In this document: positions 1 to 64,000 of the stretch, piece after piece
How positions within the stretch are numbered: the first letter of the stretch is position 1
How the letters are laid out: the number at the start of each line of letters is the position of its first letter
DNA from: Escherichia coli
GTDB taxonomy: Bacteria; Pseudomonadota; Gammaproteobacteria; Enterobacterales; Enterobacteriaceae
Assembly (NCBI RefSeq): GCF_036507355.1
Contig: NZ_AP027877.1
Length of the DNA: 64,000 nt
Reading direction: 5' to 3' (one strand)
The notes under the pieces: model-generated
Databases searched by the model: none
The model's input: only the letters and a program-made list of their open reading frames with translations
What the model was told of the DNA's origin: nothing
Made by a program: the position numbers and the translations under genes

Positions 1-128
1 CATTGCCAAACGCCGAGGCAAAAATCACCCGCCTGCCACTAGGCTTTTTCTTCACACTCACGCTTTCATTTACGATCGCCGTCATTCCATGTTCCTTGCC
101 ATAAAGAGTTGTTGTGTTGTTTTTTTAT

Positions 129-1295
129 TTATTGCAGCCAGGCTTCTACCAGTGCGCCCCAGTAGCTGCTTGCCGGGATCAGACTTGCATCGTTGAAGTC
201 GTAACCCGGGTTATGCACCATGCAGGAACCTTCCCCGACATCGCCATTACCGAATAACAGGAAACCGCCTTTGGGTTGGGCTTCCAGCATGAAAGAGAAA
301 TCCTCACTGCCCATCAGGGGCTTGATGCCAAACTCGGCCCGATCTTCACCAAACGTTTTACACGCCACCTGCCAGGCGAAGCGCGCCATCTCCTCGTCAT
401 TCACTAATACCGGTGTACCGTTAACATGCGTAACCTCAGCCGTAGCACCAAAGCTGGCAGCCTGGGCCTGTGCCAAAGCAGGAATACGGGTCAGAAGAAG
501 TTGTCGGGTATCGCGGCTAAGAGAGCGGACGCTGATTTTCATCTCAGCACTGTCAGGAATGACGTTAGCCGCCTCCCCTGCAACAATGCTGCCAACGGTA
601 ATTACCGCCGCTTCCAGCGGATCGACATTGCGTGACACAATGCTTTGTAATGCGGTGGTGATATGTGCGGCAACCAGCACCGGATCGATGGCTTTGTGCG
701 GGATCGCACCGTGTCCGCCACAACCACGAACCGTAATATGGAACTGATCCATTGACGCCATCAGTGCCCCTGGCTGGAAATAAAACTTACCCACCGGCAG
801 ACCGGGCATGTTATGCATGCCGAAAATGACATCGCAGGGGAAACGATCAAAAAGCCCCTCTTTAACCATGATCTCACCGCCGTTAATCATCTCTTCCGCA
901 GGCTGGAAGATAAGACGTAACGTGCCGTTAAAACGGCGGGTTTCGGCAAAATAACGCGCGGCCCCCAGCAGTATGGTGGTATGCCCGTCATGCCCGCAGG
1001 CGTGCATTAAACCAGGATGTTTACTGGCCCAGGGCTTGCCACTATTTTCATAAATCGGCAACGCATCCATATCCGCCCGCAGGCCAATACTTTTCTCTCC
1101 GTCGCCCACTTTTAACGTGGCTACCACGCCGGTTGTCGCCAGCCCTTGCTCAACCTTATAGCCCCACTGGCGCAGCTTTTCCGCAACCAAAGCACTGGTT
1201 TTAAATTCTTGTAATCCCAGCTCCGGGTTTTCGTGGATCTGATGGCGGATCTCACGCAGTTCTTCCTCAAACCCTCGAATATAGTGTTCGATCAT
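129..1295 (-). CDS. M20D-family amidohydrolase (hippurate hydrolase / aminoacylase-like)
   Basis: 388-aa ORF with MHACGHDGHT metal-binding motif typical of M20D peptidases; divergent from sthA where K-12 has fabR. Confidence 0.8.
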   Translation of the reverse strand: MIEHYIRGFEEELREIRHQIHENPELGLQEFKTSALVAEKLRQWGYKVEQGLATTGVVATLKVGDGEKSIGLRADMDALPIYENSGKPWASKHPGLMHACGHDGHTTILLGAARYFAETRRFNGTLRLIFQPAEEMINGGEIMVKEGLFDRFPCDVIFGMHNMPGLPVGKFYFQPGALMASMDQFHITVRGCGGHGAIPHKAIDPVLVAAHITTALQSIVSRNVDPLEAAVITVGSIVAGEAANVIPDSAEMKISVRSLSRDTRQLLLTRIPALAQAQAASFGATAEVTHVNGTPVLVNDEEMARFAWQVACKTFGEDRAEFGIKPLMGSEDFSFMLEAQPKGGFLLFGNGDVGEGSCMVHNPGYDFNDASLIPASSYWGALVEAWLQ

Positions 1296-1624
1296 CGGCT
1301 ATTCCTTTATTCACTTATAAACAGGCTAATTAACGGATTTTATTGATGGTATAAATACAAATAACCCATCAATATAAAATATTTATATGTTTGTTTTATA
1401 AGAAGATTTCATAAAGACAATAACAAAAAAGCACGCTTCGGCAAGATAAAACTATCAGCCATAATAAAAAGCGATTAATAGTGAATAAATGTGTTAAGAA
1501 GGAGGCAGACAAAGCAAAGGCCGCTCACGCTATAGCCAGATTAATGACGGGGATCAATTGGCTTACCCGCGATAAAATGTTACCATTCTGTTGCTTTTAT
1601 GTATAAGAACAGGTAAGCCCTACC

Positions 1625-3025
1625 ATGCCACATTCCTACGATTACGATGCCATAGTAATAGGTTCCGGCCCCGGCGGCGAAGGCGCTGCAATGGGCCTGG
1701 TTAAGCAAGGTGCGCGCGTCGCAGTTATCGAGCGTTATCAAAATGTTGGCGGCGGTTGCACCCACTGGGGCACCATCCCGTCGAAAGCTCTCCGTCACGC
1801 CGTCAGCCGCATTATAGAATTCAATCAAAACCCACTATACAGCGACCATTCCCGACTGCTCCGCTCTTCTTTTGCCGATATCCTTAACCATGCCGATAAC
1901 GTGATTAATCAACAAACGCGCATGCGTCAGGGATTTTACGAACGTAATCACTGTGAAATATTGCAGGGGAACGCTCGCTTTGTTGACGAGCATACGTTGG
2001 CGCTGGATTGCCCGGACGGCAGCGTTGAAACACTAACCGCTGAAAAATTTGTTATTGCCTGCGGCTCTCGTCCATATCATCCAACAGATGTTGATTTCAC
2101 CCATCCACGCATTTACGACAGCGACTCAATTCTCAGCATGCACCACGAACCGCGCCATGTACTTATCTATGGTGCTGGAGTGATCGGCTGTGAATATGCG
2201 TCGATCTTCCGCGGTATGGATGTAAAAGTGGATCTGATCAACACCCGCGATCGCCTGCTGGCATTTCTCGATCAAGAGATGTCAGATTCTCTCTCCTATC
2301 ACTTCTGGAACAGTGGCGTAGTGATTCGTCACAACGAAGAGTACGAGAAGATCGAAGGCTGTGACGACGGTGTAATCATGCATCTGAAGTCGGGTAAAAA
2401 ACTGAAAGCCGACTGTCTGCTCTATGCCAACGGCCGCACCGGTAATACCGATTCGCTGGCATTACAGAACATTGGGCTGGAAACTGACAGTCGCGGACAG
2501 CTGAAGGTCAACAGCATGTATCAGACCGCACAGCCGCACGTTTACGCGGTGGGCGACGTGATTGGTTATCCGAGCCTGGCATCAGCGGCCTATGACCAGG
2601 GGCGCATTGCCGCGCAGGCGCTGGTAAAAGGCGAAGCCACCGCACATCTGATTGAAGATATCCCTACCGGCATTTACACCATCCCGGAAATCAGCTCTGT
2701 GGGCAAAACCGAACAGCAGCTGACCGCGATGAAAGTGCCATATGAAGTGGGCCGCGCCCAGTTCAAACATCTGGCACGTGCACAAATCGTCGGCATGAAC
2801 GTGGGCACGCTGAAAATTTTGTTCCATCGGGAAACAAAAGAGATTCTGGGCATTCACTGCTTTGGCGAGCGCGCTGCCGAAATTATTCATATCGGTCAGG
2901 CGATTATGGAACAGAAAGGTGGCGGCAACACTATTGAGTACTTCGTCAACACCACCTTTAACTACCCGACGATGGCGGAAGCCTATCGGGTAGCTGCGTT
3001 AAACGGTTTAAACCGCCTGTTTTAA
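1625..3025 (+). CDS. sthA: soluble pyridine nucleotide transhydrogenase
   Basis: 466-aa ORF, N-terminal FAD-binding GSGPGG motif, recalled SthA sequence, synteny with oxyR. Confidence 0.95.
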
Positions 3026-3925
3026 CACTTTATCGAAATGGCCATCCATTCTTGCGCGGATGGCCTCTGCCAGCTGCTCATAGCGGCTGCGCAGCGGTGA
3101 GCCAGGACGATAAACCAGGCCAATAGTGCGGCGTGGTTCCGGCTTAATGCACGGCAGATAAACAACCCCATCGCGTTTGCGCTCCGGCGGCACAGCCAGC
3201 GCAGGCAGTAAAGTGATCCCGCTACCTGCCGCCACCATGTTGCGCAGAGTTTCCAGGCTGGTCGCGCGGAAGTGTGTATCTTCATCCGCCCCGGCTTCAA
3301 AACAGAAACCCATTGCCTGATCGCGCAAACAGTGACCATCTTCCAGCATCAGCAGTTTTTCCCCAGCCAGATCGGCCATCGGTACGCATTCGCGGTTCGC
3401 CCACGGGTGGTCTTCATAGATAGCCAGCAACATTGGCTCATCAAACAACGGCACTTCAATGAATGCTTCGCTCTCTTTCACCAGCGCGAGGATCACGCAA
3501 TCGAGTTTGCCGCTGTCCAGTTGCGCCAGTAACTGGTGGGTCTGTGCTTCATGCAGATACATTTCCAGCTTTGGAAAGGTCTGGTGCAGCATCGGGATAA
3601 TATGCGGTAGCAGGTACGGTCCAACCGTGGGAATCAAACCAATATGCAGCGGTCCGGACATCGTCTCGCCCTGCTGGCTTGCCATCTCTTTAAGGACTTT
3701 CACCTCACGCAGCACGGTACGCGCCTGATCCACCAGCAGCATTCCCGCCTGGGTGAACAACACTTTACGGCTGGTCCGCTCCAGCAACATCACGCCCAGC
3801 TCATCTTCCAGCTTACGAATTTGCCCGCTAAGCGTCGGCTGGCTAACGTGGCAGGAATCTGCCGCACGCCGAAAATGGCGGTGTTCAGCCAATGCCACCA
3901 GGTACTCAAGATCACGAATATTCAT
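3008..3925 (-). CDS. oxyR: LysR-family oxidative stress regulator OxyR
   Basis: 305 aa from MNIRDLEYL; LysR HTH; convergent with sthA, overlapping its 3' end by 18 bp. Confidence 0.95.
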
Positions 3926-4020
3926 TATCCATCCTCCATCGCCACGATAGTTCATGGCGATAGGTAGAATAGCAATGAACGATTATCCCTATCAAGCATT
4001 CTGACTGATAATTGCTCACA

Positions 4021-4137
4021 GAAACGGAGCGGCACCTCTTTTAACCCTTGAAGTCACTGCCCGTTTCGAGAGTTTCTCAACTCGAATAACTAAAGCCAAC
4101 GTGAACTTTTGCGGATCTCCAGGATCCGCTTTTTTTT
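4021..4137 (+). ncRNA. oxyS: OxyS small regulatory RNA
   Basis: Sequence GAAACGGAGCGGCACCTCTTTTAACCC... matches recalled OxyS; divergent from oxyR; ends in GC hairpin plus T-run (4111-4137). Confidence 0.85.
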
Positions 4138-4191
4138 GCCATAAAAAAGCCCGGCGATAAGCCAGGCTCAAATTTGTACATATAAATGTTC

Positions 4192-5565
4192 TTACCCCAA
4201 CCGCGCCCTTGCAAAAGCAATCGCCTGCGCCACCTGCTGCGGTGAGACGCCGCCTTTTGCCGCACGCTTGTCGAGGCACGATTGCAGCGACAAAATCGGA
4301 TAGACATCTTCGCCAATCACCGGGCTGAATTTCTGCAACTCGTCGAGCGGCAGTTCTTCCAGCGGTTTGCCCTGACGAATGGCTTCCACCACCGCTTCAC
4401 CAACAATATGGTGCGCCTCGCGGAAAGGTACGCCTTTCGCCACCAGGTAATCCGCCAGTTCGGTGGCGTTGGCGTAACCCTGCTGAGCCGCTTCCTGGCA
4501 ACGTGGACGTTTCACCTGGATGCCGTCCAGCACCAGCGCCGCCATATGCAGGCAGTCCAGCCAGGTATCGAGCGCGTCGAACAGACCTTCTTTGTCTTCC
4601 TGCATATCTTTGTTGTAAGCCAGCGGCAAACCTTTCAGCGTCATCATCATGCCGGTTAACGCGCCCTGCACCCGACCGCATTTACCGCGAATCAGCTCCA
4701 GCGCATCCGGGTTTTTCTTCTGCGGCATTAATGATGAACCGGAAGTCACGCGGTCAGAAAGCTCCACAAACCCCGCTTCGCCGGTGTTAAAGAAAATCAG
4801 ATCTTCAGCAAAACGCGACAGATGCACCATGCCGATAGCGGCAGCCGACAGCAGTTCCAGCACGTGGTCACGGTCAGAAACGCTGTCGAGACTGTTACGG
4901 GTCGCTGAAGCAAAGCCCAGCCAGCCAGCTAACTGTTCACGGTCGATCTCATAAGCCGTTCCCGCCAGCGCGCCACAGCCTAACGGACTGACATCCAGAC
5001 GCTTAAGCGCATCCTGCAAACGGCTTTCATCACGCGCCAGCATCTCAACATAGGCCAGGCACCAGTGCGCGAACGTCACCGGCTGGGCGCGTTGCAGGTG
5101 AGTGTAACCTGGCATGACCGCGTCCTGATTGTTTTGTGCGGTTTCCACCAGCGCCGATTGCAGCTGTCGGTTAGCCGTCAGTAACTCGCTAACGGTATCT
5201 TTGCACCACAGTTTCAGGTCAGTCGCTACCTGATCATTACGACTACGCCCGGTATGCAGCTTTTTGCCTAACTGGCCCACTTTGTCGATCAGTTTCCCTT
5301 CCACCCAGCTATGGATATCTTCGGCGTCGCTTTCAAGGATTTGTTGTGGCCTGGCGCGAACATCTTCCAGCAGCACGTTCAGCGCCTCTTCCAGTTGCGC
5401 CTGCTCTTCTGCGGTTAACACGCCGACCGTTACCAGGGCTTTGGACCAGGCCACAGAGCCAACAATATCCTGCTCCGCCAGACGGTAATCAAAGCGCAGT
5501 GAGTCGTTGAATTGTTTGAACCGTTGATCTGCTGCCTGGGTAAAACGCCCGCCCCAAAGTGCCAT
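4192..5565 (-). CDS. argH: argininosuccinate lyase
   Basis: 457-aa ORF, recalled ArgH sequence, argCBH synteny. Confidence 0.95.
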
Positions 5566-5625
5566 AACTCTGTTTCCTTATTTTGAAATTCAATGCCGGA
5601 AAGCTGCGCCTCCGGCCAACAAAAC

Positions 5626-6402
5626 TTAAGCTAAAATCCGCGTACCCATCGGCATACCGTTAAACAGTGCCGGAAGCTGCTCCGCATGACGCCAGGAGGC
5701 GATATCTACCGGACGGCCCAACGTGCGCGCAGCATCCAGCGCCGCGTTCACTTTCACTATCATGCCGTCAGTAATAATGCCCTGCTCAATCAGTTGTTCT
5801 GCTTTCGCGGCGGTCATTTCGGCAATACGTTGCCCTTTGCCGTCGAGAATGCCACTGACGTCGGAGAGCAAAATCAGATCCGCGCCCAGCGTTGCCGCCA
5901 GCGCCGTTGCCGCCTGGTCGGCATTGACGTTCATCAGTTGCCCTTCGTCTGTTACGCCAATGGAGCTGACCACCGGCAGATAACCGTTCTCCAGCAAGGA
6001 GTTGATAAGCTTAGGCGAACCTGGCTGCGCCAGTCCAACATGACCTAACTCTTCATCAAGCTGGGTCACTTTGACGCTGTCGCCGTCACCGAGAAACAAA
6101 CCTACGGCCGCAATCTGATGTTTCTTCGCCCATGCCAGCAGGGTTTTATTTGCCGTTCCCGCCAGTGCTCCAGTGATAATGTCTATCTGATCCGCAGGCG
6201 TCACCCGCAGGCCATTTTTCTTTTTCACCGGCAGATTCAGCCCTTTCATCAGCTCATCCACCACGCAACCGCCGCCGTGGACAATCACCAGCGGACGCTG
6301 ATGTGACTCACGATAATTCACCAGTGCGCTAAACAGACGCTCCAGCGCCTCTTCACTATCCAGCAGTACGCCACCCAGTTTGATAATTAATGGATTCATC
6401 AT
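5626..6402 (-). CDS. argB: acetylglutamate kinase
   Basis: 258 aa from [11 protein letters not shown]; argCBH operon order. Confidence 0.9.
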
Positions 6403-6409
6403 TGCACCC

Positions 6410-7414
6410 TTAAATAAGAGACTGCGTTTCCGCATAGCCGAAACGAATATTGGCGCACTGTACCGCTTGTGCCGCCGCGCCTTTCAGTAAGTTGTCTTCG
6501 GTCGCCACAATAATCAGATGTTCGCCCTGAACGGCAAACCCGATATCGCAAAATGGTAGCCCAACGACATTTTTCAGCGCCGGAACGCCTTTGTCATACA
6601 GCCGCACCAGCGGTTTATGGGCATACGCCTGCTGTAACACTTGCGCGACTTGCGCCTGGGTCACACCCGGTTTCAGGCGGCAGGTAATGGTTTCGAGAAT
6701 GCCGCGCGGGAAATTGCCCAGATGCGGGGTGAAGATAACGTCAGCACCGAGGTGTGTGGCGATCTCTGGTTGATGGCGATGAGTAAAGACGCCATACGGT
6801 TGCAGGCTAACTTCACAAAAACTATTTGAAATCGCTGCCTTACGTCCTGCACCGCTCACGCCGCTGGTGGCGTTGATCACCGGCCACTGATTGAGGTCAA
6901 GAAGATCGGCATCAATCAACGGTTTCAGCGCCAGCTGTGCCGCCGTCGGATAACAGCCTGGCACCGCAATCAAATTCGCTTCTTTTAATTTATTACCGCT
7001 CCACTCCGCCAGACCGTAGGCTGCCTGTTCCAGCAGTTCCGGGTATTGATGGGTAAAGCCGTAATATTTTTCATAGAAGGTGGCGTCGTTAACACGAAAC
7101 GCGCCGGAAAGGTCGAACACCACGCAGCCCGCTTCAAGAAACTGCGGCGCTAAATCGTGGCTAACTTCATGGGCGGTGGCGAGAAACACTACGTCCACCC
7201 CTGGGCTAAACTCGCTGATATCCGACATCGGCTGCAACGGCAGATCAACGATGCCTTTTAGCTGCGGATGCAAATCGGAGATTAACTTTCCCGCATCATT
7301 GCTTTGCGCTGAAACAGTCAAAGCGGTTATGTTCATATGCGGATGGCGATTTACATAGGTCACTAGCTCTGCGCCAGCGTAGCCGCTGGCACCCACAATC
7401 AGCGTATTCAACAT
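6410..7414 (-). CDS. argC: N-acetyl-gamma-glutamyl-phosphate reductase
   Basis: 334-aa ORF, argCBH synteny. Confidence 0.95.
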
Positions 7415-7567
7415 CGGGGCTATTCACCTTCTTATGTCTGGTTGCCAGGTTAAACGTAAAACATTCACCTTACGGCTGGTGGGTTTTATTACGCTCAACG
7501 TTAGTGTATTTTTATTCATAAATACTGCATGAATATTGATACTATCATGACCAGAGGTGTGTCAACA

Positions 7568-8719
7568 ATGAAAAACAAATTACCGCCATTTATCGAGATT
7601 TACCGTGCTCTGATTGCCACACCTTCAATAAGCGCCACGGAAGAGGCACTCGATCAAAGCAATGCAGATTTAATCACTCTGCTGGCGGACTGGTTTAAAG
7701 ATTTAGGCTTCAATGTGGAAGTGCAGCCTGTGCCAGGAACTCGCAACAAATTTAATATGCTGGCAAGTACCGGACAGGGGGCTGGCGGCTTGTTGCTGGC
7801 GGGGCATACCGATACAGTGCCATTTGATGACGGTCGCTGGACGCGCGATCCGTTTACACTGACGGAGCATGACGGCAAGCTTTACGGCTTAGGCACCGCC
7901 GACATGAAAGGCTTTTTTGCGTTTATCCTTGATGCGCTACGCGATGTCGACGTCACGAAACTGAAAAAACCGCTCTACATTCTGGCGACTGCTGATGAAG
8001 AAACCAGTATGGCCGGAGCGCGTTATTTTGCCGAAACTACCGCCCTGCGCCCGGATTGCGCCATCATTGGCGAACCGACGTCACTACAACCGGTACGCGC
8101 ACATAAAGGTCATATCTCTAACGCCATCCGTATTCAGGGCCAGTCGGGGCACTCCAGCGATCCAGCACGCGGAGTTAACGCTATCGAACTAATGCACGAC
8201 GCCATCGGGCATATTTTGCAATTGCGCGATAACCTGAAAGAACGTTATCACTACGAAGCGTTTACCGTGCCATACCCTACGCTCAACCTCGGGCATATTC
8301 ACGGTGGCGACGCTTCTAACCGTATTTGCGCTTGCTGTGAGTTGCATATGGATATTCGTCCGCTGCCTGGCATGACACTCAATGAACTTAATGGTTTGCT
8401 CAACGATGCATTGGCTCCGGTGAGCGAACGCTGGCCGGGTCGTCTGACGGTCGACGAGCTGCATCCGCCGATCCCTGGCTATGAATGCCCACCGAATCAT
8501 CAACTGGTTGAAGTGGTTGAGAAATTGCTCGGAGCAAAGACCGAAGTGGTGAATTACTGTACCGAAGCGCCGTTTATTCAAACGTTATGCCCGACGCTGG
8601 TTCTGGGGCCGGGTTCAATCAATCAAGCCCATCAGCCTGATGAATATCTGGAGACGAGGTTTCTCAAGCCCACCCGCGAACTGATCACCCAGGTGATTCA
8701 CCATTTTTGCTGGCATTAA
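7568..8719 (+). CDS. argE: acetylornithine deacetylase
   Basis: 383 aa from [12 protein letters not shown]; M20 peptidase; divergent from argC. Confidence 0.9.
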
Positions 8720-8722
8720 AAC

Positions 8723-8947
8723 GTAGGCCGGATAAGGCGCTCGCGCCGCATCCGGCGCTGTTGCCAAACTCCAGTGCCGCAATAATGTCGGATGCGATGC
8801 TTGCGCATCTTATCCGACCTACAGTGACTCAAACGATGCCCAACCGTAGGCCGGATAAGGCGCTCGCGCCGCATCCGGCACTGTTGCCAAACTCCAGTGC
8901 CGCAATAATGTCGGATGCGATACTTGCGCATCTTATCCGACCTACAC
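8723..8947. repeat. tandem REP/BIME-type palindromic units (about 120-bp unit, two copies)
   Basis: Near-identical units containing GCCGGATAAGGCGCTCGCGCCGCATCCGGC; intergenic between argE and ppc. Confidence 0.85.
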
Positions 8948-9193
8948 CTTTGGTGTTACTTGAGGCGATTTTTTAACATTCCCATAAGTTACGCTTATTT
9001 AAAGCGTCGTGAATTTAATGACGTAAATTCCTGCTATTTATTCGTTTGCTGAAGCGATTTCGCAGCATTTGACGTCATCGCTTTTACGTGGCTTTATAAA
9101 AGACGACGAAAAGCAAAGCCCGAGCATATTCGCGCCAATGCGACGTGAAGGATACAGGGCTATCAAACGATAAGATGGGGTGTCTGGGGTAAT

Positions 9194-11845
9194 ATGAACG
9201 AACAATATTCCGCATTGCGTAGTAATGTCAGTATGCTCGGCAAAGTGCTGGGAGAAACCATCAAGGATGCGTTGGGAGAACACATTCTTGAACGCGTAGA
9301 AACTATCCGTAAGTTGTCCAAATCTTCACGCGCTGGCAATGATGCTAACCGCCAGGAGTTACTCACCACCTTACAAAATTTGTCGAACGACGAGCTGCTG
9401 CCCGTTGCGCGTGCGTTTAGTCAGTTCCTGAACCTGGCCAACACCGCCGAGCAATACCACAGCATTTCGCCGAAAGGCGAAGCTGCCAGCAACCCGGAAG
9501 TGATCGCCCGCACCCTGCGCAAACTGAAAAACCAGCCGGAACTGAGCGAAGACACCATCAAAAAAGCAGTGGAATCGCTGTCGCTGGAACTGGTCCTCAC
9601 GGCTCACCCAACCGAAATTACCCGTCGTACACTGATCCACAAAATGGTGGAAGTGAACGCCTGTTTAAAACAGCTCGATAACAAAGATATCGCTGACTAC
9701 GAACACAACCAGCTGATGCGCCGCCTGCGCCAGTTGATCGCCCAGTCATGGCATACCGATGAAATCCGTAAGCTGCGTCCAAGCCCGGTAGATGAAGCCA
9801 AATGGGGCTTTGCCGTAGTAGAAAACAGCCTGTGGCAAGGCGTACCGAATTACCTGCGCGAACTGAACGAACAACTGGAAGAGAACCTCGGCTACAAACT
9901 GCCCGTCGAATTTGTTCCGGTACGTTTTACCTCGTGGATGGGCGGTGACCGCGACGGCAACCCAAACGTCACTGCCGATATCACCCGCCACGTCCTGCTG
10001 CTCAGCCGTTGGAAAGCCACCGATCTGTTCCTGAAAGATATTCAGGTGCTGGTTTCTGAACTGTCGATGGTTGAAGCGACCCCTGAACTGCTGGCGCTGG
10101 TTGGCGAAGAAGGTGCCGCAGAACCGTATCGCTATCTGATGAAAAACCTGCGTTCTCGCCTGATGGCGACACAGGCATGGCTGGAAGCGCGCCTGAAAGG
10201 CGAAGAACTGCCAAAACCAGAAGGCCTGCTGACACAAAACGAAGAACTGTGGGAACCGCTCTACGCTTGCTACCAGTCACTTCAGGCGTGTGGCATGGGT
10301 ATTATCGCCAACGGCGATCTGCTCGACACCCTGCGCCGCGTGAAATGTTTCGGCGTACCGCTGGTCCGTATTGATATCCGTCAGGAGAGCACCCGCCATA
10401 CCGAAGCGCTGGGCGAGCTGACTCGCTACCTCGGTATCGGCGACTACGAAAGCTGGTCAGAGGCCGACAAACAGGCGTTCCTGATCCGCGAACTGAACTC
10501 CAAACGTCCGCTTCTGCCGCGCAACTGGCAACCAAGCGCCGAAACGCGCGAAGTGCTCGATACCTGCCAGGTGATTGCCGAAGCGCCGCAAGGCTCCATT
10601 GCCGCCTACGTGATCTCGATGGCGAAAACGCCATCCGACGTGCTGGCTGTCCACCTGCTGCTGAAAGAAGCGGGTATCGGGTTTGCGATGCCGGTTGCTC
10701 CGCTGTTTGAAACCCTCGATGACCTGAACAACGCCAACGATGTCATGACCCAGCTGCTCAATATCGACTGGTATCGCGGCCTGATTCAGGGCAAACAGAT
10801 GGTGATGATTGGCTATTCCGACTCAGCAAAAGATGCGGGCGTGATGGCAGCGTCCTGGGCGCAATATCAGGCACAGGATGCATTAATCAAAACCTGCGAA
10901 AAAGCGGGTATTGAGCTGACGTTGTTCCACGGTCGCGGCGGTTCCATTGGTCGCGGCGGCGCACCTGCTCATGCGGCGCTGCTGTCACAACCGCCAGGAA
11001 GCCTGAAAGGTGGCCTGCGCGTGACTGAACAGGGCGAGATGATCCGCTTTAAATATGGTCTGCCAGAAATCACCGTCAGCAGCCTGTCGCTTTACACCGG
11101 GGCGATTCTGGAAGCCAACCTGCTGCCACCACCTGAGCCGAAAGAGAGCTGGCGTCGCATTATGGATGAACTATCAGTCATCTCCTGCGATCTCTACCGT
11201 GGCTACGTACGTGAAAACAAAGATTTTGTGCCTTACTTCCGCTCCGCTACGCCGGAACAGGAACTGGGCAAACTGCCGTTGGGTTCACGTCCGGCGAAAC
11301 GTCGCCCAACCGGCGGCGTCGAGTCACTACGCGCCATTCCGTGGATCTTCGCCTGGACGCAAAACCGTCTGATGCTCCCCGCCTGGCTGGGTGCAGGTAC
11401 GGCGCTGCAAAAAGTGGTCGAAGATGGCAAACAGAGCGAGCTGGAGGCTATGTGCCGCGATTGGCCATTCTTCTCGACGCGTCTCGGCATGCTGGAGATG
11501 GTCTTCGCCAAAGCAGACCTGTGGCTGGCGGAATACTATGACCAACGCCTGGTAGACAAAGCACTGTGGCCGTTAGGTAAAGAGTTACGCAATCTGCAAG
11601 AAGAAGACATCAAAGTGGTGCTGGCGATTGCCAACGATTCCCATCTGATGGCCGATCTGCCGTGGATTGCAGAGTCTATTCAGCTACGGAATATTTACAC
11701 CGACCCGCTGAACGTATTGCAAGCCGAGTTGCTGCACCGCTCCCGCCAGGCAGAAAAAGAAGGCCAAGAACCGGATCCTCGCGTCGAGCAGGCGTTAATG
11801 GTCACTATTGCCGGGATTGCGGCAGGTATGCGTAATACCGGCTAA
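9194..11845 (+). CDS. ppc: phosphoenolpyruvate carboxylase
   Basis: 883-aa ORF, recalled Ppc sequence. Confidence 0.95.
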
Positions 11846-12026
11846 TCTTCCTCTCCTGCAAACCCTCGTGCTTTTGCGCGAGGGTTTTCTGAAATACTTC
11901 TGTTCTAACACCCTCGTTTTCAATATATTTCTGTCTGCATTTTATTCAAATTCTGGATATCCCTTCAGATATCCTTAAGGAATTGTCGTTACATTCGGCG
12001 ATATTTTTTCAAGACAGGTTCTTACT

Positions 12027-13760
12027 ATGCATTCCACAGAAGTCCAGGCTAAACCTCTTTTTAGCTGGAAAGCCCTGGGTTGGGCACTGCTCTACTTTTG
12101 GTTTTTCTCTACTCTGCTACAGGCCATTATTTACATCAGTGGTTATAGTGGCACCAACGGCATTCGCGACTCGCTGTTATTCAGCTCGCTGTGGTTAATT
12201 CCGGTATTCCTCTTTCCGAAGCGGATCAAAATTATTGCCGCAGTGATCGGCGTGGTGCTATGGGCGGCCTCTCTGGCGGCGCTGTGCTACTACGTCATCT
12301 ACGGTCAGGAGTTCTCGCAGAGCGTTCTGTTTGTGATGTTCGAAACCAACACCAACGAAGCCAGCGAGTATTTAAGCCAGTATTTCAGCCTGAAAATTGT
12401 GCTTATCGCGCTGGCCTATACGGCGGTGGCAGTTCTGCTGTGGACACGCCTGCGTCCGGTCTATATTCCAAAGCCGTGGCGTTATGTTGTCTCTTTTGCC
12501 CTGCTTTATGGCTTGATTCTGCATCCGATCGCCATGAATACGTTTATCAAAAACAAGCCGTTTGAGAAAACGTTGGATAACCTGGCCTCGCGTATGGAGC
12601 CTGCCGCACCGTGGCAATTCCTGACCGGCTATTATCAGTATCGTCAGCAACTAAACTCGCTAACAAAGCTACTGAATGAAAATAATGCCTTGCCGCCGCT
12701 GGCTAATTTCAAAGATGAATCGGGTAACGAACCGCGCACCTTAGTGCTGGTGATTGGCGAGTCAACCCAGCGTGGACGCATGAGTCTGTACGGTTATCCG
12801 CGTGAAACCACGCCGGAGCTGGATGCGCTGCATAAAACCGATCCGAATCTAACCGTGTTTAATAACGTAGTTACGTCTCGTCCGTACACCATTGAAATCC
12901 TGCAACAGGCGCTGACCTTTGCCAATGAAAAGAACCCGGATCTGTATCTGACGCAGCCGTCGCTGATGAACATGATGAAACAGGCGGGTTATAAAACCTT
13001 CTGGATCACCAACCAGCAGACGATGACCGCCCGCAATACCATGCTGACGGTATTTTCGCGCCAGACCGACAAGCAGTACTACATGAACCAGCAACGTACA
13101 CAGAGTGCGCGTGAATACGACACCAACGTGCTGAAGCCGTTCCAGGAAGTGCTGAATGACCCTGCGCCGAAGAAACTGATCATCGTTCATCTGCTGGGTA
13201 CGCATATCAAATACAAATACCGCTACCCGGAAAATCAGGGCAAGTTTGATGGCAATACCGATCATGTTCCACCGGGATTAAGCGCAGAAGAGCTGGAGTC
13301 ATATAACGATTACGACAACGCTAACCTGTATAACGATCATGTGGTTGCCAGCCTGATTAAAGACTTTAAAGCGGCAGACCCGAACGGATTCCTGGTTTAC
13401 TTCTCTGACCACGGTGAAGAGGTTTACGACACACCGCCGCACAAAACTCAGGGGCGTAACGAAGACAACCCGACGCGTCATATGTATACCATTCCGTTCC
13501 TGCTGTGGACGTCGGAAAAATGGCAAGCGACTCATCCGCGTGATTTCTCACAGGATGTTGATCGTAAATACAGCCTGGCGGAACTGATCCACACCTGGTC
13601 AGATTTGGCGGGCTTATCTTACGACGGTTACGATCCAACCCGTTCAGTGGTGAATCCGCAGTTCAAAGAAACTACCCGCTGGATTGGTAACCCGTACAAG
13701 AAAAACGCGCTGATCGATTACGACACGCTGCCATATGGCGACCAGGTAGGTAATCAGTAA
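12027..13760 (+). CDS. eptC: phosphoethanolamine transferase (sulfatase-domain inner membrane protein)
   Basis: 577-aa ORF with N-terminal TM helices, synteny downstream of ppc. Confidence 0.85.
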   Translation: MHSTEVQAKPLFSWKALGWALLYFWFFSTLLQAIIYISGYSGTNGIRDSLLFSSLWLIPVFLFPKRIKIIAAVIGVVLWAASLAALCYYVIYGQEFSQSVLFVMFETNTNEASEYLSQYFSLKIVLIALAYTAVAVLLWTRLRPVYIPKPWRYVVSFALLYGLILHPIAMNTFIKNKPFEKTLDNLASRMEPAAPWQFLTGYYQYRQQLNSLTKLLNENNALPPLANFKDESGNEPRTLVLVIGESTQRGRMSLYGYPRETTPELDALHKTDPNLTVFNNVVTSRPYTIEILQQALTFANEKNPDLYLTQPSLMNMMKQAGYKTFWITNQQTMTARNTMLTVFSRQTDKQYYMNQQRTQSAREYDTNVLKPFQEVLNDPAPKKLIIVHLLGTHIKYKYRYPENQGKFDGNTDHVPPGLSAEELESYNDYDNANLYNDHVVASLIKDFKAADPNGFLVYFSDHGEEVYDTPPHKTQGRNEDNPTRHMYTIPFLLWTSEKWQATHPRDFSQDVDRKYSLAELIHTWSDLAGLSYDGYDPTRSVVNPQFKETTRWIGNPYKKNALIDYDTLPYGDQVGNQ

Positions 13761-13833
13761 ATGACCTTTGTATCGCGTCTGGCGCTATTTGCCGGATGCG
13801 ATACTGTCGCAATGTTTACATCGAACTCCCCTC

Positions 13834-13862
13834 AGGCCACACTTTTCAGGTGGCCTTTTTTA
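13834..13862 (+). terminator. rho-independent terminator after eptC
   Basis: Hairpin AGGCCAC...GTGGCCT followed by T-run. Confidence 0.7.
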
Positions 13863-13908
13863 ATAATGCCAGTTACTGTTTTCCCGTCTACATACCTAAG
13901 GGAATAAC

Positions 13909-14760
13909 ATGTATCACGACGTCAGCTATCTGCTCTCCCGCCTGATCAACGGCCCGCTGTCCCTGCGCCAGATTTACTTTGCCAGCAGTAACGGCCCGGT
14001 GCCCGATCTTGCGTATCAGGTCGATTTTCCACGGCTGGAAATTGTGCTGGAAGGTGAGTTTGTTGATACCGGCGCTGGAGCAACGTTAATTCCCGGCGAT
14101 GTGCTGTACGTTCCTGCTGGTGGCTGGAATTTTCCACAATGGCAAGCCCCCGCCACTACCTTTAGCGTGCTGTTTGGCAAACAGCAACTCGGCTTCAGCG
14201 TCGTGCAATGGGATGGCAAACAATATCAAAATCTGGCGAAGCAACACGTCGCCCGGCGCGGCCCACGCATAGGTTCTTTTCTGCTACAAACGCTCAATGA
14301 AATGCAAATGCAGCCGCAGGAGCAGCAAACGGCAAGGCTTATCGTCGCCAGCCTGCTTAGCCACTGCCGCGATTTGCTCGGCAGCCAAATCCAGACCGCC
14401 TCACGCAGCCAGGCACTGTTCGAAGCTATTCGCGATTATATCGACGAACGCTATGCCTCCGCGCTTACCCGCGAATCTGTTGCACAGGCGTTTTATATTT
14501 CACCAAACTATCTCTCGCACCTGTTTCAAAAAACGGGGGCCATTGGTTTTAACGAATACCTGAATCACACGCGACTGGAGCACGCTAAGACGTTATTGAA
14601 AGGCTATGACCTGAAGGTAAAAGAAGTGGCGCACGCCTGCGGCTTTGTCGACAGCAACTACTTCTGCCGTCTGTTTCGTAAAAACACCGAACGCTCGCCG
14701 TCGGAATATCGTCGGCAGTACCACAGCCAACTGACAGAAAAACCGACTACTCCAGAATAA
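13909..14760 (+). CDS. yijO: AraC-family transcriptional regulator
   Basis: 283-aa ORF with C-terminal AraC-type HTH; synteny. Confidence 0.85.
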   Translation: MYHDVSYLLSRLINGPLSLRQIYFASSNGPVPDLAYQVDFPRLEIVLEGEFVDTGAGATLIPGDVLYVPAGGWNFPQWQAPATTFSVLFGKQQLGFSVVQWDGKQYQNLAKQHVARRGPRIGSFLLQTLNEMQMQPQEQQTARLIVASLLSHCRDLLGSQIQTASRSQALFEAIRDYIDERYASALTRESVAQAFYISPNYLSHLFQKTGAIGFNEYLNHTRLEHAKTLLKGYDLKVKEVAHACGFVDSNYFCRLFRKNTERSPSEYRRQYHSQLTEKPTTPE

Positions 14761-15088
14761 GATGGGTTTGCTGCGGCGCAGAAAGCACTTTGCGCACCGC
14801 GCTCATTACCCGCTGCGGCTCACGCAGGAATGCGTAGATGCTGCATTGCACATAGCGGCAATGTTCAAATCGCTCGGCACCGGCAAGCTCGATATCCGTA
14901 ATCAACAGAGCAACATCCGCCCGACGGATATCCTCGTCCGCTAAACGATTCTCCGTTCCCAGCGCGCCCTGAGTTTCAATGCTGACTCCCCACTTCTCTA
15001 ACAGGCACAACTTTTCCAGCCGTTCCGCCGCCATATAAGTATGCGCCACGCCGCTTACGCAGGCGGTTACTGCCACCAGGTATGCCAT
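14747..15088 (-). CDS. frwD: PTS fructose-like EIIB component
   Basis: 113-aa ORF, CPSGVAHTYMAAE motif, synteny. Confidence 0.85.
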   Translation of the reverse strand: MAYLVAVTACVSGVAHTYMAAERLEKLCLLEKWGVSIETQGALGTENRLADEDIRRADVALLITDIELAGAERFEHCRYVQCSIYAFLREPQRVMSAVRKVLSAPQQTHLILE

Positions 15089-15089
15089 T

Positions 15090-15968
15090 TTAACCTCCCA
15101 CGGTAACCTGAAATCCGGCCCGTTCTGCCATTTCGCGCATCGTTGTCACATCGGCTGACGACGGCGCAGGCACCTCTTTCATCGACCATGTTTTCCCCAG
15201 CAGGCGGTATTTCGGTTCGCCGTACTGATGAAACGGTAACAGATGGATCTGCCTGATTTTCAGCGGGATCAGTACATCCAGCGCCTGCTGCATATTCTCC
15301 CGGCTGAGCGTGAAACCAGGGATCAGCGGTAAACGCGGGATCACGTTGACACCCTCACTCACCAGCAAACGCAGATTCTCCATCACGCGTGGCAGGTTCA
15401 TCTTCACCACATCCCGCGCCTGAGTCGCATCCATGATTTTTAAATCGAACAACACTTCATCGCACAATTTCGCCAGTGGTAACAGCTTGCTGGCTGGTGC
15501 GTCTCCGGCAGTTTCAATGGCGCATGACACACCCCACAGCCGCAGTCGCTGTAAAAAACGGGTAGCAAACTCCGCCTGCATTAACACTTCGCCGCCAGAA
15601 AGCGTGACGCCGCCGCCGGACGTGCGAAAGAAAATGTCATCTTTCATCACTTCCCGTTCCAGCGCGTCAAGGCTGATATCGCGACCAATCCGTTCAAACG
15701 CCCCGGAGGGGCATTCATCCGCATCACGCAAACATTTCGCACAGTGCAGACATTTCGCCTCTCTGCGTACCGTCTGGATTTTGCCGGAGATCGACTCCGG
15801 ATTAGCACACCACGGGCAAAGATGCGGACAGCCTTTAAAAAAGACCACCGTACGAATGCCCTCGCCGTCATTCAGTGAATAACGCTGAATGTTAAAAATG
15901 CGCGCCACATCATTGCGGCGCGTTTCCACAACGTTACAGCTGATGCGCTGTCCGGCGGATGATGTCAT
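15090..15968 (-). CDS. pflC: glycyl-radical enzyme activating protein
   Basis: 292 aa from MTSSAGQRI; radical-SAM CxxxCxxC motif (CPHLCPWC). Confidence 0.85.
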   Translation of the reverse strand: MTSSAGQRISCNVVETRRNDVARIFNIQRYSLNDGEGIRTVVFFKGCPHLCPWCANPESISGKIQTVRREAKCLHCAKCLRDADECPSGAFERIGRDISLDALEREVMKDDIFFRTSGGGVTLSGGEVLMQAEFATRFLQRLRLWGVSCAIETAGDAPASKLLPLAKLCDEVLFDLKIMDATQARDVVKMNLPRVMENLRLLVSEGVNVIPRLPLIPGFTLSRENMQQALDVLIPLKIRQIHLLPFHQYGEPKYRLLGKTWSMKEVPAPSSADVTTMREMAERAGFQVTVGG

Positions 15969-18231
15969 CCTGGATCTCCTTCGACAGTTCGACAAAGAAG
16001 GCGCTGTATCCGGCAACGCGCACCACCAGCCCGGCATAATCTTGTGGGCGCTGTTGCGCTTCCCGCAACGTGTCGGCGTTCACCACGTTAAACTGAATAT
16101 GTTGTAACTTAAGCTGGGTAAACGCCCGTAAGAAGTCGGCCAGTTTGCGTAATCCCGCTTCACCTTCCAGGGTCGCCGGAGTGAATTTCACGTTCAGCAA
16201 CGTACCGTTAGACAGCAGCGTATTATCGAGCTTACTGACTGACTTCAGTACCGCTGTTGGCCCTTGTGCGTCCTGGCCCAGCATGGGTGACAAGCCGCCG
16301 TCTGCCAGTTGTTCCCCGGCAAAACGACCGTCTGGCGTCGCACCAACCACCGATCCCAACGGGACGTGAGCAGAAACGGTATACGATCCCGGCGTGAAGT
16401 AACCGCCGCGCGGGTTCTGGTATTTTTCCACTTCTTTGCAGTAGTGGCGCAACAGTTCGGCGCTAATGTTATCCACCTCGTCGATATCGTTACCGTATTT
16501 CTCAAAGCGGTTAATTAAGCGAGCGCGGACTTTTTCGCCTTCTGGCGTTGCAAAGTTGGCTTTTAATACCGACAGCAATTCGTCAAAACTTAAACGCTGT
16601 TGATCAAAAACCATCCCTTTCAACGCATGGAGAGAATCGCTCAGGTTGGCGATACCAATTCCCTGTACGCCGGAGAAGTTATAACGCGCGCCGCCATCGG
16701 TAATATCGCGGCCTTTTTCCAGACAATCGCTGATAAACGATGAGAGCAGCGGTACAGGTGCCCAGTCGCGATGGCCGATATCACAAATATTGCTGCCCTC
16801 AACCATCAGGGTGATGTAGTGGCTGATCTTGGCGCGGATCTGCTCCAGTAAACCTTCATAAGTCAGCGCAGCATTGCCTTCATTTTCATGCAGGCAGATT
16901 TCCATCACTTTCAGCAGATTAAACATCGCGATGTCATGCAAGCCGTAGGTTCTGCCGGGAATAGATAATTCCACACAGCCCACTACGGAATAGTCGCGCG
17001 CATCTTCCAGCGAAACGCCACGGTTGAGGAACGCTGGCACCACCACTTCATCGTTAAAGATTTGCGGAATACCGGTGCCGAGGCGAATGGTTTCGGCGGT
17101 TTTCATCAGGAACGGCGTGTCGATCAAGGCGTTAGTGCGCACGCCGAGGTTCGGTTGCGGTAATTGTACGCTTTGATAGGCATCGAGGCAGAGGAACGAA
17201 AGCACGTTCACCGCGCTACGTCCGTTCTCGGTTAACCCGCCGAGCAGTGCGGTATAGCCAGTCGGGAAACCTGCGAAATAACGCGCGCTGCTGGTGGAGC
17301 GCAACAGCACAATGTCGTTGCATTTCACCCATAAAGATTCGAGCAGTTCTTTCAGGAACGCCGGATCTTCGCCCTGGGTTAAAGATGCCTGATAGAACGG
17401 CAACATATACTGGTCGAAGCGCCCTAAAGACAGCGAACTGGCGTTGGATTCGTATTGCAGAATGATGTTCATGTACCAGAATAACTGGCACGCCTGCCAG
17501 AACGTCTGCGGTTTATGTTCGGCGTTATGGCGGGAGATCTCCGCAATAGTCAGCAGTTCTTCGCGACGCTGGGCATCAGTGCAGCCTGCCGCCATCGTTT
17601 CCGCCAGTTCGGCGTAACGCAAAATGTGTTTCTGCGAGGCTTCGAGCAGTAACAGCGCTGCCTGATAAAAGTGATTCTCCGGCTGTTGCTGACAATGTTG
17701 CTGCATCTGTGCCACCAGCTCCCCCAGCCCGTGATTCAGCAGGCGCGGGTAATCAATAATAATGTGCCCCTGGCCTTTATCCGTCTGGTTGATGCTGAAA
17801 ATCTGCGTGCTGGTCGCGGCTTTTACTTCATCCGTCATCTGCCCGTTGATGAAATCTTTCATCGAACGTTTTTCCCAGTACGGGAACAACTCTTCGCGGT
17901 AGATACGTTTATCTTCTTCGCTGATAGCGAAGCGGTCCTGCGGACGCGTCGGGAACTGATCCAACTCTTTCAGCAGCCAGTAAGGATCCATTTCCGGCGA
18001 CATAATCCCGGCGCGCGGTTTTACGGTGCGGTTACCGGCAATCAGTTCTTCATCACGAATCGAAATTTCAACATGTTCAAGGATATACGCTGTTGCTTTC
18101 GCCCGGCGCAATATCACCGGTTCGCCTTCGGTTTGCCGATGGCTGGCGGTATAAAGCCGCGCACGCTCCAGCGAGATTTCACGGGTATTGGCAAACAGTG
18201 CAGTTTTGAGGCGAGAGATACGATTCGTCAT
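15934..18231 (-). CDS. pflD: formate acetyltransferase 2 (glycyl radical enzyme)
   Basis: 765-aa ORF, glycyl radical motif RVAGYSA near C-terminus. Confidence 0.9.
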   Translation of the reverse strand: MTNRISRLKTALFANTREISLERARLYTASHRQTEGEPVILRRAKATAYILEHVEISIRDEELIAGNRTVKPRAGIMSPEMDPYWLLKELDQFPTRPQDRFAISEEDKRIYREELFPYWEKRSMKDFINGQMTDEVKAATSTQIFSINQTDKGQGHIIIDYPRLLNHGLGELVAQMQQHCQQQPENHFYQAALLLLEASQKHILRYAELAETMAAGCTDAQRREELLTIAEISRHNAEHKPQTFWQACQLFWYMNIILQYESNASSLSLGRFDQYMLPFYQASLTQGEDPAFLKELLESLWVKCNDIVLLRSTSSARYFAGFPTGYTALLGGLTENGRSAVNVLSFLCLDAYQSVQLPQPNLGVRTNALIDTPFLMKTAETIRLGTGIPQIFNDEVVVPAFLNRGVSLEDARDYSVVGCVELSIPGRTYGLHDIAMFNLLKVMEICLHENEGNAALTYEGLLEQIRAKISHYITLMVEGSNICDIGHRDWAPVPLLSSFISDCLEKGRDITDGGARYNFSGVQGIGIANLSDSLHALKGMVFDQQRLSFDELLSVLKANFATPEGEKVRARLINRFEKYGNDIDEVDNISAELLRHYCKEVEKYQNPRGGYFTPGSYTVSAHVPLGSVVGATPDGRFAGEQLADGGLSPMLGQDAQGPTAVLKSVSKLDNTLLSNGTLLNVKFTPATLEGEAGLRKLADFLRAFTQLKLQHIQFNVVNADTLREAQQRPQDYAGLVVRVAGYSAFFVELSKEIQDDIIRRTAHQL

Positions 18232-18281
18232 GAGGAACTCCTGTGGGAAAGCGAACCCGCCCTTGCGAGCGGGATAAGAAC

Positions 18282-18602
18282 TTAAGCGGTTTGCGCCAGG
18301 TGAGCTTCAATTTTGCTCATAATGGCATCAGCGCGTTTAACCGCGTCGCTGATGTTGACGCGCACGATGGTCTTGCCAGCAAAACGCTCTTCAAACTTGA
18401 TGCCGATATCTTTGGTCAGAATCACCATATCGGCGCTCGCCACGTCTTCCGCAGTCAGTTCATTTTCCAGACCAATCGAGCCCTGGGTTTCTACTTTCAC
18501 TTCCCAGCCTTTCGCTTTCGCGGCACTTTCCAGCGCCTCTGCCGCCATATAGGTATGGGCAACACCTGAAGGACATGCGGTTACTGCAATAATTTTCGTC
18601 AT
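18282..18602 (-). CDS. frwB: PTS fructose-like EIIB component
   Basis: 106-aa ORF, paralog of frwD. Confidence 0.85.
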   Translation of the reverse strand: MTKIIAVTACPSGVAHTYMAAEALESAAKAKGWEVKVETQGSIGLENELTAEDVASADMVILTKDIGIKFEERFAGKTIVRVNISDAVKRADAIMSKIEAHLAQTA

Positions 18603-18616
18603 GGCTCGTTCCTCAA

Positions 18617-19696
18617 TTAATTAATTTCAAAATCCAAATCCAGGTCGTCTTCTTTTTCATCAGTCGAAGACCCATTTTTACGCGCCAGACTTTTCAGCAC
18701 GTTCACACAAACAGCCGTCACCACTGCTCCGACAGCCACTGCTGCGATATAACCCAGCTTGCCTTCAACCACCGGCAGCACAATCAGACCACCCCAGCCT
18801 GCATAGCACTGCGCACCGACCAGCGCCGCAGTTACTGCACCACAAACTGAACCGACCATGATGGAAGGAATGACACGCAGCGGATCGGCAGCGGCGAAAG
18901 GAATCGCCCCTTCAGTAACCCCAACGCACCCCATCACCAGCGCCGCTTTACCAGTTTCGCGCTCTTCTGCGGAGAAATTTTTACGACCAATCAGCGTCGC
19001 CAGCCCCATCCCCAGCGGCGGGATACAAATACCCACGGCAGCAATGGCCACCACGGTATATACACCCTGAGCAACGCAAATCAGCATGAAGGCATAGGCC
19101 ACTTTGTTAACCGGACCGCCCATATCGAACGCCAGCATCAGACCCATGATCACCGCCAGCATAACAATGCTGCCCTGCTGCATCCCCTGAAGCCACTGAG
19201 TCAGGCTGTTGGTCAACGCCCCTACAGGCTCGCCCAGACCCCACATCATGATGCCTGCGGTAATCAGTGTGCCGATGATCGGAATGATGAAGATGGGCAT
19301 CACCGAGCGCAGAACTTTATGCACCGGAATTTTCTTCAGGTAATGCACCACGATGCCGCCGATAATCCCGGCGATCAGCGCACCAAAGAAGCCCGCACCA
19401 AAGCTGTTACCAACCCAGGCACCGATAGCGCACGGGGCCAGCGCAGAACGCTCTGCAATGGAGTAACCGATGTAAGCGGCGAGGAAAGGCACCATCAACG
19501 TCAAACCTGCAACGCCGATATCAAACAGTTTTTTCAAATTCGGATCGGCTACGGCATCCGGCACTGCGCCTTTGCCATACAACATGACGGAAACCGCCAG
19601 CAAAATACCGCCCGATACCACGAAGGGAATCATGTGTGAAACGCCCGTCATTAAGTGCTGACGGGTATTTTTCAGGATCTGCACCAACTCATTCAT
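18617..19696 (-). CDS. frwC: PTS fructose-like EIIC permease
   Basis: 359 aa from MNELVQILK; multi-TM. Confidence 0.85.
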   Translation of the reverse strand: MNELVQILKNTRQHLMTGVSHMIPFVVSGGILLAVSVMLYGKGAVPDAVADPNLKKLFDIGVAGLTLMVPFLAAYIGYSIAERSALAPCAIGAWVGNSFGAGFFGALIAGIIGGIVVHYLKKIPVHKVLRSVMPIFIIPIIGTLITAGIMMWGLGEPVGALTNSLTQWLQGMQQGSIVMLAVIMGLMLAFDMGGPVNKVAYAFMLICVAQGVYTVVAIAAVGICIPPLGMGLATLIGRKNFSAEERETGKAALVMGCVGVTEGAIPFAAADPLRVIPSIMVGSVCGAVTAALVGAQCYAGWGGLIVLPVVEGKLGYIAAVAVGAVVTAVCVNVLKSLARKNGSSTDEKEDDLDLDFEIN

Positions 19697-20004
19697 AAGC
19701 TGCTCCCGGGCTTGCAAAAGCCCATGTCCATATTTTTGATGGAGGAAACAATAGGCAATCGTAGGCGGAGCAAACAGTGGATAAAAAGGCCATTTACTGG
19801 ACTTTTGTAATATCAGTACAAAAATGCGATCCGCCTCATAACTTGCGAGAATCCGGAAGCACGCCACAAAACGGCGTCTTGTGAGACGCGTCGCAAATTG
19901 ACGGTTACATTACATTTGTCCAGCTTTTGGCAGATTTGTCACATGGCAGGCCGTTGCCGTGCGCTCTTATCCTGTAAACAGAAAACCGTACCGGGAGAGA
20001 GGCA

Positions 20005-22506
20005 ATGGCCCTGATTGTGGAATTTATTTGTGAGCTACCTAACGGCGTACATGCACGTCCGGCAAGCCACGTTGAAACGCTGTGTAATACTTTTTCATCA
20101 CAAATTGAGTGGCATAACCTGCGCACTGACCGCAAGGGCAACGCCAAAAGCGCCCTTGCGCTGATTGGCACCGACACGCTGGCGGGCGATAACTGCCAGT
20201 TACTGATTTCCGGGGCCGACGAACAGGAAGCGCACCAGCGTTTAAGCCAATGGCTGCGCGATGAATTCCCCCACTGCGATGCGCCGCTGGCGGAAGTTAA
20301 ATCTGACGAACTGGAACCACTGCCGGTTTCACTGACCAATCTGAATCCGCAAATTATCCGCGCCCGCACCGTGTGCAGCGGTAGCGCAGGCGGCATTCTG
20401 ACGCCGATCTCTTCTTTAGATCTCAATGCGCTGGGTAATCTTCCCGCAGCCAAAGACGTTGACGCCGAGCAATCCGCACTGGAAAACGGCCTGACGCTGG
20501 TACTGAAAAACATTGAGTTTCGTCTGCTGGATAGAGACGGTGCCACCAGCGCGATTCTGGAAGCGCACCAATCCTTGGCTGGCGATACTTCCCTGCACGA
20601 ACATTTACTGGCAGGCGTCAGCGCCGGATTAAGCTGCGCCGAAGCGATTGTCGCCAGTGCGAATCACTTTTGTGAAGAGTTTTCCCGTTCCAGCAGCAGC
20701 TACCTGCAAGAACGTGCCCTGGACGTACGCGACGTCTGTTTCCAGTTACTCCAGCAAATCTACGGTGAGCAACGCTTCCCGGCACCGGGCAAACTGACGC
20801 AGCCCGCCATTTGTATGGCTGATGAACTCACCCCCAGCCAGTTCCTCGAACTGGATAAAAATCACCTCAAAGGATTGTTACTGAAAAGCGGCGGCACCAC
20901 CTCACATACGGTGATCCTTGCCCGTTCGTTCAACATTCCGACACTGGTTGGTGTAGATATTGATGCCCTTACTCCGTGGCAGCATCAAACGATTTATATC
21001 GACGGCAACGCCGGGGCGATTGTGGTTGAGCCAGGGGAAGCCGTAGCTCGTTATTATCAGCAAGAAGCCCGCGTACAGGACGCCCTTCGTGAGCAACAGC
21101 GTGTCTGGCTGACCCAACAAGCCCGTACCGCTGACGGTATCCGCATTGAAATTGCCGCTAACATCGCTCACTCCGTGGAAGCGCAGGCCGCATTCGGCAA
21201 TGGTGCGGAAGGCGTTGGTTTGTTCCGCACTGAAATGCTCTATATGGATCGCACCAGTGCACCGAGCGAAAGCGAGCTGTACAACATTTTTTGTCAGGCG
21301 CTGGAGTCTGCCAACGGACGCAGCATTATTGTGCGCACTATGGACATTGGCGGCGACAAACCCGTTGATTATCTGAACATTCCGGCAGAAGCTAACCCGT
21401 TCCTCGGTTATCGCGCTGTGCGTATTTATGAAGAATACGCCTCGCTGTTCACCACACAACTACGGTCGATCCTGCGCGCCTCCGCTCACGGCAGCCTGAA
21501 AATCATGATCCCGATGATCTCTTCAATGGAAGAGATCTTATGGGTGAAAGAAAAACTGACGGAAGCCAAACAGCAACTGCGTAACGAACACATTCCGTTT
21601 GATGAGAAGATCCAGCTCGGCATTATGCTGGAAGTGCCATCGGTGATGTTCATCATCGATCAATGCTGCGAAGAGATTGATTTCTTTAGTATTGGTAGTA
21701 ATGACCTGACGCAATATCTGCTGGCGGTGGATCGCGATAACGCTAAGGTTACTCGTCACTACAACAGCCTGAATCCGGCATTCTTGCGGGCGCTCGATTA
21801 CGCCGTGCAAGCGGTGCATCGCCAGGGCAAATGGATTGGTCTGTGCGGTGAGCTGGGAGCGAAAGGTTCCGTGCTGCCGTTGCTGGTCGGCTTAGGGCTG
21901 GATGAACTCAGCATGAGCGCACCATCAATTCCGGCGGCGAAAGCGCGGATGGCGCAACTTGATAGCCGTGAGTGCCGCAAGTTGCTCAACCAGGCAATGG
22001 CCTGCCGTACTTCGCTGGAAGTGGAACACCTGCTGGCGCAATTCCGCATGACCCAACAAGACGCACCGCTGGTCACCGCCGAGTGCATCACACTGGAAAG
22101 CGACTGGCGCAGCAAAGAAGAAGTGCTCAAAGGCATGACCGATAACCTGCTGCTGGCAGGGCGCTGCCGCTATCCGCGTAAACTGGAAGCCGACTTGTGG
22201 GCGCGCGAGGCCGTTTTCTCTACCGGTCTGGGCTTTAGTTTTGCCATTCCCCACAGCAAATCAGAACACATTGAGCAATCCACCATCAGCGTAGCGCGTC
22301 TGCAAGCGCCGGTGCGCTGGGGCGATGATGAAGCGCAATTCATCATTATGTTAACCCTGAACAAACACGCTGCGGGCGATCAGCACATGCGCATTTTCTC
22401 GCGCCTCGCTCGCCGCATCATGCACGAAGAATTCCGTAACGCGCTGGTTAACGCCGCCTCTGCCGACGCTATCGCCAGCCTGCTGCAACATGAACTGGAA
22501 CTGTAA
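20005..22506 (+). CDS. ptsA: multiphosphoryl transfer protein (HPr-EI-EIIA fusion)
   Basis: 833-aa ORF, divergent from frwC. Confidence 0.85.
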
Positions 22507-22517
22507 AAGGAAACATC

Positions 22518-23180
22518 ATGGAACTGTATCTGGACACCGCTAACGTCGCAGAAGTCGAACGTCTGGCACGCATATTCCCGATTGCCGGGGTGACAACTAA
22601 CCCGAGCATTATCGCTGCCAGCAAGGAGTCCATATGGGAAGTGCTGCCGCGTCTGCAAAAAGCGATTGGTGATGAGGGCATTCTGTTTGCTCAGACCATG
22701 AGCCGCGACGCGCAGGGGATGGTGGAAGAAGCGAAGCGTCTGCGCGACGCCATTCCGGGCATTGTGGTGAAAATCCCGGTGACTTCCGAAGGTCTGGCCG
22801 CCATTAAGATGCTGAAAAAAGAGGGTATTACTACGCTTGGCACCGCAGTGTACAGTGCTGCACAAGGGTTACTGGCCGCGCTGGCAGGGGCAAAATACGT
22901 TGCTCCGTATGTTAACCGCGTAGATGCCCAGGGCGGGGACGGCATTCGTACGGTTCAGGAGCTGCAAGCGCTGTTAGAAATGCACGCACCAGAAAGCATG
23001 GTGCTGGCGGCCAGCTTTAAAACGCCGCGTCAGGCGCTGGACTGTTTACTGGTAGGATGTGAATCCATCACCCTGCCCTTAGATGTAGCGCAACAAATGC
23101 TCAACACCCCTGCGGTAGAGTCAGCTATAGAGAAGTTCGAACACGACTGGAATGCCGCATTTGGCACTACTCATCTCTAA
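22518..23180 (+). CDS. fsaB: fructose-6-phosphate aldolase 2
   Basis: 220-aa transaldolase-like ORF ([13 protein letters not shown]). Confidence 0.9.
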
Positions 23181-23190
23181 AGGAGCAATT

Positions 23191-24294
23191 ATGGACCGCA
23201 TTATTCAATCACCGGGTAAATACATCCAGGGCGCTGATGTGATTAATCGTCTGGGCGAATACCTGAAGCCGCTGGCAGAACGCTGGTTAGTGGTGGGTGA
23301 CAAATTTGTTTTAGGTTTTGCTCAATCCACTGTCGAGAAAAGCTTTAAAGATGCTGGACTGGTAGTAGAAATTGCGCCGTTTGGCGGTGAATGTTCGCAA
23401 AATGAGATCGACCGTCTGCGTGGCATCGCGGAGACTGCGCAGTGTGGCGCAATTCTCGGTATCGGTGGCGGAAAAACCCTCGATACTGCCAAAGCACTGG
23501 CACATTTCATGGGTGTTCCGGTAGCGATCGCACCGACTATCGCCTCTACCGATGCACCGTGCAGCGCATTGTCTGTTATCTACACCGATGAGGGTGAGTT
23601 TGACCGCTATCTGCTGTTGCCAAATAACCCGAATATGGTCATTGTCGACACCAAAATCGTCGCTGGCGCACCTGCACGTCTGTTAGCGGCGGGTATCGGC
23701 GATGCGCTGGCAACCTGGTTTGAAGCGCGTGCCTGCTCTCGTAGCGGCGCGACCACCATGGCGGGCGGCAAGTGCACCCAGGCTGCGCTGGCACTGGCTG
23801 AACTGTGCTACAACACCCTGCTGGAAGAAGGCGAAAAAGCGATGCTTGCTGCCGAACAGCATGTAGTGACTCCGGCGCTGGAGCGCGTGATTGAAGCGAA
23901 CACCTATTTGAGCGGTGTTGGTTTTGAAAGTGGTGGTCTGGCTGCGGCGCACGCAGTGCATAACGGCCTGACCGCTATCCCGGACGCGCATCACTATTAT
24001 CACGGTGAAAAAGTGGCATTCGGTACGCTGACGCAGCTGGTTCTGGAAAATGCGCCGGTGGAGGAAATCGAAACCGTAGCTGCCCTTAGCCATGCGGTAG
24101 GTTTGCCAATAACTCTCGCTCAACTGGATATTAAAGAAGATGTCCCGGCGAAAATGCGAATTGTGGCAGAAGCGGCATGTGCAGAAGGTGAAACCATTCA
24201 CAACATGCCTGGCGGCGCGACGCCAGATCAGGTTTACGCCGCACTGCTGGTAGCTGACCAGTATGGACAACGTTTCCTGCAAGAGTGGGAATAA
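23191..24294 (+). CDS. gldA: glycerol dehydrogenase
   Basis: 367 aa from [11 protein letters not shown]; iron-containing alcohol dehydrogenase fold. Confidence 0.9.
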
Positions 24295-24342
24295 CCTACT
24301 CCAAACTCCCGGCTTGTCCGGGAGTTTGAACGCAAAATTGCC

Positions 24343-24440
24343 TGATGCGCTACGCTTATCAGGCCTACGCAATCTCTGCAATATATTGAATTTGCGTGCT
24401 TTTTAGGCCAGATAAGGCGTTCACGCCGCATCCGGCACTC
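24343..24440. repeat. REP palindromic elements
   Basis: GCCTGATGCGCTACGCTTATCAGGCCTAC and AGGCCAGATAAGGCGTTCACGCCGCATCCGGC motifs. Confidence 0.8.
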
Positions 24441-24567
24441 TGTGCCAGTAATCTGAAACTCCCACGTTGTTCAGGAGTTTTTTATCCGCTTCTGGACATT
24501 TTCTCTACAGAACAATCGTTATCCCGGAAGGTCGAATCTGTGACTCTTATTTTCACGGACGAACCAG

Positions 24568-25185
24568 ATGAAAGCTTCACTGGCGCTGCTCAGCCTGCTA
24601 ACGGCATTTACCAGCCACTCCTTAAAATCTCCCGCCGTTCCACCAACCGTGGTACAAATCCAGGCCAATACCAACCTTGCCATCGCAGACGGTGCCAGAC
24701 AGCAAATCGGCAGCACGCTATTTTACGATCCGGCGTATGTGCAGCTTACCTATCCTGGCGGTGATGTCCCGCAAGAACGCGGGGTATGTTCCGATGTGGT
24801 GATCCGTGCATTGCGCAGCCAGAAGGTCGATTTGCAGAAACTGGTGCACGAAGATATGGCGAAGAATTTTGCCGATTATCCGCAAAAGTGGAAGTTAAAG
24901 CGCCCGGACAGCAACATCGATCACCGTCGGGTGCCTAATCTGGAAACCTGGTTTACCCGCCACGATAAAACACGCCCCACCAGCAAGAACCCCAGTGACT
25001 ATCAAGCGGGCGACATTGTCTCCTGGCGATTAGATAACGGGCTGGCACATATTGGGGTGGTGTCAGATGGCTTCGCCCGCGACGGTACGCCGCTGGTGAT
25101 ACATAACATTGGCGCAGGTGCGCAGGAAGAAGATGTGCTGTTTAGCTGGCGCATGGTGGGGCATTATCGTTATTTTGTTAAATAA
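24568..25185 (+). CDS. yijF: conserved exported protein of unknown function
   Basis: 205-aa ORF with signal peptide; synteny. Confidence 0.8.
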   Translation: MKASLALLSLLTAFTSHSLKSPAVPPTVVQIQANTNLAIADGARQQIGSTLFYDPAYVQLTYPGGDVPQERGVCSDVVIRALRSQKVDLQKLVHEDMAKNFADYPQKWKLKRPDSNIDHRRVPNLETWFTRHDKTRPTSKNPSDYQAGDIVSWRLDNGLAHIGVVSDGFARDGTPLVIHNIGAGAQEEDVLFSWRMVGHYRYFVK

Positions 25186-25211
25186 GCGATCGCCCCACAT
25201 GAAGAAAAAAT

Positions 25212-26117
25212 TCAGATCCTTTTTACACTAACGGCTTCTTTTTTCTTACGGCTCACCAGCGCCAGTGCCAGCACAATCAGCACAATACCGCTACCTTCAA
25301 CGGTCCCCGGATTCTCGTCGAGCAGCCACCAGGAAAAGAGTACGCCGCAAACGGGAACGGCCAGTGTGCTTAAGCTGGCAATACTGGCAGGCAAGTTTTT
25401 CAATACAAACAACCATAAGCTCCACGCCAACGCCGTCGCCAGAATCGCACTGTAGGCCAGAGCCCAGAACACAGTGGGCTGCCAGTCAATTTCACGTTGC
25501 GGCACCAGTAAAGCGACCACACTCATCACCAGCGCCGCATAGAGCATCTGCCAGGATGTTAACGACAATAAATCCACGCGCGGATGACGGGCATACAGAC
25601 GTTTAGCAACAATCGCGCTCGCCCCCCAACTAACACCGGAGAGGATTGCCAGCATGGCACTTTTCATCGAAGAGAAATCGAGTTGCCACGGCTGCAACAC
25701 CAAAAATAAGCCGAAAGCGGCAATCAGAATCGCGAAATATTGCCCACGTCGCAGGCGTTCACCGAGAAACACCGCGGCGAAAATCACCACCCAGAACGGC
25801 ATGGTATAGCTCAGGATCGCCACCTTCCCCGCTCCGCCGCTGACCAGCGCCCACTGCGCCAGGCCAACCATCCCGCAGGTTTGTAACAGGGCAATGGCTA
25901 AGGTGTATTTAAACGGTGTCGGGCGCATTCCGCGACCACGTAATAAAAGGACGATGAATAAAACGAGAGCGCCGAAAATGCAGCGTAAGGCGGTAAAGTC
26001 GAAGGCACCGATGTAGCTGGTGACTTGCTTCATGAAAATCCAGCTATAACTCCAGATAAGTGTGAGCACAACCAGGCCACTGATTGCCAGTGGGTTGCTC
26101 TTTCCTGCGGCAGACAT
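25212..26117 (-). CDS. yijE: EamA/DMT-family transporter
   Basis: 301 aa, about 10 TM helices; synteny. Confidence 0.8.
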
Positions 26118-26210
26118 GAGAGATCCAGTGTGTAGTTTTCCTGTGGACACTATACGCCGGTAAAGAAACTTCAGCGACTGCCTGAAAGACAGTCGCTGAA
26201 GAAGGTCAGA

Positions 26211-28445
<2,235 letters not shown>

Positions 28446-28719
28446 TTATAATTGAATTAATCCACGGATGCGATAGTTGAGATCTTACATATTGTTGGTT
28501 AAAGAGATGTAGATCAAATTGATCGTAATTAAGCTTTTTTGATTATGTCCGAATTCGGACAAATGCTTTATAAAAAAGGGTTTTAGCTTCATATCCTTCA
28601 AGTAATGAGGGAGAAAACAAGGCTGATAACCTTATTTTCCCGCCCTCATTTCGAGGCAGCATTTTGTGCTCTGTTTAAAATTTGTGATCACTGTGTGATT
28701 TTCGCAAAAGCCACACTAT

Positions 28720-29613
<894 letters not shown>

Positions 29614-29666
29614 TTACCTCATCAATCGCTTGTCGTTATATGTTGTGTTGTGCACATCTATCCGTT

Positions 29667-29690
29667 TAGACGTCCAGATGTAAAGATGAA
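29667..29690 (-). promoter_or_regulatory. tandem MetJ boxes (metF operator)
   Basis: AGACGTCC AGATGTAA AGATGAAG: three 8-bp repeats resembling the AGACGTCT metbox consensus, upstream of metF. Confidence 0.6.
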
Positions 29691-30026
29691 GGAAAAGCCG
29701 AAGGGCGTCAACCGAAAAATGACCAATGATGGTGAGGAAAAATCAGGGAAGATGAATTTTCTTCATCTGTATATGGGAGTAGATAGGTTCTCTCGCATTA
29801 TCGCGTCGTGAAGTAATGAATAAATGCTTAAGCCATCGGCTGGAAATTTATTTAAATAAGAGTTAATTAATATTCACGACGGTGTTAGCTGAACACTTAT
29901 TTAAATAAAACAAATAGATACCATAATTTGCATTCATTACTGCATGTTTATTATTTGAACTACTTCAAACTATTAATAATTTTTCAAAAATTATGTTGCA
30001 GAGCAATTATGTATCCCCCACGATAA

Positions 30027-30054
30027 GTAGAACGTTCTACTAGAACGTTCTACT
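30027..30054. promoter_or_regulatory. tandem palindromic operator candidates GTAGAACGTTCTAC x2
   Basis: Two adjacent copies of a 14-bp palindrome with central AACGTT (LacI-family operator style) about 55-80 bp upstream of the PTS gene; coordinates +/-1. Confidence 0.6.
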
Positions 30055-30108
30055 TATACAAAAAAGACTAATTCGCGCAGCTTTATGCGCTATTCGGGGG
30101 AAATCAGC

Positions 30109-31434
30109 ATGAGTCTGATGTCGAGTTTCGTGAAGTCACTTTCTAAATTATCGATGATTGGTCGCGCCCTAATGCTACCAATTTCGCTTCTGCCTGCCGC
30201 GGGGTTGTTACTCGCGTTCGGCGATAAATTCCATTTGCCGTTGATGATGAATGCGGGCGGCATTATTTTTGATAACTTGCCGATGCTTTTTGCTATCGGT
30301 TCCGCCGTAGGGCTGGCTTCTGAATCGGGAATTGCGGCGTTATCCGCAGCCGTTTCCGTTTTTGTCACCAATATCACCATCAGCACCGTACTTAGCATTA
30401 CGCCAGAAATGGCCGGGCAAGGCGGCAAATACGCGATGGTGGTGGGGATCCCAACACTGCAAATGGGCGTTTTTGGCGGCCTGATATGCGGGATTCTGGC
30501 GGCGTGGTGTTACAACCGTTTTCATACAATGCAATTGCCAGAATTCCTTGGTTTTTTCTCCGGAAAACGCTTTGTGGCTATCGCGACGGCTTTTCTCTCC
30601 TTCATTCTTGGCTTGTCACTGCCTTATGTCTGGCAACACATTCAGTCAGGAATCGATGCGTTATCGGTTATCGTTAATGGTAACAACCAGGCAGCATCAA
30701 CCTTTATTTTTGGTGTAACTGAACGGGCGCTCATTCCGCTTGGCCTGCACCACATCTGGTATCCATCGTTTTGGTATTCTTTTGGGGATTACACTACCCA
30801 TGCCGGGCAAATGATTCACGGCGATCAGACGATTTGGTTCAAGATGTTGGAAGAAGGGGTGAAATCATTTAGCAGCGACAGTTATCATGACGCTGGTAAA
30901 TTTATGCAAGGTGAATTCCCACTGATGCTGTTTGCCCTGCCTGCGGCGTGCCTGGCGATGTATCTGCTGCATGCACATATTGCCAAATCCTTCTCTGCGG
31001 GGCTTATTGACTATATTTCGTTTGGTATCCTGCCATCCTTTAATGGCTACGAAACCAACTTCCTGAGCGCCATTATCGTCGGCGTGCCAATGGCGGTGAT
31101 CTACTACTTCACCTTCCGCTTTGTTATTCGTCGTTTTGATGTAAAAACGCCTGGTCGCACCGAAACTACGGTTAGCGCTAATGATAAATCCGATGACGAG
31201 CTGGCAACAGAAATCATCACGCTGCTTGGCGGTCAGCAAAACGTTAAATCGGTAGGTTCCTGCATCACGCGTTTACGTCTGGAAGTCTCTGATAAAGAAG
31301 CGGTGGATCAGGATGGTCTGAATAATATTGGCGCCCGTGGCGTGGTTTTTGTCGGCGATAACGGCATTCAGGTAATTTTTGGCGCGCGAGCGCAATTTAT
31401 CGCGCAAACCATGTCGACGATGATCGGTAAATAG
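30109..31434 (+). CDS. PTS EIICB component, glucose/maltose family
   Basis: EIIC domain with FGVTERALIPLGLHHIWY motif and C-terminal EIIB with CITRLR phosphocysteine motif; start at internal ATG with GGGGGA SD (track ORF starts 30085). Confidence 0.85.
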   Translation: MSLMSSFVKSLSKLSMIGRALMLPISLLPAAGLLLAFGDKFHLPLMMNAGGIIFDNLPMLFAIGSAVGLASESGIAALSAAVSVFVTNITISTVLSITPEMAGQGGKYAMVVGIPTLQMGVFGGLICGILAAWCYNRFHTMQLPEFLGFFSGKRFVAIATAFLSFILGLSLPYVWQHIQSGIDALSVIVNGNNQAASTFIFGVTERALIPLGLHHIWYPSFWYSFGDYTTHAGQMIHGDQTIWFKMLEEGVKSFSSDSYHDAGKFMQGEFPLMLFALPAACLAMYLLHAHIAKSFSAGLIDYISFGILPSFNGYETNFLSAIIVGVPMAVIYYFTFRFVIRRFDVKTPGRTETTVSANDKSDDELATEIITLLGGQQNVKSVGSCITRLRLEVSDKEAVDQDGLNNIGARGVVFVGDNGIQVIFGARAQFIAQTMSTMIGK

Positions 31435-31515
31435 CCTTAAGATTACTCGATGTCAGAGGTTCTGGTCCCTGACCAGAACCTTCTTGCTATTTAAAGAATC
31501 AACGTTGTTCAGGGA

Positions 31516-32538
31516 GTGAGTTTGAAGAAAGTCAGCATAATTGATGTTGCTAAAAGAGCCGGAGTTTCCGTCTCTACCGTGTCGCTAGTGCTGCGCCAGA
31601 AAGGGAAAATCTCAGAGGCGACCATCGGGAAAGTTCATGCTGCTATTGACGAACTGGGCTACGTGCATAATGTTGCCGCCGCCAATTTACGTTCCCACAC
31701 TTCAAATCTTATCGGACTGATTTTACGTGATTTTAGCGATAGCTTTTCCATCAAAGTGATGGCTAGCATTGTTCAGGAACTGGAAGCCAAGGGCTATATG
31801 GTATTCCTTGGGCAACCACAGAACGAACATGAACATCTTGAACGTTGTTTACTTTCCTTCAAGCAACAAGGTGTTGCCGGAGTGATTTATCTGGCTTCCG
31901 ATGCGCATCGTGAAACCCTACCCACACTAATCCGCCAGTGTTCGCTTCCCCTTGTCGTCGCGTCACAAACGCCCATCAAAGATGAGTGCAACCTGGTGTT
32001 GCGTGACAACCAGCAGGCAGCAAGCCTTGCCACACGTTATTTAATTGAGCGCGGCCATCGTTACATTGCCTATCTCGGTGGCAGAGAAAGCGATCTTATC
32101 CGTCAGCAGCGACTGGTTGGTTTTCGCCAGACCCTGGCAAAATTTGGCATTGCCTGCCGTGACGAGTTCACGCCAGCCTGTGACGATGACACCTGGGCCG
32201 CCAGCATGGCAACGCGCCAGTTGCTGGAAAATAACAACGCCATTACCGCCCTGCTCTGCCATTCGCCCGACGCTATGATTGGCGGTATCAACGGCATACA
32301 TCAGGTGGGGCGCACCGTTGGGAAAGACGTCTTTCTGACCCAGCAGGTAGCATTAATTGGTTTTGAAGATATGTTGCATATCAACCTGACCTCTCCTGTT
32401 TTCACCTATGTATCTTCCGCCAGTGAAGAAACCGGACGCCAGGCAGCGACCCTGATGATTCGCAAATTAAAAGACCAGGAATTGCAAACCCAAAGAATTG
32501 CGCTTTCCGGGGAACTGGTGGTGCGGGAATCGGCGTAA
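31516..32538 (+). CDS. LacI-family transcriptional regulator (MalI-like)
   Basis: N-terminal HTH DVAKRAGVSVSTVSLVL and periplasmic-binding-protein-like effector domain; GTG/TTG start. Confidence 0.85.
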   Translation: MSLKKVSIIDVAKRAGVSVSTVSLVLRQKGKISEATIGKVHAAIDELGYVHNVAAANLRSHTSNLIGLILRDFSDSFSIKVMASIVQELEAKGYMVFLGQPQNEHEHLERCLLSFKQQGVAGVIYLASDAHRETLPTLIRQCSLPLVVASQTPIKDECNLVLRDNQQAASLATRYLIERGHRYIAYLGGRESDLIRQQRLVGFRQTLAKFGIACRDEFTPACDDDTWAASMATRQLLENNNAITALLCHSPDAMIGGINGIHQVGRTVGKDVFLTQQVALIGFEDMLHINLTSPVFTYVSSASEETGRQAATLMIRKLKDQELQTQRIALSGELVVRESA

Positions 32539-32611
32539 TACACATGCCGAATGAGATGTACGTCGACATCGTCATCCGGCAATAAGGTGTAAACCAACTC
32601 AATAACTACTT

Positions 32612-33124
32612 TTATTTGATATCTTTCACGCGCATACCGTTGAGCTGTTCATCCGTGATGGCGTTACCCGCTTTGAAGTAATCAACCACGGCGTGATAAA
32701 CGTAATAACCGCCCGTTGTGTTGCGCGCTTTCCCCTCGATAAATGCGGTAAAGCCATCACCGCCATCAGCAAGGAAACTCTGAGTAGCAATATGGTAAAC
32801 CGTCGCATCTTCAATCGGTTTGCCATTTAGAGTCAACGTGATTACGCGCTGACCAACCGGCTTACTGCTGTCGTACTTCATTTCCAGGCCTTTCGATACC
32901 TGTAAAACGCCATTACTTAAACTTGCGCCGTGTTCCATCAAACTGCGTAATTGTTTCCCCGAGAGATCCATCGTCACCAGTTCGTTGGGGAACGGGAAGG
33001 TACTGATGACGCCGCCCATCGTAATCGCCCCTGCGGGGATCTCATTGCTAATACCGCCAGAGTTGGTTAACGCCAATTGGGTATTTTTACCCGCCGCTAC
33101 CAATAAAACCGTTAGATGGTATGT
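32612..33124 (-). pseudogene. 3' remnant of a 5'-nucleotidase / cyclic-nucleotide phosphodiesterase (C-terminal domain only)
   Basis: Open frame covers only a C-terminal substrate-binding-like domain; in-frame stop immediately upstream, no metallophosphatase domain. Confidence 0.55.
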
Positions 33125-33279
33125 TCATTAACGGGCGGAAATAGCAACAAAGCCAAAATACTCTCTTTAGCAACCAGCAGAGAATTTATCTACTGGCTAC
33201 ATAAACAGGCAGAATTTACTCACAGCGCCCCGCTTTCCGCAGGGCGCGTTACGCAAATACTGCTTTCTCTGGCCCAGGA

Positions 33280-35712
33280 TTACAACAACTGCGCCAGCCG
33301 ATTAATATCCGACTGAATCGCCCCGGCCGTCACGTCGCGCCCTGCGCCAGGTCCGCGGATCACCAGCGGGTTGTCGCGATACCAACGGCTTTCGATGGCA
33401 AAGACGTTATCGCACGGCAGCAGTGATGCCAGCGGATGGTCTTCACGCACCGCTTCCACGCCCACACGCGCTTTGCCGTTGGCATCGAAACGCGCCACAT
33501 AGCGCAGCACCAGCCCCATTTCGCGGGCCGCTTCCAGCCGTTGCACCATCTGCTCGTTAAGTTCATCGCCATTTTCAAAGAAATGGTCGATGCTGCCGCC
33601 TTCACAATGGGCTGGCACCAGTGATTCCACACGTACCTGATCTGGTTCGATGTCGTAACCGGCTTCACGCGCCAGAATCACCAGCTTGCGCATTACGTCT
33701 TTGCCGGAGAGGTCGTCACGCGGATCAGGCTCGGTTAAGCCCTGCTGCCACGCCTGATCCACCAGCTCGGTAAACGGCACGCTACCGTCGAATTGCAGGA
33801 ACAGCCAGGAGAGCGTGCCGGAGAAGATCCCACTGATCGACAAAATAGTATCGCCGCTGTCGATCAGATCGCGCACGGTGTGGTTGATCGGCAAGCCCGC
33901 ACCGACGGTGGCGTTGTACAGCCAGTGACGCCCGGTTTTTTCGAAGGCGTCGTGGATCTGGCGATATTTATTGCTGTCGCTTGCTCCCGCCAGTTTGTTG
34001 GCACTGATGACGTGGAAACCGTGGCTGGCGAAATCAAGATACTGGTCAGCCAGCTGCTGGCTGGCGGTAACGTCCAGCACCAATAAATCATCATACGGAT
34101 GGGCGCGCATCCACAGGAACAACGACTCTTCATCCTGCTCGACCGCTTCATCGTTGAAGAAGGCTAACGCGCGGCTGGCGTCCAGCCCGTCATAACTCAA
34201 CAGGCTGCGGCGGCTGTCCACCACACCTGCCAGCACAAATTCAAATCCGGTACGCGCCGAAAGCGTGCTCTGCTCACGAGCGAACAGTTCCAGCCAGCGG
34301 GAACCGATATTGCCTTTGCCGAACAATACCAGGCCGATGCGTTTTTCTGCGCGGAAGACGGACTGATGCAGCCCCTGAATCAGGCTTTCGGTTGGTCCGG
34401 TGCGCAGTACTGCCACCAGGCTGATGCCGTCATCCGACTGCCAGGTAAACTCGACAGGCTGGCCTTTCAGTTGCTGCCAGAAGCGGTGGCAATGCAGCGG
34501 GTTACGGGTGACGCCCGCCCCGACCATCGCCACCAGCGCCAGCCCCTGACGCAGGCGCAGTTCGCCAGGTAATCCAACTTCGTCGAGGATTTTCAGCGCA
34601 CTGTCAGCCACTTCTGAGGTGTAGCAAAATTGCAGCAACTGGCGATCGTTATGTACGCCAACCGCCAACGGACGCACCTGCGCGCGTTTCAGGATTTGGT
34701 CGATCTCTTTATGCGCCAGTTTGAAATCCTGACTGGTAGGCACCTGAAACTCAATCAAACAGACATCATCGTGGCTAGTGACAATACGCGCGCCTGTACC
34801 AGAGGCCAGCACGCGTTCAATGCGCGTGGAGCCTTGATCCGGCGTGTAGCTACAGCGCAGTTGCAGGTCGATTTCGCTGCCAGAAACCGGCTGTAAAGTA
34901 CGGGCGTGAAGAACGGGAGCCGCCAGACGCGCCAGTTCGCTGGCTTCATCAAGACGCAGCAATGGCAGCAGGCAGGCATCTTTCACTTTGCGCGGGTCGG
35001 CACTGTATACCCCGGCGACGTCGCTCCAGATGGTTACGCGAGAAACACCCGCCAGCGCACCGATTTGTGTCGCGGAATAGTCGGAACCGTTACGCCCCAG
35101 CAGCACCGTTTCACCGGCGTTGTTACGGCTGATAAATCCGGTCACCACCAGACGTTTACCCGGATGTTGTACCAGTAGCTGTTGCAGCAACGGGTAAGAA
35201 AGCCCTTCATCAACCTGCGGTTGTGCGGCGCGTTCAGCACGTAAAAACTCGCGGGCATCAAGCCAGGCCGCTGGCAGCCCTTGTTGATTAAGTACCGCAG
35301 ACATCAGGCGCGCCGACCACACTTCCCCGTGGCCCACCACTTCTGCGTATACCGCGTCATTAATACCGCTGTCGAGCAGCGCCGCCAGGCGCTCAAGATC
35401 GCTGACAAAGGCGCTAATGAGGCTATCGGCTTCTTCGGCGGGTAACAGGCCGCTAATCAGATCGCACTGATAGCGACGCAGTGTTTGTTGAACCTGATGC
35501 GCAGAGAGACGATCGGTCTGGCTTAGTTTCAACCAGTTAATCAACTGGTTAGTGGTGCTACCGGCGGCGGAAACCACCATCATATCGTCGGGCTGGGAGT
35601 ACTCAGCCATAATGCCCGCGACACGCAAATAACACTTCACATCAGCCAGACTACTGCCACCAAATTTATGCAGCTGACGACCTTTCGCCCCTGCCTGCGC
35701 AATCACACTCAT
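33280..35712 (-). CDS. metL: bifunctional aspartokinase II / homoserine dehydrogenase II
   Basis: 810-aa ORF, metBL operon. Confidence 0.95.
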   Translation of the reverse strand: MSVIAQAGAKGRQLHKFGGSSLADVKCYLRVAGIMAEYSQPDDMMVVSAAGSTTNQLINWLKLSQTDRLSAHQVQQTLRRYQCDLISGLLPAEEADSLISAFVSDLERLAALLDSGINDAVYAEVVGHGEVWSARLMSAVLNQQGLPAAWLDAREFLRAERAAQPQVDEGLSYPLLQQLLVQHPGKRLVVTGFISRNNAGETVLLGRNGSDYSATQIGALAGVSRVTIWSDVAGVYSADPRKVKDACLLPLLRLDEASELARLAAPVLHARTLQPVSGSEIDLQLRCSYTPDQGSTRIERVLASGTGARIVTSHDDVCLIEFQVPTSQDFKLAHKEIDQILKRAQVRPLAVGVHNDRQLLQFCYTSEVADSALKILDEVGLPGELRLRQGLALVAMVGAGVTRNPLHCHRFWQQLKGQPVEFTWQSDDGISLVAVLRTGPTESLIQGLHQSVFRAEKRIGLVLFGKGNIGSRWLELFAREQSTLSARTGFEFVLAGVVDSRRSLLSYDGLDASRALAFFNDEAVEQDEESLFLWMRAHPYDDLLVLDVTASQQLADQYLDFASHGFHVISANKLAGASDSNKYRQIHDAFEKTGRHWLYNATVGAGLPINHTVRDLIDSGDTILSISGIFSGTLSWLFLQFDGSVPFTELVDQAWQQGLTEPDPRDDLSGKDVMRKLVILAREAGYDIEPDQVRVESLVPAHCEGGSIDHFFENGDELNEQMVQRLEAAREMGLVLRYVARFDANGKARVGVEAVREDHPLASLLPCDNVFAIESRWYRDNPLVIRGPGAGRDVTAGAIQSDINRLAQLL

Positions 35713-35714
35713 TT

Positions 35715-36875
35715 TTACCCCTTGTTTGCAGCCCGGAAGCCATTTTCCAGGTCGGCAATTAAATCTTCGCCATCTTCAATACCGGTGGAGATACGCAGCA
35801 GCGTCTCGGAGATCCCGGCGGCAGCACGCGCTTCTGGTGCCATGCCTGCATGTGTCATGGTTGCGGCGTGAGAGATTAAACTTTCCACTCCCCCTAATGA
35901 TTCCGCCAGCGTAAACAACGACAGCCCGCCCAGGAAACGACGCAGCGTCTGCTCATCGCCATCCAGTTCAAAACTCAACATTGCGCCAAAGCCTTTTTGC
36001 TGGCGCGCGGCAATTTCATGCCCCTGATTTTCCGGCAGCGACGGGTGATACAGTTTTTTCACCAACGGCTGGGTTTGCAGGTATTTCACAATCGCCTGCG
36101 CGTTGCGCTGCGCCAGCTCCATACGCGGCACCAGCGTTCGCAACCCGCGTAGCAGCAGATAGCTGTCAAACGCGCCGCCCGTCACGCCAATATTGTTTGC
36201 CCACCAGGCAAGTTCAGTGACAACGTCCGGGTCTTTAGCAATCACCACGCCAGCCACCACGTCAGAGTGACCGTTCAGATATTTCGTACATGAATGCAAC
36301 ACCAGATCGGCACCCAATGCCAGCGGATTTTGTAATGCCGGGCTTAAGAAGGTGTTATCCACCACGCTCACCGCCCCGACTTCCCTTGCCAGATGGCAGA
36401 TTTTCGCAATATCCACGACGCGTAACAATGGATTACTTGGGCTTTCTACCAGTACCAGTTTGGGTTTTTCTGCCAGCGCTGCCCGTAATGCCTGTTCATC
36501 GCCTTGATCAACAAACAACACGCGATAGCAACCGCGTTTCGCCAGGCTGTCGAACAGGCGATAGCTACCGCCGTAGCAGTCGTGCGGCGCAACCAGCAGA
36601 TCGCCAGGTTTCAAAAAGACGGTCGTTACCAGGTGAATCGCGGACATGCCGGTATTAGTAAGTACTGCACCAGCACCGCCTTCCAGTTCTGCCAGCGCAC
36701 GCTGAACCACATCGCGCGTTGGGTTGCCGCGACGCGAGTAATCATGCGCGCGCGGTTCATTAAATCCGGTAAAGTTATAGGTGCTGGAAAGATGGATGGG
36801 AGGGACAACGCAACCATACTGTTCGTCGTCATTTAACCCGCTACGCACTGCGATGGTGGCCTGTTTACGCGTCAT
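35715..36875 (-). CDS. metB: cystathionine gamma-synthase
   Basis: 386 aa from MTRKQATIAVR; PLP enzyme. Confidence 0.95.
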   Translation of the reverse strand: MTRKQATIAVRSGLNDDEQYGCVVPPIHLSSTYNFTGFNEPRAHDYSRRGNPTRDVVQRALAELEGGAGAVLTNTGMSAIHLVTTVFLKPGDLLVAPHDCYGGSYRLFDSLAKRGCYRVLFVDQGDEQALRAALAEKPKLVLVESPSNPLLRVVDIAKICHLAREVGAVSVVDNTFLSPALQNPLALGADLVLHSCTKYLNGHSDVVAGVVIAKDPDVVTELAWWANNIGVTGGAFDSYLLLRGLRTLVPRMELAQRNAQAIVKYLQTQPLVKKLYHPSLPENQGHEIAARQQKGFGAMLSFELDGDEQTLRRFLGGLSLFTLAESLGGVESLISHAATMTHAGMAPEARAAAGISETLLRISTGIEDGEDLIADLENGFRAANKG

Positions 36876-37151
36876 GTGATGAAGTTCCCTGGGCTTGGTC
36901 GGTGAAATGTCAGGCACCAGAGTAAACATTGTGTTAATGGACGTCAATACATCTGGACATCTAAACTTCTTTGCGTATAGATTGAGCAAATCCCAAATAG
37001 CCGTTAAAATTATATGCATTATCACGCCGACAGGTGCATTACACGATGTCACGGTAACGCCTGTACGGTAAACTATGCGGGTTTACGGTCAGTACCCACA
37101 TAAATTGTGCGGTCTGGTCTCAATTTATTGACGAAGAGGATTAAGTATCTC

Positions 37152-37469
37152 ATGGCTGAATGGAGCGGCGAATATATCAGCCCATACGCTGAGCACGGCA
37201 AGAAGAGTGAACAAGTCAAAAAGATTACGGTTTCCATTCCTCTTAAGGTGTTAAAAATCCTCACCGATGAACGCACGCGTCGTCAGGTGAACAACCTGCG
37301 TCACGCTACCAACAGCGAGCTGCTGTGCGAAGCGTTTCTGCATGCCTTTACCGGGCAACCTTTGCCGGATGATGCCGATCTGCGTAAAGAGCGCAGCGAC
37401 GAAATCCCGGAAGCGGCAAAAGAGATCATGCGTGAGATGGGGATTAACCCGGAGACGTGGGAATACTAA
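37152..37469 (+). CDS. metJ: methionine repressor
   Basis: 105 aa [18 protein letters not shown], divergent from metB. Confidence 0.95.
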
Positions 37470-37494
37470 AGCGGAAAAGAGCGGCGCGGAGTGG

Positions 37495-37600
37495 AATCGC
37501 CTGATGCGCTACGCTTATCAGGCCTACGTCATATTGCAATTTATTGAATTTGCACGAACTTGTAGGCCGGATAAGGCGTTCACGCCGCATCCGGCATAAA
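37495..37600. repeat. REP palindromic elements
   Basis: GCCTGATGCGCTACGCTTATCAGGCCTACG and GTAGGCCGGATAAGGCGTTCACGCCGCATCCGGC. Confidence 0.8.
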
Positions 37601-37652
37601 CAACGAGCACGTTGTCTGCGACCCACCGCTTTTTATACATGGACGTTTAACG

Positions 37653-53814: not shown

Positions 53815-54114
53815 TCAAGCTAACGAACGCAGTGATAACTCAAAAATAATCATCTCGGCCTGGCATGAGAAGGTGAAGGCCGCATCAAGCTCAACTTGCC
53901 CCTCCAGATCCTTAATCTTATAGGCCACGCTGGCCCCTTCATCTGCAGAGGATGCAGCGGCGGCAAGCTCTTTCAGTTTGGTCATAAAGGACTCTGCTTC
54001 TTCGCGGGTGGCAAAAAAGCGCGAAAACTTACTGGTACAGTTGTCGTTATCAATCACCGTACCGATATCAATCGCACATCCTTTAGTACTGCATTTATCT
54101 ACGACATCTTTCAT
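53815..54114 (-). CDS. yiiS: conserved protein (UPF0381 / DUF1287-like)
   Basis: 99-aa ORF; synteny. Confidence 0.8.
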
Positions 54115-54325
54115 AGGGCACCTCTGTATATTCGCCTCTCTGTCGATTACGACTTAAGAATAATGCGCCGTTAAGGGAAGAACAAACAAGTAATGATCTT
54201 ATGGATTACCATTTTTTTTGATATTGCTTAAGGTGAAGAGTTCAGAAGGATTTTCCGGGCATTGTCATTTGCATCGTGGAAATAACAATCCCGGAAAAAA
54301 ATAGCAGTAAGAGATATATTAAAGG

Positions 54326-54766
54326 TTAATTACTTGATTTATTGTCGGCTTTATACTTCACATCCTGAGTATCTTTACCATATTTATTTTCGCCTTGTGT
54401 GCCAACAAACGCACCAAGATCGATAAGCATCATCACCAGAATCAACGTCGGGACAAAACGCCCCACCGCCCATTGCCAGACACCCGGTAAAATCGCCCAG
54501 TTACCCGCCAGCAGCATCCACGCCACAATCATCAGAAATGCCCATGCGCCGGAACGCCCGCGATCATGCAAGCGCTTAACGGTTACTGCCGCTGTTGGCC
54601 AAAGCAAGCACACAAGGCAAAACGCCGCGGTCTGAATATCGAGTAAATTTTTACCCGCCAGTGAGAAAAGCACCAGCATGCCTGCGAACCACAGGCCTAT
54701 CCAAATCCAGAAATCACGGCGTCCAATACGCCCTTTAAATGAGAATAACCATTGCTGTATGGTCAT
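54326..54766 (-). CDS. yiiR: inner membrane protein (DUF805)
   Basis: 146-aa ORF, 3-4 TM helices; synteny. Confidence 0.8.
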   Translation of the reverse strand: MTIQQWLFSFKGRIGRRDFWIWIGLWFAGMLVLFSLAGKNLLDIQTAAFCLVCLLWPTAAVTVKRLHDRGRSGAWAFLMIVAWMLLAGNWAILPGVWQWAVGRFVPTLILVMMLIDLGAFVGTQGENKYGKDTQDVKYKADNKSSN

Positions 54767-54866
54767 GTAAGTTCCTTGATGGTTGTCTTTTCCAGGATTC
54801 TACCCTTTTGACAAGGGCGACAGATATCGTTTTAATCGGAGCCAGTCATAACAAAAGGTACTGTCA

Positions 54867-55466
54867 ATGAAGCCAGGGTGTTCGCTGTTTTTTCTCTTAT
54901 GTTCTGCATTAACCGTTACAACAACGGTGCATGCACAAACACCAGATACGGCAACGACCGCGCCTTATCTGCTGGCTGGAGCCCCTACTTTCGATCTCTC
55001 CATCAGCCAGTTTCGAGAAGACTTTAACAGCCAGAATCCCAGCCTGCCACTGAACGAATTTCGTGCCATCGACAGCAGTCCCGACAAAGCCAATCTCACT
55101 CGTGCTGCAAGTAAAATTAACGAGAACTTGTATGCTTCTACAGCGCTGGAGCGCGGTACCTTAAAAATCAAAAGCATTCAAATGACCTGGCTACCCATCC
55201 AGGGGCCAGAGCAAAAAGCCGCGAAAGCGAAAGCTCAGGAATATATGGCAGCGGTGATCCGCACACTCACCCCATTAATGACCAAAACACAAAGCCAGAA
55301 AAAACTGCAGTCGCTACTAACGGCGGGGAAAAACAAACGTTATTACACCGAGACAGAAGGTGCACTGCGTTATGTTGTCGCGGACAACGGCGAAAAGGGG
55401 CTGACCTTCGCTGTTGAACCGATTAAGCTGGCGCTATCTGAATCGCTTGAAGGTTTGAATAAATGA
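54867..55466 (+). CDS. yiiQ: exported protein of unknown function
   Basis: 199-aa ORF with signal peptide; synteny. Confidence 0.8.
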   Translation: MKPGCSLFFLLCSALTVTTTVHAQTPDTATTAPYLLAGAPTFDLSISQFREDFNSQNPSLPLNEFRAIDSSPDKANLTRAASKINENLYASTALERGTLKIKSIQMTWLPIQGPEQKAAKAKAQEYMAAVIRTLTPLMTKTQSQKKLQSLLTAGKNKRYYTETEGALRYVVADNGEKGLTFAVEPIKLALSESLEGLNK

Positions 55467-55573
55467 CAAAAAGCAAAGCCTTTGTGCCGATGAATCTCTA
55501 TACTGTTTCACAGACCTGCTGCCCTGCGGGGCGGCCATCTTCCTTTATTCGCTTATAAGCGTGGAGAATTAAA

Positions 55574-56341
55574 ATGCGACATCCTTTAGTGATGGGTAAC
55601 TGGAAACTGAACGGCAGCCGCCACATGGTTCACGAGCTGGTTTCTAACCTGCGTAAAGAGCTGGCAGGTGTTGCTGGCTGTGCGGTTGCAATCGCACCAC
55701 CGGAAATGTACATCGATATGGCGAAGCGTGAAGCTGAAGGCAGCCACATCATGCTGGGTGCGCAAAACGTGGACCTGAACCTGTCCGGCGCATTCACCGG
55801 TGAAACCTCTGCTGCTATGCTGAAAGACATCGGCGCACAGTACATCATCATCGGTCACTCTGAACGTCGTACTTACCACAAAGAATCTGACGAACTGATC
55901 GCGAAAAAATTCGCGGTGCTGAAAGAGCAGGGCCTGACTCCGGTTCTGTGCATCGGTGAAACCGAAGCTGAAAACGAAGCGGGCAAAACTGAAGAAGTTT
56001 GCGCACGTCAGATCGACGCGGTACTGAAAACTCAGGGTGCTGCGGCATTCGAAGGTGCGGTTATCGCTTACGAACCTGTATGGGCAATCGGTACTGGCAA
56101 ATCTGCAACTCCGGCTCAGGCACAGGCTGTTCACAAATTCATCCGTGACCACATCGCTAAAGTTGACGCTAACATTGCTGAACAAGTGATCATTCAGTAC
56201 GGCGGCTCTGTAAACGCGTCTAACGCTGCAGAACTGTTTGCTCAGCCGGATATCGACGGTGCGCTGGTTGGTGGTGCGTCTCTGAAAGCTGACGCCTTCG
56301 CAGTAATCGTTAAAGCTGCAGAAGCGGCTAAACAGGCTTAA
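55574..56341 (+). CDS. tpiA: triosephosphate isomerase
   Basis: 255 aa [14 protein letters not shown]. Confidence 0.95.
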
Positions 56342-56395
56342 GTCTGACAGGTGCCGGATTTCATATCCGGCACTTACTTTCCTTAACTCTTCGCC

Positions 56396-57151
56396 TTAAC
56401 GCAAAATCTCACACTGATGATCCTGAATTTCCTCGGCTGAAGCACGGTTAAGCGTCAGTAGATTTCGTTGTGTCGCCAGCAATACAAATGAGTTATCACT
56501 CTGCCGTACCATCGCCAGCCCGTAGCTTCCCATATGTTCCCGCGCCTCAGGTACTTCTTCTGCCAGCATCATAAATGGGCTGCGTTGTACCAGTTCGCTT
56601 TCCGTTACCCGACGCGCCAGGTATTCATGCCCGCGCAAACCACCTGGCAGTGGCAACCAGCGGCTGCTGATGTTCGCCAGATTGTTATCCAGTTGTTCGC
56701 GCACATCAGGACGAATACAAGAGATATGAATATGAAAATGGTTTTGCGTACGCCCGGTGCGGGAGTTGATCGCCAAAGAAACCGCGCGATCGGGAACCGG
56801 CTGGCCGTACTTTTTGCTCATAAAATCACGCGCCTGCCAGGCCAACCAAAAGAAGTTCGGCGTTGAAGGATCGGTCAACAAAGGACTTTCAGTACCGTTA
56901 ATACGATACGTTGGCATCAACAGATATTGCAGTGGGCCATTAAGATCTTTTAAAACCACGTATCCGGCATTGGGTTTGACTTCCGCACATGGCGAAGGAT
57001 TTTGATTTTGCTGCTGATTGGGCAAACATTCCTCAAGGACAATCTTACGTAATGTATCCGACTCTTCACCGGTTAATTTCCAGTAACCAATACCGGCAGC
57101 CACAACGGCGATAACTATCATCACCAAAAAAAGAAGACCCGCTTTTTTCAT
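56396..57151 (-). CDS. cdh: CDP-diacylglycerol pyrophosphatase
   Basis: 251 aa from [15 protein letters not shown]. Confidence 0.9.
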
Positions 57152-57257
57152 CTTTTTTTCCCTGTACCTCAAAGAGATGCAAGGGTAACGCAAAATCGTG
57201 ACAAATAAAAAACCCGGTCGCGAGAAACCACCGGGTTTGATAATTATCCTGGAGAAA

Positions 57258-58247
57258 TCAGCGTTTGCTGATCTGATCGAACGTACCGCCGTTAGCAAAA
57301 TGCTCTTTTTGCGCTTTCGTCCAGCCGCCGAACTCTTCATCAATGGTGAATAACTTCAGCTTTGGAAACGCATTTTCGTACTTTTTCGCCACCTCAGCGT
57401 CGCGCGGACGGTAGTAGTTTTTCGCGGCAATTTCCTGACCTTCTGGCGAGTAGAGATATTTCAGGTAGGCTTCCGCCACCTCTTTAGTACCTTTTTTCTC
57501 GACCACTTTATCGACCACCGACACGGTTGGCTCTGCGAGGATAGACTCACTCGGCGTGACAATTTCGAATTTATCTTTCCCCAGTTCATTCGCTGCCAGT
57601 AGAGCTTCGTTTTCCCAGGCGATCAGTACATCGCCAATTCCGCGCTCGACAAAAGTGTTAGTGGAGCCGCGCGCGCCAGAATCCAGAACTTCGACGTTTT
57701 TATACAGTGCCCGAACAAAATCCTGTGCTTTTGCCTGATCGTTGTTGTTGTGATGCAGCGCGTAGCCCCAGGCAGCCAGGTAATTCCAGCGCGCGCCACC
57801 AGAGCTTTTCGGATTAGGCGTGATCACCGAAACACCCGGTTTAATCAGATCGTTCCAGTCATGGATCTGCTTCGGATTTCCCTTACGTACCAGGAAAACA
57901 ATGGTGGAAGTGTACGGTGCGGAGTTATCCGGCAGACGTTTGATCCACTCTTTATCAATCCGCCCGCGTTCCGCAATCGCGTCCACGTCATAGGCCAGAG
58001 CCAGCGTGACAACATCAGCTTCAATACCGTTGATTACCGACGTTGCTTGTTTGCCTGAACCACCGTGTGACTGACGAATCACCACGTTATCGCCAGTTTG
58101 CTGTTTCCAGTGGGCGCTGAATGCCTTGTTGTACTGTTCGTACAATTCGCGCGTTGGATCATATGAAACGTTAAGAAGCTGAATATCCTTTGCCATAACG
58201 CTGGTTGCCGCCAGCAAAAATGTTAACCCTACGCCCCACTTGTTCAT
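57258..58247 (-). CDS. sbp: sulfate-binding periplasmic protein
   Basis: 329-aa ORF with signal peptide. Confidence 0.9.
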
Positions 58248-58404
58248 CGCCCGACTCTCTTATGTTGTGTTGTGATGAGCAAAGCGTGCCAGAAGGTTAA
58301 CCAAACATTAAAGAATAAAAAAAGATTGGCTATAACTTGCGGGTATATGTTGGGGGTTAAAAAGGCGGAAGAAATCCGCCTCATATTGCTGACAAAGTGC
58401 GCTT

Positions 58405-58520
58405 TATCGATGCCGGATGAGGCGCGAACGCCTTATCCGGCCTACAAAAGTTTGTAAATTCAATAAATTGCAGAATTCACGTAGGCCTGATAAGCGAAGC
58501 GCATCAGGCATTTTTGCTTC
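58405..58520. repeat. REP palindromic elements
   Basis: GATGCCGGATGAGGCGCGAACGCCTTATCCGGCCTAC and GTAGGCCTGATAAGCGAAGCGCATCAGGC. Confidence 0.8.
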
Positions 58521-58565
58521 TGTCATCGGTTTCAGGCTAAAGGAATCTGCCTTTTTCCGAAATCA

Positions 58566-59528
58566 TTAATACAGTTTTTTCGCGCAGTCCAGCCAGTCGC
58601 CTTTGAACGGACGCTTCATGTTTTCGATAGCGTCGATGATGTCGTGGTGAACCAGCTGTTCGTTCTGGATACCTACGCAACGACCGCCGTAACCTGCCAG
58701 CAGCAGATCGATAGCGTAAGCGCCCATACGGGAAGCCAGAATACGGTCGTAAGGCACCGGAGAACCACCGCGCTGGATGTGGCCCAGCACAGTTGCGCGG
58801 GTTTCACGACCGGTTTCTTTCTCGATGAAATGCGCCAGTTCGTCAACATCACACATATGTTCGGTAATCGCCACGATCGCGTGTTTTTTACCTTTCGCGA
58901 TACCCGCTTTGATTTCGTTTACCAGGTCTTCACGGCTGAATTCAACTTCCGGAACCACAACGAATTCACAGCCACCAGCAATGGCCGCAGCCAACGTCAG
59001 ATCGCCACAATAACGGCCCATCACTTCCACCACGGAAATACGCTGGTGAGAAGAAGAGGTGTCACGCAGACGGTCGATCGCTTCTACAACGGTGCTCAGC
59101 GCAGTGAAGAAACCGATAGTGTAGTCAGTGCCTTTGATGTCGTTGTCAATAGTGCCCGGCAGGCCGATGCACGGGAAGCCCATTTCGGTCAGACGCATTG
59201 CACCCATGTAGGAACCGTCACCGCCGATAACCACCAGCGCATCGATCCCACGTTTTTTCAGGTTTTCGATAGCCACGGCGCGGATGTTCTCGTCGCGGAA
59301 TTCCGGGAAACGCGCAGAACCGAGGAACGTACCGCCACGGTTGATCATGTCAGAAACGCTGTAACGGTCTAGCTGTACCATACGGTCTTCATACAGACCC
59401 AGATAGCCGTCATAAATGCCCATTACTTCCAGACCTTCTGTCAGCGCAGAACGAACAACCCCGCGAATTGCGGCGTTCATGCCTGGCGCATCACCGCCGC
59501 TTGTCAACACACCGATTTTCTTAATCAT
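58566..59528 (-). CDS. pfkA: 6-phosphofructokinase I
   Basis: 320 aa from [23 protein letters not shown]. Confidence 0.95.
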
Positions 59529-59708
59529 GACTACCTCTGAACTTTGGAATGCAAAATGAAATCTGTTGCCGGAAGTCTTCTTGCACATCGAAGTGATCCA
59601 ACGAATGTGCAAATAGTATAACAATCACTTCCTGCTGAATTGATTCAGGTCAGGCCAAATGGCGGTATTTTATACACAAAATGCGGGTCTGGCTCTCTTT
59701 TATACTGA

Positions 59709-60611
59709 TTATGAAAGCATAGACCGTTTACCCTCCCTGGGTACGACGGAACAGGGGTCCTGGTGGATAATCACATCCGATCCCGGAAAACGCCGTAAAA
59801 TAGCCTGCTCTACCTGATCCGCCACCATATGTGCCTGAACCAAAGGCAGAGAGTCTTCCATTTCCAAATGAATCTGAATAAAGCGGGTCGGCCCTGACTG
59901 CCGCGTGCGAAGATCGTGAGCGCCGCTAACACCCGGCCAGGAAGTCACGATATCAATAATTTCTTGCCGTTCCTCATCAGGCAATGCGCGATCCAGTAAT
60001 GACTGTACCGCCTCATATCCCATGCGTAACGCGCTATATAAAATATAGATGCCGATTCCCAATGCAAACAGAGCATCGGCGCGATGCCAGCCGTACCAGG
60101 ACAACCCCAGCGCCAGCAGAATTGCGCCGTTCATCATAACATCAGACTGGTAATGTAGCATATCAGCCCGCACCGCCTGGCTTTGCGTCCGGCGCACCAC
60201 CCAACGCTGAAACGAGACAAGTATAATCGTACAAATTAGCGCCACAATTGTCACGATAACCCCGACGCCTGGATCTGTCATCGGTGTTGGAGATATCAGA
60301 TGTTGAATACCCGTCAAAAACAGGAATAGTGCTGAACCGGAGATAAACATACTTTGCGCCAGCGCCGCGAGGGACTCAGCTTTACCGTGACCAAACGAGT
60401 GATTATCGTCGGCAGGTTGCAGGGAATATCGCACCACCAGTAAATTCGTCAACGACGCGCCGATATCCACCAGCGAATCCACCAGCGCGGCGAGAATACT
60501 CACCGACCCGGTATACCACCATGCAAAAATTTTAATCAGCAATAGCAGCGAAGCCATCGCCGTCGCAGCAATCGCCGCCCGACTGACCAGCCGTCCATAA
60601 GATTGATTCAT
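59709..60611 (-). CDS. fieF: cation diffusion facilitator (Zn/Fe efflux)
   Basis: 300 aa from MNQSYGRLV; CDF family. Confidence 0.9.
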
Positions 60612-60692
60612 AAATACTCCCGCTATCAACTGACGCTAGTATAACGGAAGCAAATCATCTGCAATGCATTAAGCAGCAGGCAAATTGAGGAT

Positions 60693-60719
60693 AAAAAAAA
60701 CCCCCACATCATGTGGGGG
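60693..60719 (-). terminator. rho-independent terminator (minus strand)
   Basis: Hairpin CCCCCACAT C ATGTGGGGG with A8 on plus strand (T8 on minus strand), about 100 bp downstream of the 170-aa ORF. Confidence 0.75.
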
Positions 60720-60818
60720 AAGACAGGGATGGTGTCACAAAAAAGCACCTAACCTGATGATATAAATGGATTTATGTCAACCGCTGTCCACATAGCGTCC
60801 ACATCGTTCAGCGTCCGT

Positions 60819-61331
60819 TTAATCGGACGCTTTTAAATTTTTATTTTTCCCAGCAGAAAAATTAGCTTTCCCGCTGTTTTGCAACTCAACAAGAGGAGAT
60901 AACCGTCGGTAAACAGCCAAAAGTATCTTTAACTGAACCAGTTCATCTGCCCCCGATAGTTGAACCAAGTTTTTACGTTGTTCTTCACTAAGTGCCATCA
61001 CAGATTCAAGTGATTTAACTGCGTCAGAAACAAGTTCAATCTCTTTAATTTGATTCTGTATACGCAGCTTCTCTGATTTCAACTTTGCCCATTCTCTTTG
61101 TCGATATGTACGCATCACCTGATCGTAAACTTTGTTGGCAGCCAGAATACTTCCACCAACAGCAGTAACTAACTCAGCAATCTGCCAAGAGATATCAATA
61201 AGAGCAGACAATTCAATAAAGCCAGGAGAGGCATACTGAATTTTTTTCACTACAGGACGTAAATCTGGTGGAGTCGCACTGTAAGCCCCTCTAAAAAAGT
61301 TCACCACACTGTGCCCACCCTCCCAAGGCAT
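60819..61331 (-). CDS. hypothetical protein (170 aa; predicted coiled-coil C-terminal half, no signal peptide)
   Basis: AT-rich ORF with AGAGGA SD 9 nt upstream of ATG; own terminator; IS lies about 35 bp upstream of start. Confidence 0.6.
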   Translation of the reverse strand: MPWEGGHSVVNFFRGAYSATPPDLRPVVKKIQYASPGFIELSALIDISWQIAELVTAVGGSILAANKVYDQVMRTYRQREWAKLKSEKLRIQNQIKEIELVSDAVKSLESVMALSEEQRKNLVQLSGADELVQLKILLAVYRRLSPLVELQNSGKANFSAGKNKNLKASD

Positions 61332-61365
61332 TGTTGAATATCCTCTTGATCCTCCTTTTAGGCGC

Positions 61366-62431
61366 TGAATTTACAATCCAAGTGCAACAAAAAAAGAAGT
61401 ACTCATCAACTAGAATATAATTTTGTTTCCACACAAAAACCACTTCCAAATGATGAGTACTTCCTACCGACATCTTACAATAAACGAGCGAGAAAAGATA
61501 ATGATTTTACTCGCACAGGGCAAAAAACAAGCAGAAATTGCCAAAGCACTGGGACGTAGCTCCAGCACCATTTCTCGCGAGCTGAAACGACACGCTCTAG
61601 AAAGCTACAGTGCAACGAACGCACAAAACAGCTATTTGAAGCATCGTCAAAATAGCAAAGCACAGCGCAAATTAGAGCAGCCTGAATATTTCAATTTGGT
61701 GCAAGAAAAGTTTCTGACAGAAAACTGGTCGCCCGAACAAATCAGCGCACGATTAAAATTGGAAAAATCTGAATTATCCATTAGTTATTCAACCATTTAT
61801 CGTGGTATTTATTCAGGGTTGTTTGATATAGGCGAACGCAAAGCCAGTCGCAAACTGCGCCACAAAGGCAAAACACGGCATACAAAAAATCATCATGAAA
61901 AACGTGGCAAAATTCAGATATCCAACCATTTGAACGACCGTCCCATTTCGGCGCAAAATCGCAGTCGCTTTGGACATTGGGAAGCCGATACCGTACTGGG
62001 TAAAGCGGGTGGAGCTTGTTTGCTGACGCTGACGGAACGCAAAAGTCGTTTTGAGTTGGTGAAGAAAATTCCTGCCAAAAAAGCCGAAGCAGTCCAAAAA
62101 GCCATGATTGAATTGCTGGATTCACATATATTGCGGTCAATTACGCCAGACCGTGGTAAAGAATTTGCCCAACATCGTTTGGTAACAGAAGCACTGGGTG
62201 TAGAATTTTACTTCCCCGAGCCGCATCAACCGTGGACACGGGGAACGAATGAAAATACAAATGGGTTACTTCGTGAATACTTTCCGAAGCACCAAGACAT
62301 CAATCAGTGGAGCGAAGTTGATATTCAACAGGTGATCAATAAACTGAATTTACGACCACGTAAATGTTTAGGTTGGAAAACACCTTATGAAGTTTACTTC
62401 AAAAAATCGTTGCACTTGGTTTGACAATTCA
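61366..62431 (+). mobile_element. IS30-family insertion sequence (about 1.07 kb; ISApl1-like by size)
   Basis: Imperfect terminal inverted repeats TGAATTTACAATCCAAGTGCAAC (left) and GTTGCACTTGGTTTGACAATTCA (right) flanking a single transposase ORF; boundaries +/-3 bp. Confidence 0.75.
61423..62424 (+). CDS. IS30-family DDE transposase
   Basis: N-terminal HTH (TINEREKIMILLAQGKKQAEIAKALGRSSSTISRELKRH), GHWEADTV and NENTNGLLR motifs; first codon of track ORF is TTG, true start probably internal. Confidence 0.85.
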   Translation: MFPHKNHFQMMSTSYRHLTINEREKIMILLAQGKKQAEIAKALGRSSSTISRELKRHALESYSATNAQNSYLKHRQNSKAQRKLEQPEYFNLVQEKFLTENWSPEQISARLKLEKSELSISYSTIYRGIYSGLFDIGERKASRKLRHKGKTRHTKNHHEKRGKIQISNHLNDRPISAQNRSRFGHWEADTVLGKAGGACLLTLTERKSRFELVKKIPAKKAEAVQKAMIELLDSHILRSITPDRGKEFAQHRLVTEALGVEFYFPEPHQPWTRGTNENTNGLLREYFPKHQDINQWSEVDIQQVINKLNLRPRKCLGWKTPYEVYFKKSLHLV

Positions 62432-62433
62432 AG

Positions 62434-62532
62434 GCCATAAAAAAAACCATATAGCTGCAAATACTCTTTCGTTAAGACCGCGAAATCAGCTAACTCCCAA
62501 CGATTATCAAGCTCAATTATAACTTTTTCCAT
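62434..62532 (-). other. short ORF (33 codons, MEKVIIELDNRWELADF...) with GGTGG SD that runs into the IS right end; possible truncated gene 5' end
   Basis: ATG at 62532 on minus strand, open until the IS boundary. Confidence 0.3.
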
Positions 62533-62636
62533 TTTCCACCAACCTGTCCAACTTTAAAGATTGACTTTTAAGTATATGATAAACATAGTTTATTAAACGT
62601 GATCCACTACTTTTAATGAAGAATATTCCCCAAAAC

Positions 62637-62663
62637 AGAAAGCCCCTCGACTGAGGGGCTTTC
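62637..62663. terminator. bidirectional hairpin terminator
   Basis: AAAGCCCCTC GACT GAGGGGCTTT with T-rich flanks on both strands. Confidence 0.6.
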
Positions 62664-62672
62664 TGTTTGTAA

Positions 62673-62771
62673 TTACATCCACATAATTTGCTGCCCTGAC
62701 GGCAACGGGTGCGGTCTTACGGCGTGGACTTCTCCCGGCTTGTCCAGGGTAATGACATTTTCTTTGTTCAT
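62673..62771 (-). CDS. small ORF (32 aa, MNKENVITLDKPGEVHAVRPHPLPSGQQIMWM)
   Basis: ATG start, ends just before the hairpin terminator; no recognisable homology. Confidence 0.25.
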   Translation of the reverse strand: MNKENVITLDKPGEVHAVRPHPLPSGQQIMWM

Positions 62772-62931
62772 GGTTTTCTCACTTCTGAATCAGGGTTAAC
62801 CGGCCAGCCAGGCTGACCGGATGAAAATCACAGGCCGATATTGCGGCGGTGTTGCTCCAGCCGGTCGACGCCGTTCACCTTCTCAATCATGTTGATGGTG
62901 TCAATTTCGACCAGCTCCTTACCGTCCATCG

Positions 62932-63138
62932 TCAGCCGGAAATAACCCATTTTTCACCGGCACGAGCCTTCGGTTTGCAAGGATCACGCAATTCAATAAT
63001 TGGTAATTTATTTGCCTTCACCATTTCACTGACGGCTGTCTTTGGCTTCCCTAATAAATCAGCAAATTTATCCACATGAACCGCATCAAGCGGATACTGA
63101 ATCACATAATTTTCAGCGTCCATATATGGTACCCTCAT
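62932..63138 (-). CDS. excisionase-like / small winged-helix DNA-binding protein (putative Xis)
   Basis: 68-aa ORF divergent from the HTH-integrase pair; FADLLGKPKTAVSEMVKANKLPIIEL segment resembles excisionase-type winged helix; family assignment tentative. Confidence 0.45.
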   Translation of the reverse strand: MRVPYMDAENYVIQYPLDAVHVDKFADLLGKPKTAVSEMVKANKLPIIELRDPCKPKARAGEKWVISG

Positions 63139-63198
63139 AGGATCCAGCCCTTTCTAAACCACTCAAAACCGTTTAGACGCTGGTTTATTCTCAAATCA

Positions 63199-63250
63199 AT
63201 GGAACCTATATAGGTTCCAGTTTTGAGGGAATTTAGTCCCTATATAGGCA
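63199..63250. promoter_or_regulatory. operator-like palindromes (CCTATATAGG core, two copies) in divergent promoter region
   Basis: GGAACCTATATAGGTTCC perfect 18-bp palindrome (63201-63218) and CCCTATATAGG (63238-63248), plus degenerate CCCTCATAGG at 63132-63141 overlapping the xis-like start codon. Confidence 0.6.
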
Positions 63251-63259
63251 CCATGTCAA

Positions 63260-63553
63260 ATGAAATTAAGCGAAAAGATTAAGGCCTTGCGTGAGGCTGA
63301 AGGGCTAAGCCAATCAAAATTCTGTGAAATCATAGAGTTACCGCTAAGCACACTTAAAAAATATGAAGGAGGAAACTTTGAACCCGGTGGCACAGCTTTG
63401 CTAAAAATCACTATGCATCCCACATTCCAAAAATATGCTCTATGGCTTATGACAGATAAAACCGCGCCGGACGCAGGACAAATCGCACCGGCTCTCGCGC
63501 ACATTGGGCCAGAGTCAACAGAGTCCAACCACTCCGAGAAAAGGATTGGATAA
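63260..63553 (+). CDS. XRE-family (Cro/CI-type) HTH transcriptional regulator
   Basis: 97 aa; LSEKIKALREAEGLSQSKFCEIIELPLSTLKKYE is a typical Cro/C1 HTH. Confidence 0.75.
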   Translation: MKLSEKIKALREAEGLSQSKFCEIIELPLSTLKKYEGGNFEPGGTALLKITMHPTFQKYALWLMTDKTAPDAGQIAPALAHIGPESTESNHSEKRIG

Positions 63554-63622
63554 CTCTATATAAAGATTACATTTTCACCATTTGCTACCAAGATGGTGAA
63601 TACAGCGCCGGAGGGCTTTCTT

Positions 63623-64000
63623 ATGGCAATTAAGAAGCTCGATGATGGTCGCTATGAAGTGGACATTAGACCTCGCGGTCGCGACGGAAAACGCATCCGC
63701 AGGAAATTCGAAAGAAAAGCTGAAGCACTAGCATTTGAGCGATACACAATCGCCAATGCCAGTCAGAAAGAATGGGGAGGCCAGCGAGCAGACCGCCGGA
63801 CTTTGAGTGAGTTGCTGGACATCTGGTGGAAATATCACGGGCAAAACCACGAGCATGGAACAAAAGAGTTTAATCATCTACTCAAAACCATCAGCGGCAT
63901 AGGTGATATACCAGTGAACAGGATGAGCAAAAGGGCTTTGATGGATTATCGTTCCATGCGACTACGTGATGGTATCAGTGCCGCAACGATAAACCGTGAC
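63623..64000 (+). CDS. tyrosine-type site-specific integrase, N-terminal part (truncated by window end)
   Basis: GGAGGG SD 8 nt upstream; 126 codons open to window end; MAIKKLDDGRYEVDIRPRGRDGKRIRRKFERKAEALAFE is a typical arm-type DNA-binding N-terminus; not in the ORF track because there is no stop in the window. Confidence 0.75.
   Translation, partial: MAIKKLDDGRYEVDIRPRGRDGKRIRRKFERKAEALAFERYTIANASQKEWGGQRADRRTLSELLDIWWKYHGQNHEHGTKEFNHLLKTISGIGDIPVNRMSKRALMDYRSMRLRDGISAATINRD

Follow-up and report, generated by a model that had tools for sequence, protein, structure and literature searches.

A 2.7-kb M20D amidohydrolase and MFS symporter unit between sthA and fabR of Escherichia coli, very probably ancestral and lost from K-12 by deletion

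Related systems and the earlier record of the locus

Several hydrolases of the M20D family have been characterised, among them YxeP, ILL2, the N-alpha-acyl-glutamine aminoacylase, HmrA and HipO (C. jejuni), and all of them cleave amides formed at the alpha-amino group of amino acids. In E. coli K-12, the abg system (AbgA/AbgB-AbgT) is responsible for the uptake and hydrolysis of p-aminobenzoyl-glutamate. The locus analysed here resembles abg in that the gene of an M20D-type hydrolase lies beside the gene of a putative transporter for an anionic amide. However, AbgT is not an MFS transporter, the abg enzyme is composed of two subunits, the abg genes occupy another locus, and they are accompanied by the LysR regulator AbgR, which is not the case here. 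The structure 3io1 (an 'aminobenzoyl-glutamate utilization protein') was found as a distant match of our M20D protein (E = 2e-35), which indicates a remote relationship.

We analysed a window of 64,000 nucleotides of E. coli chromosomal DNA (contig NZ_AP027877.1 of the assembly GCF_036507355.1), the left edge of which departs from the gene order of K-12. In MG1655, fabR (b3963) is transcribed divergently from sthA (b3962), with 276 bp between the two genes, and this order had been given correctly in the first-pass annotation of the window. In our stretch, the gene divergent from sthA (1625-3025, + strand) encodes instead an M20D amidohydrolase of 388 aa (129-1295, - strand), as the same annotation had recognised.

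The two genes that we describe below have orthologues in CFT073, c4924-c4925, annotated as 'M20 aminoacylase family protein' (C_RS23275) and 'citrate-proton symporter' (C_RS23280), which are located at the same site, between sthA (C_RS23270) and fabR (C_RS23285). CFT073 and strain PE164, which carries a window-like allele, differ by allelic variants only, with dS of 0.16 for the M20 gene and 0.29 for the MFS gene. In a study from 2010, the gene set 'SAC no. 14, c4924-c4926, citrate metabolism' was reported as present in UPEC strains and in E2348/69 and absent from K-12 (PMC2831201). The table of that study scores O157:H7 as lacking c4924-c4926 (PMC2831201); however, contrary to the table, O157:H7 complete genomes do carry both genes of the unit. 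The presence or absence of these genes is an ordinary gene-content polymorphism between E. coli strains, which has already been annotated and published. Our searches of the literature on fabR together with sthA and aminoacylase, as well as on yxeP, returned nothing relevant. A separate report described ECs4893 as a gene specific to 'O157' and as induced when cells enter stationary phase (PMC2241611). Its locus-tag number (argB is ECs4888) hints that it could be a gene of the unit, a hint from numbering alone that we do not count as evidence.

The two genes and their upstream region

The M20D gene is an intact open reading frame on the - strand (129-1295), and its product is the orthologue of CFT073 c4924 / C_RS23275. 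The protein matched the M20D model TIGR01891 ('amidohydrolase') with 358.7 bits, at a cutoff of 153.75, as well as PF01546 (Peptidase_M20; 150.3 bits, cutoff 24.6) and PF07687 (M20_dimer; 48.6 bits, cutoff 21). The M20_dimer match covered residues 184-279 and lay inside the Peptidase_M20 match (residues 72-384), so that the lid domain interrupts the catalytic domain. Residues C100, H102, D103, E134, E135, H161, H195 (in the lid domain) and H361 did not vary among 25 homologues with identities of 47-97%. In this family, C100, H102, E134/E135, H161 and H361 would be expected to provide the metal ligands and the catalytic Glu.

The nearest solved structures were all of N-acyl-amino-acid hydrolases from the same fold family, namely YxeP (1ysj, B. 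subtilis), ILL2 (1xmb, Arabidopsis), the N-alpha-acyl-glutamine aminoacylase (6slf, Corynebacterium) and HmrA (4ewt, S. aureus), with E values from 5e-71 to 5e-64. The conserved M20D motifs could be aligned to YxeP and ILL2, and the motifs HACGHD, PAEE and GMHN together with a C-terminal His are common to our protein and to the group of YxeP, ILL2, 6slf and HmrA. These are matches at the level of the family only, and none of these four hydrolases is orthologous to the protein from the window. The equivalog models within M20D gave scores below their cutoffs, both for CpsA (NF040868; 334.3 bits versus 500) and for DoeB2 (NF038260; 321.5 bits versus 550).

Downstream of the M20D gene, on the same strand, positions 1-85 contain the first 28 codons (MTAIVNESVSVKKKPSGRRVIFASAFGN...) of an MFS metabolite/H+ symporter gene, which is truncated by the edge of the window; this gene start had been overlooked in the first-pass annotation. 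The full-length gene (PE164 L001:10769-12085) encodes a protein of 438 aa, labelled by PGAP as a 'citrate-proton symporter'. Its general membership in the MFS was clear (PF00083, Sugar_tr, 114.9 bits; PF07690, MFS_1, 97.9 bits). The best family matches were the MHS carboxylate/H+ symporters TcuC (tricarballylate), CitA (citrate) and KgtP (alpha-ketoglutarate). Unlike these, the symporter of the window scored below the curated cutoffs, with 323.7 bits versus 443.45 for TIGR00883 (MHS family) and 286.1 bits versus 445 for TcuC (NF011656) as its best NCBIfam matches, and it is paired with an amidohydrolase. Since the symporter gene is paired with an amidohydrolase gene, its substrate may be other than citrate. 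The M20D gene, in turn, had originally been annotated in CFT073 as a 'putative hippuricase' (PMC5956150). As far as can be judged from the sequence, neither 'hippuricase' nor 'citrate-proton symporter' has backing as a name at the equivalog level.

The spacer from the stop codon of the M20D gene to the ATG of the symporter gene (86-128, - strand) was read from the sequence as 43 bp, and it contains a Shine-Dalgarno-like AAGGAA 6 nt 5' of the symporter ATG. Because the gap is only 43 bp long, both genes are on the same strand and no terminator was predicted on the - strand, we read the M20D and symporter genes as a putative single operon, in which both would be co-transcribed. In the scan of positions 1-1800, the sole terminator-like site was found on the + strand (31-44), and the count was no higher than in shuffled sequence. 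Adjacent M20 and MFS genes were also found in ten loci of Burkholderia, Paraburkholderia, Pseudomonas and others. Such a side-by-side recurrence in ten distant loci suggests that the pair may be a functional cassette. A divergent open reading frame with a LysR-type N-terminus, as judged by eye, was noted in at least three of the ten (L047, L006 and L021).

The intergenic region between the M20D gene and sthA (1296-1624) had been described in the first-pass annotation as very AT-rich and 330 bp long. The AT-richness held (G+C of 0.337 versus 0.517 for the whole window, within the lowest 0.5% of all 329-bp windows), whereas the length proved to be 329 bp. The region consists of two parts. The part peculiar to the two-gene unit (1296-1505; G+C of 0.276), which has no counterpart in K-12, is one of the two 210-bp stretches of lowest G+C in the window, and is presumed to be a promoter/regulatory region. 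The part of the K-12 type 5' of sthA (1506-1624, + strand; 119 bp, G+C of 0.445), which is 97.5% identical to K-12, is presumed to contain the sthA promoter and 5' UTR. Across four Escherichia species the whole spacer had no indel and a mean column identity of 97%, which exceeded that of the surrounding coding genes. Within it, 1296-1505 was almost invariant and free of indels in the four species, and the last ~100 bp 5' of the sthA ATG were 100% invariant in E. coli, E. albertii, E. ruysiae and E. whittamii.

The promoter of the operon is presumed to lie within 1296-1505. In positions 1-1800, a sigma-70 consensus scan gave one promoter-like site (1438-1465, + strand), which was within the count obtained for shuffled sequence. 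An ArgR-box or LysR-box in the AT-rich spacer was also considered, and the candidate, the inverted repeat TTGATGG-N16-CCATCAA (1343-1372), was rejected as it was only partly conserved between species. No RNA families were detected within 1-1624 (Rfam, gathering thresholds); the nearest match was OxyS at 4021-4130. In CFT073, overexpression of TosR induced c4924 by 6.6 log2, one of the strongest inductions of any gene, and TosR was predicted by the authors of that study to bind AT-rich DNA and to counteract H-NS and Lrp (PMC5956150). The AT-richness of the region together with the TosR result suggests that nucleoid proteins (H-NS) probably keep the promoter silent under laboratory conditions, and that anti-silencers such as TosR would lift this silencing. 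Only weak hairpins were found between the symporter gene and fabR, so one may speculate that the operon is also transcriptionally coupled to the downstream fabR-yijD.

On the other side of the spacer, sthA (soluble pyridine nucleotide transhydrogenase) was identified with 805.7 bits by NF003585 and by the RefSeq annotation of relatives, and it served as the conserved right-hand anchor of the locus. It is followed by the longest open reading frame containing oxyR (3008-3955, - strand), by OxyS, and by argH (4192-5565, - strand), with argB next.

The place of fabR and the origin of the K-12 arrangement

To obtain presence counts, we used megablast of positions 1-1700 of the window against 5,426 complete E. 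coli genomes. The whole stretch was present in 1,506 of them (roughly 28%), and its annotation there reads 'M20 aminoacylase family protein | citrate-proton symporter | sthA'. The carriers include B2 strains (CFT073, 83972), O157:H7 and O145:H28. The spacer of the K-12 type was found in 3,912 of the 5,426 genomes, and very few of the genomes fall outside these two states. In PE164 the gene order is murI - btuB - trmA - yijD - fabR - symporter - M20, divergent from sthA - oxyR - argH, and CFT073 has the same order (sthA, and divergent from it M20 - symporter - fabR - yijD - trmA). The exact M20 protein of the window was encoded on 29 contigs in the public protein collection. Three of these contigs were fetched, and leftward of the M20 gene fabR (TetR_N), yijD, trmA and btuB were found in all three, and a called MFS gene of 438 aa in two; murI was also observed in the left flank of contigs with this M20 protein. 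One of the three, the closest available assembly (L082, GCA_900608085.1), had one mismatch across positions 1-2373 of the window and 99.46% identity over 8 kb. In its left flank, the symporter gene, fabR, yijD and trmA directly adjoin, and fabR corresponds to the window coordinates -1985 to -1281.

The first-pass annotation had proposed, as one of two alternatives, that fabR was deleted or displaced in this genome, with an effect on the regulation of unsaturated fatty acids. The one observation in favour of such a loss is that fabR is not visible in the window, the left edge of which falls in the symporter gene. However, the junction of the M20D gene with sthA (1,506 complete genomes) is effectively always accompanied by that between the symporter gene and fabR (1,507 of the 5,426), and the three fetched contigs with the identical M20 protein, among them the nearly identical L082, carry fabR leftward; we consider the loss or relocation of fabR highly improbable. 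The same annotation had itself allowed for fabR lying immediately beyond the amidohydrolase in the same orientation, and this is what was found in the relatives, with one additional gene between. Among the complete RefSeq genomes none exceeded 98.8% identity to the window over 24 kb, and the position of fabR in the source genome is taken from relatives. Given that relatives with the M20D-sthA junction also carry the symporter-fabR junction, and that L082 is near-identical, there is a very strong expectation that fabR-yijD would be intact ~1.3 kb left of position 1, on the - strand and in the usual orientation. A further concern was that positions 1296-1624 could be a chimeric join, that is, unrelated DNA joined to sthA by the assembly. 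The abrupt drop in G+C, and nothing else, speaks for such an artefact, whereas the same contiguous sequence occurs in about 1,500 complete genomes, with 98.6-99.2% identity over positions 1-1700 in the best matches listed among the 1,506, and it is collinear and without indels in three other species. The probability of a chimera is, in our opinion, negligible.

We then compared the unit with K-12. The homology is interrupted on the right at 1505/1506, with the similarity to K-12 resuming at 1506, and on the left within the symporter gene, 35 bp short of its 3' end (PE164 L001:10803), so that 2,702 bp of PE164 correspond to 73 bp of K-12. K-12 thus retains, beside fabR, a 35-bp remnant of the symporter gene composed of the stop codon and the last ~11 codons (YVKEPAKELQ*). 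This tail is native to the gene, as homologues from Burkholderia and Pseudomonas (36-45% identity) can be aligned through residues 432-435 of 438. The 73-bp filler of K-12 gave nothing above chance in comparisons with the unit as it occurs in E. coli and E. albertii (blastn-short and global alignment). In E. albertii, E. ruysiae and E. whittamii alike, the order is oxyR - sthA, and divergent from it M20 - MFS - fabR - yijD - trmA - btuB. The nucleotide identity between E. albertii and E. coli was 92.8% for M20 and 88.3% for MFS, and for the neighbouring core genes 91.4% (sthA), 94.3% (fabR), 89.5% (oxyR) and 92.7% (trmA). Across Escherichia species, dS of the two unit genes was 0.35-0.57 versus 0.35-0.49 for sthA, and their dN/dS of 0.03-0.04 (0.03 for M20D) indicated strong purifying selection.

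In the first-pass annotation, the amidohydrolase was alternatively regarded as part of an insertion, the remainder of which would lie left of the window. Additional DNA does extend leftward, as the 2.7-kb unit of two genes; however, its presence would not be due to an insertion, since the K-12 state is better explained as a deletion. A recent horizontal islet, inserted into a K-12-like ancestral spacer between sthA and fabR, could be suspected from the very AT-rich upstream region, from the absence of the unit from 72% of complete E. coli genomes, and from the nearest M20 homologues outside Escherichia, which are betaproteobacterial with at most 63% identity and suggest horizontal transfer at some point. 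On the other hand, the unit occupies the same site in the three sister species, where it has diverged about as much as the core genes beside it, and the remnant in K-12 is genuine. At the borders of the unit only short direct or inverted repeats of chance size were found, and no integrase, transposase or tRNA; no mobility genes are annotated within the 2.7 kb of PE164 and CFT073, which contain the two genes only. The G+C of the unit is also typical of E. coli (0.506 versus 0.517 for the window). Hence the features of a mobile island or insertion element (mobility genes, repeats or a tRNA target, atypical composition) were lacking, and those of an ancestral locus with secondary loss (the same site in sister species, core-like divergence, a remnant) were all present, and we regard a recent insertion as improbable.

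The same site in sister species, the core-like divergence, the native 35-bp tail, the typical G+C and the lack of repeats and mobility genes argue that the ancestor of this part of the genus already had the unit, and that the arrangement of K-12 would be derived from it by a 2.7-kb deletion; the direction of this change rests on four Escherichia species and the 35-bp remnant. It is thus very probable that the left edge of the window cuts an ancestral 2.7-kb operon of an M20D amidohydrolase and an MHS-type MFS symporter, which was lost in K-12 by deletion, with fabR retained. With one genome taken per species, the nearest M20 homologues outside Escherichia were from Silvimonas (63%), and then from Bordetella and Paraburkholderia (58%). 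This distant, betaproteobacterial affinity suggests that the unit probably entered an ancestor of Escherichia by horizontal transfer long ago, from outside Enterobacteriaceae.

Possible function and meaning for Escherichia

The membership of the enzyme in M20D, its invariant residues, the N-acyl hydrolases among its nearest structures, the resemblance of the symporter to carboxylate carriers and the recurrence of the pair all point to a likely function of the unit in taking up and hydrolysing an anionic compound that resembles an N-acyl amino acid. In such a scheme, transcription would start from the promoter in the AT-rich 210 bp upstream, once the silencing that probably prevails in the laboratory had been lifted by TosR-like anti-silencers. 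The anionic amide that the proton symporter would import is probably an N-acyl-L-amino acid or another carboxylate of this kind, and the cytoplasmic di-metal M20D enzyme would then hydrolyse its amide bond, releasing the free amino acid and the carboxylic acid as nutrients. It could even be imagined that the unit is a normally silent system which takes up and hydrolyses one particular N-acyl amino acid or related amide-carboxylate derived from the host (for example from urine or the gut), kept by purifying selection across Escherichia and lost in lineages of the K-12 type. We put this more specific proposal forward as a speculation, which on balance is unlikely to be correct in full.

The apparent break of synteny at sthA indicates neither a loss of fabR nor a problem with the assembly, nor a new kind of element. 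The two genes of the unit are old, having been kept in four Escherichia species under strong purifying selection, and the gene order of K-12, being derived at the sthA-fabR locus, is not a neutral reference there. If the speculation about a host-derived substrate were true, the unit would represent an uncharacterised nutritional trait that separates strains like CFT073 and O157:H7 from strains like K-12.

Conservation of the sthA-M20 spacer

The spacer at 1296-1624, which separates the M20D amidohydrolase gene from the divergent sthA, was more conserved between species within Escherichia than the coding genes that adjoin it. In the alignment across Escherichia species, it had a mean column identity of 97% and no indels, and its final ~100 bp upstream of sthA were invariant in the species compared, while the flanking coding genes showed 88-94% nucleotide identity in comparison to E. 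albertii. We also noticed an inverted repeat, TTGATGG-N16-CCATCAA (1343-1372), within this spacer, which was conserved in part.

Mosaic gene content and variable intergenic sites

We compared the oxyR-argH spacer (3956-4191) with the contig stretches L089:44954-48266, L085:1-1161 and L088:1-1161. Both in the window and in K-12, OxyS alone is located between oxyR and argH, whereas in CFT073 this position holds manD and an MFS transporter gene. In E. ruysiae and E. whittamii, too, an MFS gene adjoins oxyR. Since the M20-MFS unit (the M20D amidohydrolase gene and the MFS symporter gene, between sthA and fabR) has been retained and the manD-MFS pair is absent, the genome of the window is a mosaic.

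The metF-metL interval contains a ~3.5-kb segment (29757-33278) with no counterpart at that site in K-12; it carries a glucose-family PTS IIBC gene (30085-31434, plus strand), a MalI-like regulator of the LacI family (31516-32538, plus strand), and a C-terminal 5'-nucleotidase fragment of 163 aa (32612-33103, minus strand). In CFT073, the same site is occupied by another, larger set, namely a Tsx-like gene, three 5'-nucleotidase genes and one hypothetical gene. Thus, as the contents of the window, K-12 and CFT073 differ there, the metF-metL site is variable from strain to strain.

A ~1.5-kb segment in the rraA-zapB interval (46701-48228), with a low-G+C trough at its left border, is also missing in K-12. 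It carries, on one strand, two ORFs at 46751-47437 (228 aa) and 47470-48186 (238 aa), neither of which gave a match in NCBIfam or Pfam. The argE-ppc spacer (8719-8946) includes a repeated unit of ~105 bp, the copies of which are arranged differently in K-12, as seen from overlapping BLAST pieces; this may represent variation of a putative REP-type intergenic repeat.

At the right end, homology to K-12 stops at K-12 position 4106344, inside the cpxQ RNA gene and just past the end of cpxP. The remaining segment (60737-64000) encodes a 170-aa ORF (60819-61331, minus strand), for which the family search gave no matches, an IS30-family transposase (61423-62424, plus strand) and a small HTH/RstR-like repressor (63260-63553, plus strand), and resembles either an inserted mobile element or the beginning of an island.

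Possible symporter and fabR variation in other strains

In GCA_019081545.1 (contig L083), which encodes an identical M20 protein, the symporter position (L083:11211-12630) had no symporter gene call, and, compared with L082 and L084, two further contigs encoding that protein, the genes downstream of it were offset by 1 bp. The missing call together with the offset suggests that the symporter of this strain is a frameshifted pseudogene. For the cattle strain E. coli RM13322 (NZ_CP050498.1, match H115), just bases 294-404 of the 1,001-bp fabR-symporter junction query were aligned. The fabR 5' region of RM13322 may be disrupted or rearranged; if so, this strain would represent a genuine change at the fabR locus, in contrast to the window.

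Follow-up and report, generated by a model that had tools for sequence, protein, structure and literature searches.

A lineage-specific imperfect inverted repeat with two identical 12-bp palindromic cores in the AT-rich spacer between metF and a PTS gene

Results

The window, by which we mean the whole 64-kb stretch of DNA that was analyzed, is E. coli-like in its gene order, with katG and metF on the minus strand followed by metL, metB and metJ. In the window, metF and metL are separated by a 3.3-kb islet with genes for a PTS EIICB, a MalI-like repressor and a 5'-nucleotidase. The glucose-family EIICB gene (30109-31434, plus strand) carries an in-frame deletion and encodes 441 aa instead of 499 aa; the missing 174 bp, equal to 58 aa of the EIIC domain, are bounded by an 11-bp direct repeat, TGGCGATGTAT, with one copy on each side. 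The repressor gene (31522-32538) was assigned to the MalI subfamily of LacI repressors at 326 bits against a cut-off of 310, and the 5'-nucleotidase gene is present as a C-terminal fragment only. Among sister assemblies with the same MalI-like protein, the PTS protein is either the intact 499-aa or the deleted 441-aa form, and the nucleotidase is truncated in all. Because the PTS deletion is polymorphic and the nucleotidase truncated, the islet is regarded as decaying in the lineage of the window.

The metF side of the locus is common to 5425 of 5426 complete E. coli genomes only up to position 29756, and the islet is carried by eight of the 5426 at ~87% identity. The PTS protein is 87-97% identical across 80 enterobacterial genomes, and the divergent metF-PTS order is common to Escherichia, Kluyvera and Klebsiella spallanzanii. 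About 250-260 bp of the region between the two genes have a GC content of 30-32%, versus 45-61% in the neighboring coding sequence. The AT-rich spacer itself (29771-29946; 176 bp, ~32% GC) is specific to the Escherichia versions of the islet; its counterpart in Kluyvera and Klebsiella is shorter, GC-rich and unalignable.

We located conserved modules by aligning metF-PTS intergenic regions together with 80 PTS upstream regions. Conserved blocks were found at 29611-29770 on the metF side and at ~29950-30060 on the PTS side, and in the cross-genus alignment, followed from the PTS side, nothing aligned upstream of ~29945. In the metF control region, 8-bp met-box-like repeats (AGACGTCC, AGATGTAA and others; 29652-29691, minus strand) are invariant in Escherichia, Kluyvera and Klebsiella; they were recognized by comparison with the met-box consensus, which we take to be AGACGTCT. 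At the outer edge of this region, a dyad with conserved arms and a variable centre (TGAA-N5-TTCA, 29753-29765) resembles a MetR site, the consensus of which is presumably TGAA-N5-TTCA.

On the PTS side, a CRP-family-like dyad (TTTGA-N6-TCAAA, 29954-29969) lies upstream of the PTS promoter and is conserved in 80 loci. Its arms vary symmetrically among genera (TGAGA/TCTCA, TGCGA/TCGCA or TTTGA/TCAAA), and its distance to the operator is either 87 nt or 97-99 nt, values that lie about one helical turn apart. The hexamer TTGCAG (29996-30001, plus strand) is invariant and would be the PTS -35 element. It is followed by a tandem LacI/MalI-type operator, GTAGAACGTTCTAC then TAGAACGTTCTAC (30027-30054). 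The CACGATAAGTAGAACGTTCTAC-TAGAACGTTCTAC block is almost invariant, and no other non-coding part of the locus is as well conserved across ~80 enterobacterial genomes; PTS transcription probably starts near 30031-30033. Judged by conservation, the real control elements of the divergent region would be the met-box/MetR block together with the CRP-like dyad and its tandem MalI-type operator.

The perfect 12-bp palindrome TTATTTAAATAA occurs at 29848-29859 and again at 29897-29908, 49 bp from start to start. A search of the window thus recovered the two exact copies that the original prediction had reported, and the gene context agrees with their placement between the divergent metF and PTS genes. 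The palindromes are centred ~130 and ~180 bp upstream of the putative PTS start, 45-95 bp upstream of the conserved CRP/operator module, and, relative to metF, over 180 bp upstream of a transcription start that was placed by eye from minus-strand -35/-10-like hexamers.

How surprising such a pair is depends on the null. Whole-window dinucleotide shuffles gave an expectation of 0.00 exact copies of TTATTTAAATAA and are too lenient for AT-rich DNA; for a stricter null, the spacer alone (29771-29950; GC 0.32) was shuffled 1000 times with its dinucleotides preserved. One 12-nt palindrome arose in 107 of these shuffles; two contained an exact direct repeat of 12 nt or longer, and none an 18-nt inverted repeat with at most one mismatch. 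The same 12-nt palindrome never occurred twice (0/1000, and 0 in 2000 overall). One such palindrome in this spacer is therefore unremarkable, and the repetition is the non-random part, because single palindromes arose in 107 of 1000 shuffles and identical pairs in none.

No third copy of TTATTTAAATAA was found in the 64-kb window with one mismatch allowed, and none of the window's other all-A/T 12-mers (55 in total) is repeated. Exact matches in 584 kb of enterobacterial loci were limited to the orthologous pair in E. whittamii, and 0.2-0.9 copies per 4.8 Mb are expected under Markov models of orders 1-4. The motif might have turned out to be common in AT-rich intergenic DNA, the outcome that the original prediction had named as speaking against it; these counts show that it is not, and they uphold its view that exact repetition at this spacing would be unlikely by chance.

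A multicopy element such as REP, ERIC or MITE would leave further copies. We found no second copy of the repeat in the window, in the 5426 E. coli genomes (blastn) or in ~1.5 Mb of other loci, and no target-site duplication in its flanks. When the spacer was compared with the 5426 E. coli genomes by blastn in a distant mode, it matched nothing, not even the eight genomes that carry the homologous spacer (haplotype B, below); the sensitivity of blastn is poor on this low-complexity sequence, and the search therefore excludes close extra copies only. In the literature searched, the 12-mer turned up only in primers and unrelated organisms, and no paper treats it as a site of protein binding in bacteria. 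A metagenome scan with TTTGAACYACTTCAAAC, a pattern too short for the purpose, gave 120 unrelated matches, none with operator context.

The 12-mer is a palindrome, and the orientation of the repeat is therefore ambiguous. Read as an inverted repeat, it has a left arm TTTATTTAAATAAGAGTT (29847-29864) and a right arm AACACTTATTTAAATAAA (29892-29909), of which 14 nt are exact and 17/18 positions complementary. The arms are separated by 27 nt, and no shuffle reached this level (0/300 and 0/1000). As an imperfect inverted repeat with 17/18 arms and a 27-nt spacer, it is a quasi-palindrome. Read as a direct repeat on the plus strand, GCTGGAAATTTATTTAAATAA (29839-29859) and GCTGAACACTTATTTAAATAA (29888-29908) agree at 18/21 positions, a score reached by 1/300 shuffles. 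A simple tandem duplication of 49 bp was rejected: the two units are unrelated outside the 21-nt match, and TRF reported no array there. A further inverted repeat (TGAAGTAATGAAT at 29809-29821 and ATTCATTACTGCA at 29932-29944; 12/13) encloses the first and is nearly concentric with it; this outer repeat is present in the haplotype of the window only and absent from haplotype B.

As DNA, the 76-nt segment 29840-29915 folds into a hairpin of -10.5 kcal/mol (z = -4.4) that beats all 200 shuffles. A nested 151-nt fold gave z = -3.5 as DNA, and z = -2.9 and -2.2 as RNA for the two strands. No terminator-like site was detected in 29500-30200; the stem consists of A/T only and is not G+C-rich. In an Rfam search with E-values up to 10, the best match was to a eukaryotic snoRNA model, at 25.9 bits versus a gathering threshold of 50. 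A small ORF over copy 1 was also considered and discarded; the ORFs of the two haplotypes (16 and 11 codons) read the shared block in different frames.

We then compared the spacer among relatives. Haplotype A, with both copies at the same positions, comprises E. whittamii and ten assemblies of the window's lineage. The E. whittamii spacer is 95.5% identical to that of the window, and this species is the sole other carrier of the pair among the 80 PTS-orthologue loci. Haplotype B comprises the eight islet-bearing genomes among the 5426 complete E. coli genomes and two assemblies found through protein P0021, and falls into two subtypes. Here copy 1 reads TTATTTAAATGA (11/12), and copy 2 is degenerate and carries an indel (TATTTTCAAATAA). 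Further protein look-ups added no haplotype beyond A and the two subtypes of B. The Kluyvera and Klebsiella spacers contain neither copy.

Over 29771-29946, haplotypes A and B are ~50% identical, with segments at 32-43%; in the adjacent gene, the identity between them at fourfold-degenerate sites is 66%. The spacer contains two islands of A/B identity, ATTTATTTAAAT (12/12) and AAATAAAACAAAWAGATAC (18/19). They are no evidence of constraint, because a neutral identity of 66% gives about one 12-nt run per 170 positions. E. whittamii combines the haplotype A spacer with coding sequence that is 95% identical to B versus 88% to the window, and the locus is therefore mosaic. None of the eight spacer differences between the window and E. 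whittamii falls in the repeat arms, a count that is uninformative (P ~0.16). Taken together, these comparisons speak against a regulator site that is conserved: only one haplotype has the exact pair, and other genera lack it.

At the homologous place, haplotype B has a 27-nt inverted repeat with two one-nucleotide bulges, the score of which was reached by 1/300 and 4/300 shuffles in gapped self-alignment; its direct repeat is not significant (60/300 shuffles). The inner arms differ between the haplotypes yet stay complementary (AAGAGTT/AACACTT in A, GATAATTCA/TGAATTAT in B). This hints, weakly, that dyad symmetry itself may be maintained at this place. The hint is weak because both haplotypes have the outer arms of the inverted repeat by common descent, the hairpins of haplotype B do not exceed shuffles in stability (z = -0.9 and -0.25), RNAalifold found no consensus structure across the haplotypes, and the column-wise tally of pairs (11 invariant, one compensatory, four broken in B) was equalled by 85/500 shuffles. 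A conserved hairpin gains no support from the RNAalifold result or from the single compensatory pair against four broken ones. Candidate analogous inverted repeats in other genera, at -230 to -290, proved to be strong but unrelated GC-rich REP-type sequences that follow an upstream gene.

We also examined the element types that had been proposed for the repeat. NagC/Mlc operators are 23-bp quasi-palindromes in which only TT at -6,-5 and AA at +5,+6 are invariant (PMC4288165). Like them, the repeat lies before a gene for a glucose-family PTS protein and contains words that resemble half-sites (TTATTT and AAATAA). It differs in that real operators have an odd length of 23 bp and 9 bp between TT and AA; in the 12-mer the half-sites adjoin directly, and its outer TT and AA are separated by 8 nt, where NagC/Mlc needs 9. 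A scan for the NagC/Mlc geometry with at least 8/11 symmetric pairs found no qualifying window in 29757-30020. For IHF, no match to the consensus WATCAANNNNTTR with at most one mismatch overlaps 29839-29909, and the nearest lies at 29966-29978.

Predicted curvature reached a maximum of 14.1 degrees in 29840-29915, the 83rd percentile of the window, with copy 2 below the median; this is an approximate estimate from a wedge model (Bolshoy 1991). The original prediction had offered NagC/Mlc, IHF and a curvature element as candidates, and none of the three is supported: neither copy coincides with an operator of the NagC/Mlc geometry or an IHF consensus match, and the wedge model places the region at the 83rd percentile or lower. 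The repeat should not be annotated as any of them.

Of the window's 81 matches at 8/10 positions to the H-NS motif TCGATAAATT, one falls here, at 29845-29854, and H-NS-type binding is plausible only because the DNA is 68% A+T. Like H-NS-bound regions upstream of accessory genes, this is a long AT-rich tract before an islet found in few E. coli; unlike them, it has no TCGATAAATT match above background and no notable predicted curvature. Two further candidates were set aside. Promoter-like hits over copy 2, among them TTTAAA-16-CATAAT, are at chance level (two found, 2.1 expected) and absent in haplotype B. An ArcA-like 10-mer, AGTTAATTAA (29861-29870), and an ARG-box-like stretch, both noted by eye against consensus sequences, are not conserved in haplotype B.

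Of the identities tested, the SlyA core pattern was the only fit. PMC5797941 and PMC3173223 cite Haider et al. for the core requirement of SlyA, a 12-bp dyad TTA-N6-TAA, and both copies are perfect 12-bp palindromes that match it. The pattern has low information: it occurs eight times in the window versus 10.8 expected, and the match carries almost no weight.

Discussion

The repeat is real, is restricted to one haplotype, lies outside the conserved modules and has no other genomic copies. On balance, we think it probable that it is a lineage-specific quasi-palindrome in a fast-evolving AT-rich spacer, produced by local mutation and without a sequence-specific role, contributing at most to a generic H-NS-type tract. 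The original prediction had called its signal weak, and our analysis upholds that caution. We weighed four alternatives.

The first, which we consider unlikely, is that the palindromes form an operator pair for a winged-helix dimer of the SlyA/MarR type, or for another dyad-binding factor, that counters H-NS silencing of the PTS promoter from far upstream. The known systems lend it some appeal. At fimB, published work places a pair of SlyA sites in DNA bound by H-NS, 167-194 bp ahead of the transcription start, and SlyA is described as countering H-NS silencing at fimB and hlyE. The present copies are placed in a fimB-like manner, ~130 and ~180 bp upstream of the putative PTS start in surroundings of 68% A+T. 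Like SlyA/MarR operators (TTAGCAAGCTAA), they are perfect 12-bp palindromes with TTA/TAA ends in AT-rich DNA, at two sites far upstream as at fimB, and the SlyA sites proposed in E. coli are likewise AT-rich (TTAAATATATAA, TTAGATTAATAA). They differ in the central 6 bp (TTTAAA here versus GCAAGC), in that the pattern occurs at chance frequency, and in not being kept elsewhere. In haplotype B, the TAA of copy 1 is broken (TGA) and copy 2 is missing, and genera with the same operon and a conserved CRP/operator module have no such sites. Furthermore, the 49-bp spacing corresponds to 4.7 helical turns, so the two palindromes are not on the same face of the helix. If they were true regulator sites, they would show a recent accessory sugar-transport operon wired into H-NS/anti-silencer control beside metF.

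A second alternative is plain coincidence, in which two identical low-complexity 12-mers in AT-rich DNA are among the few such pairs expected per genome. Of the local shuffles, ~11% contain a single palindrome and 0.2-0.8% an exact repeat of 12 nt or more. A genome has several hundred AT-rich intergenic regions and should carry a few repeats of this kind, and the pair came to notice in a reading that searched for oddities, a selection bias. We nevertheless regard coincidence as quite unlikely, given that the match extends past the 12-mer in both orientations (18/21 as a direct repeat, 17/18 as an inverted one), that the same palindrome arose twice in 0/2000 local shuffles, and that an inverted repeat is also found at the homologous place in haplotype B.

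That shared placement, with its weak hint of maintained symmetry, is the starting point for a third reading, in which the dyad would be under selection as a counter-silencing or supercoil-responsive switch, acting through a SlyA-like or other dimer or through a hairpin, and would gate H-NS repression of the PTS operon; we judge this very unlikely.

Negative supercoils accumulate between divergent promoters, and a 27-nt spacer between the arms strongly disfavors cruciform extrusion, which needs a very short one. A purely structural role, as a cruciform between the divergent promoters or a transcript hairpin that senses or insulates supercoiling, is highly improbable: the supercoiling background, the folding scores (z = -4.4 for the hairpin, z = -3.5 for the 151-nt fold as DNA) and the inverted repeat at the same place in both haplotypes count for it, but the 17/18 arms would suit a cruciform and the spacer would not, the A/T-only stem is weak at -10.5 kcal/mol, the haplotype B hairpin is shuffle-like, no consensus fold, Rfam family or terminator-like site, essentially no covariation and no above-chance promoter for a transcript were found, and the structure is absent in other genera.

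We therefore return to a quasi-palindrome of local mutational origin. The two 12-mers would be the cores of one imperfect inverted repeat (29847-29864/29892-29909) within a 68% A+T spacer that separates two independently conserved control regions, those of metF and of the PTS gene. The repeat may have arisen and been sharpened by short duplication, or by replication template-switching between the quasi-palindrome arms, and would add at most generically to an AT-rich tract of the kind coated by H-NS-type nucleoid proteins. We infer its mutational origin, any H-NS coating and, from only three haplotype variants, its neutrality.

The repeat is an ordinary case of a known kind of sequence, the intergenic imperfect inverted repeat, and the analysis tied it to no regulon and no known family. 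It resembles the intergenic quasi-palindromes of E. coli that are template-switch substrates in its 18-nt imperfect arms, short interval and lineage-specific occurrence without a conserved partner elsewhere, and in being nearly perfect in one haplotype and rougher in the other. It is unlike them in that its arms show no greater concentration of differences between haplotypes than the remaining spacer does. It carries little weight for biology at large, and the useful outcome is a negative one.

The surrounding locus has a closer counterpart in E. coli malX-malI, where a glucose-family EIICB likewise lies beside a MalI-subfamily repressor, with a CRP-like dyad and AACGTT-centred palindromic operators. 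The genes here are co-directional, unlike those of malX-malI, and the likeness concerns the context of the spacer, not the palindromes within it.

Conserved sites upstream of the PTS gene

Across ~80 enterobacterial genomes, the non-coding block with the highest conservation of all those upstream of the PTS gene was a tandem palindromic operator with a 13-bp period (GTAGAACGTTCTAC followed by TAGAACGTTCTAC, 30027-30054), and GAACGTTC was present upstream of the gene in one or two copies. The operator is presumably the target of the MalI-like LacI repressor encoded next to the PTS gene. We also observed a CRP-family-like dyad, TTTGA-N6-TCAAA (29954-29969), that was kept across genera, with half-sites varying symmetrically (TGAGA/TCTCA and TGCGA/TCGCA). 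The distance between this dyad and the operator was 87 nt in Escherichia versus 97-99 nt elsewhere, a difference of about one helical turn, consistent with what is expected of an activator site that depends on the face of the helix.

Further upstream, the sequence AGTTAATTAA (29861-29870), located between the two identical 12-bp AT-only palindromes (29848-29859 and 29897-29908), fits the ArcA-P 10-mer consensus, WGTTAATTAW. It was not kept in the second spacer haplotype, that of the eight islet-bearing complete E. coli genomes, which had GATAATTCAC or GATGATTCAT instead; the match probably arose by chance in AT-rich DNA. In Enterobacter, Citrobacter, Lelliottia, and others, GC-rich REP/BIME-type palindromic elements preceded the PTS gene, following an unrelated upstream gene (roughly -230 to -290 relative to the PTS ATG; compared loci L048, L011, L027, L029, L055, L026, and L025). 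The neighborhood of the PTS operon therefore differs between genera.

A rare, mosaic, and decaying islet between metF and metL

Of the 5426 complete E. coli genomes, just 8 had the islet comprising the PTS, MalI-like, and 5'-nucleotidase genes (29757-33100) between metF and metL, and their islet was ~87% identical to that in the window. Comparison of loci L001, L003, and L207 (the last a sister assembly) revealed a mosaic: the E. whittamii spacer was of the window type (95.5%), whereas its coding sequence was nearer the other E. coli allele (95%, versus 88% to the window), which implies that recombination had a breakpoint close to the start codon of the PTS gene. The window diverged from islet-free E. 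coli genomes at 29757, inside the center of the dyad GAAGATGAA-N5-TTCATCTG (TGAA-N5-TTCA, 29749-29770), yet these genomes retained TGAA-N5-TTCA as well. This dyad, which resembles the MetR consensus, was conserved in Escherichia, Kluyvera, and Klebsiella.

The PTS gene (30109-31434) had lost 174 bp in frame at about 30953-30963, equivalent to 58 aa of the EIIC domain, and the deletion was bounded by direct repeats of 11 bp, both reading TGGCGATGTAT. The deletion is polymorphic: sister assemblies L207 and L215 carried an intact 499-aa gene and an identical MalI-like protein. Of the 5'-nucleotidase, the full-size counterpart of which is a 517-aa bifunctional metallophosphatase/5'-nucleotidase, only the C-terminal part remained (32612-33103, minus strand), a 163-aa ORF in the window versus an annotated 135 aa in the sister assemblies. 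Together with the PTS deletion, this truncation shows that the islet is decaying in the window's lineage.

Lastly, a perfect 10-bp stem-loop, GGTTCTGGTC-CCT-GACCAGAACC followed by TTCTTGCTATTT (31453-31482), lies between the co-directional PTS and MalI-like genes and may be a terminator or attenuator; it was also found, with changes, in E. coli LHM10-1.

Follow-up and report, generated by a model that had tools for sequence, protein, structure and literature searches.

A probable MalI-type double operator with a conserved 13-bp spacing upstream of a glucose-family PTS gene in Escherichia coli

The PTS gene, its regulator and their genomic setting

The window, by which we mean the whole 64-kb stretch of Escherichia coli DNA analysed here, carries an island (29757-33105) inserted between metF and metL. 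On its upstream side lies metF (minus strand, 28720-29610; NF006950, 611 bits), and where the intergenic region borders metF, its sequence is identical to that of E. coli. Downstream follow, in order, a PTS EIICB gene, a LacI-family regulator gene, a 5′-nucleotidase fragment and metL. The two genes that concern us, and the hairpin between them, are these.

30109-31434, plus strand: PTS EIICB gene of the glucose family, without a IIA domain and with a 174-bp in-frame deletion (junction repeat at 30953-30964)
31456-31482, plus strand: terminator-like hairpin between the PTS and regulator genes, 12 pairs, tail CTTGCTATTT
31522-32538, plus strand: gene of a MalI-subfamily LacI-type regulator, 338 aa, start codon TTG (conserved); presumed to act as repressor at the double operator described below

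The PTS protein is matched by the NCBIfam models for glucose, NAG and MalX EIICB proteins, in every case under the equivalog cut-off. Aligned with its 499-aa orthologue, it has a 58-aa gap in which an EIIC segment with GITEPVEF is lost. The corresponding 174-bp deletion is bounded by 12-nt direct repeats and is not shared by the locus of the closest relative (L004) or by loci L005, L006 and L001; the full 499-aa gene is found in all relatives, including Escherichia sp. E1V33. Unless the deletion is an assembly artefact, the transporter is probably dead in the window strain, and the operator may consequently control nothing useful there at present. Operator and regulator are themselves intact.

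In RefSeq, the PTS orthologue begins at the position that corresponds to 30109, and the regulator at the TTG that corresponds to 31522, which gives 338 aa. This TTG and the ribosome-binding site before it, TCAGGGAG, are conserved across genera, and the hairpin between the two genes is conserved by structure in other genera. Taken together, the hairpin, the ribosome-binding site and the TTG start suggest that expression of the repressor would be low and partly uncoupled.

The island is rare within the species, being present in 8 of 5,426 complete E. coli genomes at ~88% identity. Its closest relative found is that of Escherichia sp. E1V33, with a 100% identical regulator and DNA that is 97.6-99.5% identical. 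Both carry a truncated 5′-nucleotidase gene, which in the window leaves a C-terminal fragment of a bifunctional metallophosphatase/5′-nucleotidase (163 aa, 32612-33103); E. coli LHM10-1 and E. whittamii have this gene at its full length of ~517 aa. The PTS gene and the regulator gene are paired in all 68 full-length orthologous loci, while the genes that flank them differ: folD and cysS-ppiB-lpxH in ~45 loci, metF and metL in Escherichia and Kluyvera. Because the folD and cysS flanks of most genera are replaced by metF and metL in these two, the module has moved between chromosomal sites. With its changing neighbours, the pair is a self-contained mobile two-gene module without a conserved catabolic partner.

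A doubled palindrome and its conservation

Upstream of the PTS gene, positions 30020-30059 read acgataaGTAGAACGTTCTACTAGAACGTTCTACttatac and contain three nested elements, for which no strand is assigned.

30023-30057: odd palindrome of 35 bp, with symmetrically conserved outer flanks TAAG and CTTA
30027-30040: putative operator site 1, a perfect 14-bp palindrome, GTAGAACGTTCTAC, with its CG centre at 30033.5
30040-30053: putative operator site 2, CTAGAACGTTCTAC, with its CG centre at 30046.5 and with C30040 in common with site 1

A tandem 14-bp palindrome, in two perfect copies back to back at 30027-30054, had been proposed here in an earlier reading of the window (the original prediction). 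Its place is correct, but the repeat has a period of 13 bp, not 14, and the proposed end takes in one extra T. Within 30027-30053, the 14-mer GTAGAACGTTCTAC occurs a single time (30027-30040) and is directly followed on its 3′ side by TAGAACGTTCTAC (30041-30053). What is present in two identical copies is the 12-bp core TAGAACGTTCTA, at 30028-30039 and 30041-30052, with the single base C30040 between them; the two 14-mers share this base, and the second is palindromic at 13 of 14 positions. The whole element is a perfect odd palindrome whose 17-bp arms are centred on C30040. The CG dyads are 13 bp apart, the distance that had been estimated, and the PTS ATG (30109) follows 75.5 bp downstream of the first and 62.5 bp downstream of the second. 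The description as a LacI/GalR-style operator also holds, since an even, CG-centred palindrome of the size of such operators (~14-20 bp), with a central AACGTT, is present twice.

A search for the doubled 25-mer, allowing up to three mismatches, yielded one match in the window and none in 100 dinucleotide-preserving shuffles, and a chance origin of the doubled repeat is excluded. Further copies of the 12-mer core with up to two mismatches were searched for across the 64 kb, and none was found.

The conservation of the element was examined in 80 loci, fetched with an alignment of 14 regulators and taking one genome per species. They come from Escherichia, Kluyvera, Yokenella, Trabulsiella, Lelliottia, Leclercia, Enterobacter, Kosakonia, Klebsiella spallanzanii, Silvania, Pseudocitrobacter, Citrobacter, Pluralibacter, Huaxiibacter, Superficieibacter, Pseudescherichia, Phytobacter, Serratia rubidaea, Shimwellia, Izhakiella, Mixta, Pantoea and Erwinia, and the identity of their regulators goes down to 71%. 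All loci that reach the PTS promoter, the window and two from E. coli included, gave 78 promoters from ~25 enterobacterial genera; the five loci without a match are too short to contain this promoter. Comparison of orthologous promoters had been proposed as a check on the repeat, whose absence there would have spoken against it; 78 of 78 (Enterobacteriaceae and Erwiniaceae) carry the two sites, always with a distance of exactly 13 bp between the CG centres. The same 13-bp double was found by a 14-mer scan in 14 of 14 metagenome loci that encode an orthologous PTS protein or regulator.

Across 77 distinct promoters, each position of 30027-30053 is 99-100% conserved, five excepted: the ±4 positions of each site (30030, 30037, 30043 and 30050) and the shared central base, which is C in 70, G in 5 and A in 2. 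The core positions are 100% conserved in site 1 and site 2 alike. Next to the element, conservation runs on to the left (T30024 97%, A 86%, A 94%, G 100%) and to the right (C30053 99%, T 86%, T 69%, A30056 97%), and columns a few bases outside the double operator fall to 30-60% identity. The variable positions distinguish the sites. The ±4 pair of site 1 is G..C in 62 of 78 promoters, which usually makes it a perfect palindrome, and that of site 2 is A..C in 36 of 78, which usually makes it asymmetric, with cTAAAACGTTCTAC as its form in most genera. Both sites have the G..C form in the window and in 17 other promoters. Because the exact 13-bp spacing is kept in all 78 promoters, comparison across genera indicates that the double site is ancient and under selection.

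These data bear directly on the suggestion, made in the original prediction, that the repeat is a recent tandem duplication of a single operator, in which case the doubling would have no special function. The two identical 12-bp cores of the window speak for such an event. A single-site version of the PTS promoter was, however, found in none of the 78 promoters, the double site is also present in the 14 metagenome loci, and in most lineages the copies differ at fixed positions, unlike a fresh duplication. A recent duplication is thereby refuted.

The perfect 35-bp palindrome of the window could alternatively act through nucleic-acid structure, as a DNA cruciform or, since it would be mostly transcribed under the favoured promoter model (model A, below), as an RNA hairpin in the 5′ leader. 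The two arms do not behave as a conserved stem: position 30037 (C in 70 of 77) and position 30043 (A in 44, G in 20, T in 12) are mostly non-complementary, and no more than 24 of 78 promoters have complementary bases at ±4 of site 2. What is conserved is the exact CG-centred half-site sequence of the LacI type, not pairing, whereas a nearby leader hairpin does covary. As the variable positions of the element fail to covary, a structural role is very unlikely.

Additional sites for the regulator were sought in several ways. No second conserved site was found in the orthologous loci of ~9 kb. Five extra matches to the 12-mer with up to two mismatches (L001 6639, L005 6068, L006 8514, L014 5992 and L068 8508) were rejected as regulon members, being fewer than the chance estimate of ~0.15 per locus; the one whose position was checked, L001 6639, falls within an annotated 5′-nucleotidase gene. 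In the first 120 loci of the metagenome 14-mer scan, 97 context-free chance matches were obtained and no second target of the regulator.

The same scan produced two side observations. In eight metagenome contigs of high GC content (L095, L104, L111, L124, L133, L177, L185 and L199; GC 0.64-0.69), GTAGAACGTTCTAC occurs as a single copy with the conserved flank TTTACTCGCAAGACATC, ~230 bp from a distant LacI-family gene whose product is 24-26% identical to the window regulator, and an unrelated LacI-family group thus seems to use the same palindrome singly. At position 372 of contig Ga0182040_10002883 (L137), GTAGAACGTTCTAC is directly followed by GTATAACGTTCTAC, with a spacing of 14 bp, not 13; in the stretch of this contig available, neither a PTS gene nor a LacI gene was detected.

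The regulator, its relation to MalI and the promoter

The regulator is a plain 338-aa protein without an extension outside the core domain. It scores 326 bits against NF007449, the MalI 'subfamily' model (cut-off 310), and shares 37% identity with K-12 MalI, whose recognition-helix stretch, GVSVSTVSLVL, it has unchanged. The K-12 MalI sites, read directly from the K-12 sequence as GATAAAACGTTTTATC/ACC, have a half-site in common with the window motif, and the half-site TAnAAC/GTTnTA equals that of the 16-bp MalI targets. The K-12 MalI half-site itself, TAAAAC, forms the left half of site 2 in most genera.

The adjacent regulator therefore binds the double operator with high probability, a conclusion that draws on the match of motif and helix to MalI, on the pairing of the module's genes and on the lack of a second conserved site. 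The regulator adjoins the PTS gene in 68 of 68 full loci, and the double site accompanies them in 78 of 78 promoters and in the 14 metagenome loci. The original prediction had named this MalI-like protein as the obvious binder, and its co-occurrence with the site in every orthologous locus, the MalI half-site and the identical helix all speak for that choice. An operator-like sequence 5′ of the regulator's ribosome-binding site, CAACGTTG (31499-31506), was considered as a third, autoregulatory operator and rejected: it occurs in the closest Escherichia relatives only, is absent from L001 and lacks the invariant TA at ±5/6, and is not a conserved site.

The resemblance to the K-12 malX-malI system extends to the half-site TA(A/G)AAC/GTT(T/C)TA with its central AACGTT, to the recognition helix, to the target, a glucose-family PTS EIICB gene, and, on the promoter models given below, to an operator that would overlap the core promoter or the start. 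According to Lloyd et al. (2010), MalI operators reportedly lie at −24 to −9 and at +3 to +18. The differences are equally clear. In K-12, each of two divergent promoters has its own independent 16-bp site, single and 77 bp from the other, whereas here the PTS gene and then the regulator gene lie on one strand, without a malY partner. At ±4, ±7 and ±8, the window sites differ from the GATAAAACGTTTTATC-like single sites of the MalI regulon. With 37% identity, a match that passes only the 'subfamily' model, another context and gene order and no malY, the window regulator is, by sequence and context, a paralogue of MalI (b1620) and not its orthologue. In K-12, MalI binds its 16-bp target at both promoters and represses them (PMC5543585).

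Alternatively, two LacI-family proteins could share the element, with one site for the adjacent regulator and the second for a paralogue such as true MalI, in a cross-regulation like that of GntR and GntH on the gnt operators. The TAAAAC half of site 2 in most genera and the recognition helix common to MalI and the window regulator fit such sharing, and there is a possible precedent in the action of GntH on GntR-regulated genes, as indicated by the title of a study (Tsunedomi 2003a) cited for gntKU in PMC4052901. Against it, the G..C form is common to the two sites in the window and in 17 other promoters, and the module changes its chromosomal context as a unit with its own regulator. We consider shared use of the element improbable.

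The surroundings of the double operator contain the following predicted promoter and leader elements.

29954-29969, no strand assigned: CRP/FNR-type box TTTGAACTACTTCAAA (TTGA-N6-TCAA), candidate class I activator site
29987-29992: A/T-rich block AAAwTT, preceding the −35 element of model A
29996-30001, plus strand: putative −35 element TTGCAG of model A, from PWM scan and conservation
30019-30024, plus strand: putative −10 element CACGAT of model A, after a 17-bp spacer, from PWM scan
30055-30060, plus strand: putative alternative −10 element of model B, TATACA here and TACAAT in most genera
30075-30090, plus strand: GC-rich leader hairpin GCGCA-GCTTTA-TGCGC, between the operator and the ribosome-binding site

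Three blocks are conserved at a fixed distance from the operator: AAAwTT (29987-92), GTTGC (29995-99) and CACGATAAG (30019-27). The TTGC of the putative −35 element is 96-100% conserved at this fixed operator distance, while the spacer sequence is variable, and in the −10 element of model A, A30020 and T30024 are each 97% conserved. A simple promoter scan of the intergenic region stayed at chance level (2 found, 2.4 expected). When the 77 promoters were scanned with a PWM, TTGCnn-17 bp-CACGAT was the single consistently scoring sigma-70 pair; it was the top position in 31 of 77, with a mean score of 4.4 vs 2.25 for the next. Model A predicts a start at ~30031-30033, inside site 1, and would place the dyads at ~+3 and +16. 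Its −10 element CACGAT is weak, and TACAAT/TATACA at 30055 is a better −10-only match, in fact the best such position of the PWM scan, with A30056 97% conserved but without a matching −35 element. This second model (model B), with a predicted start near 30067, would place the dyads at ~−33 and −20.

The CRP/FNR-type box TTTGAACTACTTCAAA is conserved in the Escherichia versions of the locus, and in most other genera an equivalent box, TCGATCAACTTCAAA, is displaced upstream by 11 bp, a full helical turn, so that its helical phase to the operator is kept. Model A would place the two boxes at ~−70 and −81, positions typical of class I activators; model B would place them at ~−105 and −116. Model A is favoured over model B because of this placement of the box. 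In both models, the predicted core promoter is overlapped by the operators, so that repression by occlusion would be expected whichever is chosen. Two further readings of the upstream region were rejected. Many genera have TGTGA upstream of the −35 element, which could have been a class II CRP site, but it has no second half-site and is absent in Escherichia and Kluyvera. The conserved TTGC suggested sigma-54, but by inspection the GG element is absent at the required distance.

The leader hairpin is found at the same place in nearly all orthologues with differing stems (GCGC/GCGC, GCAC/GTGC, GCGT/ACGC, GGCGC/GCGCC), and it may be an mRNA-stabilising or regulatory stem-loop.

Occupancy of two sites 13 bp apart

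Closely spaced operators of this kind are a published class. In the LacI family, inter-site distances peak at 13, 22 and 32 bp, and overlapping sites ~13 bp apart are found upstream of 110 operons (Ravcheev et al. 2014; PMC4052901). For GntR, this 13-bp arrangement has been found functional at E. coli gntKU, and it is conserved in over half of the operons that GntR regulates (PMC4052901); reading K-12 gntK confirmed its geometry, as ATGTTACC, GATAACAGTTACC and CGTAACAT in direct succession. The window element has two sites of the same motif with centres at 30033.5 and 30046.5, and its orthologues keep exactly 13 bp in 78 of 78 promoters while the flanks diverge. Judged by motif and spacing, the double operator joins this class, and its geometry is not unique to the window locus. 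The invariance of both cores hints that each site may contribute to regulation. The original prediction had offered an unusual binding mode as its second explanation of the repeat; the geometry turns out to be recurrent and published (110 operons; PMC4052901).

Compared with gntKU, the window element likewise presents one CG-centred palindromic motif twice, with dyads 13 bp apart and conserved among orthologues, but it differs in motif and in the subfamily of its regulator, which is MalI-like here. It also differs in having two perfect 12-bp cores one base apart, and in being doubled in 100% of loci. Always-doubled, cooperative LacI-family operators before sugar-uptake operons are known for RafR in Enterobacteriales and ScrR in Burkholderiales (PMC4052901). 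Their sites, however, are 21-22 bp apart, which is two helical turns, so that the dimers lie on the same face without overlap. A spacing of about two helical turns is found in none of the loci studied here; at 13 bp in all of them, the dyads are ~86 degrees apart and the cores abut.

The supplement of PMC4052901 lists RegPrecise regulog 5738, 'PtsR' (Ent638_0983 of Enterobacter sp. 638), with one regulon and two sites. PtsR resembles the window regulator in being a local LacI-family regulator of Enterobacteriales, named after an adjacent PTS gene and assigned to 'sugar utilization', and the window orthologous group is abundant in Enterobacter and Lelliottia. RegPrecise PtsR is probably the same orthologous group. 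Strain 638 was not among the 40 cluster members listed of 528, and the locus tag Ent638_0983 gave no literature matches.

From the conserved motif, its spacing and its genetic context, it is likely that 30027-30053 is a conserved double operator of the adjacent repressor and a member of the 13-bp class. In the model that we propose, the 27-bp block would be a composite operator of the PTS EIICB and MalI-subfamily repressor module, made up of two MalI-type sites, TAnAAC/GTTnTA, with dyads offset by exactly 13 bp. With transcription starting at ~30031 inside site 1, and site 2 at ~+16 (model A), bound repressor would block open-complex formation or promoter escape by occlusion, as the position of the start within site 1 implies. 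A sugar or sugar-phosphate would relieve repression, and the upstream CRP/FNR-type box would provide activation. The perfect site 1 would be primary and the usually weaker site 2 auxiliary, with two dimers occupying both sites together, ~86 degrees around the helix and 44 Å along it.

Simultaneous occupancy by two dimers is the arrangement that we consider most likely, and we give it even chances. The geometry is our own estimate from standard B-DNA parameters, by which 13 bp would correspond to 446 degrees of rotation, an offset of 86 degrees and a rise of 44 Å; this would leave ~3 bp of major groove between the inner headpieces, a tight fit though not clearly an impossible one. Two dimers in a geometry-specific complex are suggested by the invariant spacing, by a site 2 core that is conserved like that of site 1 and by the family-wide preference for 13 bp. 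Against such a complex, the base at ±7 is shared and the contact zones overlap. In solved LacI-family-DNA structures, base contacts are made by the seven base pairs nearest the centre (PMC4052901). Because the inner half-sites overlap within this contact zone, simultaneous occupancy may even be sterically impossible. Binding as a tetramer is hard to square with the structures, as dimers 13 bp apart are unable to interact, and a special mode of binding, in which the DNA is partly unwound, has been considered possible for 13-bp sites (PMC4052901). No later mechanistic work on 13-bp LacI-family sites was found in the literature searched. We tentatively put forward, as a possibility somewhat short of even, that binding of two dimers is obligatory, with dyads ~86 degrees apart and the junction base shared, and with cooperativity arising through distortion or unwinding of the DNA and not through tetramerisation.

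The competing account is that occupancy is exclusive: the element would never hold more than one dimer, bound in one of two registers offset by 13 bp, and the second register would raise occupancy of the promoter and cover the start and the early transcribed region. It is in keeping with inner half-sites that abut, with a shared ±7 base (C30040) that cannot be optimal for both sites, with the overlap within the specific-contact zone and the inability of dimers at 13 bp to interact (PMC4052901), and with a site 2 that is usually weaker and asymmetric (A..C in 36 of 78 promoters). Yet independent registers would leave both the exact 13 bp in 78 of 78 promoters and the family-wide peak without a reason, and the weaker site has a core no less invariant than the stronger. 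The B-DNA estimate, moreover, leaves the two inner headpieces tight, not obviously impossible. We consider exclusive occupancy less likely than not.

For annotation, the value of the locus is ordinary, as it consists of a local repressor and an operator before a PTS gene, probably already recorded as RegPrecise 'PtsR', with a transporter that is broken here. The class of overlapping LacI-family sites 13 bp apart is already known, and the window element is a new and very clean example of it. Its value is as a model, for over 100 LacI-family operons have the 13-bp arrangement, and the only survey to discuss it finds a fit with the solved structures hard (PMC4052901). An obligatory assembly of two dimers, if true, would be structurally undescribed for the LacI family and would explain the family-wide peak at 13 bp, and the window locus, with its two perfect 12-bp cores, would be the cleanest natural substrate for a structure. 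Stoichiometry and geometry are directly testable at this element because its doubling is obligatory, its perfect cores are one base apart, its regulator is plain and intact versions can be cultivated: intact modules occur in cultivable strains of E. coli, Enterobacter and Pantoea.

Follow-up and report, generated by a model that had tools for sequence, protein, structure and literature searches.

The window analysed here, a 64,000-nucleotide stretch of DNA from Escherichia coli, carries an intact metL gene (aspartate kinase II/homoserine dehydrogenase II, 810 aa in the ORF list; 33280–35712, minus strand), the stop codon of which occupies 33280–33282. Downstream of metL on the same strand, a six-frame listing and direct translation give 170 codons without a stop at 32615–33124. 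This frame ends at a stop codon at 32612–32614 and is directly preceded, in frame, by TAA TAA (33125–33130), which lies 155 bp from the metL stop codon. Its translation matches the Pfam family 5_nucleotid_C with E = 1.4e-33 (profile positions 36–156 of 158), which bears out the initial annotation, where a C-terminal substrate-binding-like domain was described as open to 33124. At the DNA level, megablast finds 92–95% identity over ~500 bp to annotated intact E. coli genes, and this identity together with the Pfam E-value means that the similarity is not due to chance. The nucleotidase homology ends at 33107, so that 164 codons of the open frame are homologous; these differ from the intact ortholog at 5–9 amino-acid positions. 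The last 17 nt of the frame (33108–33124) are unrelated DNA, antisense to the remnant of a neighboring gene. Based on Pfam, DNA identity and alignment to the ortholog and to UshA, we assign 32612–33107 (minus strand) as the 3′ remnant of a gene for a periplasmic 5′-nucleotidase of the UshA superfamily, comprising codons 354–517 of 517 and the stop. Translation and the junction alignment assign 33108–33130 on the same strand as a non-homologous 5′ extension followed by TAA TAA. The longest ORF with a start codon in this frame begins with the TTG at 33103 and has 163 codons for amino acids.

The interval between the nucleotidase remnant and metL belongs to a second gene. On the plus strand, 33108–33316 is the 3′ remnant (last ~69 codons) of a gene for a 376-aa Cys-rich "cytoplasmic protein", identified by comparing the frame translation with the protein of an intact reference locus (L001). 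It carries a Lys-to-stop change (TAG at 33113–33115), and its last 37 nt overlap the 3′ end of metL. The C-terminus of the Cys-rich protein is kept at the protein level between alleles that are only 77% identical. Because the frame matches the C-terminus of the neighbor, and because this C-terminus is conserved at the protein level, 33108–33279 is a second gene remnant and not a spacer. The initial annotation was thus correct in placing an in-frame stop some 150 bp from metL, and incorrect in calling the intervening stretch non-coding. The Cys-rich family is represented in Escherichia, Citrobacter, Klebsiella, Enterobacter, Kluyvera and other genera. Pfam finds no domain in its protein, and an IS1/IS1595 zinc-binding domain is matched only weakly, below threshold. 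Proteins of this family of 375–390 aa are encoded at 7759–8889 of L001 and, in two further retrieved loci, at 6001–7176 of L011 and 6001–7152 of L013. In E. coli, Citrobacter and Enterobacter hormaechei, the gene is always divergent from that of the 517-aa nucleotidase, with ~133 bp between them, and the Cys-rich protein may be a regulator of the nucleotidase.

Comparison with K-12 by blastn places both remnants in an accessory segment. Homology to K-12 from the metB/metL side ends at window position 33279, one base past the metL stop codon, and resumes at 29756, 146 bp upstream of metF. The segment in between (29757–33279) contains a PTS EIICB gene, a gene for a MalI-like regulator of the LacI family (blastn, Pfam, NCBIfam) and the two gene remnants; in K-12, its place is taken by ~200 bp with a REP element. 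We considered whether this K-12 spacer could be a relic of the nucleotidase region and rejected the idea, as the spacer has no similarity to that region and holds the REP element only. The boundary between core and accessory DNA relative to K-12 is the metL stop codon (33279/33280). The element nearest to it is the Cys-rich gene remnant, and the nucleotidase remnant lies ~170 bp further in. The nucleotidase remnant had been proposed to mark an island boundary at the metL 3′ end. Accessory DNA does abut metL, as this proposal has it; the scar itself, however, is internal to the accessory segment, and it is the metL stop codon that forms the boundary. The REP-type repeat of the K-12 metL-metF interval (4823–4882 of the K-12 locus, L003) has several copies in the window, at 24377–24437, 37563–37596, 51363–51396 and 58411–58472, none of them at the metL-metF site.

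Of 5,426 complete E. coli genomes compared by megablast, about 1,843 hold DNA that matches the nucleotidase remnant, and among the matches listed, each is a gene annotated as "bifunctional metallophosphatase/5′-nucleotidase". Plasmid-classed records account for 4 of 3,021 fragment matches, including NZ_CP170376.1 (169 kb). In E. coli LHM10-1 and KY 1497, a 517-aa nucleotidase gene lies between metF (or the PTS/malI pair) and metL, and a divergent 376-aa hypothetical gene overlaps the metL 3′ end by 37 nt with its own 3′ end. E. coli ATCC 25922 has a 517-aa ortholog at the same metF-metL position, and in Citrobacter freundii the nucleotidase/Cys-rich pair is also found between metF and metL. 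The comparison with intact copies at the same site, which the initial annotation had suggested, can thus be made both within E. coli and with Citrobacter. Enterobacter hormaechei has the same divergent pair at another locus, adjoining aerobactin-type siderophore genes. With the pair present in Citrobacter freundii at metF-metL and in Enterobacter hormaechei elsewhere, the two genes form a conserved cassette. In ATCC 25922, two further nucleotidase genes, paralogs of 516 and 539 aa, and the gene of a Tsx-type nucleoside channel come after the cassette (6005–12500 of L002), so that this hot spot may house a larger block for nucleotide scavenging.

The full-length ortholog has a Metallophos domain at residues 24–252 and a 5_nucleotid_C domain at residues 334–477 (Pfam; profile positions 7–158). 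RefSeq examples are WP_136698611.1 and WP_000694070.1. Its sequence is almost the same as that of the chains in PDB entries 3IVD and 3IVE, deposited as "Nucleotidase", a structural-genomics entry for protein c4898 of strain CFT073. The intact N-terminus reads MKIKILAAGIALTLPFWACAKD, and the crystallised chain aligns from residue 19. Given the 92–95% DNA identity, the malI-like gene on one side, and the Cys-rich gene and metL on the other, 32612–33107 is an ortholog by descent of the 3IVD-type nucleotidase gene, at the same chromosomal position by metL and in the same orientation. It differs from that gene in lacking residues 1–353, that is, the signal peptide, the Metallophos domain, the linker and the start of the C-terminal domain, and in having Ser for the invariant Arg of the NSGGIR motif. 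E. coli UshA itself (b0480, the periplasmic UDP-sugar hydrolase/5′-nucleotidase) shares the superfamily and the two-domain plan of the intact gene. The remnant aligns to UshA residues ~392–543, with G407, G408, I409, F429, F498 and GGDG conserved. At ~26–28% identity, however, UshA is a paralog rather than an ortholog, and it is intact and functional whereas the window copy is truncated. Against the UshA equivalog model, which has a cutoff of 600, the intact ortholog reaches 151.8 bits. A search of the literature on c4898, 3IVD and E1V33 (the strain closest to the window, described below) and on the UshA arginines found nothing relevant in the library searched.

Base-level comparison with three references (L001, L009 and L008) locates the event that separates the window from the intact loci, and the blastn breaks agree. 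From the nucleotidase side, the window is collinear with the intact 517-aa loci up to 33107, and from the metL side collinearity resumes at 33105–33108; the only difference in this arrangement is 2,109–2,112 bp (~2.11 kb) of missing DNA. The junction, GCTACCAATAAAACCGTTAGATGGTATG, includes a 3-nt microhomology, AAA at 33105–33107, common to both breakpoints. The missing DNA corresponds to nucleotidase codons 1–353, the 133-bp divergent intergenic region and the first ~307 codons of the neighbor. The flanks of the deletion, searched for IS ends and long repeats, gave only short matches at chance level and no mobile-element signature, and Rfam at a permissive threshold gave no match in 29500–33500. 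The comparison with intact loci supports the earlier description of the feature as a deletion scar and not a functional gene. Most probably, an ancestor of the window's lineage underwent a single ~2.11-kb deletion in place, joined at the AAA microhomology by illegitimate recombination. Of the nucleotidase gene, this deletion would have removed the 5′ two-thirds and, of the neighbor, the 5′ five-sixths, together with the 133-bp promoter region between the two, and would have left the two 3′ remnants tail-to-tail.

We put a probability of about 0.93 on the reading that 32612–33107 (minus strand) is a non-functional, decaying pseudogene, the 3′ remnant of an UshA-superfamily 5′-nucleotidase gene, produced by one deletion. 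Homology, synteny, the junction, the missing parts and the restriction to one lineage are matters of direct observation; that the remnant is neither expressed nor functional, and that the deletion occurred in place through microhomology, we infer. The kind of feature is already known, a deletion pseudogene of the ordinary sort, and a single event produced two of them. Like other microhomology-deletion pseudogenes of enterobacteria, the nucleotidase remnant is cut at a point other than a domain boundary, has lost its promoter, shows microhomology at the junction and represents the state of one lineage, with independent lesions elsewhere in the same gene. Nothing notable sets it apart from them; in this case, one deletion inactivated both of two divergent genes.

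What the remnant has lost accounts for this reading. Pfam finds no Metallophos match, the corresponding DNA lying inside the 2.11-kb deletion, and in this respect the initial annotation, which had noted that the N-terminal catalytic domain is missing, is confirmed. The export signal of the intact ortholog is deleted in the window, and the native start codon and the 133-bp divergent intergenic region also lie within the missing DNA. The C-terminal domain is itself incomplete, with coverage of profile positions 36–156 of 158 against 7–158 in the intact ortholog. The C-terminal domain of UshA starts at about residue 363. When aligned with UshA and the intact ortholog, the remnant begins near UshA residue 392, and ~20 residues with which the match to the C-terminal domain model would start are absent from it. 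In the UshA structures of Knoefel and Straeter, Arg375, Arg379 and Arg410 reportedly bind the substrate phosphate. The remnant has lost the stretch that corresponds to Arg375 and Arg379, and at the position of Arg410, in the NSGGIR motif, it has the Ser codon AGC (33049–33051, minus strand) in place of the Arg codon CGC. Arg occurs in every one of the 29 homologs with a clean alignment at this column, and the change to Ser is private to the lineage of the window and E1V33. Retained are the equivalents of UshA Phe429 and Phe498, the base-stacking pair, and the GGDG motif, all in invariant alignment columns. The TTG at 33103 is a lineage-private synonymous change from CTG and not an inherited start codon, and no sigma-70-like promoter is predicted in 32400–33500. 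Lacking the signal peptide, the dimetal domain, the native start and promoter and the beginning of the C-terminal domain, and carrying the Arg-to-Ser change, the remnant cannot act as a nucleotidase.

Substitution patterns give no signal of relaxed constraint in either direction. Between the remnant and intact orthologs, dN/dS is 0.05–0.10, no higher than among the intact copies, and the private changes in the remnant, of which 4 are non-synonymous and 7 synonymous, are unremarkable; the window and E1V33 differ by one substitution over the remnant. This is as expected if the deletion is recent relative to the divergence of the alleles, since nearly all of that divergence then predates the deletion. 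The sole sign of relaxed constraint would be the Arg-to-Ser change at an invariant site, which is suggestive.

The truncated form was found in one narrow lineage only. None of 5,426 complete RefSeq E. coli genomes contains the junction, with no matching record covering 80% or more of a junction-spanning query, and a degenerate junction pattern found no occurrence in metagenome contigs. Among ~100,000 species-representative genomes, the same pattern has a single match, Escherichia sp. E1V33. Over the 3.3 kb that align, this genome and the window share 99.5% identity, and in the 2.7 kb around the junction they differ by 13 substitutions. E1V33 is the closest genome found and is a species representative in its own right, although records related to the window bear the label E. 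coli. The 163-aa and 136-aa remnant translations have no exact match in a collection of 15 billion proteins; exact look-up places the window's MetL protein on 8 contigs, and the three loci retrieved with the same MetL are at least 99.99% identical to the window and have the same scar. The window comes from a divergent Escherichia lineage at the edge of E. coli or just outside it, given that metBL (33280–37052) has at most 98.0% identity to any of 5,425 complete E. coli genomes, that the accessory genes are 88–95% identical to E. coli alleles, and that the closest genome is E1V33. On this distribution, the deletion predates the split from E1V33 and is confined to that group.

One alternative is that the remnant works on its own as a nucleoside-binding domain protein, made when transcription of metBL reads through and translation begins at TTG 33103 or ATG 33022. 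The frame is open for 163–170 codons on the same strand as metL and directly downstream of it (155 bp), no canonical terminator was found between them, the base-stacking Phe residues (UshA F429 and F498) are kept, and ATG 33022 has AGGGG eight nt upstream. This ATG is also the start of a 135-aa product predicted by the gene caller in read-archive assemblies of related strains; in the NCBI gene calls for a sister assembly, the interval is empty, with no product. Against such a protein, the domain is cut at its N-terminus and has lost the invariant Arg, and the signal peptide is absent although the parent enzyme is exported. The two candidate starts fare no better: the TTG arose as an accidental synonymous change, and ATG 33022 and the Shine-Dalgarno-like sequence before it are ordinary internal codons of the intact gene. 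The short form is confined to one lineage. Short database proteins with only the 5_nucleotid_C domain have scattered lengths (90–279 aa) and in many cases lie on short contigs, as would suit gene fragments better than a protein family; the protein search with the fragment returned short proteins only and is uninformative on full-length relatives. In another E. coli assembly (4065–5618 of L008), the same nucleotidase gene is split into products of 308 aa (Metallophos) and 205 aa (5_nucleotid_C), the latter representing a cluster of 306 sequences; this is an independent pseudogenisation. Together with the scattered lengths of the short proteins, this split fits repeated decay better than a conserved small protein. 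The initial annotation had named as refuting a complete small domain protein that genomes conserve in that form. No such protein turned up: the short form belongs to one lineage and its domain is incomplete. Read-through transcription from metL is possible, a useful product from it very unlikely, and we consider the stand-alone protein as a whole highly improbable. There is likewise only a very slight chance that a read-through fragment from ATG 33022 serves as a cytoplasmic nucleoside-binding polypeptide in a new role, or that loss of the cassette was adaptive in the E1V33-like lineage.

The origin of the short form could also be framed differently, in that the lineage may have imported an already truncated segment from a donor through homologous recombination, or an insertion may have produced the intact genomes. 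The lower identity to E. coli alleles of the accessory DNA (88–95%) than of the flanking metBL (97–98%) would suit an import. Whether the deletion took place in this chromosome or in a donor, however, the identity of the feature is unchanged. As for an insertion, both ends of the gap cut conserved coding sequences, one for an enzyme of solved structure and the other for a family conserved across genera, and so the short form is unambiguously the derived one. We think it most improbable that this account should replace the in-place deletion. That the junction might be an artefact of assembly or sequencing has no specific support and is hardly credible, since the identical junction occurs in independent records, namely an NCBI assembly, several read-archive assemblies and strain E1V33.

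The preferred reading, an in-place deletion leaving two pseudogene remnants, has little importance beyond correct annotation of the interval, which should carry two such remnants and neither a small domain protein nor a non-coding spacer. It does add to the picture of the metF-metL interval as a site of repeated gain and loss in Escherichia, with states that comprise the REP element of K-12, the cassette in about one-third of E. coli and in Citrobacter, the multi-nucleotidase/Tsx block of ATCC 25922, and the partial loss described here. Since Citrobacter, too, has the cassette between metF and metL, the cassette may be a long-standing resident of this site, K-12-type genomes having lost all of it and the window's lineage a part, rather than an inserted "island" as the initial label has it. 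For the group of strains like Escherichia sp. E1V33, the shared junction provides a handy lineage marker.

Two strong hairpins are predicted in the transcript downstream of the metL stop codon (~33222–33249 and 33166–33205; 33166–33249 overall, minus strand). RNA folding of the 160 nt that follow the stop gives -66.7 kcal/mol (z = -6.7 versus shuffles). A simple scan of 32400–33500 finds no canonical intrinsic terminator, and the hairpins are without a canonical U-tract; they may act as terminators nonetheless. They lie inside the coding remnant of the convergent gene, and in intact loci they might form a bidirectional terminator.

Farther from metL, the gene for the MalI-like LacI-family regulator occupies 31516–32538 (plus strand; ORF list, Pfam/NCBIfam), and the PTS EIICB gene occupies 30085–31434 (plus strand). 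The latter has a lesion at ~30953–30964: relative to E1V33 and LHM10-1, 174 nt have been deleted in frame between 12-nt direct repeats (TGGCGATGTATC). The ORF looks intact, with 449 aa, or with 441 aa if one takes the start in the gene calls of related assemblies. Among the 58 codons lost are those of the stretch GITEPVEF, the conserved EIIC substrate motif. The EIICB of the window is probably inactive. This deletion is younger than that of the nucleotidase gene, since it is absent from E1V33. About 30 bp upstream of the PTS gene lies a perfect 17+1+17 palindrome (30023–30057), ATAAGTAGAACGTTCTA T TAGAACGTTCTACTTAT, which is 100% conserved in E. coli LHM10-1 and is likely an operator of the adjacent MalI-like regulator.

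Follow-up and report, generated by a model that had tools for sequence, protein, structure and literature searches.

The genome paper of E. coli W lists "cpxP-fieF: Wphi1 (P2)" among its prophage insertion sites, and also gives rybB and cyaR as P2-type sites (PMC3032704). The integration site of phage WΦ had been identified earlier, and phage L-413C shares its core; arm-type integrase-binding sites of P2-type phages follow the consensus tgTGGaCa (PMC3448106). On the host side, the 3'UTR of cpxP consists almost entirely of CpxQ, an Hfq-dependent small RNA of ~60 nt that RNase E cuts free close to the stop codon (PMC9438474), and for nhaB and cfa the seed is located at the 5' end of CpxQ (PMC6755755).

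In this study we analysed a stretch of E. coli DNA of 64,000 nucleotides (the window) in which foreign DNA stands beside fieF, in the place where the 3' end of cpxP would be expected. In our judgement it is very probable that a WΦ-type prophage integrated at the cpxP terminator, leaving the host hairpin orphaned at fieF, and that the prophage later decayed.

The terminator beside fieF and the attachment core

The backbone gene adjoining the junction is fieF (59709..60611, minus strand), which is unchanged. About 80 bp upstream of its start at 60611, a position taken by annotation transfer, a terminator scan found a minus-strand hairpin at 60719..60701 (60701..60719 on the plus-strand numbering), CCCCCACA-TGA-TGTGGGGG, with 8 pairs, 6 of them G-C, and a 3-nt loop, followed at 60693..60700 by a U-tract of eight T (T8) that is identical in K-12. 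The hairpin lies exactly 100 bp 3' of the stop of a 170-aa ORF on the same strand (ORF end 60819). The initial annotation had described this arrangement from the letters of the window, and both the sequence and the scan bear it out. The RNA fold of the hairpin has an energy of -14.3 kcal/mol (z = -2.74), which was equalled by 2 of 200 shuffled sequences. In the region 58000-64000 the generic terminator pattern was found 7 times, against 6.9 expected, and is thus not enriched, so that a match to the pattern says little by itself about whether a site is a terminator.

Conservation is more telling. K-12 has the hairpin and T8 at an equal distance from fieF, the sole difference being one base of the loop (60709 on the plus strand, T in the window and G in K-12), and the K-12 U-tract ends 67 nt past the cpxP stop. 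The backbone block flanking the hairpin was matched in 5,425 of 5,426 complete E. coli genomes. A chance hairpin was considered and rejected, given that the site is conserved across genomes; judged by this conservation, the site is real. A GC-rich stem-loop, a U-tract and a co-oriented unit upstream, the sequence features of an intrinsic terminator, are all present, and on these features the hairpin with its T8 is the predicted intrinsic terminator of E. coli cpxP. The suggestion that the hairpin is the one that ends cpxP in K-12 is upheld by this comparison, and the opposite outcome, that K-12 might have no hairpin at this position, is not what the alignment gave.

K-12 aligned to the window over 60500-60736 at 99.6%, and there the identity stops, at 60736/60737, within the interval 60720-60819 in which the initial annotation had placed the junction. 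In K-12 the end of identity lies 23 nt downstream of the cpxP stop codon. The last 47 bp before the break (60690..60736), GATAAAAAAAACCCCCACATCATGTGGGGGAAGACAGGGATGGTGTC, form an attachment core (O) that is common to the host attB, the WΦ attP and both prophage junctions: it is identical at 47 of 47 positions to the WΦ attP (2501-2547 of the WΦ extract) and likewise to the cpxP-side copies of PSS-08-1, ETEC6333, E423, M217, Sanji, CFS3273, J31 and KOL-1. When K-12 attB, WΦ attP, the window junction and the PSS-08-1 cpxP-side junction were aligned, the four sequences took the forms B-O-B', P-O-P', B-O-P' and P-O-B'. To the left of the core the window is K-12, and to the right it is the WΦ arm at 98%; the PSS-08-1 cpxP-side junction has the reverse layout, with phage on the one side and host on the other.

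The phage sequence that follows the core, at 60737..60806, is the ogr-proximal attP arm, 98-100% identical to WΦ, L-413C, R18C and related phages. Taken together with the core, 60690-60806 matches the attP regions of WΦ, Yersinia phage L-413C, R18C and ~60 other Peduovirus records at 98-100%, and in WΦ the matching attP segment is located between int and ogr. The arm has two direct TGTGGAC repeats on the minus strand (60803-60797 and 60792-60786) which match the P2-type arm-site consensus and are predicted arm-type Int-binding sites, and the att alignment has two further TGTGGAC repeats on the int-proximal arm. Between the core and the arm repeats lies a sequence resembling the IHF consensus with 1 mismatch, WATCAANNNNTTR (60750..60762, minus strand), which is a weak pattern match only.

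A core shared with attP, host and phage sequence on its two flanks, arm repeats and a cognate tyrosine integrase were thus all found, as in a B-O-P' junction. In the genome of Ecol_224, which is identical across the junction, a full P2-like prophage lies to the right of fieF (a hypothetical gene, ogrK, gpD and tail genes). From these sequence comparisons, the junction in the window is the ogr-proximal junction of a WΦ-type P2-like prophage, or attR by lambda naming. The sequence specific to this fieF-side junction is GGUGCUUUUUUGU-GACACC, and the junction is found in 786-789 complete E. coli genomes (~790, about 14.5%), and the int-side junction was matched in 530. Many lysogens have full-size prophages, with 16-38 kb between the junctions.

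The position of cpxP and the prophage remnant

Neither cpxP nor cpxR sequence was found within the 64-kb window, where the core is single-copy. In PSS-08-1, the gene order is fieF, core, 213-aa gene, ogr fragment, C repressor, integrase, core, cpxP, cpxR and cpxA, and the 47 bp form a perfect direct repeat, with the second copy after int and immediately before an intact cpxP. ETEC6333 and E423, which have differently decayed prophages at the same site, also have a second core copy after int and before an intact cpxP, and cpxP comes right after int in both. Over its last 877 bp, which take in the C repressor and the first 126 int codons, the window is 99.9% identical to PSS-08-1, and it ends inside int, ~0.8 kb before the expected cpxP. 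By the PSS-08-1 register, the second core would be expected at about 64720-64766, with the cpxP stop following at about 64790, and we infer that cpxP follows int in the window's own genome as well.

These arrangements bear directly on the proposal, made in the initial annotation, that foreign DNA replaced the cpxP coding sequence by deletion or replacement and that only the terminator survived. A window without cpxP or cpxR, in which 23 nt would separate the start of the foreign DNA from the expected cpxP stop codon, is compatible with this proposal, but the foreign DNA opens with the attP arm exactly at the edge of the core shared with the WΦ attP, and the window stops within int before cpxP would be reached. 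All of the relatives examined keep an intact cpxP after int and the second core copy, in the order cpxP-cpxR-cpxA, and 5,425 of the 5,426 complete E. coli genomes have cpxP once, among them all of those with the fieF-side phage junction. We regard replacement as extremely improbable and conclude that cpxP was very probably moved beyond the window by insertion of the prophage. In practice, the absence of cpxP beside fieF is a signature of a WΦ-type prophage or its remnant and not of gene loss, and cpxP should be sought after the phage int.

The remnant occupies ~4 kb of the window, which is cut inside int. Directly after the attP arm comes a cargo module that is absent from WΦ (60807-62632) and carries a gene for a protein of 213 aa. 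The 3' part of this gene (60819..61363, minus strand; PD-T4-10_B-like by ORF and comparison) is separated from its 5' part (62434..62532, minus strand, start codon 62532) by a copy of ISApl1 (IS30 family) of ~1,070 bp at 61364..62433 on the plus strand, with GC at both edges and a transposase ORF at 61423/61450-62424. When the IS was removed in silico, an ORF identical to the PSS-08-1 protein WP_000416606 was restored. What had been taken for a gene of 170 aa (60819-61331) is therefore the 3' part of the prophage's 213-aa cargo gene, truncated by the IS, and its ORF begins at an internal ATG. ISApl1 is known for mobilising mcr-1. E423 also has ISApl1, with one copy abutting the att core on its fieF side, precisely at the position that corresponds to 60689/60690, and another interrupting the replication gene of the prophage.

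The 213-aa cargo protein had no match in Pfam or PHROGs. It matched the PADLOC profile PD-T4-10_B (E = 1.3e-34), the alignment taking in ~200 positions at the C-terminal end of the profile. The abortive-infection system to which PD-T4-10B belongs is TA-like and has this protein as its toxin, and the two P2 defence hotspots mentioned with it lie elsewhere in the P2 genome (PMC9519451). The cargo gene sits between the attP arm and ogr, a position that is empty in WΦ, and there is no room for the partner A gene in the 100 bp upstream of it. At the 3' end of the module is a hairpin, absent from WΦ, with the cargo stop in its loop and a T-rich tail on the plus strand only (60810..60831, plus strand); it folds at -14.5 kcal/mol (z = -5.2). 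In the excised circular phage this hairpin would be downstream of int across attP and may terminate int transcripts.

Beyond the cargo module, a hairpin at 62633..62668 corresponds to the bidirectional terminator that stands after the attP arm and ogr in WΦ. It is followed by a 3'-terminal fragment of ogr consisting of its last 69 nt (62673..62741, minus strand), the rest of the gene being deleted, and by a 210-bp fragment (62735..62944, minus strand) with the start of a gpE-type tail assembly gene and the end of the tail tube gene, which lies between two deletions. Next come a truncated cox (62932..63138, minus strand; Pfam Phage_Cox, E = 1e-13), a P2 C-type immunity repressor (HTH_3; 63260..63553, plus strand) and the first 126 codons of a WΦ-type tyrosine integrase (63623..64000, plus strand; Int_N, E = 1e-17). 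The full-length Int of PSS-08-1 is 98% identical to WΦ Int. The two deletions that shaped the remnant run from the 5' part of ogr to gpE and from the tube gene to the 3' end of cox. No genome in the collection covers at least 80% of 61200-64000, so exactly this remnant was not encountered elsewhere in it. Other forms at the site include the 2.7-kb remnant of PSS-08-1, that of ETEC6333, which retains tail genes, and the forms of 16-38 kb, and this variety indicates repeated independent decay.

Three other segments of the window differ from K-12. Between metL and metF, ~3.5 kb that are absent from K-12 (29757-33278) contain ORFs for a PTS EIICB-like permease (449 aa), a LacI-type regulator (340 aa) and a 163-aa product. 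Between rraA and zapB, ~1.5 kb that are absent from K-12 (46701-48228) contain two ORFs (228 and 238 aa) that are paralogues of each other and have hydrophobic N-terminal parts. Positions 1-1505 have no match to the K-12 sthA-fabR neighbourhood and include a 388-aa ORF on the minus strand (129-1295) which, judged by eye, looks like an M20-family amidohydrolase.

Origin of the two terminator copies

That the fieF-side hairpin is derived from the backbone, as first proposed, agrees with its being contiguous with the fieF backbone and with a polymorphism of the loop base. The proposal holds as to the side on which the host copy lies, but the hairpin is not exclusive to the backbone, since the phage attP has an identical copy. 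In K-12-type backgrounds the loop position 60709 is G, and in the phage attP it is T. Both the window's fieF-side hairpin and the phage copy have the T allele and are indistinguishable by sequence, and a direct reading of origin is impossible here.

The two copies can be compared in lysogens of the G type. E423 has G in its fieF-side copy and T in its cpxP-side copy, and all five further G-type lysogens have T at the cpxP side, so that all six inspected are G(fieF)/T(cpxP), although these strains are for the most part related, and the number of integration events behind them may be small. With G in the loop, a synthetic fieF-side junction was matched at 100% in at least 60 genomes. A synthetic cpxP-side junction with G had no 100% match among complete E. 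coli genomes, where a cpxP-side G combined with another arm variant would escape the 100% criterion. The G(fieF)/T(cpxP) lysogens indicate that the phage supplies the new terminator of cpxP while the host's original stays at fieF. From the alleles of the six lysogens, strand exchange would take place on the cpxP-proximal side of the loop base, in an interval of 27 bp (60710..60736).

In the reverse case, the hairpin at fieF would be the phage copy, the exchange would have occurred on the fieF side and cpxP would have kept the host terminator. The attP hairpin is identical and the two origins look the same in the window, which leaves room for such a reading; against it, all six of the K-12-type-background lysogens that were checked have G at fieF and T at cpxP, and the reverse junction occurs at 100% in no genome. 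We consider it highly unlikely and, on the basis of the mechanism, infer that the fieF-side hairpin of this window is host-derived.

In the mechanism that we propose, a WΦ-type tyrosine integrase would recombine attP with the last 47 bp of the cpxP 3'UTR (60690-60736), and the prophage would thereby be placed between cpxP and cpxP's own terminator. The phage copy of the core would complete cpxP/CpxQ at the int-proximal end, beyond the window, and the host's original terminator would be left orphaned at fieF and joined to the phage arm. The prophage would then have decayed to ~4 kb through two internal deletions, and ISApl1 would have inserted into its cargo gene at some time after integration.

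The orphan hairpin most probably terminates minus-strand prophage transcripts and would shield fieF from them. Because the cargo hairpin has its T-tail on the plus strand only, with the stop codon in the loop, cargo transcripts would run on for 100 nt and end at the orphan hairpin. In this window few transcripts are expected to get that far, since ogr is deleted and ISApl1 lies between the cargo promoter and most of the gene.

CpxQ and comparison with known systems

The 58 nt that end at the U-tract of the K-12 locus (extract 2611-2554) presumably represent CpxQ, given their agreement with the published sequence; its exact 5' end is reportedly that of Chao and Vogel in 2016. Counted from this 5' end, the att core would correspond to about nt 15-58 of CpxQ plus 3 nt. 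The window retains only the 3' ~44 nt of CpxQ, comprising the hairpin, the U-tail and the preceding 17 nt, and these are the native 3' end except for the K-12 loop base. This copy has no cpxP upstream, no RNase E site and none of approximately the first 14 nt, which include the 5' seed; the phage arm stands there instead. Since the seed and the processing site are missing, the orphan copy is not a CpxQ gene. Compared with CpxQ, the window copy is alike in its terminator and U-tail (the predicted Hfq-binding 3' module), whereas the sequence upstream is phage-derived. The functional CpxQ of lysogens, in turn, is a composite of host and phage, with a sequence that is unchanged except for the loop base in K-12-type hosts. 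The published cpxP-fieF att site is thus the 3' two-thirds of CpxQ, and the working CpxQ terminator of lysogens is supplied by the phage.

Rfam scans of the window and of the K-12 locus found no CpxQ family. They did return Hrs1 (RF02628), on the plus strand, antisense to cpxP, at 60693-60759 of the window and 2554-2626 of the K-12 locus extract, with 31.8 and 41.4 bits against a gathering score of 56.4. The Hrs1 consensus opens with A7 and a hairpin, the reverse complement of a terminator, and the family has the look of a CpxQ homologue that was modelled on the other strand. As a test of CpxQ membership we rejected Hrs1, the matches being both sub-threshold and antisense. Rfam matches to Ms_IGR-7, mir-513 and Phe_leader, which fell on the end of ISApl1 and on the hairpin of the ogr terminator, were put down to chance or to hairpin structure and dismissed.

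It is conceivable that the orphan 44-nt fragment of CpxQ is active, in that read-through from the prophage (ogr or cargo) would yield a chimeric Hfq-binding RNA with a phage 5' part. The fragment keeps the hairpin, the U-tail and the single-stranded stretch before them, the cargo hairpin is without a minus-strand U-tract, so that cargo transcripts probably continue for 100 nt and end at the orphan terminator, and about 14.5% of complete genomes have the junction. By competition for Hfq or by regulation of targets, such an RNA might act outside Cpx control. It would, however, be missing the CpxQ 5' seed and the RNase E site, and in the window, where ogr is lost and ISApl1 stands between the cargo promoter and the terminator, little of it would be made. 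The arrangement is also fully explained as a by-product of integration, and we think an active fragment unlikely. We are similarly doubtful of the wider idea that a truncated CpxQ yields a chimeric RNA in ~1/7 of genomes and that the P2-type sites rybB, cyaR and cpxP-fieF are all terminators of Hfq-dependent sRNAs; if it were true, P2-type integrases would target terminators of the Hfq-sRNA class.

CpxQ is said to have been described in 2016, later than the papers on the cpxP-fieF site. In a limited literature search we found no link between CpxQ and the WΦ site. The site and the phage family are already known and the junction is an ordinary one; the overlap with CpxQ and the interval of the exchange point are small additions to that knowledge.

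In its chromosomal site and core, the prophage resembles WΦ (Peduovirus Wphi), Wphi1 of E. coli W and L-413C. Unlike WΦ, what is present in the window is a remnant of ~4 kb with a different C/cox immunity region (cox-C-int has ~78% DNA identity), with an additional gene, the cargo gene, between the attP arm and ogr, and with ISApl1. As in the P2-type prophages at cyaR and rybB, the core overlaps the 3' end of a small RNA and the phage copy restores the gene (PMC3032704), and overlap of the core followed by restoration from the phage copy is also found in 186, Fels-2 and SopEΦ at the 3' ends of tRNA and tmRNA genes (PMC3448106). In contrast to the cyaR, rybB and tRNA cases, the target at cpxP is the 3' end of an sRNA that is derived from an mRNA, and it was listed as intergenic before CpxQ.

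Follow-up and report, generated by a model that had tools for sequence, protein, structure and literature searches.

Foreign DNA on the cpxP side of fieF

What separates fieF from cpxP at the end of the Escherichia coli stretch analyzed here, and does the integrase gene that reads out of this stretch announce a larger cargo beyond it? The GC content of the stretch (64,000 nucleotides of contig NZ_AP027877.1, referred to as the window) is about 0.50 to 0.55 over fieF/pfkA and drops to 0.37 to 0.47 from 60.6 kb on. The first-pass annotation had described foreign, lower-GC DNA on the cpxP side of fieF, comprising a hypothetical gene, an IS30-family element, a small open reading frame (ORF), an excisionase-like gene, palindromic operators, an XRE-type regulator, and the 5′ end of a tyrosine integrase gene. 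All of these items were present, several of them as fragments, and BLAST searches with cpxP and cpxR gave no match across the whole window, confirming that cpxP is not intact at 60.7 to 61.4 kb. We conclude that the segment from 60690 to beyond 64000 is very probably a grounded (defective, nonexcisable) P2-family (Peduovirus) prophage remnant of the Wphi/L-413C integration type and the L-413C immunity type, located in the known attB between cpxP (cpxQ) and fieF. An integrase-associated element does part fieF from cpxP, and "prophage remnant" was the correct choice among the origins offered for it. The remnant amounts to roughly 4 kb and is further broken up by ISApl1, and its anatomy, junctions, and sequence identities could be established directly.

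The element occupies the Wphi/L-413C attachment site

The host-proximal end consists of the following features:

59709..60611, minus strand: fieF, host flanking gene (context only), 100% identical to the annotated fieF of relative L001
60690..60736, no strand: attR core, 47 bp, 47/47 positions identical to the L-413C attP core
60737..60807, no strand: phage P′ arm of the att site with repeated GTCCACA motifs, matching L-413C with one mismatch up to 60806/60807

The left edge of the element lies at 60690, slightly to the left of the start at 60720 given before. K-12 represents the empty site, and its attB differs by 1 nucleotide (nt) from the 47-bp core. Comparison with this attB and with the L-413C attP fixed the host/phage junctions at 60689/60690 and 60736/60737. 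The attR core occupies the K-12 attB position between cpxP and fieF; the second copy (attL) was seen in relatives only, where the same core recurs after int (L001, L003, and L004). The GTCCACA repeats of the P′ arm are presumed to be Int arm-type sites, and this arm is carried by 1014 of 5426 complete E. coli genomes. Wphi and L-413C integrate at MG1655 coordinate 4104392 (PMC3448106), and prophage Wphi1 of E. coli W is listed at cpxP-fieF (PMC3032704); the element analyzed here shares this chromosomal site with all three. The prophage type is common, its attachment site is well known, and the element is an ordinary feature.

The attR core overlaps nt 15 to 58 of the host small RNA (sRNA) gene cpxQ and takes in the cpxP/cpxQ terminator hairpin. 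The cpxQ match in the window comprised 44 of 58 nt by BLAST (60693-60736, inside the core), and no stated link between cpxQ and phage attachment was found in the literature. Rfam yielded sub-threshold matches only: Hrs1 on the att hairpin (31.8 bits versus a gathering score of 56.4) and an actinobacterial sRNA model at the IS end were both rejected as chance matches. K-12 itself harbors a cryptic P2 remnant (ogr-D′, located at cyaR), likewise a grounded P2-family stub with an att site that extends over the 3′ end of an sRNA gene (PMC3032704). It uses a different att site, however, and has kept ogr-D′, whereas the stub described here has kept C-int and scraps.

An intact repressor next to the 5′ end of a P2-type integrase gene

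The window-end side of the element carries an immunity region:

63205..63259, minus strand: early promoter Pe and two C-operator half-sites, best promoter-scan score of the region (10/12)
63260..63553, plus strand: immunity repressor C, 97 amino acids (aa), intact, 96/97 identical to L-413C gpC; PHROG 147, E=4e-39
63623..64000, plus strand: P2-type tyrosine integrase, codons 1-126 of 326, sharing 124/126 residues with L-413C Int

The XRE-type regulator thus proved to be the L-413C repressor C, and the 5′ end of the integrase gene was confirmed, with C and the visible part of Int being 99% and 98% identical, respectively, to their L-413C counterparts. The integrase gene runs off the window end, and its catalytic domain lies outside; a full-length relative (326 aa) matched the PHROG 1 integrase family (E=2e-82). 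The palindromic operators were located as two copies of CCTATATAGG. Pe comprises a -35 element (TTGACA, 63259-63254) and a -10 element (TAAATT, 63235-63230) separated by a spacer of 18; half-site O1 (63239-63248) falls within this spacer, and O2 (63205-63214) sits 34 bp downstream of O1. The same Pe/O1/O2 layout has been published for Wphi, whose operator half-site is TATTGGTGAC (PMC1904263); the immunity type of the stub is L-413C-like and not Wphi-like. Of the P2-family C/Pe-Pc/cox switch, C is intact and paired half-sites surround Pe, while cox is truncated. Pe and its operators are predicted to be functional. C and int would be transcribed from Pc, and C would bind the two half-sites and shut off Pe. 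The stub likely confers immunity to superinfecting phages of the same immunity class, judging from the repressor and operator sequences.

Apart from the C repressor, its operators, and possibly int, nothing in the remnant looks functional. That these parts and the visible int are intact while almost everything else is gone, and that 44 of the 58 nt of cpxQ plus the terminator are held in the attR core, could indicate a domesticated stub selected for more than immunity, with a host function for Int or for the copy of the cpxQ 3′ end in attR. We consider this highly unlikely, as a kept repressor-integrase end is usual in young prophage remnants and does not require selection, and as the 98 to 100% identity to active phages argues for recent decay.

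The phage genes between cox and ogr have been lost

The prophage remnant retains the following pieces beside the repressor region:

62641..62660, minus strand: terminator hairpin 3′ of ogr (GC-rich stem plus T-run, read from the sequence)
62673..62741, minus strand: ogr 3′ stub, last 22 codons plus stop; the L001/L002 ogr match stops at 62741
62742..62944, minus strand: tail scrap consisting of the gpE 5′ end, a spacer, and the last 38 codons of FII, 99% identical to L002
62932..63123, minus strand: truncated cox, 60 native codons followed by ISG and a stop, from alignment to the 90-aa Cox of L003

The excisionase-like gene is indeed cox, although truncated after 60 of 90 codons; the full-length relative matches PHROG 272 (Cox-like excisionase/repressor, E=7e-47). 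An exact look-up of the truncated product, with either start variant, found nothing on record in public assemblies. The ogr stub (69 nt) is joined in frame with the initial 10 codons of tail gene E; its translation ends in ...KPGEVHAVRPHPLPSGQQIMWM, the C terminus of the annotated Ogr, and the hairpin that follows it also follows ogr in L-413C. The tail scrap matches L002 14862-15071, across the annotated tail assembly (gpE) and major tail tube (FII) genes, and its FII part covers positions 131-168/168 of the TIGR01611 tail_tube model (E=8e-12). As a mosaic, 60501-61363 and 62432-62741 match the hypothetical gene and ogr of L001, 62735-62944 matches the gpE/FII fragment of L002, and 62944-64000 corresponds to cox-C-int of L003 with 100% identity. 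The deletion junctions display a few bases of imperfect similarity only.

P2-family phages follow the gene order attL-int-C-cox-...-ogr-attR, with the rest of the phage between cox and ogr. In the remnant, the truncated cox and ogr lie only 200 bp apart, and the phage genes between cox and attR are reduced to the 69-nt ogr stub and the 210-bp gpE/FII scrap. Given the P2 order, the finding of the ogr stub, the tail scrap, and the truncated cox side by side indicates that about 28 kb was deleted. Compared to the Yersinia/Escherichia phage L-413C and coliphage Wphi, with which the element shares the identical att core, the P′ arm with its one mismatch, and the matching ogr terminator, only about 3 kb of phage-derived DNA is left versus about 31 kb, and an extra accessory gene is present between ogr and the P′ arm.

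The exact deletion architecture was found in none of the 5426 complete E. coli genomes (at least 80% query coverage sought). As the truncated Cox is not on record either, the deletion junctions are known from this contig alone. Strains PSS-08-1 and GZ2408P carry a different stub that shares the att site, the accessory gene, and C-int, with 99.9 to 100% identity over the shared parts. This stub represents an independent deletion in which an almost complete ogr directly abuts the C promoter region, and it lacks cox, the tail scrap, and ISApl1.

Hardly any cargo is expected beyond the window

The first-pass annotation had placed most of the cargo outside the window. Such a mostly intact prophage, satellite, or genomic island would accord with an int that reads out of the window with its 3′ half unseen and with the full-length P2-like prophages that reside at cpxP-fieF in many E. 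coli genomes. We nevertheless regard this reading as very improbable. In the P2 order, cox and ogr bracket the whole phage, and here they stand close together in truncated form: int reads toward attL and cpxP, and the phage genes from cox to ogr were deleted inside the window. Relatives that share identical C and int sequences have the int stop 603 bp beyond the window end, the 47-bp att core 117 bp after this stop, and the start of cpxP 24 bp after the core; nothing lies between C, int, and attL, and past int these relatives show attL and cpxP only. With the int stop, attL, and cpxP about 0.6 to 0.8 kb past the window in relatives, hardly any cargo should be left outside. By this sequence comparison, about 770 bp of the element would remain there. 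The 3′ half of int, attL, and cpxP are outside the window, and a second element may follow in tandem beyond int. A P4-like satellite or genomic island was rejected, as the integrase (326 aa in relatives) is P2-type and not a P4-like satellite integrase and as the att site does not fall in a tRNA gene; the window ORFs include none of the satellite genes (psu, delta, sid, and alpha).

A single accessory gene is interrupted by ISApl1

A defense or accessory region had also been anticipated next to int. The relatives are empty there, and the only accessory gene of the prophage lies at the opposite end, between ogr and attR, where it is disrupted:

60819..61363, minus strand: accessory gene 3′ part, codons 34-213 plus stop, 100% identical to L001 6220-6764
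61364..62433, plus strand: ISApl1 (IS30 family), 1070 bp, delimited by its junctions versus the uninterrupted allele
61450-62424, plus strand: ISApl1 transposase coding sequence, NCBIfam IS30 transposase, E=3e-92
62434..62532, minus strand: accessory gene 5′ part, codons 1-33, 100% identical to L001 6763-6861

What had been taken for three features (hypothetical gene, IS, and small ORF) is a single gene into which one IS has inserted. The 170-aa ORF (60819-61331, minus strand) starts at the internal Met44 (61331) of a 213-aa gene (WP_000416606.1 in relatives), and the 54-aa small ORF (62368-62532, minus strand) consists of codons 1 to 33 of the same gene and continues into the IS. The accessory insert of about 760 bp holds this single ORF, which is split at codon 33/34 and is inactivated in this strain.

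The IS30-family assignment was refined to ISApl1 on the basis of the junctions, the 2-bp target duplication (GC, at 61362-61363 and 62434-62435), and 100% identity across all 1070 bp to known copies on plasmids, one of which comes from Actinobacillus pleuropneumoniae. The length, the inverted repeats at both termini, and the DDE transposase of the IS30 type agree with this assignment. No second ISApl1 was found within the window, and compared to known ISApl1 the copy is single within the window, chromosomal, and without a passenger gene.

These junctions also bear on whether the locus is an assembly artefact in which prophage pieces and an IS copy from other parts of the genome were wrongly joined. 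The architecture is unique compared to 5426 complete genomes, and P2-like prophages and ISApl1 are often multicopy and hard to assemble (PMC3032704). However, the IS has a clean 2-bp duplication, its flanks rejoin perfectly to the uninterrupted allele, and the deletion junctions lack the long repeats that cause misjoins. Moreover, the independent, different stub at the same site in PSS-08-1 and GZ2408P indicates that decay is natural at the cpxP-fieF locus. We therefore consider a misassembly extremely improbable and retain the decayed prophage as the explanation.

The accessory protein resembles the C-terminal part of PD-T4-10_B

The 213-aa protein had no match in Pfam, PHROGs, or NCBIfam and was absent from all 50,697 phage records (tblastn). 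A look-up of the 169-aa fragment returned only metagenome contigs ending inside the intact gene and was uninformative. PADLOC assigned PD-T4-10_B to both the 3′ fragment (E=2e-26) and the intact protein (E=1.6e-34). PD-T4-10 is a toxin-antitoxin abortive-infection system (Vassallo et al. 2022, PMC9519451). The protein matches PD-T4-10_B along its own entire length and covers only model positions 141-346/353, i.e., the C-terminal ~205; the homology is thus not full length, whereas long forms of 330 to 360 aa span the whole model. The 213-aa protein lacks the ~135-aa N-terminal extension of these long forms. It also lacks the overlapping upstream PD-T4-10_A antitoxin gene that they possess, and tblastn with an A protein gave no credible match in the window, L001, or L002.

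Short solo PD-T4-10_B-like proteins of about 210 to 240 aa occur in hundreds of relatives. P2-like prophages at cpxP-fieF sometimes carry this short relative of a validated anti-phage toxin, which is present in 159 of the 5426 complete E. coli genomes. Full-length prophages with the same accessory gene at the same site were found in strains 4/2-1, 163, and E423. A doubtful but conceivable reading of these homologies is that the short solo protein could act on its own as a single-gene abortive-infection or toxin module, residing in a third cargo slot of P2-like phages between ogr and the P′ arm; a slot at this position is not described in Rousset 2022 or Vassallo 2022. If so, the ISApl1 hit would represent the loss of a costly defense gene.

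Origin and meaning of the stub

We infer that the remnant arose in three steps. Int-mediated recombination at the 47-bp core would have integrated a prophage of ~31 to 33 kb that already carried, between ogr and the P′ arm, the accessory insert with its single gene. Illegitimate deletions, at least two of them, would then have removed the ogr-to-gpE and FII-to-cox spans, and a later transposition would have brought ISApl1 into codon 33/34 of the accessory gene. With Cox deprived of its C-terminal 30 residues and Ogr destroyed, the stub should be incapable of excision, replication, particle formation, and help to P4-type satellites.

ISApl1 is the element that mobilizes mcr-1. Its presence in the chromosome is a point of minor value, as the rest of the genome could be checked for mcr-1. 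No hidden cargo is to be expected past the contig end, and a common prophage in the published Wphi site explains why cpxP is missing beside fieF.

A P2-like prophage stub at the cpxP-fieF site

The ORF listing of the window gave cdh, sbp and pfkA, then fieF on the minus strand (59709-60611), and from about 60.6 kb on the GC content fell from 0.50-0.55 to 0.37-0.47. Both bore out the inventory of features that the first-pass annotation had placed beside fieF. Its statement that cpxP and cpxR are missing from that position also held, as BLAST of the whole window with the K-12 genes cpxP and cpxR returned no match; of the small RNA (sRNA) cpxQ, only 44 nt (60693-60736) were matched. The window was compared by megablast with 5426 complete E. 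coli genomes and mapped onto four annotated relatives extracted from these. The alignments showed the region to be a patchwork of pieces from P2-like prophages.

Segments of the region and their matches
60501-61363, fieF, intergenic DNA and 3′ portion of a hypothetical gene (213 aa); 100% to strain PSS-08-1 (L001)
61364-62433, ISApl1; 100% over 1070 bp
62432-62741, 5′ part of the 213-aa gene and ogr 3′ end; 100% to PSS-08-1
62735-62944, beginning of gene E (tail assembly) and end of gene FII (tail tube); 99% to strain E423 (L002), 14862-15071
62944-64000, cox-C-int; 100% to L003, a further relative

P2-family prophages are ordered attL-int-C-cox-...-ogr-attR. Since the entire phage normally has its place between cox and ogr, two or more deletions must have taken out almost everything. 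At the deletion junctions, similarity was imperfect and extended over a few bases only. A 39-aa ORF fragment (62828-62947) corresponded to positions 131-168 of the 168 in tail-tube model TIGR01611, Cox retained 60 of 90 residues followed by ISG and a stop, and ogr was reduced to its final 22 codons, joined in frame to ten gpE codons. The resulting chimeric 32-codon ORF (62673-62771, minus strand; gpE codons 1-10, with the gpE start region retained) arose through the deletion and is expected to be without function. A different stub was observed at the same site in PSS-08-1 (L001, 7002-7205) and in strain GZ2408P, in which an almost full-length ogr is joined directly to the cox start/Pe (early promoter) region; cox is absent, and PGAP annotated the ogr fusion as a 67-aa "OgrK". 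This second stub shows that the prophage lineage decayed repeatedly and independently down to its C-int end.

The exact architecture was found in none of the 5426 E. coli genomes, and public assemblies contain no record of the truncated Cox product, as would be expected if the stub were a mis-assembly. However, mis-assembly is unlikely because the target duplication of the IS is clean, the deletion junctions lack long repeats and two other strains carry an independently derived stub at this site. The first-pass annotation had also proposed an integrated element at fieF, which stands, and a prophage or island whose bulk continues outside the window; the latter reading is at odds with the gene order and with what the relatives show. 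In PSS-08-1 and L003, C and int are 99.9-100% identical to the window, int measures 981 bp, the attachment core begins 117 bp past the int stop and cpxP follows 24 bp past the core. Transferred to the window, which ends within int, these offsets would place the int stop at about 64603, the attL core at 64720-64766 and cpxP from 64790. Extrapolated in this way, the whole stub would span about 4.08 kb, 1.07 kb of which is ISApl1.

The attachment core overlaps cpxQ

A 47-bp sequence at 60690-60736 was repeated downstream of int, immediately before cpxP, in three relatives (PSS-08-1, L003 and L004). It has exactly the sequence of the phage L-413C attP core, and the P′ arm of this phage matched the window up to 60807 with one mismatch; the unoccupied K-12 site has a single-base difference, located in the loop of the hairpin. 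The P′ arm was found in 1014 of the 5426 complete genomes, and the site is thus commonly occupied. The sRNA cpxQ derives from the 3′ end of the cpxP mRNA. In K-12 (L011, 1831-1888), the core comprises cpxQ nt 15-58 plus 3 nt, so that integration restores cpxQ at attL, its 3′ end now coming from the phage. An orphan 44-nt cpxQ 3′ copy with its terminator remains at attR, directly upstream of fieF, and would stop prophage transcripts running towards this gene. A sub-threshold Rfam match to Hrs1 (Hfq-regulated sRNA 1; 60693-60759, plus strand; 31.8 bits versus a gathering score of 56.4) on the att hairpin probably just reflects its terminator-like shape. The common core of Wphi and L-413C has been mapped to MG1655 coordinate 4104392 (PMC3448106), and prophage Wphi1 of E. 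coli W sits at cpxP-fieF (PMC3032704); we found no literature statement that the Wphi/L-413C core overlaps cpxQ.

Retained C repressor and predicted Pe

C (63260-63553) was identical to L-413C gpC at 96 of 97 residues, and the visible part of Int to its L-413C counterpart at 124 of 126. The best promoter match of the whole region, located between cox and C, was TTGACA-18 nt-TAAATT on the minus strand, with one copy of CCTATATAGG in the spacer of this predicted Pe and a second 34 bp downstream. The experimentally defined Wphi Pe has the same operator layout, with about three helical turns between O1 and O2, but a different half-site sequence (PMC1904263). We read C as still repressing Pe and as probably conferring homoimmunity. 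Excision of P2 requires Cox, and the L-413C annotation likewise describes Cox as needed for this step; with Cox truncated and Ogr lost, excision and any lytic function should be gone.

ISApl1 disrupts a solo PD-T4-10_B-like gene

In contrast to L-413C, the region has about 760 bp of additional DNA separating the P′ arm from the ogr terminator, with a single gene (213 aa). Alignment with the uninterrupted allele revealed that ISApl1, the only copy in the window, broke this gene at codon 33/34 and is flanked by a GC duplication on both sides. The element carries imperfect terminal inverted repeats and an IS30-family transposase, and its sequence equals that of copies on E. coli plasmids and an Actinobacillus pleuropneumoniae plasmid (100% identity). 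The segment cut off holds four invariant family residues (D9, W12, Y24 and Y28), and the downstream 170-aa ORF starting at Met44 is not expected to be functional. In E423 (L002, 8092-9161), a separate ISApl1 lies about 670 bp from this position, exactly at the host/att-core boundary (window equivalent 60689/60690); the prophage end was thus struck by ISApl1 at least twice. Strain 163 carries IS150 between the accessory gene and ogr.

The accessory gene was present in 159 of the 5426 complete genomes, including apparently full-length prophages at the same site. Its product had no match in Pfam, PHROG or NCBIfam, nor by tblastn in 50,697 phage records. PADLOC assigned it to PD-T4-10_B (E=1.6e-34), with the match confined to positions 141-346 of the 353 in the model. 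The PD-T4-10 system, in which B is the toxin, consists of two genes and has been validated as a toxin-antitoxin system acting by abortive infection (PMC9519451). Among 1.84 billion representative proteins, a profile search yielded 791 relatives in two architectures. Long proteins (about 330-360 aa) carry the domain C-terminally, cover the entire PD-T4-10_B model and are preceded by an overlapping gene of 140-148 aa, which matched PD-T4-10_A in the single case tested (L013). Short solo proteins (about 210-240 aa) showed no conserved neighbor gene, and no PD-T4-10_A homolog was found in the window or related loci. The 213-aa protein is related to a defense toxin domain but, with partial coverage and no A partner, lacks two defining features of PD-T4-10; a defense role for it is putative. 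An AlphaFold2 model (mean pLDDT, 80) showed long helices after an N-terminal alpha/beta unit and had no informative PDB neighbor.

Short homologs on three Vibrio contigs (L006, L007 and L008) lie amid runs of small same-strand ORFs resembling integron gene cassettes. In two Enterobacter loci (L009 and L010), about 2.3 kb separate the homolog from an Ogr/Delta-type gene at the margin of a chromosomal insert beside gapA. Apparently, the family spreads as a mobile cassette consisting of one gene. The element in the window is of a known kind and occupies a known site; both the phage lineage it came from (98-100% identity) and the IS that disrupts it are known as well. Some novelty lies only in the occurrence, at the ogr/att end of P2-like prophages, of a short and solo PD-T4-10_B-like gene, which is broken in the window.

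Follow-up and report, generated by a model that had tools for sequence, protein, structure and literature searches.

A predicted short, partner-less relative of PD-T4-10B, interrupted by ISApl1 at the end of a P2-like prophage remnant in Escherichia coli

Gene content of the locus

The window, by which we mean the whole stretch of 64,000 nucleotides of Escherichia coli DNA that was analysed, contains the chromosomal genes tpiA-cdh-sbp-pfkA-fieF with 99.3% identity to K-12. The homology to K-12 stops at 60736 and a mobile element begins at 60737. The features from the fieF side onwards are listed below, where L numbers denote loci of other genomes used for comparison and the gene interrupted by the insertion sequence is called the cargo gene.

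60690..60736, no strand: attR core of 47 bp, GATAAAAAAAACCCCCACATCATGTGGGGGAAGACAGGGATGGTGTC, the fieF-side copy of a direct repeat
60719..60701, minus strand: intrinsic terminator hairpin CCCCCACATGATGTGGGGG followed by T8, from the terminator scan, the attR copy of the cpxP/CpxQ terminator
60819..61363, minus strand: 3' part of the cargo gene, with the last base of codon 33, codons 34–213 and the stop
61364..62433, plus strand: ISApl1 (IS30 family), 1070 bp, transposase at 61450..62424
62436..62532, minus strand: 5' part of the cargo gene, with codons 1–32 and the first base of codon 33
62533..62672, minus strand: 5' region of the cargo gene, with a Shine-Dalgarno (SD) sequence, a weak promoter-like pair and the terminator-like hairpin of ogr (62660..62641)
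62673..62741, minus strand: 3' remnant of ogr, the last 69 nt, encoding ...KPGEVHAVRPHPLPSGQQIMWM and the stop, colinear up to 62741 with L010 and L001, where it is annotated ogrK
62735..62944, minus strand: 210-bp scrap of tail genes, the start of tail assembly and the end of tail tube, 97% identical to L001 13690-13899
62932..63138, minus strand: partial cox-like gene, "Cox family DNA-binding protein, incomplete" in matching ETEC genomes
63260..63553, plus strand: C-type immunity repressor (HTH), matching an NCBIfam RstR-family repressor with E=9e-9; an HTH protein is annotated beside the integrase in relatives
63624..64000, plus strand: 5' part of a phage integrase gene that runs off the window, 99.9% identical to L010

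The cargo gene and its reading frame

The first-pass annotation of this DNA had drawn attention to an AT-rich open reading frame of 170 residues, and an ATG-to-stop frame of that length is present on the minus strand at 60819..61331. It is an incomplete gene, namely the larger fragment of a gene of 213 codons that has been cut by ISApl1, and it corresponds to about codons 43/44–213 with a start at the internal Met43 (ATG 61331). When positions 61364..62435 (ISApl1 and one GC) are removed in silico, 60819..61363 joins 62436..62532 and an open reading frame of 642 nt encoding 213 amino acids is restored, the product of which is 100% identical to WP_000416606.1 and one residue off WP_000416605.1, both annotated as "hypothetical protein" in complete E. 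coli genomes. As the 170-aa frame is only a fragment, the alternative given in the same annotation, a protein of about 215 aa interrupted by an insertion sequence, was the right one, with the length adjusted to 213. The 5' part had been listed as the front of a 54-aa frame at 62368..62532 on the minus strand, which reads into ISApl1 and holds 32–34 residues of the gene. With a GC content of 39.9%, the restored gene lies below both fieF (52.0%) and the window as a whole (51.7%), in keeping with the AT-richness first noted. With homologues up to E=4e-132, and 393 matching clusters in a 50%-identity library at E<=1e-3, the restored sequence certainly codes for a protein.

The true start of the gene is ATG 62532, with the SD sequence GGTGGA at 62540..62535 as read from the sequence. 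The motifs AAGGAGG and AAGAGGA that stand before the Met43 ATG 61331, earlier taken for the SD of the gene, are internal to the real coding sequence. A weak promoter-like pair, TTCATT (62620..62615) and TTTAAT (62597..62592) spaced by 17 nt, is located upstream of the gene; the consensus promoter scan gave no minus-strand call in 62533..62672, and the promoter should thus be regarded as putative.

Insertion of ISApl1

The interrupting element is ISApl1, with a length of 1070 bp, an IS30-type DDE transposase, inverted terminal repeats and a 2-bp target duplication, which is GC at 61362-61363 and 62434-62435. It is 99.9% identical over 1070/1070 bp to the annotated copy of E. coli strain E423, the transposase matches NCBIfam transpos_IS30 with E=3e-92, and the matches in RefSeq are annotated "IS30-like element ISApl1 family transposase". 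The window holds a single copy, and the junction is found in none of the 159 complete E. coli genomes that carry the gene at this locus. ISApl1 is known for the mobilisation of mcr-1, and prefers AT-rich DNA as target. Strain E423 has an independent copy (L011 3007-4076) about 670 bp away and outside the gene, directly abutting the attR core on its outer side (window-equivalent 60689/60690), so that the AT-rich prophage end has been struck by ISApl1 at least twice.

The insertion separates the native promoter, the SD sequence and residues 1-32, and with them the first β-strand and most of the first α-helix, in which W11 is invariant and Y27 nearly so, from the remainder of the gene, and the terminator and promoter scan found no minus-strand promoter-like site from 61332 into the interior of the IS that could serve the fragment. 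The gene in the window is therefore almost certainly inactivated. The 170-aa frame could still be functional here if the internal SD-like motifs allowed translation from Met43 and transcription started at the left end of ISApl1 or within that end, and both AAGGAGG and AAGAGGA precede the ATG at 61331, a start also favoured by gene callers in intact genes; against this, Met43 is not conserved, the family having Y, F, Q or H before the PWxGG motif, the fragment would lack the strand and helix with W11 and Y27 that pack against the fold in the model, and the stretch between 61332 and the IS interior is free of minus-strand promoter-like sites. We therefore consider a working 170-aa protein very improbable, and the fragment is very probably non-functional in the window strain. 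The window locus as such is ordinary, a decayed prophage with a pseudogene that an IS has inactivated.

At least 1000 contigs contain exactly this sequence of 170 aa. At seven of the eight places examined, the 129 nt upstream of this frame are an intact in-frame continuation, and gene callers often choose the Met43 start even in such intact copies (loci L024-L031 examined). The 170-aa calls are probably a systematic start-site error, in all probability caused by the internal AAGGAGG and AAGAGGA motifs, and this common database error should be kept in mind as the protein is often listed with 170 instead of 213 residues. An entry of 170 aa labelled Salmonella is present in AFDB. Disrupted alleles occur now and then, as a frameshift in L030, as truncated cluster members and as the IS insertion of the window, and most copies are intact.

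The prophage and its attachment site

The boundary of the element was obtained by comparison of K-12 (empty site), strain PSS-08-1 and the window. PSS-08-1 has the same 47 bp at both ends of the element, and since this direct repeat bounds the insert, with the attR core at 60690..60736, the gene lies inside the element, between ogr and the attR core, as was supposed when it was called the cargo of an integrative element. The host element is a P2-like prophage that sits between fieF and cpxP, with the cpxP/CpxQ terminator as its integration site. The window contains ogr', the tail scrap, cox', C and int, and the relatives show the P2 gene order with att repeats. In L010, a gene of 981 nt annotated "phage integrase" is followed by cpxP, and attL is seen there; judged by the related genomes, attL and cpxP lie beyond the integrase gene, outside the window. 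The cargo gene occupies the place where cpxP had been expected, and the statement that it is not CpxP-like was borne out. CpxP was rejected as an identity for the product, which has neither a match to Pfam LTXXQ nor a signal peptide.

The att core (1845-1891 in the K-12 locus, L012) overlaps 44 of the 58 nt of CpxQ, those at the 3' end; according to the K-12 annotation, this sRNA is the 3'UTR and terminator of cpxP. Integration keeps cpxQ whole on the cpxP side, and a 5'-truncated copy of CpxQ with its terminator is found 82 nt downstream of the cargo gene; transcripts of the cargo gene would therefore carry a CpxQ-like 3' tail. An Rfam search of 60400..62800 gave no match above the gathering score and no match to the CpxQ family. 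In the scan, the hairpin at 60719..60701 is the only terminator on the strand of the cargo gene that lies downstream of it, and so the strong terminator previously ascribed to the gene exists but belongs to cpxP/CpxQ, as the attR copy. Another G+C-rich hairpin, AGCGTCCG-TTTAAT-CGGACGCT at 60810..60831, overlaps the stop codon of the cargo gene and has its T-run on the opposite (plus) strand; it would stop transcription entering the prophage from the fieF side, not that of the cargo gene.

The prophage of the window is, by its gene order, a decayed remnant of deletion in several steps, int-C-cox'-tail scrap-ogr'-gene. A full P2-like prophage is present in L001 and L011, and remnants in L010 and L016. 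Strains Ecol_224 and E423 have a complete P2-like prophage with the gene between fieF/attR and ogrK, and two other genomes have a different, smaller prophage remnant in which the cargo gene is intact. At least three remnant architectures occur at this site in E. coli, those of the window, of PSS-08-1/GZ2408P and of ETEC P15-25, and none of the complete genomes of the E. coli collection has the exact arrangement of the window. The gene is found at the fieF locus in 159 of 5426 complete E. coli genomes, with the intact copies between fieF and ogrK.

The same arrangement with an intact gene was found on a Salmonella contig, which was also the sole close match in a search of plasmids. This contig, NZ_CP092913.1 (65202-79840, L023), is an 80-kb linear Salmonella "plasmid unnamed1" with fieF, pfkA, sbp, cdh, the same prophage and the intact gene, and is apparently a piece of chromosome that was filed under the wrong label. 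The locus shows that the same phage lineage lysogenises Salmonella at the equivalent site.

In the P2-like prophages integrated at yegQ and pflB (five sampled), the interval from ogr to the chromosome is empty, and the remnant of ETEC P15-25 at the cpxP/fieF site has a different gene of 135 aa in the same slot, without a PADLOC match. The slot is therefore specific to the cpxP/fieF integration module, and the idea of the ogr-att interval as a general P2 hotspot was rejected, the five prophages at other att sites being empty there. The known P2 hotspots are gpA-portal and fun/Z (PMC9519451) and further sites are listed in bioRxiv 10.64898/2026.02.27.708500; the ogr-attR slot differs from these. 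It would mark a place for accessory genes adjoining attP, in the one P2-like lineage that uses the CpxQ sRNA/terminator as its target.

Homology to PD-T4-10B

The PD-T4-10 system consists of two genes and was obtained from E. coli ECOR65 by functional selection (Vassallo et al. 2022, PMC9519451). PD-T4-10B is toxic alone and is neutralised by PD-T4-10A, which could not be deleted; deletion of PD-T4-10B abolishes resistance to T4, and the defence is abortive and protects against T-even phages (PMC9519451). DUF6575 is among the new defence domains listed in that work (PMC9519451).

Searches of Pfam, NCBIfam and PHROGs with the 170-aa and the 213-aa proteins gave nothing meaningful, in agreement with the earlier remark that no motif could be assigned, but PADLOC profiles of PD-T4-10_B are matched by the intact protein with E=2e-34 (PDLC04024), 1e-22 (PDLC04025) and 4e-19 (PDLC04026). 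The best match covers positions 139-346 of the 353 in the profile. The 170-aa piece alone matches positions 187-346 of 353 with E=9e-27 and the 5' piece alone positions 139-173 with E=1e-5, that is, the pieces on the two sides of ISApl1 match adjacent stretches of one profile. An exhaustive HMMER search of the 50%-identity representative library gave 393 clusters at E<=1e-3, and among the best 150 of these 93 are stand-alone short forms of about 210–240 aa and 32 are long forms of about 320–400 aa with the domain at the C-terminus. Aligned by hhalign, the short-form and long-form alignments correspond with a probability of 100% and E=2e-66 (short 5-214 to long 145-353), and the window protein starts at the equivalent of long-form residue ~145. 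Invariant or near-invariant in both forms are W11, Y27, P44-W45-x-G47-G48-x-S50, F54, S77-P78-G79, K177 and R184. The N-terminal extension contains Pfam DUF6575 in 17 of 30 long forms, and the domain is found in none of 64 short forms.

A PD-T4-10_A gene lies upstream of and overlaps the B gene at all three long-form loci examined (L013, L014, L015); at the two loci tested by PADLOC the A genes match with E=1e-32 and 1e-21, and the third was recovered by an HMM of A. The PD-T4-10_A homologue of L013 (751-1164) also has a weak PADLOC match to Csm3 (RAMP) with E=0.0011 over ~100 residues, which is probably due to chance. The HMM of PD-T4-10_A, built from the three long-form loci, found no such gene in a six-frame translation of the 64-kb window or at ten short-form loci (best E=7.7), nor did PADLOC in the frames adjoining the gene.

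We are thus highly confident in the identity and architecture of the gene as a relative of PD-T4-10B that is short and has no partner. Over its full length, the 213-aa protein corresponds to the last ~208 residues of PD-T4-10B-type proteins and shares with them the motifs W, Y, PWxGGxS, SPG, K and RR, and both are carried on a mobile element in E. coli. In contrast to PD-T4-10, the gene of the window has no antitoxin A beside it and its product no N-terminal DUF6575-like domain (~140 aa), and it is a solo gene with its own putative promoter at a prophage end, which the PADLOC system rule would not call as PD-T4-10. This short architecture appears to be new, and the family has no Pfam or NCBIfam entry. 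A literature search for the protein accessions found no mention of them in the library searched, profiles made from the short- and the long-form alignments matched PDB sequences by chance only (E>0.4), the long forms, used in a profile word-index search, led to metagenomic proteins alone and not to the original PD-T4-10 locus of E. coli, and blastn of one long-form locus against E. coli genomes found nothing. PD-T4-10 is an experimentally found defence system of E. coli without a mechanism or a recognisable toxin domain, and the conserved C-terminal region of PD-T4-10B, widespread as a free-standing gene without partner, offers a simpler object for finding out the function of the domain and the toxic part of PD-T4-10B.

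Genomic contexts of the short forms

The short forms were found in seven different contexts with no conserved neighbour on either side. In E. coli and Salmonella the gene lies at the edge of a P2-like prophage, in Enterobacter beside an Ogr_Delta gene and gapA, and in Pectobacterium at a prophage end after tail-fibre and invertase genes, while the Siccibacter gene follows umuDC-like genes and that of Colwellia is near transposases. Pseudomonas sp. GM80 (L004 6001-7668) has the short form in a prophage-like element, and 27 bp further on comes the gene of a DUF4917 protein with a match to the PADLOC candidate PDC-S21 (E=3e-97) and a weak similarity to SIR2; the two genes may constitute a small defence island. 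The homologue in Vibrio (L018 2864-3717), 47% identical, forms a cassette by itself in a chromosomal integron and is flanked by attC repeats of the VCR type, of which there are at least 11 in the locus of 8.6 kb. From these varied contexts, with neighbours that are never conserved, the short form behaves as a self-contained, horizontally mobile single-gene module. In the first-pass annotation, clear homology to a characterised housekeeping protein, or homologues that never go with mobile elements, would have counted against its proposal; no housekeeping homologue was found, and the homologues are repeatedly on mobile elements.

Properties and predicted structure of the protein

The intact product is a protein of 24 kDa with a pI of 9.1. 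As had been noted for the fragment, no signal peptide or transmembrane segment was found, the highest Kyte-Doolittle mean over 19 residues being 1.35 and the N-terminus acidic, and the 213-aa product is predicted to be cytoplasmic. A membrane-spanning or pore-forming protein was rejected on the same hydropathy value. AlphaFold2, run with an alignment of 64 sequences, gave a model with a mean pLDDT of 89.5 and a pTM of 0.86, consisting of a three-stranded sheet (2-7, 69-74, 79-84), helices at 13-36 and 51-60 and a helical bundle at 87-194, with the first strand and the first helix packed against the rest of the fold. The C-terminal half, earlier described as a coiled coil, is helical in the model but forms a folded bundle and not an extended coiled coil. 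The structure search returned no solved (PDB) relative. The alignment contains no conserved acidic or histidine residue and no catalytic residues; the glycine-rich loops together with the S, K and R residues suggest binding of phosphate or nucleic acid, not metal-dependent catalysis.

Proposed function of the intact gene

The earlier guess that the gene might serve abortive infection or another kind of defence gains from the match to PD-T4-10_B (E=2e-34), as PD-T4-10B is needed for abortive-infection defence against T4, but the gene has no A partner and no DUF6575-like domain, and is a fragment in this strain. We regard it as an insertionally inactivated accessory gene of the prophage, the intact form of which would be a single-gene abortive-infection effector without a dedicated antitoxin, and put the probability of this reading at about 0.55. 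A defence role, extrapolated from a relative with an additional N-terminal domain and an antitoxin, is plausible, and for the proposed mechanism of the intact short form by itself the odds are roughly even. A lysogen would make the intact short protein from the prophage, using the weak promoter and the SD sequence of the gene, with the transcript ending at the duplicated CpxQ terminator. The short protein would be a self-contained effector that is harmless until a superinfecting phage triggers it, and the triggered protein would then arrest the infected cell through the surface that is conserved in PD-T4-10B (W11, Y27, PWxGGxS 44-50, SPG 77-79, K177, R184), and the arrest would protect the lysogenic clone and its prophage. 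Expression in lysogens, toxicity, trigger and defence phenotype are what we infer. A tblastn search of 50,697 phage records gave no match, which counts against the defence reading.

The free-standing short forms raise the question of how cells that have no antitoxin can put up with a "toxin" domain. Its occurrence in this state on at least 1000 contigs argues against constitutive toxicity, and would fit a non-toxic role equally well. The short protein could accordingly be an accessory factor of the prophage with no part in toxicity or defence, in which the shared domain has a sensing, regulatory or scaffolding function and the DUF6575-like N-terminal domain is the toxic one; binding of nucleic acid or a host factor, modulation of lysogeny, or service as a decoy against related systems would be possible roles. 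Such a factor would most easily explain why short forms are never accompanied by an antitoxin (ten loci and the window) and yet are intact on so many contigs, and it is also in line with the position of the sole named domain of PD-T4-10B, the N-terminal DUF6575, which is absent from the short forms, and with the absence of conserved catalytic residues. However, the identical set of conserved residues in short and long forms indicates that the same biochemical activity has been kept, and the contexts (integron cassette, prophage edge, PDC-S21 neighbour) are typical of defence genes. Tolerance without an antitoxin is moreover seen for many validated single-gene abortive-infection proteins. On this evidence we consider the accessory factor, which is the main rival, rather unlikely.

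It could further be assumed that the gene encodes an orphan toxin controlled from elsewhere and not by auto-inhibition, be it through an antitoxin in trans or one made of RNA, or because H-NS, for instance, or the repressor of the prophage silences the AT-rich gene, and that its disruption by ISApl1 relieved a cost. The low GC content of 39.9%, the toxicity of PD-T4-10B alone in the two-gene system and the occasional pseudogenised alleles (the L030 frameshift, the truncated cluster members, the IS of the window) speak for this, but no neighbour is conserved on either side in the seven contexts, no antisense frame of at least 40 aa lies over the gene, and Rfam gave no match above threshold in the region. 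Most copies are also intact, and ISApl1 targets AT-rich DNA in any case, with the E423 insertion ~670 bp off and outside the gene, and an orphan toxin is therefore improbable.

The effector reading brings the gene close to the defence morons carried by P2 prophages, which include old, tin and fun/Z; P2 hotspots have reportedly been described by Rousset in 2022. Like these morons, the gene of the window is AT-rich, single, putatively expressed in the lysogen, located in a P2-like prophage and related to a defence protein, but its ogr-attR position differs from both the gpA-portal hotspot and the tail locus of fun/Z. The single-gene defence cassettes of Vibrio superintegrons are another parallel, the 47% identical homologue being a cassette of one gene, whereas the copy of the window is prophage-borne. 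More generally, the domain of ~210 aa might be a minimal abortive-infection effector that needs no antitoxin, is directly activated by a phage cue and moves between prophage ends, defence islands of prophages and integron cassettes, with PD-T4-10 derived from it by addition of the DUF6575 regulatory domain and the antitoxin; we put this forward as a tentative and on balance doubtful idea.

In AFDB, two proteins that bear the label "DUF4868 domain-containing", after a domain known from KwaB of the Kiwa system, superpose on the model of the window protein with a Foldseek E of ~1e-8 and TM of 0.75-0.78, near the level of true members, and this is regarded as a lead only. None of 94 family members matches Pfam DUF4868 at E<=0.1, PADLOC at E<=1 returns PD-T4-10_B only for the intact protein, there is no match to a solved structure, and no transmembrane partner of the KwaA type adjoins the gene in the window. 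If the domain is a minimal effector, a distant link to KwaB-like (DUF4868) proteins would in addition point to DNA binding or a block of replication as its mode of action, and not to enzymatic activity.

Follow-up and report, generated by a model that had tools for sequence, protein, structure and literature searches.

The window analysed here, i.e., the whole 64-kb stretch of Escherichia coli DNA, contained a single copy of the insertion sequence ISApl1. It lay at a locus with pfkA and fieF as neighbours, where a short minus-strand ORF ran into the right end of the element and a 170-codon minus-strand ORF began close to its left end. The element, its transposase gene and the duplicated target dinucleotide were located as follows.

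61362..61363, no strand: left copy of the target-site duplication, GC (same dinucleotide at both ends; a single GC in the empty site)
61364..62433, plus strand as given by the transposase gene: complete 1070-bp copy of ISApl1 (100% identity, five-way alignment)
61364..61390, plus strand: IRL, the left terminal inverted repeat, 27 bp (six mismatches against the reverse complement of the right end)
61450..62424, plus strand: ISApl1 transposase gene, 324 aa from the RefSeq-style start (NCBIfam, Pfam, RefSeq annotation)
62407..62433, plus strand: IRR, the right terminal inverted repeat, 27 bp (contains an outward-facing TTGACA at 62421-62426)
62434..62435, no strand: right copy of the target-site duplication, GC (same dinucleotide at both ends; empty-site comparison)

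The inserted element and its target site

The ends of the element were taken from an alignment of the window copy (with 40-bp flanks) and four independent ISApl1 copies, of which those of DC71 (L003) and PSS-13 were chromosomal and those of p2018-11-1BCC_1 (L005) and pHNFP671 were carried on plasmids. The conserved block started at 61364 (GCTGAATTT...) and finished at 62433 (...CAATTCAAG), giving 1070 bp. Over this length there were 0 differences from the copies of E. coli DC71 and plasmid p2018-11-1BCC_1, and the remaining two of the four copies were each one base off that common sequence. The published length of ISApl1 is 1,070 bp (PMC5821093). A previous annotation made from the letters alone (the sequence-only reading) had put the ends at 61366 and 62431, i.e., 1066 bp, which was 2 bp short on each side. 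It had correctly described the terminal inverted repeats as imperfect; the two 27-bp repeats differed at positions 1, 2, 9, 10, 14 and 26.

When 61340-62460 was used as a megablast probe, 449 plasmid records and 234 of the 5,426 complete E. coli genomes had copies of approximately 99.5% identity, and RefSeq/PGAP annotated these matches as "IS30-like element ISApl1 family transposase". This was far beyond chance. The transposase frame was an ORF opening with TTG (61423-62424). Its product matched the NCBIfam profile NF033563 (transpos_IS30) with an E-value of 3.2e-92 and 309 bits (cut-off 80) and the Pfam domain HTH_38 above its cut-off (E 2.7e-16), and it scored slightly under the cut-off for the Pfam domain rve (29.1 bits; cut-off 32.6). 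In L003, L005 and a further locus (L006), the same CDS bore the annotation WP_012478345.1, 'IS30-like element ISApl1 family transposase'. The sequence-only reading had measured 307 aa from the methionine of the MILLAQ motif (61501); the count was right, but a start at this codon would lose the first 13 HTH_38 positions. By its identity to annotated copies, the inserted element was identified as ISApl1, a member of the IS30 family, complete and solitary in the window. Thus, both names proposed earlier stood: the family through the transposase profile and the annotation of the copies, and ISApl1 through 1070/1070 identity to annotated copies.

According to the published description, ISApl1 has 27-bp repeats with six mismatches, makes a 2-bp duplication and favours AT-rich targets in which the centre is biased towards GC (PMC5404521). 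In our alignment, the other four copies had their own 2-bp duplications (gc, ac, tc and gg) at identical boundaries, and the empty site in seven genomes had one GC only. The target in the window was ccttttagGCcataaaaaaaa, AT-rich around a central GC, which fitted the published preference; as read for the AT-rich/central-GC test it was atcctccttttagGCcataaaaaaaaccat, and the same pattern was seen around the other copies. When a probe across the left junction (61100-61600) was used, the flank-side matches all ended at query base 264, which corresponded to window position 61363, and the ISApl1 junction was found in no other of the 5,426 complete E. coli genomes. Since both the element and its flanks showed 100% identity, the former to canonical copies and the latter to empty sites, and since the junction was unique, these comparisons suggested a recent, strain-specific insertion.

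Two halves of one prophage gene

The sequence-only reading had placed the element just upstream of a 170-aa gene (60819-61331, minus strand) and had noted a 33-codon ORF that read into the right end of the element. The start of the 170-aa ORF was 32 bp from the true end of the element. On the other side, the native 33 codons (62532-62434) ran into the element, where they were followed by 21 IS-encoded codons and a stop, so that the resulting chimeric ORF had 54 aa (62368-62532). Removal of the element together with one GC (1072 bp) gave a single 213-codon minus-strand ORF from 62532 to 60819, in which the element had separated codons 33 and 34, where a linker of variable length begins. The two parts of this gene were:

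62436..62532, minus strand: 5' fragment, codons 1-32 and the first base of codon 33 (joined to 61363 onward, it gives the 213-aa ORF)
60819..61363, minus strand: 3' fragment, the rest of codon 33 to the stop (contains the 170-aa ORF after the internal Met44)

The frame was lost if the 1070-bp element alone was removed, or if the 1066 bp of the sequence-only reading were removed with an additional 2 bp. That reading had obtained an in-frame fusion of about 215 aa and suspected that a 2-bp duplication would break it. We reproduced the fusion of 215 aa with its ends, and this excision also kept the frame because 1072 - 1066 = 6; with the true ends the product was 213 aa. The suspicion about the duplication arose because the proposed ends were wrong, as removal of 1072 bp kept the frame and matched real empty sites base for base.

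The empty site was rebuilt by joining 60700-61363 to 62436-62700, giving 929 bp. Seven complete E. coli genomes matched this sequence from end to end at 100.0% identity, and 158 covered at least 80% of it. The uninterrupted gene was annotated as a single 642-bp hypothetical CDS (WP_000416606.1) in MNCRE44 and PSS-08-1. Relatives of the 213-aa protein were collected from a 90%-clustered database at E <= 0.001, where 118 were listed; 116 of these had 137-235 aa, and nearly all were 198-235 aa long and aligned over 85-99% of the 213 residues. They came from Enterobacter, Siccibacter, Pectobacterium, Pseudomonas, Vibrio and Agarivorans. Homologues with lengths of 209-235 aa from other Gammaproteobacteria spanned the entire protein. 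In an alignment of 42 sequences, invariant residues were present on both sides of the insertion point: 3 of the 13 invariant positions (W12, Y24 and Y28) belonged to the 33-codon ORF, which also contained six nearly invariant positions (L8, D9, L14, T21, Q26 and Y32). An AlphaFold2 model of the whole protein was confident, with a mean pLDDT of 86.8, and its N-terminal part that was now severed (residues 1-43) was modelled as a strand (2-8) and a 23-residue helix (14-36).

On these comparisons, the 33-codon ORF and the 170-aa ORF were recognised as two halves of one 213-codon gene with the element inside it, the 170-aa ORF being the piece past Met44. Hence the position 'just upstream' had to be given up, and the 33-codon ORF with its continuation into the element was found as described. 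The sequence-only reading had also offered the fusion of the two ORFs, to be checked against uninterrupted homologous loci. Those loci had one CDS in the rebuilt site and the protein family spanned both parts, contradicting the view that the two were always separate genes. The correct annotation was thus "213-codon prophage gene interrupted by ISApl1" and not "IS upstream of a 170-aa gene".

The prophage remnant and the family of the disrupted gene

In the genome of MNCRE44, a full P2-like prophage was located between fieF and cpxP, and the 213-codon gene was the last one before attR, adjoining ogr. Near-identical annotated segments of this prophage supported ogr, cox, the C-type repressor and the integrase in the window, and an att repeat was present as well. 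The part from 62436 to 62741 corresponded to the ogr end of the MNCRE44 prophage. It was followed at 62735-62944 by a 210-bp piece that in MNCRE44 was found 4.7 kb further inside the prophage (L001 17691-17899), spanning the start of an annotated phage tail assembly CDS. From 62944 to 64000, the sequence corresponded to the end with a 3'-truncated cox, the C repressor and the integrase. By this comparison, the window prophage could be identified as a decayed P2-like remnant between fieF and cpxP with two internal deletions. Its exact arrangement (62436-64000) was absent from the complete E. coli genomes in the collection, and PSS-08-1 and GZ2408P carried a different remnant with the 213-codon gene intact. 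Two features of the remnant were:

60690..60736, no strand: attR core, a 47-bp direct repeat with a terminator hairpin (repeat at both remnant ends in PSS-08-1)
62673..62771, minus strand: remnant fusion ORF, 32 codons, reading MNKENVITLD and then KPGEVHAVRPHPLPSGQQIMWM (start of the tail assembly gene and the last 22 codons of ogr)

The 47-bp repeat occurred in PSS-08-1 at L002 2327-2373 and 5034-5080. The attR core, 82 bp from the stop codon of the gene, contained a strong terminator-like hairpin (60701-60719). Probably, the phage integrated at the cpxP terminator and the hairpin was regenerated at both ends. The fusion ORF existed because an internal prophage deletion had joined the two genes; the tail assembly CDS at this joint was presumably gpE-like. 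Annotation pipelines might label this ORF as ogrK. Additionally, a G+C-rich hairpin, AGCGTCCGTTTAATCGGACGCT (60810-60831), overlapped the stop codon of the 213-codon gene and scored as a terminator on the plus strand only, opposite to the gene.

In one metagenome assembly and one assembly of a public sequencing run (L016 and L017), an N-terminal fragment of phage gpO was directly followed by a 137-aa fragment with 100% identity to part of the 213-aa protein. This pointed to another independent deletion remnant that retained this end of the gene.

The 213-aa protein had no match in Pfam or PHROGs and only noise in NCBIfam. The comparison of its structure with the PDB and a viral structure library gave no informative match and no mechanistic lead, and tblastn found no match in 50,697 deposited phage genomes. 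A significant similarity was found to the PADLOC profile PD-T4-10_B (E 1.3e-34), covering profile positions 139-346 of 353. The models PDLC04024, PDLC04025 and PDLC04026 were matched with E-values of 1.3e-34, 7.1e-23 and 3.2e-19, only by the C-terminal domain of these long models. Vassallo et al. 2022 (PMC9519451) described PD-T4-10 in E. coli ECOR65 as a toxin-antitoxin-like system of two ORFs that acts by abortive infection. Its B protein was toxic, A neutralised B, and B was needed for resistance to T4 (PMC9519451). The toxicity of B, its neutralisation by A and the abortive-infection protection against T-even phages were shown for the ECOR65 system only (PMC9519451).

An exhaustive HMMER search returned 394 representative clusters at E <= 0.001. 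Two architectures were present, namely short forms of approximately 210-240 aa and long forms of approximately 320-400 aa with an N-terminal DUF6575 domain. This domain was present in the long forms P0167, P0175, P0160 and P0210 and absent from the 213-aa protein, which began directly with the C-terminal domain. For two long forms, the upstream ORF matched PD-T4-10_A (E 3e-35 and 3e-26); it overlapped the B gene in one case and abutted it in the other. The loci were:

L018 2547-4080: long-form locus with PD-T4-10A
L019 483-1942: long-form locus with PD-T4-10A

PD-T4-10A had no match among the small ORFs around the window gene or among the upstream genes of short-form loci. Moreover, the uninterrupted E. 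coli locus had no other ORF of at least 40 aa between the att region and ogr, leaving no room for a partner. The short forms were found in various settings, including an Enterobacter prophage edge by an Ogr-type gene, a Pseudomonas prophage region by a DUF4917 gene and, in Vibrio, an apparent integron cassette array. This suggested that the C-terminal domain of PD-T4-10B can travel alone. From the profile matches and the gene context, the 213-aa protein was classified as a short stand-alone homologue of this domain, and its locus as something other than a PD-T4-10 system. Possibly, the short form also has a role in defence or as a toxin, which would be an extrapolation since the match covered the C-terminal domain only and both the antitoxin and DUF6575 were absent.

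The insertion event and its comparison with known systems

It was highly probable that ISApl1 had transposed into the 213-codon prophage gene and split it with a 2-bp duplication, the likely result being a knock-out and not the activation of a neighbour. In the proposed course of events, a single intact ISApl1 would have entered the AT-rich stretch with a central GC inside the gene, and it may have used the copy-out-paste-in mechanism that has been described for ISApl1 (PMC5821093). The GC would then have been duplicated and the gene broken between codons 33 and 34. The 5' piece would be left as the 54-codon chimeric ORF with the native ribosome-binding site retained, and the C-terminal piece would be without a promoter of its own, with an internal methionine opening the 170-codon ORF. 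The disrupted gene was most likely inactivated, judging by this anatomy, since the N-terminal 43 residues with conserved positions were severed and the downstream piece was promoterless. The likely outcome would be the loss of a prophage accessory function, possibly in phage defence, rather than the activation of a neighbouring gene.

The opposite reading would be that the element was intergenic, upstream of an independent 170-aa gene whose expression it altered by way of a hybrid or outward-facing promoter. The ends of IS30-family elements are able to provide a -35 hexamer, the right repeat contained TTGACA (62421-62426), and a purine-rich sequence preceded the ATG of the 170-codon ORF. However, the TTGACA faced away from this ORF, which abutted the left end of the element in the opposite orientation, and only 32 bp separated the end of the element from the ATG. 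A consensus scan found no outward promoter at either end of the element. Downstream of the TTGACA there was no -10 hexamer at 16-18 bp, as judged by eye, and the scan was silent there too. The suggestion of the sequence-only reading that a hybrid promoter could drive adjacent genes was thus left without support, the sole good -35 hexamer being misdirected. Moreover, the uninterrupted locus was a single 213-codon gene in every genome examined and across the protein family, and we considered the intergenic reading very unlikely. The Shine-Dalgarno-like purine runs 5' of the ATG were codons for KGGSRG, and the 170-codon remnant could be translated if any transcript crossed it.

Knock-out by transposition, as preferred here, might also have been selected. 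If the protein were a toxin-like abortive-infection effector without a linked antitoxin, its loss could have relieved a cost or changed phage sensitivity. The homology of the disrupted protein to the toxic PD-T4-10B and the absence of an A-type antitoxin gene nearby were in line with this, as were other broken versions of the gene in metagenome and sequencing-run assemblies, namely P0004 (176 aa) and P0013 (137 aa, adjoining a phage gpO fragment). On the other hand, the intact gene was tolerated, as the gene region was present in 158 complete genomes, seven of which were base-for-base identical to the rebuilt site. The site fitted the target preference of ISApl1, so that a chance insertion would suffice, and only the one insertion event was seen, its junction being absent from the 5,426 complete genomes. 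Selection for the insertion was therefore judged improbable. As for P0004 and P0013, the gene listings of their contigs did not suggest the same insertion elsewhere: the 752-bp metagenome contig of P0004 had no other gene called on it, and the gpO fragment beside P0013 indicated a different rearrangement.

ISApl1 was first described in Actinobacillus pleuropneumoniae, and it flanks the mcr-1 transposon Tn6330. It is known to mobilise mcr-1 (PMC5821093), and its active transposition to sites around the genome was described for one mcr-1-positive lineage (PMC5404521). The element in the window could thus be imagined as one arm of the composite transposon Tn6330 or as a decayed single-ended derivative of it. 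This had only the slightest probability, as the 64-kb window held one copy of ISApl1 only and the flanks rejoined into the empty site with a clean 2-bp duplication, meaning that nothing but the 1070-bp element was inserted here. A Tn6330 at this locus was refuted, since neither a second ISApl1 nor a segment of approximately 2.6 kb with mcr-1 adjoined the element. A motif of the mcr-1 N-terminus had no match within the window, which was a weak check beside the clean reconstruction of the empty site. When an E. coli chromosome contains ISApl1, this marks its lineage as one exposed to the element best known for carrying mcr-1.

With the transposition into the prophage gene as the preferred reading, the locus can be compared with three known systems. 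The cargo loci of P2-like phages were described as defence hotspots at the tin/old and Z/fun loci (PMC9519451). The gene in the window was similar in being an AT-rich (~40% GC) accessory gene on a P2-like prophage and a relative of a defence component. However, it occupied a third position, between ogr and attR, that is not a described hotspot, and the prophage here was a deletion remnant. It was conceivable, though unlikely, that the region between ogr and attR was a third slot for defence cargo, the 213-aa protein a minimal single-gene abortive-infection effector and its inactivation by ISApl1 a selected escape. If true, this would mean that the toxic C-terminal domain of PD-T4-10B works when both the DUF6575 domain and the A antitoxin are absent.

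In comparison with PD-T4-10, residues 3-201 of the 213-aa protein were homologous to the toxin PD-T4-10B in its C-terminal domain. In contrast, the protein was without the N-terminal DUF6575 domain of the 320-400-aa long forms, and its locus had no overlapping upstream PD-T4-10A antitoxin gene, which accompanies those forms. The analysis drew attention to a short PD-T4-10B branch for which this strain is a natural knock-out, to be set against the seven genomes with an identical intact site.

Finally, ISApl1 is an already known element, and the disruption of a gene by it is a routine event. The window copy shared with it the length of 1070 bp and 100% sequence identity to annotated copies, as well as the terminal repeats, the 2-bp duplication, the AT-rich target with a central GC and a transposase of the IS30 type with HTH and DDE domains. 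Nothing within the element was different, and the insertion site alone was new.

Follow-up and report, generated by a model that had tools for sequence, protein, structure and literature searches.

Two short open reading frames (ORFs) that overlap on the minus strand, near one end of a 64,000-nt stretch of Escherichia coli DNA (hereafter the window), raise the question of whether they represent one gene broken by a frameshift, a gene with a small overlapping neighbor, or neither. An earlier note, made from the letters alone, had described the first of these (ORF1) as 68 aa long and ending at TGA 62932-62934, and both the ORF list and the sequence place it there (62932-63138). It had also placed a second ORF (ORF2) in the -1 frame inside the 3' end of ORF1 and running down to 62828. 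The sequence is exactly as quoted and the start lies 188 nt past that of ORF1 (188 mod 3 = 2, the -1 frame), but the heading of the note gave 38 codons where the ORF list gives 40 (62828-62950). The two ORFs overlap by 19 nt, spanning GGTGAAAAATGGG, and a GAAAAATGGG stretch is found in the overlap region. Given that 47 ORFs of at least 25 aa were listed within the surrounding 4 kb, the geometry of this overlap means little alone; it is homology that lifts the pair above chance.

By protein alignment, residues 6-65 of ORF1 were identical (60/60) to residues 1-60 of the Cox protein of KC618326 (Peduovirus magyaro, a cdt-carrying 'Escherichia phage P2' from E. coli O157:H43 T22). ORF1 was also matched to the Pfam family Phage_Cox (PF10743; 51.4 bits, cut-off 27.5) over profile positions 7-57 of 87, and to PHROG 272 (E = 1.5e-25) over positions 1-60 of 90. 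The Pfam match and the identity to an annotated Cox bear out the excisionase-like label that ORF1 had been given. Its score is above the threshold for P2-type Cox proteins, but the full length, with helices alpha3-alpha4, is not there. The position is that of cox in KC618326, P2 and WPhi, where it opens the early operon next to int and is read in the direction opposite to C. The mechanical 68-aa ORF begins at 63138, 5 codons upstream of a second ATG at 63123. This second ATG is likely to be the true start, giving 63 codons rather than 68, since a GAGGG Shine-Dalgarno-like sequence lies upstream and the start is so annotated in homologues.

Intact Cox homologues are 90 aa long and carry on in the ORF1 frame as FIPEFNRAVREAFYNRPVEQRDAWLLWMGL. 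A full-length homologue was aligned to P2 Cox (PDB 4LHF, E = 3.8e-20), a homologous winged-helix excisionase/repressor. In P2 Cox, oligomerisation is largely due to the C-terminal helices alpha3-alpha4, and function is abolished in the W81A, W84A and R73A/R78A mutants (PMC3936717). The window product (Cox') ends at the equivalent of P2 residue 57, without alpha3-alpha4 and without equivalents of R73, R78, W81 and W84. Given that all of these essential residues are missing, Cox' is predicted to be non-functional. By analogy with P2, the 63-aa protein would keep its winged-helix part but probably could not oligomerise or form the filament for excision or Pc repression.

The second ORF belongs to a different gene. 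Residues 3-40 of ORF2 were identical (38/38) to residues 135-172 of P2 gpFII, which are its extreme C-terminus, and ORF2 matched Pfam Phage_tube (PF04985) at 56.3 bits (cut-off 22.4) over positions 129-165 of 165. The score exceeds the threshold for FII, but the complete tube domain of about 165 positions is lacking, which makes ORF2 a gene fragment; the PHROG matches of ORF1 and ORF2 are also partial. If translated, the product is a fragment of the tail tube for which no function is expected, and ORF2 is most likely non-functional as a gene.

The point at which the two genes meet (junction D1, Table 1) was located by a similarity search using window 63300 to 62470, minus strand, as the query. 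Over bases 1-357 of the query (window 63300-62944), many P2-like phages and prophages matched at 100% through their C-cox region, and bases 357-566 (window 62944-62735) were 98-99% identical to P2 19257-19466, an interval that runs from the end of FII through the FII-E spacer into the beginning of E. The BLAST breakpoints fell at 62944 from both sides. Compared base by base, the cox parent reads ...GGTGAAAAATGGGTT|TTCATT and the FII parent ...GTCTGCACC|TATTTCCGG, while the window reads ...GGTGAAAAATGGGTTATTTCCGG. Past D1 the cox frame continues as ATT TCC GGC TGA (I-S-G-stop), and upstream of D1 the FII frame is open only as far as ATG GGT, which is out-of-frame cox sequence. Both ORFs and their overlap are explained by this join.

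The locus is very probably a deletion scar in a defective P2-like (Peduovirus) prophage at the WPhi-type site between cpxP and fieF. The segment deleted at D1 corresponds to 24,120 nt (KC618326 1847-25966), which in the intact prophage hold the 3' third of cox, orf78, the replication genes B and A, cargo genes, cos, every head, lysis, baseplate and tail-fibre gene, FI, and FII as far as codon 134. Illegitimate recombination with 1 nt of microhomology would have removed these approximately 24 kb and fused cox codon 60 out of frame to the last 38 codons of FII. The cox frame would then enter FII sequence for 3 codons and stop, leaving ORF1, and the FII frame would reach back to an accidental ATG in cox, creating ORF2. 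ORF1 and ORF2 were never a single gene.

Table 1. Features of the prophage remnant and its surroundings (window coordinates; "reading" denotes segments given in the direction in which they are read)
Feature	Coordinates	Strand	Description
P2-type int gene, 5' part	63623..64000	+	126 open codons, runs off the window; matches KC618326 int
int'-C-cox segment	64000-62944	- (reading)	KC618326 790-1846, 99.7%; 100% over the last 357 nt
C immunity repressor gene	63260..63553	+	Intact, 97 aa; Pfam HTH_3; PHROG 147, positions 3-100 of 100; annotated C protein in KC618326
Pe-like early promoter	63230..63259	-	TTGACA-18-TAAATT, from promoter scan; placed to drive cox'
Truncated cox	62932..63123	-	Codons 1-60 of a 90-codon P2-type Cox gene + 3 junction codons (I-S-G) + TGA
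Junction D1	62943..62945	.	cox codon 60 joined to FII codon 134/135; T at 62944 common to both parents
'FII-spacer-E' segment	62944-62735	- (reading)	P2 19257-19466, 99.0%
ORF2 chimaera	62828..62950	-	40 codons: ATG-GGT of out-of-frame cox, then FII 3' end
FII 3' end	62828..62944	-	Last 38 codons + stop; P2 19257-19373, within the 99.0% identical 210-nt segment 62735-62944
FII-E intergenic spacer	62772..62827	-	Contiguous with P2 19374-19429
E'-'ogr fusion ORF	62673..62771	-	32 aa: E codons 1-10 + junction codon K + last 21 ogr codons
Junction D2	62735..62741	.	E joined to ogr; BLAST segments overlap by 7 nt
'ogr + terminator segment	62741-62639	- (reading)	P2 24186-24288, 98%
ogr/F-operon rho-independent terminator	62639..62662	-	Aligned with the terminator annotated at P2 24265-24288
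ISApl1 (IS30 family)	61362..62431	+	99.5% identical to plasmid copies; bounds set against uninterrupted PSS-08-1
attP arm + 47-nt att core	60806-60690	-	100% to KC618326, 98% to the WPhi ogr-int intergenic region

A second junction (D2) lies downstream. By comparison with P2, the segment between the two junctions (window 62944 to 62735) includes 117 nt from the end of FII and 37 nt from the start of E. A further deletion, of about 4.7 kb (P2 19467 to about 24192), would have fused E codon 10 to the ogr end, and the base-by-base comparison revealed microhomology of AA, one mismatch, and CCGG. Compared with P2 gpE and Ogr, the join is in frame and yields MNKENVITLD-K-PGEVHAVRPHPLPSGQQIMWM. This fusion ORF is preceded by the native E ribosome-binding region (GTGAGAAAACCATG) and has none of the Ogr zinc-finger cysteines. 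Insertion of the FII-E fragment was considered instead, but two deletions account more simply for the collinear order.

The remainder of the element is that of a cryptic prophage. P2-like DNA within the 64-kb window is confined to 60612-64000 and lies in prophage order, int (5' end seen)-C-Pe-cox'-'FII-E'-'ogr-terminator-cargo gene-att. The retained fragments are collinear and co-oriented with the intact prophage, essential genes are missing, and replication, capsid and tail genes are absent. An att sequence lies at a known site with int at the far end, the att copy being seen at the fieF end only. The att core (60690-60736) and attP arm (60737-60806) form a phage-chromosome junction adjoining fieF. 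The 47-nt core is repeated at both ends of the KC618326 prophage, and it is also present in WPhi and between cpxP and int in strain PSS-08-1 (NZ_AP027676). In both PSS-08-1 and E308 the same int-C module lies directly downstream of cpxP. The P2-like prophage Wphi1 of E. coli W is integrated at cpxP-fieF, and the cryptic P2 remnant of E. coli K-12 is listed in the same source (PMC3032704).

The control region upstream of cox' holds two direct CCTATATAGG repeats on the minus strand (63239-63248 and 63205-63214), which are set 34 nt apart on either side of the Pe-like promoter's -10 hexamer. By analogy with P2 O1/O2, these are probably the C-repressor operators of the KC618326-type immunity region. 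The repeat at 63205-63214 is inside a perfect palindrome, TGGAACCTATATAGGTTCCA, which was flagged as terminator-like in the scan. At the other end of the phage genes, the sequence around the ogr terminator (window 62672 to 62630) folds into a 16-bp hairpin (-28.3 kcal/mol).

Between the ogr terminator and the att arm lies a cargo gene encoding a 213-aa 'hypothetical' protein, of which an intact copy is present in PSS-08-1 (L003 3518-4159). The cargo gene had no Pfam or PHROG match, and it matched PADLOC PD-T4-10_B (E = 1.3e-34) over profile positions 139-346 of 353, which makes its product a candidate anti-phage defence protein. ISApl1 splits the gene (62432-62532 and 60819-61361, minus strand) and this defence candidate is knocked out. 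The element is the sole ISApl1 copy in the window and has an apparent target duplication of AG; ISApl1 is known for mobilising mcr-1. It was rejected as the cause of the deletions, as it is separated from the two junctions by about 300 nt and 500 nt, and neither junction contains IS sequence.

As every virion and replication gene is missing, the remnant cannot produce phage. It would be locked in the chromosome in a C-expressing state, probably unable to excise unaided, and the intact C repressor may still confer immunity against phages of the same immunity type. A further possibility is that the remnant is a retained immunity module, in which C and the winged-helix half of Cox lock the lysogenic state and protect against the common phages of the same immunity type or disturb their Cox-dependent excision or P4 activation, the cox'-'FII and E'-'ogr ORFs being translated by-products. 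This was considered unlikely, with a small chance of being correct.

The distribution of the junctions bears on the other explanations. Of the 5,426 complete E. coli genomes, 718 carry an intact 273-nt cox of this type (413 at >= 99% identity), in every case annotated as a 90-aa Cox family protein; in E308 it sits within a complete early operon at cpxP-fieF. Megablast with junction-spanning queries found neither D1 nor D2 in the 5,426 complete genomes. A 33-nt sequence across D1 had no exact match in the metagenome and representative-genome collections, and an exact-product lookup found no record of the 68-, 63-, 40- and 32-aa products of the junction ORFs. The exact junction allele is unrecorded, while the kind of feature, a prophage deletion scar, is well known and ordinary.

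Given that D1 and D2 are unique to the window sequence and rest on one assembly, the assembly might have fused reads of one or more P2-like prophages in the sequenced strain into a chimaera, and such prophages are hard to assemble when a strain has two (PMC3032704). Mis-assemblies arise across long shared repeats, however, and at D1 the parents have just 1 nt in common, at D2 just 2 nt (6 of 7). The fragments moreover follow the phage order and finish with a proper terminator and att site, and the window contains no P2 DNA besides these. In PSS-08-1, a remnant of this prophage type at the same site arose by a deletion of its own, which shows that such decay takes place there. An assembly artefact was accordingly regarded as quite improbable.

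The earlier note had allowed that ORF2 might be an overlapping small gene. It is very improbable that ORF2 is a genuine gene of this kind with its own function, translated by coupling or from a weak Shine-Dalgarno-like GGTG. The GGTG does lie 4 nt before the ATG of ORF2, and transcription from the Pe promoter could cover the ORF. The start codon, however, is accidental cox sequence and serves this ORF only through the deletion junction, and the intact C repressor should keep Pe repressed. The peptide corresponds to the final fifth of a tail-tube protein whose partner genes are gone, and the junction and product are absent from all collections searched, which speaks against conservation.

The frameshift that the earlier note had proposed, with a gene of about 105 aa cut into two ORFs by the gain or loss of one base in the A5 run, is extremely improbable. 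An indel would indeed place a second ORF at the A5 run in the -1 frame, as ORF2 is placed, but the run and the next 6 bases, through base 62944, are identical to intact cox, and similarity to cox ends abruptly at 62944 rather than at the A run. ORF2, furthermore, is 100% identical to the C-terminus of the unrelated gpFII. The alignment of homologues that the note had called for gave neither single ORFs of about 105 aa nor proteins ending at the ORF1 stop, as intact Cox is 90 aa long and continues in the ORF1 frame. The suspicion that the gene had once been longer was correct in that ORF1 is shortened, and wrong as to a single precursor of about 105 aa. The counter-sign that the note had named, homologues that share the ORF1 end and a downstream frame that is not conserved, did not come about either: the homologues stop elsewhere, and the ORF2 frame is conserved, though solely as part of a different gene. 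Programmed -1 ribosomal frameshifting from ORF1 into ORF2 has next to no probability, despite the -1 overlap beside an A-rich run and the -1 frameshift that P2 itself has in E/E+E', given that no X-XXY-YYZ heptamer fits the ORF1 frame (GGT GAA AAA TGG GTT), as the note had already recognized, that the two halves belong to unrelated genes, with about 24 kb between them in each of the intact relatives examined, and that the genuine E/E' site (P2 19685) falls within the segment deleted at D2.

With the locus read as a deletion scar, ORF1 should be annotated as a truncated cox pseudogene and ORF2 as an FII gene fragment, neither being a small overlapping gene or a frameshift. The importance beyond correct annotation is slight. 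For scans that use sequence alone, the case is a caution that short overlapping ORFs beside a homopolymer may mark a deletion that has brought together genes from far apart, and comparison with intact relatives by similarity search resolves such cases at once.

Among known systems, the remnant resembles KC618326 in its int-C-cox module (99.7% identical, cox codons 1-60 being the same), and it shares with KC618326 and with intact cpxP-fieF prophages such as that of E308 the 47-nt att repeat and the chromosomal site. KC618326-type elements, however, are complete 31-kb phages with a 90-aa Cox, whereas the remnant lacks about 24 kb and about 4.7 kb. Its ogr end is nearer to P2 (98%) than to KC618326 (90%), and it has an extra cargo gene between ogr and att, which KC618326 and WPhi lack at that position. 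WPhi (Wphi1 of E. coli W) shares the cpxP-fieF site and an att arm and core that are 98% identical, and its Cox, also 90 aa, agrees with the intact KC618326-type Cox in the C-terminal 30 residues. Unlike the remnant, WPhi is intact, and its int-C-cox DNA is only 77.6% identical. The P2 remnant of K-12 (ogr-D' at the cyaR site) is likewise what internal deletion has left of a P2-like prophage, a short stretch with ogr sequence and a single att end, but it is located at another chromosomal site, keeps D'-ogr, and has no int-C-cox.

A parallel is seen in PSS-08-1, in which a remnant at cpxP-fieF has an int-C region 99.9% identical to that of the window and an ogr 3' end, cargo gene and att that are 100% identical. 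Its deletion is independent, running from the cox start codon to ogr codon 6/7 with TATG microhomology. In PSS-08-1 (L003 3140-3380), ogr has lost 6 codons from its start, among them that of the first zinc-finger cysteine, and what remains is fused to cox at the start codon, so that it follows immediately on the Pe promoter and the cox ribosome-binding site. In RefSeq this gene is ogrK, starting with ATA. The complete genome of strain GZ2408P gave a match row identical to that of PSS-08-1. The PSS-08-1 remnant differs from that of the window in having no cox', FII or E fragments and no ISApl1. Given that a prophage of the same type at the same site was independently deleted in PSS-08-1, decay at cpxP-fieF recurs.
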